In this document: piece after piece, positions 1-24,000 of the stretch
How positions within the stretch are numbered: position 1 is the first letter of the stretch
Layout of the letters: the number at the start of each line of letters is the position of its first letter
NCBI RefSeq assembly: GCF_037389425.1
Contig: NZ_JBBHKR010000064.1
Span: forward strand, 86,110-110,109
Direction: 5' to 3'
DNA length: 24,000 nt
DNA from: Stygiolobus sp. CP850M
GTDB lineage: Archaea; Thermoproteota; Thermoprotei_A; Sulfolobales; Sulfolobaceae
Program-made: the position numbers and the translations under genes
The notes under the pieces: model-generated
Told to the model about the DNA's origin: nothing
The model's input: the letters and a program-made list of their open reading frames with translations, nothing else
Databases searched by the model: none

Positions 1-249
1 GCCGGAGATTGTGCAACGACGACGAAATTCATACCAATGTCAGCTCAAGTAGCAGTCCAATCGGGAAGAAGAGCGATGTTGAATGCATTAGGGGAGGATG
101 AAAAGTTTAGGTTTAACCAACTAGCCATAATAGTCAGGATAGGGGGAATTTATTTTGGTGATTTTTATGGTAAATTTGTGAAAGGTGAGCTAGCTGAATT
201 AGCGGAAAAAGTGGGTATATTTAGAGCTATTAGACTCGTAATATCGTAA
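1..249 (+). CDS. 3' end of an unidentified protein-coding gene (ORF open to the window edge)
   Basis: Frame 1 is open from nt 1 (AGDCATTTKFIP-MSAQ...) to the TAA at 247-249, so the 70-aa track ORF is probably the C-terminus of a longer protein. I recognise no family motif. Confidence 0.35.
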   Translation, partial: AGDCATTTKFIPMSAQVAVQSGRRAMLNALGEDEKFRFNQLAIIVRIGGIYFGDFYGKFVKGELAELAEKVGIFRAIRLVIS

Positions 250-275
250 AAACGTTTTGACGGTATTAACGGGAT

Positions 276-293
276 AAAACTTTAAAATTAATG
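276..293 (+). promoter_or_regulatory. A/T-box (TATA) promoter of tRNA-Thr
   Basis: AAAACTTTAAAATTAATG, with its TATA core about 25 nt upstream of tRNA nt 1 (310). A near-identical 17-mer precedes tRNA-Leu at 16755-16771. Confidence 0.5.
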
Positions 294-309
294 GGTAAAA
301 TAATAACTT

Positions 310-399
310 GCCGCCGTAGCTCAGACTGGTAGAGCGCCGGCCTTGTAAGGTCTATCTCGAGATAGCCGGTGGTCCGGGGTTCAAGTCCCCGCGGCGGCT
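310..399 (+). tRNA. tRNA-Thr (anticodon TGT) with a 16-nt intron at the canonical 37/38 position
   Basis: Hand-folded cloverleaf. Acceptor GCCGCCG(310-316)/CGGCGGC(392-398); D arm GCTC-AGACTGGTA-GAGC; anticodon stem CCGGC(337-341)/GCCGG(365-369). Loop is CT-TGT-A + A once 348-363 (AGGTCTATCTCGAGAT) is removed. T arm CGGGG-TTCAAGT-CCCCG, followed by a T-rich tail. Confidence 0.9.
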
Positions 400-527
400 T
401 TCTTTTCTCTCAGATATTTTATGAGGGCCTCTCTTATTATCTCACTTCTGGTGTTTCTAGAATTAACTGCATAGAGGTCAAGCTCTTGTAACAACTCTTC
501 TTCGACCTTGAACGTGATTACTCTCAT
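381..527 (-). CDS. Ribbon-helix-helix (CopG/Arc/MetJ-type) small DNA-binding protein, 48 aa (below the ORF-track size cutoff)
   Basis: My translation: MRVITFKVEEELLQELDLYAVNSRNTRSEIIREALIKYLREKKAAAGT*. It has the classic beta-strand/helix/(x)RSE/helix RHH pattern. A TATA-like TTTATAA lies about 33 nt upstream (553-568 region). The last 6 codons and the stop lie antisense to the tRNA-Thr T-arm/acceptor. Confidence 0.6.
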   Translation of the reverse strand: MRVITFKVEEELLQELDLYAVNSRNTRSEIIREALIKYLREKKAAAGT

Positions 528-596
528 GCTCCCTCAGTATTACCTTTTACGTAGATTATAAATAAGGGATTTTTCGCTTAAGTCAGAATAGAGAGA

Positions 597-1739
597 CTAG
601 ACTGAAACTAATACTTTTGCCTCCGTAAGTATTTCGTCGATTATTTTCTCTAAGAACTGAGGATCATTTTCATCTATTATGAAACCTTTAATTATCATGG
701 ACTCTGCTTCTTTTCTGCTGAATCCTCTAGTCTCCAGATAAAAGATAAGCTCATCTGGTACTCTCGAAATTGAAGCTGAGTGCTTTGCTAACTGAACCCT
801 CCCAGTCTTGACCTCTAACATTGGAGCAACTACTGCTTTAGAGTCCTTACCGATGTTATACGCTCTACCTATTATAGATGTTGAGGAATCTAACGCCTCT
901 TCTGATACTATTGCATCTCCTCCTATTACGGACAATGCGGAATCTGTAGATATAGCCTTTAGCATGCCATCGCTTTTACTCCTTTTACCTTTATGAATTG
1001 CACTTACTCTTACATTTATATTATCATCATTTAATCCTATGGTCTTTGCTGAAAATGTAGATATTGCGTTTTCCATTAATTCGATTGAGTAACTTACATG
1101 TGAGATAAACGACCTTGAGGTGAAAATGTTGGTGTTAAGCTCTCCTTTTACTAATGCCTTGGAATAAATGAATAGGTTAGAGGAAAGCCCTATTATAGTA
1201 AGATTTAGCTGTGCATCTCTTCCTACTTCAAAGGATATAACAGATGAGGTCATTCCATCCTTCGGACTATCGCTCATATAAACGAAGTCCATCGTGTCTC
1301 CGTCTTCTACTTTAACCTCTAAATTTAGGGGATAAAATACTCCTTCAGAAGACGTGTGGTAAAATAGGATCTTCTTTGACTTTAAATTTGATGAAGATAT
1401 GGTGATCTTATTTGATAATGCGAGTGTTAAGCTTACTAGCTTATGTTCCTCGGCTTTTATAAGTGAGTTAGTGGGTTCATCCTTTGTTTCGATCTCAGAT
1501 GGATAAGTAATTTCAGTATAACCATCTATCTTTCTTCCTTCCTTCGAGGGCAAGAAATCATTAACTTGTAGGTTCAATTTTTCAAATCTGCTCCAGTCTG
1601 TGTAGTGTTTTAGAGTAGGGGAATCGTTAATCCTCTGATAAGGGAGGGATAAATATAATGATAAAAGTCTTTCTCTTTCACTTTTATTACTAAACTTTGA
1701 AATATACTGTTGAGCTGAGGAAAAATCTATTATGGACAT
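597..1739 (-). CDS. sufD: Fe-S cluster assembly protein SufD
   Basis: 380 aa with the SufB/SufD-family C-terminus (...HSASISRVPDELIFYLETRGFSRKEAESMIIKGF). TAATG overlap with the sufB stop, and sufC-sufB-sufD gene order. Confidence 0.9.
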   Translation of the reverse strand: MSIIDFSSAQQYISKFSNKSERERLLSLYLSLPYQRINDSPTLKHYTDWSRFEKLNLQVNDFLPSKEGRKIDGYTEITYPSEIETKDEPTNSLIKAEEHKLVSLTLALSNKITISSSNLKSKKILFYHTSSEGVFYPLNLEVKVEDGDTMDFVYMSDSPKDGMTSSVISFEVGRDAQLNLTIIGLSSNLFIYSKALVKGELNTNIFTSRSFISHVSYSIELMENAISTFSAKTIGLNDDNINVRVSAIHKGKRSKSDGMLKAISTDSALSVIGGDAIVSEEALDSSTSIIGRAYNIGKDSKAVVAPMLEVKTGRVQLAKHSASISRVPDELIFYLETRGFSRKEAESMIIKGFIIDENDPQFLEKIIDEILTEAKVLVSV

Positions 1740-3178
1740 TATGCGACTGCACCTAGCTTGTCGAGTTCTAATTTAATAACCTTGTTTAACATTGTAGCGT
1801 ATTCGAATGGTAACTCTTTCATTATCTCGTCTATAAATCCTAGTACTAGCATTGACACAGCTTCTTTCTCGTCTATTCCTCTGTTCTCTAGATAGAATAA
1901 CTGGTCTTCGTTCATTCTGAATGTGTGAGCCTCATGAGCTACATCTGCATCTTCCTCAAACACTTGATTATGGGGGAATGTATAGGCTTTAGTTTTTTCA
2001 TCTAACATTAACGAATCACACTTTACAAATGCTTTAGATCCCACTGCACCTTTGTTAACTCTTATTAGTCCTCTGTATATATTAACTCCTCCATTGAATC
2101 CGATGTTTTTACTTACGACTTTACTTTTAGTATTAGGTGCAGCATGTATCATTTTTGAACCACTATCTTTCCATTCTCCTTCTCCACTTGCTAATGTTAC
2201 TACTAAGCTGGTTGAGGTTGCATTTTTACCTCTTAGGATAGTGGAGGGGTAAACAAAGCTATATTTTGATCCTAAAGAGCCTTCTACCCATTCTACTGTT
2301 GCATTTTCATCAGCCCACGCTCTTTTATTATTAAAGTTAATTATGTTCTTGCTCCAGTTCTGAACTGTAGTGAATTTAATGTATGCGTTCTTCTTAGCGT
2401 AAAGTTCGACCATTCCGTCGTGGAAGGAGAACTTCTTAAACTGTGGCGCACTACATCCTTCTATAAAGTGAATATAAGACCCCTCATCAGCAATTAGGAG
2501 TGTGTGTTCAAACTGTCCTTCCATTTCTGTACCTATTATGAAAAACCCTTCAACGGGCATTGTTATTTTTACTCCTTTAGGGACGTATACGAATACTCCT
2601 CCACTCCATAATGCTCCGTGTAGGGCTGCGAATTTGTGGTCTGAGACTGGGAATATTTTTGTGAAGTATTCTTTGACTATATCTGGATACTTCTGGACTG
2701 CTTCTTCAGGGGGCATCATAATTACCCCTTTCTTTTGAAGTTCCGCTTTTACGTTACTATATATCGGTTCTGATTCAAAAGTTGCTACTAAACCTCCTAG
2801 GTATTGTTGTTCTGATTGTGGTATTCCTAACTGTTCGTAATATTTTCTTATTTCTGGTGGTATTTGATCCCAGTTAGAAGTTCTCTCTACGTCTGGTTTA
2901 ATGTAAATTTCCATTTTGGAAACGTCTAGCTCTGATAGGAAGTCAGGAAGCCAATTAGGTGTGGGGAGTTTTTCAAATAACTCAAGGCTTCTTAGCCTCA
3001 ACCTTAGCATCCATTCAGGTTCCTTCTTTATCTTAGAAATTTCGGTTATCACGTCTTTGCTAAGTCCAGATTCCACCACTCTCTTATGGAATTCTTGCTG
3101 TGTGAGCGAGTGATTTTTAGCTTCTATTGTAGCGTTTATTAATTCGTTTAGATCAACGGATATTTTCTCTTCTGGCAA
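1739..3178 (-). CDS. sufB: Fe-S cluster assembly scaffold SufB
   Basis: 479 aa. Motifs: ...FVKCDSLMLDEKTKAYTFPHNQV...HEAHTFRMNEDQLFYLENRGIDEKEAVSMLVLGF. TTG start preceded by a GTGAGGT SD-like element. Confidence 0.95.
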   Translation of the reverse strand: MPEEKISVDLNELINATIEAKNHSLTQQEFHKRVVESGLSKDVITEISKIKKEPEWMLRLRLRSLELFEKLPTPNWLPDFLSELDVSKMEIYIKPDVERTSNWDQIPPEIRKYYEQLGIPQSEQQYLGGLVATFESEPIYSNVKAELQKKGVIMMPPEEAVQKYPDIVKEYFTKIFPVSDHKFAALHGALWSGGVFVYVPKGVKITMPVEGFFIIGTEMEGQFEHTLLIADEGSYIHFIEGCSAPQFKKFSFHDGMVELYAKKNAYIKFTTVQNWSKNIINFNNKRAWADENATVEWVEGSLGSKYSFVYPSTILRGKNATSTSLVVTLASGEGEWKDSGSKMIHAAPNTKSKVVSKNIGFNGGVNIYRGLIRVNKGAVGSKAFVKCDSLMLDEKTKAYTFPHNQVFEEDADVAHEAHTFRMNEDQLFYLENRGIDEKEAVSMLVLGFIDEIMKELPFEYATMLNKVIKLELDKLGAVA

Positions 3179-3253
3179 TTGGGATTACCTCACATTAACT
3201 GTGTTAAAGATCTAATTTAAACTTGCTTATGAATAATTTGTAAAAAGAGTCTA

Positions 3254-3991
3254 TCATTTGACTATTCCTTCGTAACCTTTTTCATCTATTAGTTTAGCTA
3301 ACTCCATACCTCCGCTAGCAACGATCTTTCCTTTATATAGTACGTGTACTCTGTCGGCGTTGATATGTTCTAAGATCCTTCTATAATGAGTAATTATCAA
3401 ATACCCAGTATTGTTTTCCTCTCTGAGCTTTAGTATAGAATTTGAAATCGCTTTTAATCCATCCACGTCTACTCCTGAGTCTGGCTCGTCTAGGATTGCT
3501 ATTTTAGGTTTCATGAGGAGCATTTGAAGGATTTCTGTTCTTTTCTTCTCTCCTCCACTAAATCCTTCGAAAATCCCTCTGTTTAAAAGTGAGTCTGAAA
3601 CACCTACAGTTTTGCTTAGCTCTTTAACTTGTGATATCACTTGTAAGGGTTGTGTTGAGGAGCCGTAAATTCTGTTATATTCTGCTACAAGAAGCGTAGA
3701 AAGTTTAACTCCACTAATCTCTATAGGATTTTGGAAAGCTAAGAAAAGACCTTTTCTCACTTTCTCATAAGTCTCTAGGTTTGTGATATCTTCTCCGTCA
3801 AGAAGGATTTTACCTTCTGTGATTTTATATTTAGGGTGTCCCATTATAGCTAATGATAAAGAGGTTTTACCGCTTCCGTTAGGCCCCATAAGTACGTGAA
3901 TTTCTCTTGAGTTAATTTCAAGCTCTACTCCCTTAAGTATCTCTCTTCCTTCAACTTGCACGTGAAGGTTTTTTATTTTTAGCGTGGTCAT
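3254..3991 (-). CDS. sufC: Fe-S cluster assembly ATPase SufC
   Basis: 245 aa. Walker A GPNGSGKT, ABC signature FSGGEKKR, Walker B AILDEPDSG, and H-loop ITHY. Confidence 0.95.
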   Translation of the reverse strand: MTTLKIKNLHVQVEGREILKGVELEINSREIHVLMGPNGSGKTSLSLAIMGHPKYKITEGKILLDGEDITNLETYEKVRKGLFLAFQNPIEISGVKLSTLLVAEYNRIYGSSTQPLQVISQVKELSKTVGVSDSLLNRGIFEGFSGGEKKRTEILQMLLMKPKIAILDEPDSGVDVDGLKAISNSILKLREENNTGYLIITHYRRILEHINADRVHVLYKGKIVASGGMELAKLIDEKGYEGIVK

Positions 3992-4016
3992 TACTTTTCT
4001 CCATATCTATTTCTGT

Positions 4017-5018
4017 TCACGCATTAAAATTTCTCTCGATCCACGGCAATTCTTCCAAAAATATTGAGCAAGAGGAGTTTGTTAACGCCTCCTCTAAACT
4101 TTGAACTAACTCCTCTAGATAATTTTTGATTAACGGTTCTTGTATGTTAAGCTGTTCTAGTCCTTGTTTCAACTGGGAGATTATATTATGGCCGTTAGAG
4201 ATCCTTTTAACGCTCGGGAATAATATTGTCATTATGATCTCATCAAATAAGTCATTTATTTTCTGGAACATTTCCGTCAAGATCTTTACTTGTTCTTGAG
4301 TGAGGATCGGTTTAGTGTTCTTTATCGTGTTGCTTAATTTAGTCATAATGTTGTATACACGGAGAATAATAATCGAGTTAATAGCTATTATGAAGTTTCT
4401 TAATGTGTCTCTTTCAGACGTGTATCTGCCTCCCATACTCCTTCTCAATAACATCAATTGTACTCTCTTCAAGTCCTCTAAGCTAGGCTGCACTTCTGCC
4501 AAGGGTTGTCCTTTTAAGTATCCTAGAATTTCATCAACTTTTCTTGATGCAATGTTCAGAATACGTCTGAGAAGGGACTCGGAGCCTATTTTTTCAGTAT
4601 CGAGCAAGCAGTCCAGCTTTATACTGTTTTCACTAGTTTCTGCTACTTCAATTCCTACCAAGTGCTTTGAGTAATTTATTACGTCTTCAAATTCTTTAGG
4701 ATCTATGTTCTTTTTTGAAGTAAATACGATCTCGTCGTATCCTAAGATGTATAAACATGGTATTGCTGTAGTCATGGGTTGTTTATAGCTATCTATATCT
4801 ATCTTTACATTCCTCCTGTTGTAGTTTATCTTTACTTTTTCCGCTACTAACCTTAGTGTCCCATCTTCAGAGATCTCCATAATAATTTTATCTCCTGGTT
4901 TTATTCCCCACTTGTTAATCCACTTCTTGGGTAATGTGATGAAAAGGGAGGATGAACCTAATCTTTGAACTTTTCTAGTCTCCACGTCTTTTGGTGTTTT
5001 ATTAGTTTCCTCTGCCAA
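4017..5018 (-). CDS. AbrB/SpoVT-domain plus PhoU-domain transcriptional regulator (phosphate-uptake-regulator-like)
   Basis: The N-terminus (RKVQRLGSSSLFITLPKKWINKWGIKPGDKIIME) is a SpoVT/AbrB swapped-hairpin motif. The helical remainder resembles the PhoU-repeat proteins usually annotated this way in archaea. The start is uncertain: TTG at 5018 or GTG at 4985. Confidence 0.75.
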   Translation of the reverse strand: MAEETNKTPKDVETRKVQRLGSSSLFITLPKKWINKWGIKPGDKIIMEISEDGTLRLVAEKVKINYNRRNVKIDIDSYKQPMTTAIPCLYILGYDEIVFTSKKNIDPKEFEDVINYSKHLVGIEVAETSENSIKLDCLLDTEKIGSESLLRRILNIASRKVDEILGYLKGQPLAEVQPSLEDLKRVQLMLLRRSMGGRYTSERDTLRNFIIAINSIIILRVYNIMTKLSNTIKNTKPILTQEQVKILTEMFQKINDLFDEIIMTILFPSVKRISNGHNIISQLKQGLEQLNIQEPLIKNYLEELVQSLEEALTNSSCSIFLEELPWIERNFNA

Positions 5019-5080
5019 AATAATTCCCTATTATTAAACTTAAACGGCGTTTATATAAACATTTCTAACTTATTCTAAGC

Positions 5081-5091
5081 TTTTAAAAAAA
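5081..5091 (-). terminator. T-run terminator after the sHsp-like gene
   Basis: A minus-strand T7 tract immediately follows the stop codon (forward AAAAAAA, 5085-5091). Confidence 0.4.
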
Positions 5092-5463
5092 TTAGTGCTT
5101 CTTTTTAACCGTAATTACGATCAACCATTTGTGTCTTGTTACTTCAACAGAATTAGGATCTGCATCTGGTGGAATTGTGAATTTAAGATAATATGTATTA
5201 CCGCTTTTTGTCTTGCAATAAACTCTTATAGTGTTTTCACTTGTTGTGACTTTAAGGCTTGATGTATCGGCTTTCGGCATGTCTATTACATATTTATAAC
5301 AATCTTGTAGTTCCTCAACGGAGTATAAGGGAGATCTTGACTTAATGAAGTTCTCGACTTCTGCAAACTCTCTCTTAATTTCTTGCTCTATCTGCTTAAA
5401 TTCCTCCTTTTGTTTAGATATTAAGTATCTGATTAATTCATCCAGATCTTTAAAAACTGGCAT
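5092..5463 (-). CDS. Hsp20/alpha-crystallin-domain-like small protein
   Basis: 123 aa. A coiled N-terminus is followed by PLYSVEELQDCYKYVIDMPKADTSSLKVTTSENTIRVYCK...YYLKFTIPPDADPNSVEVTRHKWLIVITVKK, which matches the ACD pattern (x-Y-x-V-x-hDhP-x...h-x-V). This is pattern recognition only. Confidence 0.55.
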   Translation of the reverse strand: MPVFKDLDELIRYLISKQKEEFKQIEQEIKREFAEVENFIKSRSPLYSVEELQDCYKYVIDMPKADTSSLKVTTSENTIRVYCKTKSGNTYYLKFTIPPDADPNSVEVTRHKWLIVITVKKKH

Positions 5464-5469
5464 TTTTAA

Positions 5470-6210
5470 TCACGCGTAGGTCATAGGTTTGCCAGATGCG
5501 TATCTTGGAAGTTCGGCTTTTGTTTGAGCCATTAAGCCTTTGATCTTCTCTCTTATCTCTTCTGCCTCTTGCATCAGTTCGTCTACAGATATGTTAAAAC
5601 CAATATATTTGGAAAGAATTGAAAGTGCTAGTGCAGATGCTTCGGGATCAGGTAGGTCTAAGAACGATTCCACTACTATGGTGAAGTTATTAATGTTCTC
5701 TTTTTTAGCTTCAATTAGTAACGGAGCATAGGGACCTGCGATATACCCGTCACCGAATTTCTTCATTAAGCCAAATTTTTCCATTTCTTGAGCGATCTCT
5801 TCACTATTACCTATCCAATACGCGTTTATTGTAGTAGCATTTAATCTGTCTTCTATCGGAAGACCTGTTATTGAGATGATCGTTGATATACCATATTTCT
5901 TAGCTATTTTTACTATCTCTCGTGAGATCGGATATAATGCTTCTGAGGGAATTGCTATCCACGAATGGAAGACGAGTATGTTATTTCCATGGTAAAGTTT
6001 TATGGGTGATTTAGCTATCCCGTCTTTTACGTGGGAGATAGGAGGTAGTAAACCTGGGGCATATAATGTGGCGAATTCCTTCAAACCGAGTTTTTCTATT
6101 AGGTATTCGGTGGCTATGACTCCTACGAGTCCAGCGTCAGGAATTCCTACAACCATGTAAGATGGCTTTGGAAAAACGGGCACGTATCCTTCTAATACCT
6201 CTATTGACAT
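5470..6210 (-). CDS. PAC2-family (proteasome assembly chaperone-like, PbaA/PbaB-type) protein
   Basis: 246 aa. The N-terminus VVGIPDAGLVGVIATEYLIEKL... and the overall layout are typical of the archaeal PAC2/DUF75 family. Confidence 0.7.
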   Translation of the reverse strand: MSIEVLEGYVPVFPKPSYMVVGIPDAGLVGVIATEYLIEKLGLKEFATLYAPGLLPPISHVKDGIAKSPIKLYHGNNILVFHSWIAIPSEALYPISREIVKIAKKYGISTIISITGLPIEDRLNATTINAYWIGNSEEIAQEMEKFGLMKKFGDGYIAGPYAPLLIEAKKENINNFTIVVESFLDLPDPEASALALSILSKYIGFNISVDELMQEAEEIREKIKGLMAQTKAELPRYASGKPMTYA

Positions 6211-6211
6211 T

Positions 6212-6643
6212 TTACAGTCCCTCCCTCTTTTTAATTGTATTTATGTACTGCTCGTAGTTTAACAGTTTTTCGATTTCTTTTGGATCTGAAATTTCTAGTT
6301 TGAAAATCCATCCTGCACCATAAGGTTCTTTATTTATTAATTCGGGCGAGGTAACTAATTCTTCATTGGCTTCTGTTATCTTTCCGGAAAGTGGGGAATA
6401 TATATCGGCAGCAGCTTTCACTGATTCTACAGTGGCGACTTGTTCTCCTGCTTTTACTTCCCTACCTGGTTGAGGTAAGTCAACTCCTACAATGTCTCTC
6501 AGCTTCTTCTGAGCGTAGTCTGTTATCCCTACCTTAGCCACATTATTTTCTATAGTTATCCACTCGTCGGTCTCAGTATAGTATCTGTCTTTTAAGACCT
6601 TATATTTTCCTCCTATAACGATTTCGTTGCTCATCTTTATCAC
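6212..6643 (-). CDS. gcvH: Glycine cleavage system H protein (lipoyl carrier)
   Basis: Lipoyl-lysine motif [23 protein letters not shown] overlap with the gcvT stop. An alternative ATG start lies at 6634. Confidence 0.95.
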
Positions 6644-7683
6644 TTAATTAATGGGAAGTCTGATATTTTTACATCTATTAATTTTCCCCTTACGTCAATG
6701 TTTAAGTTAAATCCTAAGTAAAGGTGACTCGATTTAACGTAGCCCATTCCTATAACCCTGCTTAAGTAAGGGCTGTAAGTACTACTCGTAACATATCCTA
6801 TTTGAGTACCTAAAACTTTAAACGGATTGTCCCTTCTGGGTAAGATCCTCTCGTTCTTTTTTCCTTTAAATCCGATTCTTATCTTGTCTACTCCATTTTT
6901 TAACTGTTCTAAAATCTTGTCCCTTCCTATAAACTCTTTCTCTAGAGAGAAAACCCAATATCTGGCTTCTATAGGTGTAGTAGTTGAATCGATGTCCTCC
7001 CCATAAAGTACAAAACCCATTTCTTGCCTCAGACTGTCCCTAGTAATTAGACCTGCTGGCTTCACACCCAAATTAACAAGCTTGGTGATCAACCTTGAGA
7101 GTGTTTCGGGAGATCCCCATAATTCTACGCCGTCCTCTCCCGTCCACCCTGACCTACTTAATAAAAATACATCCTCGCTCATGAATTTTGTGTTCAACCT
7201 AAATTCTAAAGGTTGAAGATCCACTTTTTCAACGAAGTTCCACACATTTCTCCCCTGGATTGCAATCATAGCTAGATCGAATGTCAAGTCTTGAACATCT
7301 AGTGAGGAATTTTTCTTTATCCAACTGATTATTTTCTCTCTGTTTATAGCATTAGTAACAACGAGAAACTCATCCTCTTTGACCTTATATAACATTACGT
7401 CGTCTTCAAAACCACCCCTATCATTGAGGAATGCGGTAGGTCCTATCATTTTTCCTTCTTTTTCCTTGTTTATATCCTTGGCGACCAGTTTGTCCAACTC
7501 GTCATTTTTTCCCTTAATTCTGAGTCTTCCCATGTGTGAAAGGTCGAAAAATGCACACGATGTTCTCACAGCCATGTGTTCGTCTTGATAACTTGTGTAT
7601 TTCATCGGCATTTGCCAGCCTGCGAATTCTCCTATATCCGCATTTAGCTTTATTTCAATATCCAAAAGGGGTGAACTAAACAT
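6640..7683 (-). CDS. gcvT: Glycine cleavage system T protein (aminomethyltransferase)
   Basis: 347 aa with GcvT-family motifs ([39 protein letters not shown]). Confidence 0.95.
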
Positions 7684-7720
7684 TATTAACCGTGATCAAG
7701 TATAACTGTTTGATATTTAT
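7684..7720. promoter_or_regulatory. Compact divergent promoter region between gcvT and gcvPA
   Basis: Only 37 bp separate the two start codons. There are two A/T boxes: AAGTATAAC (about 7698-7706, + sense) and ATAAATATCA (minus sense of 7710-7719). Each sits about 25 nt from its ATG, implying leaderless transcripts. Confidence 0.35.
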
Positions 7721-9091
7721 ATGGACATGCATCCGTGGCTACCTAACCTAGCTCACATTAAGGAAATGCTTCAAGCAATAGGAGTACACGATATTTATGA
7801 TCTCTTCTCCGATGTACCTAACGAGATCCTATTGAGGAGAGAGCTTAACTTACCTTATAAAGAACCATTATCGGAGTACGAAATTACGTTAAGGCTTAAT
7901 GAATTAAAAAATAAAAACATGAAATTACTCATGCCCCCATTTATGGGTGGGGGTGTTTGCCCTCATTACGTTCCTGAGGCTGTAAAATTTATCATTAGTC
8001 GTTCAGAATTCTATACTTCTTATACTCCATATCAACCAGAGATAACTCAGGGTTTACTTCAGGCACTTTTCGAGTATCAGAGTCTGATTGCGGAACTATT
8101 AGAGATGGAAGTAGTTAATGCATCTCTATATGATTGGGGTTCTGCTTTAGCTGAAGCTGTGATGATGGCAAACAGAATCAACAAGAGATCTACAATATTA
8201 ATCCCAGAAAACATGAACCCTTATCATAAGGAGGAATTAAAAACGTGGGTATACGGTAAGGAAATAAAAATTGTTGAGATCCCTTATAACAAGAACTCTG
8301 GTCAATTAGAGTATGAAAAGGCAAAAGAGATACTATCGTCTTCTAAAGATATAACCGCAATATATATACAACAGCCTAACTATTACGGTATCTTTGAAGA
8401 GAATGTCGAAGAGATAGTAGAATATGCTAAAAGGAACAATATCATAACTATTATGGGTGTTAATCCCCTATCTCTCGGTCTTATAAAACCTCCAGGTGAA
8501 TACGGGGTTGATATTGCTATCAGTGATGGGCAGGAACTAGGCTTGCCTTTAAATTACGGAGGTCCTTTAGTTGGAATTATGGCAGTTAGGTGGGACGGGC
8601 AACTTATCAGACAAATGCCTGGGAGAATAGTAGGTCTTACTAGGGACTCTGACGGGAACAGAGCTTTTACATTAATTTTACAAACTAGGGAGCAATTTGC
8701 TAGGAGGGAGAAAGCAACTTCGAATATTACTACCAATGAGGCTTTGATGGCGATCGCAAATGCAGTATATTTATCTTTACTAGGGAGGAAAGGGCTAAAG
8801 GACTTAGCTGAGGAGATTTATAAGAGGAGTCATTATGCTAAAGAACGGTTCGAAAGGATAGACGGTGTTATCTCGCCCTTTAAAGGGGACTTCTTTGAAG
8901 AGTTCTTGCTCAAATTCCCCATTGATTACTCCTTAATTCACTCTCATCTACTAAAGAAGAAAATTCATGGTGGTATCAAAATTGATAGAAATGAGGCATT
9001 GTTTTGTGTTACTGAGGTTCACACAAAGCAAATGATCGACACTTTAGTAAGTGAGGTGAAGGAGGTTATTGAAAATGTGGAGACAAGCTAA
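7721..9091 (+). CDS. gcvPA: Glycine dehydrogenase (decarboxylating) subunit 1
   Basis: 456 aa. GcvPA-family motifs (SFMGGG-like FMGGGVCPHYVP, YTPYQPEITQG, REQFARREKATSNI). A second ATG at 7727 is an alternative start. Confidence 0.95.
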   Translation: MDMHPWLPNLAHIKEMLQAIGVHDIYDLFSDVPNEILLRRELNLPYKEPLSEYEITLRLNELKNKNMKLLMPPFMGGGVCPHYVPEAVKFIISRSEFYTSYTPYQPEITQGLLQALFEYQSLIAELLEMEVVNASLYDWGSALAEAVMMANRINKRSTILIPENMNPYHKEELKTWVYGKEIKIVEIPYNKNSGQLEYEKAKEILSSSKDITAIYIQQPNYYGIFEENVEEIVEYAKRNNIITIMGVNPLSLGLIKPPGEYGVDIAISDGQELGLPLNYGGPLVGIMAVRWDGQLIRQMPGRIVGLTRDSDGNRAFTLILQTREQFARREKATSNITTNEALMAIANAVYLSLLGRKGLKDLAEEIYKRSHYAKERFERIDGVISPFKGDFFEEFLLKFPIDYSLIHSHLLKKKIHGGIKIDRNEALFCVTEVHTKQMIDTLVSEVKEVIENVETS

Positions 9092-10589
9092 GTGGGACGA
9101 ACCACTAATAACGGAATATAAGGGAAATAATAGTAGGATAGGAACTCTGGTTCCACACGAGAAGGAAATAGAAATCCAATTAAGAATACCTGAAAAACTT
9201 AAGAGAAGTAAAGAGCCTGAAATACCAGAGCTATCAGAACTAGAAGTAGTTAGGCACTTCGTAAGGCTCTCTCAAATGAGCTTCGGAGTGGATACTGGAT
9301 TTATGCCTTTAGGCTCATGTACTATGAAATATAATCCTAAAGTGGAAGAAAAAACTTCAGAGATAGTTTCTGAATATCACCCGTTACAAGATTTTGACAC
9401 TGTTCAGGGAATTCTGGAAATGATTTACGAGATGCAAAATATGTTAGCTGAGATCACTGGTATGGATCAATGTAGTCTTCAAGTTCCAGCAGGTGCGGCT
9501 GGAGAATTAGCAGGTGTCTTAATGATAAAGAAATATCATGAAGATAAGAATAGAAGAAATCGCGATGAAATGTTAATAGCGGATTCTGCTCACGGTACTA
9601 ATCCAGCAAGTGCAGCTATGGCAGGATATAAGGTAATCTACATAAGGACAAACAAGGATGGGCTAATAGATATAGACATATTAAAGGAAGTTACAAGCGA
9701 AAAGACAGCCGGGTTCATGCTCACTAATCCTAATACACTAGGACTTTTTGAGAGTGATATTCTAGAGATATCCAAGATTCTTCATAGGGTTGATGCTAAA
9801 CTCTATTATGATGGTGCAAACCTAAATGGGATACTGGGAATAGTCAGACCGGGAGACATGGGATTCGATGTTGTTCATCTCAATCTCCATAAGACCTTTG
9901 GAGTCCCTCATGGTGGAGGAGGGCCAGGTGCTGGAGCTATATGCGCCAAAGGTGAAATAGTAGACTATTTGCCCTATCCCTTAGTTCAGAAAAAGGATGG
10001 AAAGTTTACACTAAATTATGTTCCGCCTAAAAGTATTGGTAAGATAGCTACCTTTTATGGCAATATTGCTAATGTTGTAAGAGCGTATTCATACATTTTA
10101 GGTTTAGGTTCTGAAGGCATTTCTATGGTAGGAAAGTTGAGTAGTCTAGCTACTAACTACCTAATAAGTAAACTCAAGGGAGTAAGAGGTCTCTCATTAC
10201 CTTATTCAGATAGACCCAGAAAACACGAGGTTGTATTCTCGGCGAAACAATTGTTTAACGAGACCGGGATTTCGGCTAATGATATCGCTAAAGCACTGAT
10301 CGATAGGGGCTTTTACGCTCCTACAATTTATTTCCCGCCTAACGTAGAAGAGGCTTTAATGATAGAACCTACTGAAACCGAACCGAAAGAGGTTCTTGAT
10401 AAATATGCAGATGCAATTAGGCAGATAGTTGAAGAGGCTTACAAGAATCCGCAATTACTGTTAAACTCTCCATCAAATACCTCTGTCGGTAGGATTGATC
10501 AAGTTACTGCAAATCACCCCTCTTCAGTGACTCCTACGTATAGGGTGTACAGACTGAGAAGTGAGGGAAAAATATCTATCTTAAAGTAA
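9075..10589 (+). CDS. gcvPB: Glycine dehydrogenase (decarboxylating) subunit 2
   Basis: PLP-lysine motif HLNLHKTFGVPHGGGGPG. The track ORF starts at TTG 9069; I prefer ATG 9075, which is preceded by a GGAGGT SD at 9061-9066. It overlaps the gcvPA 3' end. Confidence 0.95.
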   Translation: MWRQAKWDEPLITEYKGNNSRIGTLVPHEKEIEIQLRIPEKLKRSKEPEIPELSELEVVRHFVRLSQMSFGVDTGFMPLGSCTMKYNPKVEEKTSEIVSEYHPLQDFDTVQGILEMIYEMQNMLAEITGMDQCSLQVPAGAAGELAGVLMIKKYHEDKNRRNRDEMLIADSAHGTNPASAAMAGYKVIYIRTNKDGLIDIDILKEVTSEKTAGFMLTNPNTLGLFESDILEISKILHRVDAKLYYDGANLNGILGIVRPGDMGFDVVHLNLHKTFGVPHGGGGPGAGAICAKGEIVDYLPYPLVQKKDGKFTLNYVPPKSIGKIATFYGNIANVVRAYSYILGLGSEGISMVGKLSSLATNYLISKLKGVRGLSLPYSDRPRKHEVVFSAKQLFNETGISANDIAKALIDRGFYAPTIYFPPNVEEALMIEPTETEPKEVLDKYADAIRQIVEEAYKNPQLLLNSPSNTSVGRIDQVTANHPSSVTPTYRVYRLRSEGKISILK

Positions 10590-11015
10590 TGAGAATAATA
10601 TAGAAATATATCCGAGGTAAGGTATTGAAAATATTATTCCATGAATCTCTAACACTTTTCCTATAACGAATTGGTGAGGAACACCGTAAGGTTGTTCTAA
10701 ACCTATTCTATTATCAGGAATGGGATTGGTTATTGGATCTACACCTTGTGTTATATAACTATTATATTGAGGGTTAATTTGAATAACTCTATGAATTACA
10801 TAAGTTCCTAGAGTTGATTTATATATAATTATATTTCCTACACTAATGTTTTTTGGAGAAGTATAGAAAGTTAGGAAGCCATTTTGAAATTCCGGATACA
10901 TTGAAACTCCTTCTACGCTAGCTGTCTGTACTACTCCTGAAAATACTCCTATATAGATCATTAAAATAAGTATTAAAAGTATGATGTCACTCTTCTTCAT
11001 CTTCATCAAGGTCAC
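10581..11015 (-). CDS. Type I signal peptidase (S26/Sec11-like)
   Basis: An N-terminal TM anchor, then the catalytic-Ser box GVSMYPEF, then IIIYKS...YVIHRV (His box) and the TQGVDPITNPIPDN segment (the TKGDNN..D-like box). The stop overlaps the gcvPB stop convergently by 9 nt. Confidence 0.7.
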   Translation of the reverse strand: MTLMKMKKSDIILLILILMIYIGVFSGVVQTASVEGVSMYPEFQNGFLTFYTSPKNISVGNIIIYKSTLGTYVIHRVIQINPQYNSYITQGVDPITNPIPDNRIGLEQPYGVPHQFVIGKVLEIHGIIFSIPYLGYISILFSLL

Positions 11016-11334
11016 TCAAATCAAGTTCTATTACTTCGGCTCTGTTTTCCTCCTCCTTCTCTTGCTCTTCTCCTATCTTCTTAACTCCTTTCTTACCCTC
11101 TACCTCTACGGAGCTCCCTCCAGCCTTTATTTTTGAAACTACTGCTTTCCATTTATGTCCACACTTAGGACATTCATAAGAGCCCATAACTGTTATGGTT
11201 ATTCTTCCATATGCATCTGGTAGAGGAGATACTAGTTGCCAAGTCTTTGTCGGTTTATCAACTTTTGTTCCACAATTAGGGCATACGTCTGGCTCGCTCT
11301 GTTTTTTCCTAGGCATGAGTAATATGTAATACAA
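10987..11334 (-). CDS. Zinc-ribbon protein with an acidic C-terminal tail (function unknown)
   Basis: CPNCG...(33 aa)...CPKCG four-Cys ribbon, a Lys/Gly-rich linker, then EEQEKEEENRAEVIELDLSDLDEDEEE. The probable true start is MPRKKQ at 11316. It overlaps both flanking genes. Confidence 0.65.
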   Translation of the reverse strand: MYYILLMPRKKQSEPDVCPNCGTKVDKPTKTWQLVSPLPDAYGRITITVMGSYECPKCGHKWKAVVSKIKAGGSSVEVEGKKGVKKIGEEQEKEEENRAEVIELDLSDLDEDEEE

Positions 11335-11623
11335 ATAAACTATAAATTAATTGGCATAATATTGACGCCGTCAGAAGTAAAGGGGATATGAATTTGTATT
11401 TTTTATTCAAAGCTATTACATATCCTATAATATTGAAAAATATTAAGATTGGTAAAGTTATTATGGTTTGAAGGTAAAAATACGCTACCAAAAACGGTGC
11501 TGTGACCCAAGTGATATAAAATGCTTTTTCGTTACTTATCTTTCCCCTTAGGATTCGAGCGTAAACTGGCGTTAATACCCCGTATATGATCAAAGGTATT
11601 GAGCTGTAACAAATAGGTAACAT
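11309..11623 (-). CDS. Small integral membrane protein (3-4 predicted TM helices), unknown function
   Basis: 104 aa, strongly hydrophobic. It is the first gene of a three-gene overlapping minus-strand cluster. No motif recognised. Confidence 0.5.
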
Positions 11624-11664
11624 ATATTAATCTTCTCTATTTGAATATTAATCAAGGATTTAAA

Positions 11665-12909
11665 ATGAGCGATTCGTTCAGAATAAGAAAGGTAAAGGGT
11701 TATCAAATTCTCGATTCTAGAAGTAACAGGACAGTTAGAGTAAGGGTTGAGACTTACGGCGGGATTTCTGACTTCGGAGACGCTCCTGCAGGCGCATCAA
11801 AGGGAACTAGGGAAGCTGTAGAACTTAGGGATAAGGATGGCGGAGTTACAGAAGCTGTTCGAATAATTAATTCAGTAATTAATGATTCACTCCATGGCTT
11901 TAGTGTTCTGGATCAGTTAGCAATAGACCAAGCTCTTATTAAGCTTGATGGAACTCCGAACAAGAGTAGAATTGGAGGGAACACTACAATAGCCACTTCT
12001 ATAGCAGTTCTCAAAACTGCCTCTAAATTTCTAGGGCTAGAATATTTCAAATATATTGGAGGTCCTAGGGTTAGGTATGTTCCTATACCCTTACTTAATA
12101 TATTAAATGGTGGGCTTCATGCGGGTAACATGCTTAAAATCCAAGAGTTCATTATCATACCCAAGGAGTTTGATACATTTTCAGAGGCTTTAATCGCCTC
12201 GACTTCAATCTATAAGAGGCTAAAAGAGCTGATAACAGAGAGATATGGTAAACTCTACACTGCCTTAGGAGATGAAGGTGGAGTCGTTCCACCTCTCGAG
12301 AAGACTAGGGATGCTTTGGATCTCATATATACGGCTGTAAAACAGACTGGGTACGACGGTCAAGTTTATCTAGGTATGGACGCAGCGGCTTCAGACTTTT
12401 TCAAAGATGGTGCCTACGAGATAGACGGTAGGAAATACTCTCCGGATGAAATGATAGATTATTACGTTAGCTTAGCAAATGAGTATTCTATTCTATATTT
12501 AGAGGATCCATTCAATGAAAATGATTTTGAAAGGTTTTCTATTCTACAGTCAAAGCTTAAGAAGACTATAGTAATAGGTGATGATCTATATACCACTAAT
12601 GTGGAGTATCTTAAAAAAGGAATTGAGAAGAAGTCGACCATTGGAACTATAGTTAAACCTAATCAAATTGGTACTTTAAGCGAAACTTTCGACTATATAG
12701 AGCTGGCTAAAAAGAATTCCATAAAGGTTATAGTTAGCCATAGAAGTGGTGAGACTGAGGATTCCTTTATTGCTGACCTAGCAGTGGGAGTTCAAAGTGA
12801 CTTTATCAAAACTGGTGCTCCTGCTAGAGGTGAAAGGACTAGTAAATATAATAGAATCATAGAAATAGAAAGGGATTATGGCTTAGAGTATTACGGGAAA
12901 AAGTTATAG
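11665..12909 (+). CDS. eno: Enolase (2-phosphoglycerate dehydratase)
   Basis: Motifs: [56 protein letters not shown]. The track ORF begins at TTG 11641; ATG 11665 ([10 protein letters not shown]...) is more plausible. Confidence 0.95.
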
Positions 12910-12913
12910 TATT

Positions 12914-13162
12914 TTAGGGTATTAATATTCCTATAATTAATAGGAACGTGGCTATAACTAACATTAAGATAACGAAACCTCTGAACGGCATATTAGGCAA
13001 GGTTTTAAAAGCCTGTACTACTCCGTAAGCGATGCCTCCGAGAAGAAGGATTATTAGTATTGACAATCCTATGATAATGAATGTTGAAGCTAGAGGTGTT
13101 GGGTTTACATGTAAGAGCTGTGAAAATTGTCCCGTTATATTCTCCAGTGTTTGTAAGCTCAT
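12914..13162 (-). CDS. Small membrane protein (2 TM helices), unknown function
   Basis: 82 aa with two long hydrophobic segments. Divergent from cdvA. An A/T box lies about 30 nt upstream of its ATG. Confidence 0.45.
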   Translation of the reverse strand: MSLQTLENITGQFSQLLHVNPTPLASTFIIIGLSILIILLLGGIAYGVVQAFKTLPNMPFRGFVILMLVIATFLLIIGILIP

Positions 13163-13185
13163 TGTAAATCATAACTTGCGTTAGG

Positions 13186-13203
13186 AATCCTTTTTAAATA
13201 ATC
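13186..13203 (+). promoter_or_regulatory. A/T-box promoter, copy 1 (AATCCTTTTTAAATAATC)
   Basis: The TATA core (13191-13200) lies about 25 nt upstream of the sRNA candidate's 5' end. Because the box is A/T-symmetric, it could instead or also drive the leaderless minus-strand gene ending at 13162. Confidence 0.4.
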
Positions 13204-13220
13204 TATCATAATATTACCTA

Positions 13221-13277
13221 GCCGATGATGAGGGTTAAAAGCACTTATCCGTGATGAGCCTCTACCTGCTGAGGAGC
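13221..13277 (+). ncRNA. C/D-box sRNA candidate (2'-O-methylation guide)
   Basis: C box ATGATGA (13225-13231). 12-nt spacer GGGTTAAAAGCA. Degenerate D' CTTA (13244-13247). 3-nt linker. C' box GTGATGA (13251-13257). 11-nt spacer GCCTCTACCTG. D box CTGA (13269-13272). Size and spacing fit archaeal C/D sRNAs. Confidence 0.6.
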
Positions 13278-13280
13278 CCA

Positions 13281-13298
13281 AATCCTTTTAAATAAATC
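13281..13298 (+). promoter_or_regulatory. A/T-box promoter, copy 2 (AATCCTTTTAAATAAATC), cdvA promoter
   Basis: The TATA core (13287-13295) lies about 40 nt upstream of the cdvA ATG (13331). A GAGGAG SD-like element is at 13318-13323. Confidence 0.5.
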
Positions 13299-13330
13299 AT
13301 ACTCAGCTGATAATTTTGAGGAGTAATACC

Positions 13331-14047
13331 ATGCCGGTTTCAGTTGAAGTATTAACGAAGTTCATAGGACAAAAGATAAAGGACATTTACGGTAGAGATG
13401 TAGGGATTCTACTTCACGTTTATACTGAAATCGACGGAACAGTAACTGGCGTAGAGATTTCTAAAGGAGATGAGATACAGAGTTACGCTCCTGACAGTCT
13501 GAAATTAGATGGGGATTCATTAGTATTAATTCCAGAGTGGAGGAGCGAGGCTTACAAGATTTTAGGATATATGGATAAAATAAGAAGAAGACAGAAAGCG
13601 TTAGAGGAGTTATACTCTAAGAACGAGATCCCAAAGAGTATGTATGATGATATGAAGAGAAAGTTGGACGCCGAAATGTTAAAGGTCAGAGATGAACAAA
13701 GTAAACTCAAGGGGAAACTTAAGGATAGGTTAAACAAAATTGAGGATCAGTTATCTCAGATCGATAGGGCTACAATAGCACTTAAAATGAGTTATATCTC
13801 GGGAGAGTTACCAGAAACTGCATATAAGAATTCGATAGAGATCCTTAGGCAATCTAAAGAGAGTTATACCGCGGAAAGGGATGATATAAGAAAAACGTTA
13901 GATAAGCTAGACGGGCTTGATAAAGAGAGTTTGGATTTAAAGCCTTCTCCCTCATTACCCACGCAGACAGAACAATCTACAAAGACGGAAAGTAATAAGA
14001 GTGAAGTGCCTTTGCCAATACCAGTAAGGGTAATAAATACTTTGTAA
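13331..14047 (+). CDS. cdvA: Cell division protein CdvA
   Basis: N-terminal PRC-barrel-like domain ([22 protein letters not shown]), a long coiled coil, and a C-terminal Pro-rich ESCRT-III-binding peptide ([15 protein letters not shown], 14000-14044). It is followed by cdvB and cdvC. The track ORF starts at TTG 13316. Confidence 0.9.
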
Positions 14048-14065
14048 CTAATCTAGTGACTTAGG

Positions 14066-14845
14066 ATGTTTGATAAGTTATCATCAATTTTTAACAATGA
14101 TAAGAAGCGAAAAGTACAATTAGGGAAGATGATTACGGAAATATCATTGAAGCTAAAGGAACAGCAAGACAGACTTGACGAGGCAATAAGGAGGTTAAAG
14201 GAGAGGGACAAGGAGCTCTTCGAAAAAGTAGTTAGAGCCCAAATTGAGGGTGATGTTGCTAGGGCCACTATCTACGCTCAAGAGATCTCTGACATTAGGA
14301 AAATGATCAAAATAATTTATACTGCTTATTTGGCAATAGAAAAGGTCAGACTGAAGCTTGATACTGTTCAGGAATTACAAGGTGTATCCCTAGTCCTATT
14401 TCCAGTTATGAAAATATTAGGAGAGCTTAAGGATCAGATAAAGGGAGTAGCTCCTGAAGTGGCTTTAGCGTTAGACTCCATAACAAGCAGTGTTAACAGT
14501 ATTGCTATAGAAACAGGTGCCATAAGTGAGAGATCTGTAGTTCCGGCAATGGTTGACGAACAAGCTAAGCAGATATTAGATGAGGCTCAAAAGATGGCAG
14601 AAGTAAAAGTTAGAGAAATCTTGCCAGAATTACCTCATCCTCCGACAGAATTACCTAAACCTAGAGCTCAGGCAATACAAATAAAGCGCCAATTAACAGA
14701 AGATATGCTCCTGGATTACATTAGAAGTACGGGGGGATTTCTCGATCTAGAATATATTTCAAAGAACTATGGGGTAGATAAGGTAGAAGTTCTCAATCTA
14801 TTAAAGAGATTGGAACAGAAGGGTCTGATAGCATTGGAGGGATGA
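14066..14845 (+). CDS. cdvB: ESCRT-III homolog CdvB with C-terminal winged helix
   Basis: 259 aa with a Snf7-like helical core, a Pro-rich MIM2-like stretch [14 protein letters not shown] (14621-14662), and a wH-like C-terminus ([41 protein letters not shown]). Confidence 0.9.
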
Positions 14846-14849
14846 GTAG

Positions 14850-15971
14850 ATGTCGGCTCAGTCAATGTTAGAAGAAATGGCAAGAAAATATGCTGTTGCA
14901 GCTGTAAAAGCTGATAAGGAAGGAAACATAGAGGAGGCTATAAATAACTATAAAAAAGCTATAGAAGTTTTATCTCAATTGATAGCGTTGTATCATGATT
15001 CTAATGCTGTTAAAGTCTATGAACAGATGATTAATGAGTATAAAAAAAGAATAGAGGTACTAAAAGAAGTAGTTCCTGCTAATGGGGAAGAACAAGCTAA
15101 GACAACATCTGTTAGTATAGAGGATCTCATAGTAAAGGAAAAACCTAAGGTCTCTTTTAACGATATAGTAGGACTTGATGATGTGAAGGAGGCGTTAAAA
15201 GAGTCTATAGTATATCCAACAAAAAGACCTGACTTATTCCCTCTCGGATGGCCTAGAGGCATTCTTTTATATGGTCCTCCAGGTTGTGGTAAAACTATGA
15301 TAGCTGCTGCAGTGGCTAGTGAAATTGACTCATATTTTATTCAGGTCGACGCTGCTTCGATTATGTCTAAGTGGCTAGGTGAAGCAGAGAAGAACGTAGC
15401 TAAAATATTCAACAACGCGAGGGAACTCTCTAAAAAGGAGAATAAACCGGTTATAATATTTATTGACGAGATAGATGCGTTACTTGGTGTGTATAATAGC
15501 GAAAACGGCGGAGAGGTAAGAGTTAGAAACCAATTTTTAAAAGAAATGGACGGATTACAAGATAAGTCTGAGACGTTCAAAGTTTACGTTATAGGTGCAA
15601 CGAATAAGCCATGGAGATTAGATGAACCATTCCTAAGGAGATTCCAGAAGAGAATCTACGTCAGACTTCCCGATTTTAATCACAGGCTGGCGTTATTAAA
15701 GTACTACACATCTAAGATCAATTTGGACAGTAGTGTTAATTTGAATCAACTCGCAGAACTAACTGAAGGGTATACAGCGAGCGATATTAAGGATATTGTT
15801 CAAGCTGCTCAGATTAAGGTAGTAAAGGAGATGTTTGAAAAGAACTTATCGGAACCTAGACCAGTAGCAACTAACGACTTCATGGAAGTTCTAAAGGTTA
15901 GAAAACCCAGTGTAAATGAAGAAATGGTTAAAGCTTACGAAGTGTGGCACGAAAAGTTCAAGGCCTTGTAA
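14850..15971 (+). CDS. cdvC: Vps4-like AAA+ ATPase CdvC
   Basis: N-terminal MIT-like helices, Walker A GPPGCGKT, Walker [11 protein letters not shown], and a second region of homology. The gap after cdvB is 4 nt. Confidence 0.95.
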
Positions 15972-15990
15972 TTTAAAATTATTTTTTAAC
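15972..15990 (+). terminator. T-run terminator after cdvC
   Basis: TTTAAAATTATTTTTTAAC with a T6 tract (15982-15987) directly after the stop. Confidence 0.4.
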
Positions 15991-16060
15991 TATTTACAAT
16001 TAAGTTAACCTCTTCTTATTCAAGGGTAAAACCTATAACTTAATTGGAGATTATGCTTCT

Positions 16061-16735
16061 ATGGATGCTAAAAGAGCTGTAGCCGAGTTCGTAGCCCCTT
16101 TACTAGCCGATTACAAATTGATCGGAATGGGTACTGGTAGAACAGTAAAGAGGCTAATTGAAGTTATGGAAGAGAAAAACATGATAAAGGGTAAAGTTTT
16201 TGTATCAAGTTCTATCGACACGGAAATAGACTTATCTAAAAGGGGAGGTGTTGTCTTATCATTGAGTTCAGGCATGAAACCAGAGATTTATGTGGATAGT
16301 TTCGATTTCGTAACTAAGGACAAAGTTATGATCAAAGGAGGAGGTGCAGCATTACTTAGAGAGAAATTATTATACTATTTTTCTCAAAGGTCAGTATTCA
16401 TTGGAGAGTATAGTAAACTTTCAAGCTCAAATCAGTTACCCGTCCCAGTAGAAGTCACTCAAGCTGCCATATCTTACGTTTTGTCGGAGCTTACTTCGCT
16501 GGGATACAAAGCGAGGATTAGGGAAACTAACGGAAAAATCGGAGGAGTAATCAGTGATAATGGTAATATAATCATAGATGTTGATGTAAATACAAGCGAA
16601 TTATGTGCTTTTGAAAAGAAAGTAAAGGAGATACCTGGTGTAGTAGAGAGTGGTGTTTTTTGCGGTAAAAAGGGTGTTAAAGATTATGAGGTGATTTTAG
16701 GGAACGAAGAGGGTCGTATCGAGATTTTAAGTTAA
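16061..16735 (+). CDS. rpiA: Ribose-5-phosphate isomerase A
   Basis: GMGTGRTV (GxGTGST box), VDSFDF (variant of DGADE that keeps both Asp residues), IKGGGAALLREK, and the TDNGN-like SDNGNIIIDV. Confidence 0.9.
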   Translation: MDAKRAVAEFVAPLLADYKLIGMGTGRTVKRLIEVMEEKNMIKGKVFVSSSIDTEIDLSKRGGVVLSLSSGMKPEIYVDSFDFVTKDKVMIKGGGAALLREKLLYYFSQRSVFIGEYSKLSSSNQLPVPVEVTQAAISYVLSELTSLGYKARIRETNGKIGGVISDNGNIIIDVDVNTSELCAFEKKVKEIPGVVESGVFCGKKGVKDYEVILGNEEGRIEILS

Positions 16736-16754
16736 GCTATAATTCAATAGGTGA

Positions 16755-16771
16755 AAAACTTAAAATTAATG
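16755..16771 (+). promoter_or_regulatory. A/T-box promoter of tRNA-Leu
   Basis: AAAACTTAAAATTAATG, with its core about 28 nt upstream of tRNA nt 1. It differs from the tRNA-Thr promoter 18-mer by one T. Confidence 0.5.
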
Positions 16772-16791
16772 AGGAATATGTAGATAGGTAG

Positions 16792-16886
16792 GCGGGGGTG
16801 CCCGAGCTGGTCAAAGGGGGCGGACTCAAGGCCCTAGGGATATCCGCTGGCGTAGGCCTGCGTGGGTTCGAAGCCCACCCCCCGCA
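16792..16886 (+). tRNA. tRNA-Leu (anticodon CAA), long variable arm, with an inferred 11-nt intron at 37/38
   Basis: Acceptor GCGGGGG/CCCCCGC. Anticodon stem GCGGA(16820-16824)/TCCGC(16843-16847) encloses 18 nt, and only removal of 16831-16841 gives a legal loop, CT-CAA-G-A. Variable arm TGGCGTAGGCCTGC. T arm GTGGG-TTCGAAG-CCCAC. Discriminator A. Confidence 0.9.
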
Positions 16887-16890
16887 TACC

Positions 16891-17200
16891 TTAATTTTGC
16901 TTTACTAAGACTCTCGGTAGGTCTTTGACGGTTACTGAATCTCTAAAGTATTCACCGGTTAGAACATCTGTATATTCTCCATCTATTTTACGTTTTGTTC
17001 AATCAAGCTTTGTAACGTTTTCACTATAACATATATTCCATACCTTCTCTTACGTTATCTATGGCTCCCCTAAAATATTCCAAATCATCTTTTTCAAGCT
17101 CATATTTTCCTAAACTAGAAATGCTAATCTCAAGTTTTTCTATATAAGGAGCGTAGATTGAAAACGTTAACTTATTAACGTCAAGATTTGCCCCTATCAT
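16891..17200 (-). pseudogene. Possible relic of a GH13 (TreZ-like) glycoside hydrolase: intact 58-aa N-terminal piece plus frame-shifted fragments
   Basis: The 17024-17200 ORF (MIGANLDVNKLTFSIYAPYIEKLEISISSLGKYELEKDDLEYFRGAIDNVREGMEYML*) has an ATGA overlap with the upstream gene and resembles the E-set/CBM48 N-domain pattern FxxxAPYxxxhxh...YEhEKDxxxYF...NV. Two further pieces (VKTLQSLIEQNVK*, ...IDGEYTDVLTGEYFRDSVTVKDLPRVLVKQN*) follow in the other two frames and end 5 nt from tRNA-Leu. Confidence 0.3.
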
Positions 17201-18042
17201 ATTGAAATAATTTCGCCGAAATAGTATATCAATTGTTGTCCGTTTAAGAACAATGTTATATTATATGCCGTACCGTAATTTTGTACAGATATTATGTTTG
17301 ACGGTGGGAGGTTACCGTATATCACTACTTGCTGTCCTTGAGAAATAGTTATACTTGAAGTATTGACTAAACTTCCATTTACATAGAGTTTAGCCGTGTA
17401 AGAACCACTTGAGAGTTTTATGTACTGAGTATTAAGAACGAAGGCGATTGAGTAAATTATACTTCCATTGGGATAAGCGGTTAGTGATATCGGAGCTGAC
17501 TGTACGTAATAAGGATAAGCATGTGAGTTTGTGAAAATGATCGAAGCGTTAGTATAGAATGTAAGATACTTTGAGGACACAACGGCTCTTATAGGGTAGA
17601 AATGTGCAATAGTGTTTAATTGATATATTTGTTGATTTAAAGTTATGTTGTTCTGTGGTTTCAATTGCCAATTGTAATTACCAGACCCCTCGATATAAAC
17701 ATTATAGACTTGTTGTGCAGCTGGAATTGATATATTAACTAATAACTTCTTAGAGCTGAAAGGGGCAACGCTAATACTTGTGTCGTTGATATAGTTCTTT
17801 GTGTGGGCGAATATACCAGATTGCGTTCCCGCGGAAATTGCCACTATTACATTAGCTGACATTGGTAGAGGACCTTTATTTAAACTAACGACACAGATTG
17901 AATAAACTTGGTAACCAGATTGGGTTATTGATTCCTTAACTATATACGCATAAACGTGGAAATTATTAGCTTCTACGTAAAATACTGCACCTAGGCTTAT
18001 AAATAATATGAGTATGACGCCAAGCAGGTAAATTCGTTTCAT
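17197..18042 (-). CDS. Secreted or membrane-anchored Ser/Thr/Asn/Tyr-rich protein with many N-glycosylation sequons, unknown function
   Basis: N-terminal MKRIYLLGVILILFISLGAVFYVEA signal/anchor. At least 8 N-x-S/T sequons (NDT, NIS, NIT, NAS, NGS x2, NTS, NIT). The beta-rich composition is typical of Sulfolobales surface proteins. Confidence 0.6.
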   Translation of the reverse strand: MKRIYLLGVILILFISLGAVFYVEANNFHVYAYIVKESITQSGYQVYSICVVSLNKGPLPMSANVIVAISAGTQSGIFAHTKNYINDTSISVAPFSSKKLLVNISIPAAQQVYNVYIEGSGNYNWQLKPQNNITLNQQIYQLNTIAHFYPIRAVVSSKYLTFYTNASIIFTNSHAYPYYVQSAPISLTAYPNGSIIYSIAFVLNTQYIKLSSGSYTAKLYVNGSLVNTSSITISQGQQVVIYGNLPPSNIISVQNYGTAYNITLFLNGQQLIYYFGEIISI

Positions 18043-18128
18043 TGCGGTTAATACTATAGGGTAATATATTAGTTTATTTCGAAGACTAGATAGACCAGTT
18101 TACTTTATTATCCCCCATATAGAAGATA

Positions 18129-18545
18129 ATGAGACGGAGGGCCCTAGGAAAAAAGATGGAACAACAAACCTATTTCCAAACCTCCTCTGAAGATAAAATA
18201 ATAGGTAAGCACGTTTTCGGCAATCTATACGATCTCGATGAAGAACTTCTTACGGATAAAGACCTGCTAGAAAAGATAGTTCTTGAAGCAGTGAATATAG
18301 CTAAAATGAATTTAGTAGAAATTAAAGCGTGGAAATTCGGAGGCAAGAAAGGCGGAGTTTCAGTCATAGCTCTAGTAGAGGAAAGTCATATAGCACTTCA
18401 TACATGGAATGAATACAAATATGCTACATTGGATGTGTACACTTGTGGTGAACAGAGTGATCCGCAAGCTGCTTTTAATTACATTGTGGCACAATTAAAG
18501 CCTAGACGCTACCAGATGTTTTATGCTGACAGATCATCAGCGTGA
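18129..18545 (+). CDS. Pyruvoyl-dependent decarboxylase proenzyme of the AdoMetDC (SpeH) family; either S-adenosylmethionine decarboxylase or the crenarchaeal arginine decarboxylase paralog
   Basis: HVFGNLYD..., and the self-cleavage motif [12 protein letters not shown] (Ser86, nt 18384-18386), then TLDVYTCGE. An alternative start is ATG 18156. Confidence 0.85.
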
Positions 18546-18568
18546 GCTGAGCCGGTCATAAAGTCCCC

Positions 18569-18578
18569 GTGTTTTTTA
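18569..18578 (+). terminator. T-run terminator after the decarboxylase gene
   Basis: A T6 tract (18572-18577) lies about 25 nt after the stop. Confidence 0.35.
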
Positions 18579-18630
18579 CTCATCACCAATAATTTTCAAT
18601 TAAATCCAAGTCATACCCTATATATTACTT

Positions 18631-18670
18631 TTTCGACATTTGTCGATTAGATTATAGTCATTTGTCGAAA
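18631..18670. promoter_or_regulatory. Candidate operator: three TGTCGA/TCGACA half-sites upstream of the mevalonate operon
   Basis: A perfect palindrome TCGACA-TT-TGTCGA (18633-18646). An 8-nt inverted pair TTTCGACA (18631-18638) / TGTCGAAA (18663-18670). A direct repeat CATTTGTCGA (18637-18646 and 18659-18668). Confidence 0.4.
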
Positions 18671-18671
18671 A

Positions 18672-18685
18672 TCTTATAATTAAAG
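18672..18685 (+). promoter_or_regulatory. A/T-box promoter of the HMG-CoA synthase operon
   Basis: TCTTATAATTAAAG is centred about 27 nt upstream of ATG 18706, which suggests a leaderless transcript. The preceding CGAAAA could serve as the BRE. Confidence 0.5.
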
Positions 18686-18705
18686 CTCTTACATTCCATT
18701 TATCA

Positions 18706-19752
18706 ATGAAAAGTGGAATAATAGGATGGGGTAGTTATATTCCTAGATATAGAATTAGGTCTGAGGAAATAGCTGAGCTATGGGGCATTGAAAAGGAGGT
18801 TGTAAAAAGCCTCGGATTGTCAGAAAAGGCTGTTCCTTCAGCAGATGAGGATTCTACTACAATGGCATGGGAAGCCTCTAGAAATGCCTTAGCTAGAGCT
18901 AGAATTGATCCCTCAGAGATTAACCTTGTATTGTTCGGCTCTGAATCTAAAGTTTATGCCGTTAAGCCTACTGCTACTATTTTACTAGATTCATTAGGTA
19001 TCTCTCATAATACTCTAAGTGCCGATTTAGAATTTGCTTGCAGAGCAGCTTCAGCCGGTTTAAGACTTGCTTCTAGTATGGTTGAAGCTGGTAAGATTAA
19101 GTACGGCTTAGTAATTGGTAGTGATACTGCACAATCAAATCCTGGCGATGTTCTAGAACTTAGTTCAGCCTCGGCTGCAGTAGCCTATGTAGTTGGAAGA
19201 GACAACGAATCCGCAGCAGTTATCGAAGCTTCTACCTCCTTCTCTACCGATACTCCGGATTTCTGGAGGAGAGATGGTATGCCGTATCCACTTCATGGCG
19301 AAGGATTTACCGGTGAACCTGCTTACTTTTATCATATAATGTCTGCGGTGAAGAACCTTCTCGATGAGAATGGGTACAAAATTTCTGACTTTGATTACTT
19401 TGTATTTCACCAGCCTAATGGTAAGTTTCCTATACAAGTTGCAAAGAAATTGAATGTTCCGTTAGAAAAAGTAAAGGCCGGATTAGTATCTCCATATATT
19501 GGTAATCCCTATAACGCTTCTGCTTTGTTAGGTCTGGCAAAAGTGCTTGATATTGCGAAACCTGGTGAAAGAATATTAACAGCTCCCTTTGGAAGCGGTG
19601 CAGGAAGTGATGCCTTCAGCATATTAGTAACGGATAAAATCTCTGAGAGGCAAAAGCTAGCCCCGAGTGTAGAATATTATATGAATAGGAAAAAGGTTAT
19701 TCCTTATTCGTTATATGCAAAAACGACCAATAAGTTCAAGGTGTATGAATAA
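18706..19752 (+). CDS. Hydroxymethylglutaryl-CoA synthase (archaeal type)
   Basis: 348 aa. The catalytic triad context is intact: Glu in [12 protein letters not shown], Cys in [11 protein letters not shown], His in [10 protein letters not shown], plus [10 protein letters not shown]. Confidence 0.9.
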
Positions 19753-20849
19753 TGGTCTCAATAGTAGGTAGTGGTCTCATAAAAATTGATAGGTACTATG
19801 AATTTTCTGAAACGGATCTAGTCATTGAAGCTTACAAGAATTTAATATTAAAAGTAAAGGAAATGCCTTCATCAATTGATGCTTTAATTTTAGCCAGCAC
19901 GTATAGTGATACCTTGTCTAAGAATCTTATGTTAGCCTTCAAACTTTCCAACAAGTTAGGCATTAAAACCTCTATATCGTTTAGAGTTGAAAATGGGGAT
20001 AACGGTGGTTCGGCAGTATTAGCAGCATATTCGTTAATCAAATCTGGTATTGCTAATAGTGTTCTGCTAATAGGTGTGGATAAGTTTTCGGATTATCCGT
20101 CAAAGTACGTTAATGATGTCATCTCTTATAATTTGGGTAATGAATACCAATATCAAGTAGGATTAACTCCTCATGCACATGCTGCCTTACTAATGAAGAG
20201 GTATATGAAAAAGTTCAGCAAAGACTATGATTACTTTACAAAATGGCCTTTAAAGATGCACGAAAACGCTGTGGAGAATCCTTATGCGTATCTTAGATTT
20301 AAAGTAGATAAAAAGGTAATAATGGATTCGCAGATAGTTGCTGAACCCTTGCGTTTGTTTGATGTAGCTGCAAGGGCTGATGGTGCTTCAGTAGTTCTGA
20401 TAACATCTGATGAATTGTCAAGGAAATTCACTGATACAACTGTAAGGATAGAAAACATCGTGAGCAGTAATTTACCTTTAGATCTTGCTAGTGTGAGAAT
20501 AAACTCTGTAAGAGATGTTGCAAAGAAGCTCACGGCTAAAATGAGTAGTAATGATATTTACGAGATCCACGATTCTTATAGTATCTTAGCTACGTTAGAG
20601 CTAGAGTCCTTAGGTCTTGCTAAGGACGGTAACGGATTGGACAATCTAGATAATGTAAACGTAAATCTAGGTGGTGGTCTTAAAGCAAGAGGCTATCCGG
20701 GCTCGGCTGCTGCGATATATCAGTTAGCTGAGTTATATTTACATTTAATTGGAGAACATCCAAGAGGTAAAATAGATGCAGAAAGAGGATTTTTATTGTC
20801 TACAGACGATCTTGGTAATTCTTCTCATCTAGTTGCTCTGATGAGGTGA
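19752..20849 (+). CDS. Thiolase-fold protein (acetoacetyl-CoA thiolase homolog) lacking all catalytic residues; apparent pseudo-thiolase
   Basis: 365 aa with SCP2/archaeal-thiolase architecture (RVENGDNGGSAVLAAYSLIKSGIANSVLLIGVDK, AEPLRLFDVAARADGASVVL, YEIHDSYSI, NLGGGLKARGYPGSAAA) and zero Cys. TAATG overlap with the HMGCS gene. Confidence 0.85.
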   Translation: MVSIVGSGLIKIDRYYEFSETDLVIEAYKNLILKVKEMPSSIDALILASTYSDTLSKNLMLAFKLSNKLGIKTSISFRVENGDNGGSAVLAAYSLIKSGIANSVLLIGVDKFSDYPSKYVNDVISYNLGNEYQYQVGLTPHAHAALLMKRYMKKFSKDYDYFTKWPLKMHENAVENPYAYLRFKVDKKVIMDSQIVAEPLRLFDVAARADGASVVLITSDELSRKFTDTTVRIENIVSSNLPLDLASVRINSVRDVAKKLTAKMSSNDIYEIHDSYSILATLELESLGLAKDGNGLDNLDNVNVNLGGGLKARGYPGSAAAIYQLAELYLHLIGEHPRGKIDAERGFLLSTDDLGNSSHLVALMR

Positions 20850-21268
20850 AATATATGAAAATAAGTCCATCTCAAAGTTGGAGACTAAAAAATACGTTAT
20901 ACTCTCTAACTCTAGGAATATGCAAGAAATGTGGGAACGTGTTCTATCCGTATCAAAGTATATGTGGAAATTGTGGCTCTGTAGACGTAGAAAAGGTTAA
21001 GGCTAAGGGGACAGGTACTTTACTCGAATACACAGTCCTTTATCAAACAAGGGAGGGGTTCGAAAAGCAAGTCCCTATAATAGTAGGTCTCATTAGGTTA
21101 GATGAGGGTTTAGATATAGTTGCCCCCTTGACAGACGTAGAAGCCAATGAATTAAAAGAGGGTGTTAGAGTTGAGGCTGTGTTAAGAAGGCTGAGGTCTG
21201 ATTCCACTAATGGCTTAATACAGTACGGGATAAAATTTAGAGTGATAGATAATGCAGGAAACAATTAA
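20846..21268 (+). CDS. DUF35 family Zn-ribbon/OB-fold protein (scaffold of the thiolase-HMGCS complex)
   Basis: [20 protein letters not shown] rubredoxin-like ribbon followed by an OB-fold-like C-terminus. The likely true start is ATG 20855, 5 nt after a GAGGTGA SD. The track start GTG 20846 overlaps the upstream stop. Confidence 0.85.
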
Positions 21269-22487
21269 TAATATTGTTGAGAAAGTAATAAAGGGCGAGA
21301 TCCAACTTCATGAAATAGATAATTTTTTAGAAGCAAATGCTGCGATGGTAGCTAGAAGACTAGCTATAGAAAGATTAACTAACTCAAACTTACCTTCGAT
21401 AGGTTCTACAATTTTAGATTATGCTGAAATTAAGAATAGAAATGCAGAGAATGTAATAGGAGCTGTTCAAGTACCTATGGGTGTTATAGGTCCTTTAAGA
21501 GTTAATGGTGATTATGCTAGGGGAGAATTCTATGTACCTTTAGCTACAACAGAGGGAGCCTTGATAGCCAGCGTTAACCGTGGTGTAAAGGCCGTAACCT
21601 TAAGTGGAGGTACAAGAGTTAAGATAATTTTTGACGGAATGGCAAGGGCTCCAGTTTTCAAATTGGATAGTATAATTGATGTTGTAGATTTTATAGATTG
21701 GGTAAAGAAACATTATGAAGATTTGAAACATATAGCAGAGTCTACAACCTCTCATGGAAAATTAATTTCCGTAGAGCCTTACGTTTTAGGTAATAATGTG
21801 TGGTTGAGGTTTATTTACGATACTGGTGACGCGATGGGTATGAATATGGCTACTATTGCTACAGAGAAAGTGTGTGAATATATTGAGGAGAACTTTGGAA
21901 GGGCTAGGTGTTTAGCAGTTAGCGGTAACATGTGTAGTGATAAGAAGCAATCAATAGTAAATAGCCTTCACGGTAGAGGGAAAACCGTAGTAGCTGAGGC
22001 TTTAATCCCTAACGATATTATCACAAAGGTTTTGAAATCAGATAAGAACTTAATTCATGAGGTCAATTTGAGAAAGAATTGGGCTGGTGGAGCTAGGGCA
22101 GGAACGTTCTTTCAATATAACGCTCACTTTGCAAATATAATTGCGGCCATTTTCTTGGCAACTGGTCAAGATATGGCTCAAGTAGTTGAAAGTAGCAGCG
22201 GTTACACGTGGACTGAAGTCAGAGAAAACGGAATTTACATATCTGTAACTCTAACTTCTCTTGAAGTAGGGACCGTAGGAGGAGGTACTAGATTACCTAC
22301 ACAGAGAGAAGCACTTTCTATAATGGGCGTTTACGGTAGTGGTAACCCGCCTGGTAGCAATGCTAAGAAATTCGCTGAAATAATAGCTTCTACAGTGTTG
22401 GCTGGTGAGCTTAACTTGTTATCAGCACTAGCCAATAAAGAATTGGGGAAGGCACATCTTAAGCTAGGTAGGGCTGCGAAAGTTTAA
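21252..22487 (+). CDS. hmgA: HMG-CoA reductase (class I)
   Basis: 411 aa. Motifs: [32 protein letters not shown], and a C-terminal [10 protein letters not shown] containing the catalytic His. 17-nt overlap with the DUF35 gene. Confidence 0.95.
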
Positions 22488-22512
22488 ATTTTTTATAACC
22501 TATTTTTACCTA

Positions 22513-23814
22513 ATGCCTCAAGTTCCCGAAGAACTTCAAAAAATCATAGAAATAACCAGAGAACAGAATAGGTGGCGAAGACTAGAAACGTTAAACTTAA
22601 TTCCATCAGAAAACGTGATGAGCCCTTTAGCTGAAACGGTTTATATGAGCGATTTTATGTCAAGATATGCTGAAGGTAAGCCATATAAGAGGTTCTACCA
22701 AGGTACTAAATACGTAGATGAAATAGAAACTCTAGCTATGAAATTAATGAATGAAATAACTAATTCTGTTCACTGTGATTTAAGGCCAATAAGCGGTACC
22801 TTAGCTAATGCGGAAGTATTCAAGGTCTTGGCTAACCCTGGAGATAAAGCTCTTATAGCTCCAGTTCAGGCTGGTGCGCATGTAAGTCATACTAGATTTG
22901 GTACACTAGGCGCTCTAGGCATAGAGCAAATAGAACTACCTTACGATCCTGAGAATATGAATGTAGATGTTGATAAGGCAATTAAAATGATCGAGCAAGT
23001 TAAACCTAAATTTGTAGTGTTGGGTGGTAGCTTATACTTATTCCCACATCCTTCTAAAGAACTGGCACCTCATGTTCATGCTGTAAATTCCAGGCTTATT
23101 TACGATGCTGCTCACGTTTACGGTTTAATCACTGGAAAAGCATGGCATAATCCGCTATTAGAAGGAGCAGACATCATGACTTCATCGACACATAAGACTT
23201 TTCCAGGTCCCCAAGGTGGCGCAATATTTATCAATGACGATGAGCTATACAAAAAAGTAAGTGATACGATATTTCCATGGTTTGTAAGTAATCATCATTT
23301 GCATAGACTACCTAGTGTAGCGGTTACCGCACTTGAAATGAAATACTTCGGAGAGGATTATGCAAAGCAAATTGTGAGAAATGCTAAAGCGTTTGCTGAG
23401 GCATTGGCAGCTGAAGGATTTAAGGTTGTTGGAGAGCATTTAGGGTATACGAAAAGTCATCAAGTTGCGATAGACGTAAGGAATCTGGGAGGAGGAGCTA
23501 AGGTTGCAAAAATGTTTGAAGATGCAAACATAATTACTAACAAAAACTTATTGCCTTACGACCCACCTAGTGCTGTAAAGGATCCAAGTGGTATTAGGCT
23601 AGGAGTACAAGAAATGACTAGATACGGTGTTAAGGAAGAAGATATGGCTGAAATTGCCAAGTTTATGAGAGAGGTAGCAATAGACAAAAAGGATGTCTCA
23701 GAAGTAAAGAAAAAGGTGATAGAGTTCAGAAAGAGATTCCTTACCGTTAAGTACACATTTGATTTAGATTTAGGACAATTCTCAAATGGTAAGGCTATTC
23801 CTCTGTTAATCTAA
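22513..23814 (+). CDS. glyA: Serine hydroxymethyltransferase
   Basis: 433 aa. LNLIPSENV, and the PLP-lysine motif [14 protein letters not shown]. Confidence 0.95.
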
Positions 23815-23858
23815 TTTTTTTCCTTTCTTTATTTCTTTTTTAAAATTATTCAAACTAA
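23815..23858. terminator. Bidirectional T/A-rich terminator zone between convergent glyA and usp
   Basis: TTTTTTTCCTTTCTTTATTTCTTTTTTAAAATT: multiple T tracts on the + strand and A/T tracts for the minus-strand gene. Confidence 0.4.
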
Positions 23859-23860
23859 TT

Positions 23861-24000
23861 TTATCTGACTAGAATAACTGTAGTGGTAGCGTTAAGGGCT
23901 ACGGACATAGCTACAGAACCTATATTTAACTCGCTGTTTATTGATAACCCTCTGGCTCCCATGATTACCGCGTCGTATGTGTTTTCACTTAAATACTTTA
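23861..24000 (-). CDS. Universal stress protein (UspA family), C-terminal part; the gene continues past the window end
   Basis: My translation of the minus strand: ...KYLSENTYDAVIMGARGLSINSELNIGSVAMSVALNATTTVILVR*. This is the typical Usp C-terminus (D-x-IVMG-x-RG...GSV...V...PVLVV pattern). The stop is at 23861-23863. Confidence 0.7.
   Translation of the reverse strand, partial: KYLSENTYDAVIMGARGLSINSELNIGSVAMSVALNATTTVILVR

Follow-up and report, generated by a model that had tools for sequence, protein, structure and literature searches.

How does a mevalonate operon obtain acetoacetyl-CoA when the protein encoded in its thiolase position has no cysteine to accept the acetyl group? A complex of thiolase, HMG-CoA synthase (HMGCS), and a DUF35 protein is the accepted account of how archaea drive the endergonic thiolase step toward isoprenoid lipids. 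The window analyzed here, a stretch of 24,000 nucleotides from Stygiolobus sp. CP850M, encodes these three proteins together with HMG-CoA reductase (HMGR), and a first-pass annotation made from the sequence alone proposed that the thiolase had become an inactive partner of its neighbors. That annotation knew of no description of a Cys-less operon thiolase, and we likewise found none in the searchable literature, nor any assay data for a Cys-less member in the literature searched; databases label the protein acetoacetyl-CoA thiolase.

The Operon and Its Junctions

The genes lie in the order HMGCS / thiolase-like / DUF35 / HMGR and are coupled by overlaps (Table 1). The thiolase-like ORF is intact and full length, and upon re-checking the coordinates, the codons and the junctions (GGTG, TAATG, GTGA) proved to be as first reported. 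The neighbors had been described as catalytically intact, which our analysis supports: HMGCS keeps the GSES, EFAC, FHQPN, and GN contexts of its Glu, Cys, His, and Asn residues, scores 376 bits to 6ESQ_I (HMMER) at ~50% identity (pairwise alignment), and passes the NCBIfam equivalog NF003274 (545.8 bits; cutoff 244), while DUF35 retains its CxxC...CxxC pattern and HMGR is full length.

On the basis of conserved synteny and the ortholog table of PMC6249222, the thiolase-like gene is the ortholog of Saci_1361, SSO0534, ST1350, and M164_1583 ('AcaB-1'). Throughout Sulfolobaceae the synteny and the translational coupling persist, with the HMGCS / thiolase-like / DUF35 arrangement kept in loci L084-L088 and the 1-nt overlap between HMGCS and the thiolase-like gene recurring in L084, L085, L086, and L088. 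A Cys-bearing thiolase is absent in or beside the operon at every Sulfolobaceae locus examined, as well as elsewhere in the window.

Table 1. Features of the mevalonate operon, in window coordinates.
Feature	Position	Strand	Basis or remark
HMG-CoA synthase (HMGCS), 348 aa	18706..19752	+	Catalytic residues kept; homology to 6ESQ_I, NCBIfam NF003274
GGTG SD-like element and TAATG stop/start overlap, HMGCS / thiolase-like gene	19740..19754	+	ggtg 19740-19743; TAATG 19750-19754
Cys-less thiolase-fold protein, 365 aa	19752..20849	+	Pfam, alignments, AF2 model, synteny; Cys count 0 (translation)
Codon GAT = Asp83	19998..20000	+	Nucleophilic-Cys column of the CxS motif, followed by a 1-residue deletion (GD-NGG vs GDASGG)
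CAC GAT TCT = His273-Asp274-Ser275	20568..20576	+	HDxF motif; His and Asp kept, x = Ser
Codon TCT = Ser275	20574-20576	+	Cys column of HDCF
Codon TAT = Tyr315	20694..20696	+	GHx histidine column
DUF35 protein, 140 aa, zinc ribbon and OB fold	20846..21268	+	Pfam zf-ChsH2, OB_ChsH2_C; CxxC...CxxC visible in translation
GTGA start/stop overlap, thiolase-like gene / DUF35	20846..20849	+	Sequence
HMG-CoA reductase (HMGR), 411 aa	21252..22487	+	Pfam HMG-CoA_red, 445.9 bits, full length

A Thiolase Fold without the Nucleophile

The thiolase fold originally assigned to this Cys-free translation stands. The sequence clears the Pfam cutoffs for Thiolase_N and for Thiolase_C_1, and an AF2 model (pLDDT 92.9, pTM 0.93) superposes on 6ESQ_A, the thiolase of Methanothermococcus thermolithotrophicus, with a TM of 0.94 and an rmsd of 2.0 Å. 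The protein nonetheless scores under the cutoff of every NCBIfam family that it matches, reaching 206.7 against 420 in the best of them, NF004720, and 133 bits against 600 in NF053570, the equivalog of the M. thermolithotrophicus acetyl-CoA acetyltransferase (EC 2.3.1.9).

The first-pass annotation had named three catalytic replacements, and alignment places them in the expected columns: HMMER and MAFFT alignments to 6ESQ_A put Asp83 at the nucleophile Cys, Ser275 at the Cys of HDCF, and Tyr315 at the His of GHx. The second of these says little by itself. Many operon-linked archaeal thiolases that retain the nucleophile Cys have Ser, Ala, or Thr in place of the HDCF Cys, as in Thorarchaeota (HDS) and P. 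furiosus 7YVY (HDA), so that the change from HDC to HDS is not diagnostic. In the window subgroup, the Ser of CxS has also gone through a one-residue deletion directly after Asp83. The His273-Asp274 pair is present in a motif that reads HDSY, and the HDxF His is essential in active complexes (PMC12960953).

The complete absence of Cys, on which the first-pass annotation laid emphasis, is not unusual here: Cys makes up 0.48% of the other window ORFs, which gives a probability of 0.17 for finding none in 365 residues, and eight other window ORFs are Cys-free. Since zero Cys is not improbable in this genome, the catalytic column is what counts. With Asp83 at that column, the acetyl-Cys intermediate is unavailable, as had been argued, and this protein cannot carry out canonical acyl-Cys chemistry.

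Distribution of the Cys-less State

Among 43 Sulfolobaceae homologs, the nucleophile column is Asp in 41, Glu in 2, and Cys in none (total Cys per protein, 0-3), with Asp in every ortholog of the operon gene, and the Cys-less state is present in independent genomes and metagenomes from every Sulfolobaceae genus sampled. The trait is not limited to Sulfolobales sensu stricto. Operon-linked orthologs of Desulfurococcales, Acidilobales, Caldisphaera, and Zestosphaera carry Glu at the column and, in a neighbor-joining tree, form one clade with the Sulfolobaceae proteins. Cys-less operon thiolases recur outside this clade in Caldarchaeales, some Asgard archaea, one unidentified archaeon, and Chloroflexi, and Gly occupies the column in the related operon-linked proteins L001-L003, P0050-P0065, and L046. 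The HMGCS / thiolase-like / DUF35 / HMGR operon is strictly the same across taxa.

Beyond the nucleophile, the pocket is conserved within the clade: the CxS Ser in 91%, His273 in 88%, Asp274, Asn305, and GGLKARG each in 100%, and a His at position 315 in 88%. A change from Ala to Gly directly before the Asp/Glu is clade-specific (97%) and likewise looks like an adaptation. This degree of conservation exceeds the obvious need of a pure scaffold and counts against such a role, although ligand binding or fold stability could explain it. The motifs themselves drift inside the clade, where HDS, HDN, YDT, and ISD(S/I)F are found, as are both GHP and GYP, with residue 315 typically Tyr in Sulfolobaceae and His in Saccharolobus and the Glu-type relatives; drift at 'catalytic' positions is expected if selection maintains no fixed chemistry.

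Selection, Expression, and Essentiality

The thiolase-like gene is under purifying selection, with a pN of 0.128 against a pS of 0.80, and pS is about 0.8 for DUF35, HMGCS, HMGR, and SHMT as well. Measured against Stygiolobus, the thiolase-like gene has a nonsynonymous divergence of 0.128 and DUF35 one of 0.136, compared with 0.051 for HMGCS, 0.069 for HMGR, and 0.039 for SHMT; the thiolase-like gene thus evolves ~2.5x faster than the last three and at the pace of DUF35. Identity to the thiolase of M. thermolithotrophicus is 34.6% for the Cys-less operon proteins and 47.1% for the Cys-retaining ones, whereas the corresponding HMGCS identities lie closer together (53.7% and 59.8%).

In the Tn-seq table of S. 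islandicus M.16.4, M164_1583 (AcaB-1), M164_1582 (DUF35), and M164_1581 (HMGR) are essential, HMGCS is scored 'u', not 'e', and AcaB-6, the sole paralog for which a score was retrieved, is non-essential (PMC6249222). The M.16.4 AcaB-1 sequence reads DASGG / HDS / GHA and contains no Cys. In S. solfataricus, mass spectrometry detected the protein that is probably the ortholog (PMC6105217). A catalytic subunit could be essential just as well. The Cys-less state shared across Sulfolobaceae, a pN far below pS, the conserved synteny and coupling, the mass-spectrometric detection, and the essential S. islandicus ortholog bear out the first-pass view that the gene is not decaying.

Comparison with Known Systems

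The M. thermolithotrophicus thiolase (6ESQ/6ET9; Vogeli et al. 2018) resembles the window protein in its fold, in the HMGCS / thiolase / DUF35 gene order, and in two motif elements that the window protein keeps, the HDxF His-Asp and GGLKA-G. The two differ at the active site, where the window protein has Asp for the nucleophile Cys, a deletion of the CxS Ser, and Tyr for the GHx His, and the window protein is only 26-29% identical and falls short of NF053570. The acetyl-Cys ping-pong mechanism of M. thermolithotrophicus, with channelling from the thiolase site, cannot operate as described with the window protein.

Bacterial PhlACB (PpATase), MucABC (SmaATase), and P. fluorescens PfACAT/HMGS-DUF35 are also tripartite complexes in which one thiolase-fold subunit is dead and thought to be structural. 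The roles are reversed, however: in the bacterial complexes, the HMGS-like subunit is dead, having lost E-C-H-N, and the thiolase keeps its Cys. Those complexes have left primary metabolism, whereas the putative window complex is encoded with HMGR in an essential mevalonate operon. The chain-length factor (CLF, KS-beta) and KSQ domains of polyketide synthases, which belong to the thiolase superfamily, have their active-site Cys replaced by Gln and are obligatory partners of an active condensing enzyme, with the replacing side chain thought to mimic the acyl-enzyme. They differ from the window protein in their subfamily, in their ACP-bound substrates, in the Gln itself, and in forming a heterodimer with a close paralog instead of an HMGCS/DUF35 complex. 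The window protein has in common with pseudoenzyme subunits (cf. PhlA, MucA, CLF) the loss of the nucleophile in a kept fold, maintained selection, and a constraint relaxed relative to its catalytic partners.

ST0096 of Sulfurisphaera tokodaii (4YZO) is the best sequence match among solved structures (E 1.6e-36) and has the best Foldseek E-value; its nucleophile Cys is also missing, with Ser in its place, and its HDxF motif is HDM. No dedicated paper on 4YZO was found in the literature searched. An ST0096-type identity was rejected, given that the window protein has neither the Ser at the nucleophile column nor HDM, belongs to a separate clade and paralog class (DHSY as opposed to SHMH), and has ST1350, not ST0096, as its S. 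tokodaii operon ortholog (ortholog table, PMC6249222). The Ltp2/Sal steroid side-chain aldolases (6OK1, 9MYR) offer another likeness: an SCP2-thiolase-like fold paired with DUF35, in which the nucleophilic Cys is missing and the active site repurposed. Their catalytic Tyr lies in YDHF/YDCY (the YDxF/YDCY motif is defined in PMC12329534), whereas the window protein, 18-19% identical, reads HDSY; they also belong to a steroid hydratase context, whereas the window DUF35 is a stand-alone protein in an HMGCS/HMGR operon with no hydratase. An identity of this type was therefore set aside on the motif and on the absence of a hydratase/steroid cluster.

A Probable Non-Catalytic Subunit beside HMGCS

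With moderate confidence, we take the thiolase-like protein to be a non-catalytic but obligatory member of the HMGCS complex, and acetoacetyl-CoA to come from separate Cys-bearing thiolases. We infer each part of this reading, namely that the complex forms, that the protein lacks activity, and that acetoacetyl-CoA has another source. Loss of the acyl-accepting Cys from the thiolase subunit of a thiolase/HMGCS/DUF35-type complex would abolish the ping-pong Claisen condensation of two acetyl-CoA, and the dead subunit would be kept, and be essential, because HMGCS requires the tripartite architecture. A passage in PMC12960953, citing Vogeli 2018, describes the HMGS of the archaeal complex as inactive alone and the ACAT as insoluble alone, and the inactivity of isolated HMGS provides a reason for retaining a dead thiolase partner. 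The thiolase-like subunit probably acts as a scaffold and as an acyl-CoA/CoA-binding partner. In the M. thermolithotrophicus complex, a CoA site is reportedly common to both enzymes. A carboxylate would suit the helix dipole and the oxyanion hole, which may favor Asp or Glu where the active-site helix begins at its N-terminus, and Glu, being nearly isosteric with S-acetyl-Cys, could mimic the acylated state. Counting against a non-catalytic role, the change from Cys to Asp or Glu takes two to three nucleotide changes and recurs in apparently independent lineages, a hint that the carboxylate as such is selected; the 'u' score of HMGCS is a further point on that side.

The acetoacetyl-CoA probably derives from Cys-bearing thiolases that are stand-alone or paired (KT/DUF35). 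Other thiolase paralogs in Sulfolobales, to which the first-pass annotation had pointed, do exist: Saci_1121/1120 with six further KT/DUF35 pairs, and Msed_0656, are Cys-bearing, and CHAH-type thiolases are present in Desulfurococcales MAGs. In autotrophs, the 4-hydroxybutyrate branch of carbon fixation can be a further source of acetoacetyl-CoA. The connection with the 3HP/4HB cycle suggested earlier is weakened by the Cys-less operons of Chloroflexi, which to our knowledge do not use 4-hydroxybutyrate cycles, and by the abundance of heterotrophs in Desulfurococcales.

Should the thiolase subunit be inactive in Sulfolobaceae, Desulfurococcales, Acidilobales, and the other lineages, the channelling model would not be universal, and another enzyme would feed the mevalonate pathway in these organisms. 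The name 'acetoacetyl-CoA thiolase AcaB-1' would then be mis-assigned in S. acidocaldarius, Sa. solfataricus, S. islandicus, and M. sedula; PMC7078158 still counts the gene among the candidate ketothiolases. It would also represent an essential pseudoenzyme open to study in genetically tractable archaea. The complex would have evolved in reciprocal directions, losing HMGS activity in bacteria and thiolase activity in these archaea, and would be a useful case of multi-enzyme scaffolds outlasting their chemistry.

Alternative Explanations

The recurrent Asp/Glu could itself be catalytic, in which case the protein would be a Cys-independent Claisen enzyme still forming acetoacetyl-CoA in the complex, with the carboxylate either taking the acetyl group as a mixed anhydride, like the Glu/Asp of CoA-transferases, or acting as a general base that enolizes acetyl-CoA against the retained His/His(Tyr) oxyanion hole. 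Several separate lineages do have acidic residues in the nucleophile column, the remaining pocket and the clade-specific Gly before the carboxylate are conserved, the gene is essential, and acyl-carboxylate intermediates are established CoA-transferase chemistry. Active archaeal thiolases, moreover, already lack the HDC Cys (7YVY, Thorarchaeota), so their enolizing base must be elsewhere and could have been kept. Against this, operon-linked relatives have Gly at the column, and His273, Ser275, and residue 315 vary among its members, with His giving way in places to Tyr or Ser, whereas active complexes lose their activity on H-to-Y or H-to-A substitution; the window subgroup has lost the CxS Ser, and evolution has sped up to the rate of the DUF35 scaffold. 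We know of no thiolase-superfamily enzyme with a carboxylate nucleophile, nor of acetyl-carboxylate or direct-base Claisen chemistry in the superfamily, and we regard a catalytic carboxylate as unlikely; if real, it would be new enzymology at the essential step that opens lipid-precursor synthesis in a major archaeal clade.

A different acyl-CoA reaction, whether that of a KSQ/CLF-like malonyl-CoA decarboxylase, an Ltp2/Sal-like aldolase, a thioesterase, or a transferase, would draw on the precedent of Ltp2 and Sal, which are real enzymes with a thiolase fold, a DUF35 partner, and no nucleophile Cys, and whose structures (6OK1, 9MYR) are among the structural neighbors of the window protein. 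Some relatives have Y-D-T instead of H-D-x, resembling the YDxF aldolase motif, and malonyl-CoA is abundant in Sulfolobales running the 3HP/4HB cycle. The window protein itself has HDS, though, the clade's active-site residues are not fixed, the conserved operon holds no hydratase or steroid-type partner genes, and the route from acetoacetyl-CoA to mevalonate needs no extra reaction, all of which leaves neofunctionalization distinctly improbable. We give as little credence to a heteromer in which the protein is the inactive partner of a Cys-bearing paralog, an arrangement that would keep thiolase chemistry inside the HMGCS complex. Thiolases are obligate dimers, the KS-CLF pair of type II polyketide synthases is a precedent, Cys-bearing CHAH paralogs coexist in these lineages, and in one MAG a second triad combines a live thiolase with an HMGCS-like protein that is dead. 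Such a partner is nevertheless missing from the Sulfolobaceae loci examined and from the window, the live paralogs possess DUF35 partners of their own, AcaB-6 (the one paralog with a retrieved Tn-seq score) is non-essential, and overlap coupling implies 1:1:1 synthesis of the three operon proteins.

That the gene is a decaying pseudogene, untranslated, or a sequencing or assembly artefact has a negligible probability and is refuted by the Cys-less state shared among independent genomes, the low pN relative to pS, the mass-spectrometric detection, and the essential ortholog. Some public entries for the S. acidocaldarius ortholog are indeed truncated or scrambled, but these are assembly artefacts, since they contain translated Nextera adaptor (CLLYTSPSP, LSLIHISEPTR, DVYKRQ).

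The mevalonate operon and its surroundings

The thiolase-like gene lies in a tightly packed operon: TAATG, GTGA, and a 17-nt overlap mark the successive junctions, and GGTG occurs 9-12 nt 5' of the thiolase-like start. The neighboring HMG-CoA synthase (HMGCS) looks catalytically intact, as the first-pass annotation had judged: the contexts of its catalytic Glu, Cys, His, and Asn are preserved, and it passes the NCBIfam equivalog cutoff. A 'Sulfolobaceae archaeon' MAG encodes a protein with 100% identity to this HMGCS, and the closest named species is Stygiolobus caldivivus (92% for HMGCS, 76% for the thiolase-like protein). Otherwise the window consists of unremarkable core-chromosome genes, namely those for SufBCD, the glycine cleavage system, enolase, CdvA/ESCRT-III/Vps4, RpiA, AdoMet decarboxylase, and SHMT; a second thiolase was looked for across the window, and none was found. 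A 281-aa ORF occupies a syntenic slot between RpiA or other genes and AdoMetDC that is common to Stygiolobus, S. acidocaldarius, and Sa. solfataricus. Of three successive small ORFs, two have a fairly high Cys content (4 and 2 residues) against the Cys-poor genome background.

Features of the window discussed in the text
Feature	Coordinates	Strand	Remarks
Three successive small overlapping ORFs	10581-11623	-	143/114/103 aa; no Pfam match
CdvA / ESCRT-III (Snf7) / Vps4 (CdvC)	13316-15971		complete cell-division operon, ~3 kb upstream of mevalonate operon
281-aa ORF	17197-18042	-	no Pfam match; N-terminus apparently hydrophobic
HMG-CoA synthase (HMGCS)	18706-19752	+	first operon gene
Thiolase-like gene	19752-20849	+	second operon gene; 365 aa, zero Cys, ORF intact
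DUF35	20846-21268	+	third operon gene
HMG-CoA reductase (HMGR)	21252-22487	+	fourth operon gene

A thiolase fold without the nucleophile Cys

By position and fold, the thiolase-like protein is the ortholog of the thiolase in the Methanothermococcus thermolithotrophicus thiolase/HMGCS/DUF35 complex. Pfam assigns it Thiolase_N and Thiolase_C_1, and its closest solved structures are 4YZO (S. tokodaii ST0096, 'thiolase-like protein'), 7YVY (P. furiosus thiolase), and 6ESQ_A, the thiolase chain of the complex. A confident AF2 model built from 52 homologs (pLDDT 92.9, pTM 0.93) superposes on 6ESQ_A in Foldseek with a TM of 0.94 and an rmsd of 2.0 Å, which confirms the fold proposed from sequence. 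The three replaced catalytic residues also hold up in HMMER and MAFFT alignments: Asp83 (GAT, 19998-20000) occupies the nucleophile-Cys column (RVENG-D-NGG vs RVEAA-C-ASG), Ser275 (TCT, 20574-20576) the HDCF Cys column, and Tyr315 (TAT, 20694-20696) the GHx His column. In the AF2 model, Asp83 follows strand 75-79 and precedes helix 86-97, within a strand-turn-helix element.

Canonical thiolase chemistry requires an acetyl-Cys intermediate, which cannot form without the nucleophile Cys, so that chemistry is impossible in this protein. NCBIfam places it under the cutoff of every family matched; against the M. thermolithotrophicus thiolase equivalog it scores 133 bits, where 600 are required. Because the nucleophile Cys, the GHx His, and the equivalog score are all lacking, and each is a defining test, we do not class it as an acetoacetyl-CoA thiolase. 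An Ltp2/Sal-type aldolase identity was likewise ruled out by a failed motif test. Two of the initial arguments carry less weight: the ORF does have zero Cys in 365 aa, but this is not a statistical anomaly at the Cys usage of this genome (P ~0.17), and the change from HDC to HDS is uninformative as a sign of inactivation, since Cys-retaining operon thiolases have HDS, HDA, or HDT.

Distribution of nucleophile loss

A word-indexed search found 74 homologs, 43 of them from Sulfolobaceae (Stygiolobus, Sulfolobus, Sulfurisphaera, Saccharolobus, Metallosphaera, Acidianus-like organisms, Aramenus, and HS-7). None of these 43 has Cys at the nucleophile column, where 41 carry Asp and 2 carry Glu; total Cys is 0-3 per protein, and the shared motifs are E-x-G-D-(A)-S/N-G-G, HDSYS, and mostly G-Y-P. 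When 1.84 billion representatives were scanned exhaustively with HMMER, almost all of the nearest relatives (E < 1e-40) had Asp or Glu in this column, and the wider neighborhood contained many classes lacking the nucleophile (D, E, G, S, P, T, ...), together with canonical CHCH and 7YVY-like CHAH proteins (the four letters are the residues at the nucleophile, HDxF His, HDxF x, and GHx His columns).

Operons were surveyed in a GTDB species genome scan listing at least 80 loci, which were annotated by comparison with the four operon proteins of the window and classed against 6ESQ; a locus counted as an operon when a true HMGCS was accompanied by a thiolase-like gene and DUF35, whether or not HMGR was present. 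True Sulfolobaceae are absent among these loci and were obtained by exact-protein look-up. An HMGCS-seeded search aimed at Thermoproteales, Nitrososphaeria, and Thermoplasmata has only Sulfolobales and Desulfurococcales among its best 120 matches. Among the listed loci, Glu occurs in operons of Desulfurococcales, Acidilobales, Caldisphaera, and Zestosphaera (EHSH, EHNH, EYTH) and of two Asgard genomes (a Heimdall and an Odin genome); either Glu or Asp is present in Caldarchaeales and in two unnamed Thermoproteota, an unidentified archaeon (L001-L003) has Gly, and Anaerolineae and other Chloroflexi operons beside HMGR have Asp, Glu, or Gly. Operons that keep the nucleophile Cys do exist in other archaea, and among the listed loci these are Thorarchaeota (HDS), some Thermoproteota/Promethearchaeati (HDA), and Methanomethylicus (HDT). 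In a neighbor-joining tree without support values, the Asp proteins of Sulfolobaceae and the Glu proteins of Desulfurococcales/Acidilobales form one clade, and this grouping suggests a single old loss there and several independent losses elsewhere.

In the bacterial HMGR / HMGCS / thiolase-like / DUF35 operons of Anaerolineae and Chloroflexota (L046, L064, L070, L076, L082, L083), the thiolase-like proteins have Asp, Glu, or Gly in place of the nucleophile Cys, and GNP replaces GHP. A strict tie of Cys loss to 4-hydroxybutyrate carbon-fixation cycles is unsupported, as Chloroflexi operons are equally Cys-less. In operon thiolases with a Cys nucleophile (Thorarchaeota and relatives: L048, L053, L057, L060, L063, L069, L073, L075, L080; and PDB 7YVY), the place of HDC is taken by HDS in Asgard, by HDA in P. 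furiosus and some Thermoproteota, or by HDT, and thus the SCP2-type acid/base Cys is missing from most of the subfamily. Nucleophile-less classes also occur outside HMGCS operons in Asgard, Bathyarchaeia, Hadarchaeales, and Thermoproteota (L027, L038, L040, L051, L054, L062, L065, L066), and in L050 and PDB 4YZO; they include PHAH (Pro at the nucleophile column) and ST0096-like SHMH (Ser, HDM), and some adjoin a DUF35 gene.

Selection and essentiality

The gene order AdoMetDC / HMGCS / thiolase-like / DUF35 / HMGR / SHMT / Usp / GAPDH is identical in all five loci compared (Stygiolobus, S. acidocaldarius, Metallosphaera, Sa. solfataricus, and one 99%-identical metagenome contig), and the 1-nt HMGCS/thiolase overlap is present in four of them. 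Against Stygiolobus, the thiolase-like gene has a pN of 0.128 and a saturated pS of ~0.8, and is under clear purifying selection. Its pN is two to three times that of HMGCS (0.051), HMGR (0.069), and SHMT (0.039) and on par with that of DUF35 (0.136), a ranking that repeats against three further genera. Mean identity to the M. thermolithotrophicus proteins is 53.7% for HMGCS and 34.6% for thiolase in Cys-less operons, and 59.8% and 47.1%, respectively, in Cys-retaining ones.

The most important outside evidence for gene function is Tn-seq in S. islandicus M.16.4, where M164_1583 (the thiolase-like gene, AcaB-1, arCOG01278), M164_1582 (DUF35), and M164_1581 (HMGR) are scored essential (PMC6249222, Supplementary Data 8). 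In that study SHMT, AdoMetDC, and the AcaB-6 paralog came out as non-essential, and the score of HMGCS is 'u'. This AcaB-1 reads VDNADASGG / IHDSYS / ARGHAGG and also has zero Cys. The ortholog table equates M164_1583 with Saci_1361, SSO0534, and ST1350 (PMC6249222); SSO0534, the probable S. solfataricus ortholog, is abundant by LC-MS/MS (PMC6105217). Conserved synteny, a pN far below pS, and an essential ortholog bear out the initial view that the gene is not decaying, and, with the Cys-less state in many Sulfolobaceae and the adaptor-explained variants, they rule out a pseudogene or artefact.

Those variants are five public S. acidocaldarius ortholog entries (P0005, P0008, P0014, P0024, P0025) with translated Nextera adaptor mid-gene (CLLYTSPSP, LSLIHISEPTR, DVYKRQ, MCIRD), and are therefore contaminated assemblies, not natural truncations. 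Another S. acidocaldarius entry, P0006 (CP046615), is distinguished by a C-terminal frameshift.

Role of the thiolase-like subunit

On balance, we lean toward a non-catalytic structural or ligand-binding subunit. Its evolutionary rate is DUF35-like, the 'catalytic' positions drift within the clade (HDS, HDN, YDT, ISDSF, ISDIF; GHP, GYP), the Ser of CxS is deleted in the window's subgroup, and related operons with Gly at the nucleophile column fit this reading. Other features of the Cys-less clade leave room for alternative readings: outside the nucleophile position, conservation of the pocket and the CoA motifs is strong (Ser84 91%, His273 88%, Asp274 100%, Asn305 100%, GGLKARG 100%, His at 315 88%), a clade-specific Ala-to-Gly change directly precedes the carboxylate, and Asp/Glu recurs as the replacement in separate lineages, though Cys to Asp/Glu needs two to three nucleotide changes. 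We consider it unlikely that the carboxylate at the nucleophile column is catalytic, and rate somewhat lower still the chances that the protein performs a new reaction or that it forms a heteromer with a live thiolase paralog. A structural reason for the carboxylate is plausible, in that it would suit the helix N-terminus and the oxyanion hole; Glu, approximately isosteric with S-acetyl-Cys, could also plausibly mimic the acyl-enzyme, and the Gln of KSQ and CLF is thought to do so.

Thiolase and HMGS share one CoA site in the archaeal complex. The passage of PMC12960953 that cites Vogeli 2018 describes HMGS by itself as inactive and ACAT by itself as insoluble. Given the shared site and the inactivity of lone HMGS, a thiolase subunit could stay indispensable to HMGCS after losing its own chemistry, and the non-catalytic subunit would be kept as such a partner here. 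Acetoacetyl-CoA would be supplied by Cys-bearing thiolases encoded elsewhere in the genome, and in autotrophs the 4-hydroxybutyrate branch is an additional source. Such thiolases, anticipated in the first-pass annotation, are found in these lineages: seven KT/DUF35 pairs are known from S. acidocaldarius and one of them has been shown to be active, M. sedula has Msed_0656 (PMC7078158), and CHAH-type thiolases are present in Desulfurococcales MAGs. In PhlACB, MucABC, and PfACAT/HMGS-DUF35, it is the HMGS subunit that is dead, a mirror-image precedent that also fits the dead thiolase proposed here.

Naming and related proteins

Databases name the orthologs 'acetyl-CoA C-acetyltransferase (AcaB-1)', 'thiolase family protein', or 'acetyl-CoA synthetase'. 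A 2020 paper still counts Msed_1647 among candidate ketothiolases (PMC7078158); it is probably the M. sedula ortholog, since the partner DUF35 is Msed_1648 in the Tn-seq ortholog table (PMC6249222). ST0096 (4YZO) was ruled out as the operon ortholog, being a paralog of the operon gene ST1350. The full-text literature searched gives no description of the Cys-less state of the operon thiolase; a mention in Vogeli 2018 or Dibrova 2014 is possible.

A 'reciprocal duplication' (live HMGCS with dead thiolase, dead HMGCS-like protein with live thiolase) was rejected as a general model: it is seen in one Desulfurococcales MAG and does not explain Sulfolobaceae, because close homologs of the dead-HMGCS type number only about four in the protein database. 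That uncultured Desulfurococcales MAG, CAZFJX01, has two tripartite operons in which opposite subunits are dead. In L004 (3965-5131), DUF35 and a live HMGCS accompany a Cys-less thiolase of the Glu type; in L039 (2927-5146), DUF35 and a CHAH thiolase that keeps its Cys accompany an HMGCS-like protein whose catalytic Cys and His are both changed to Thr.
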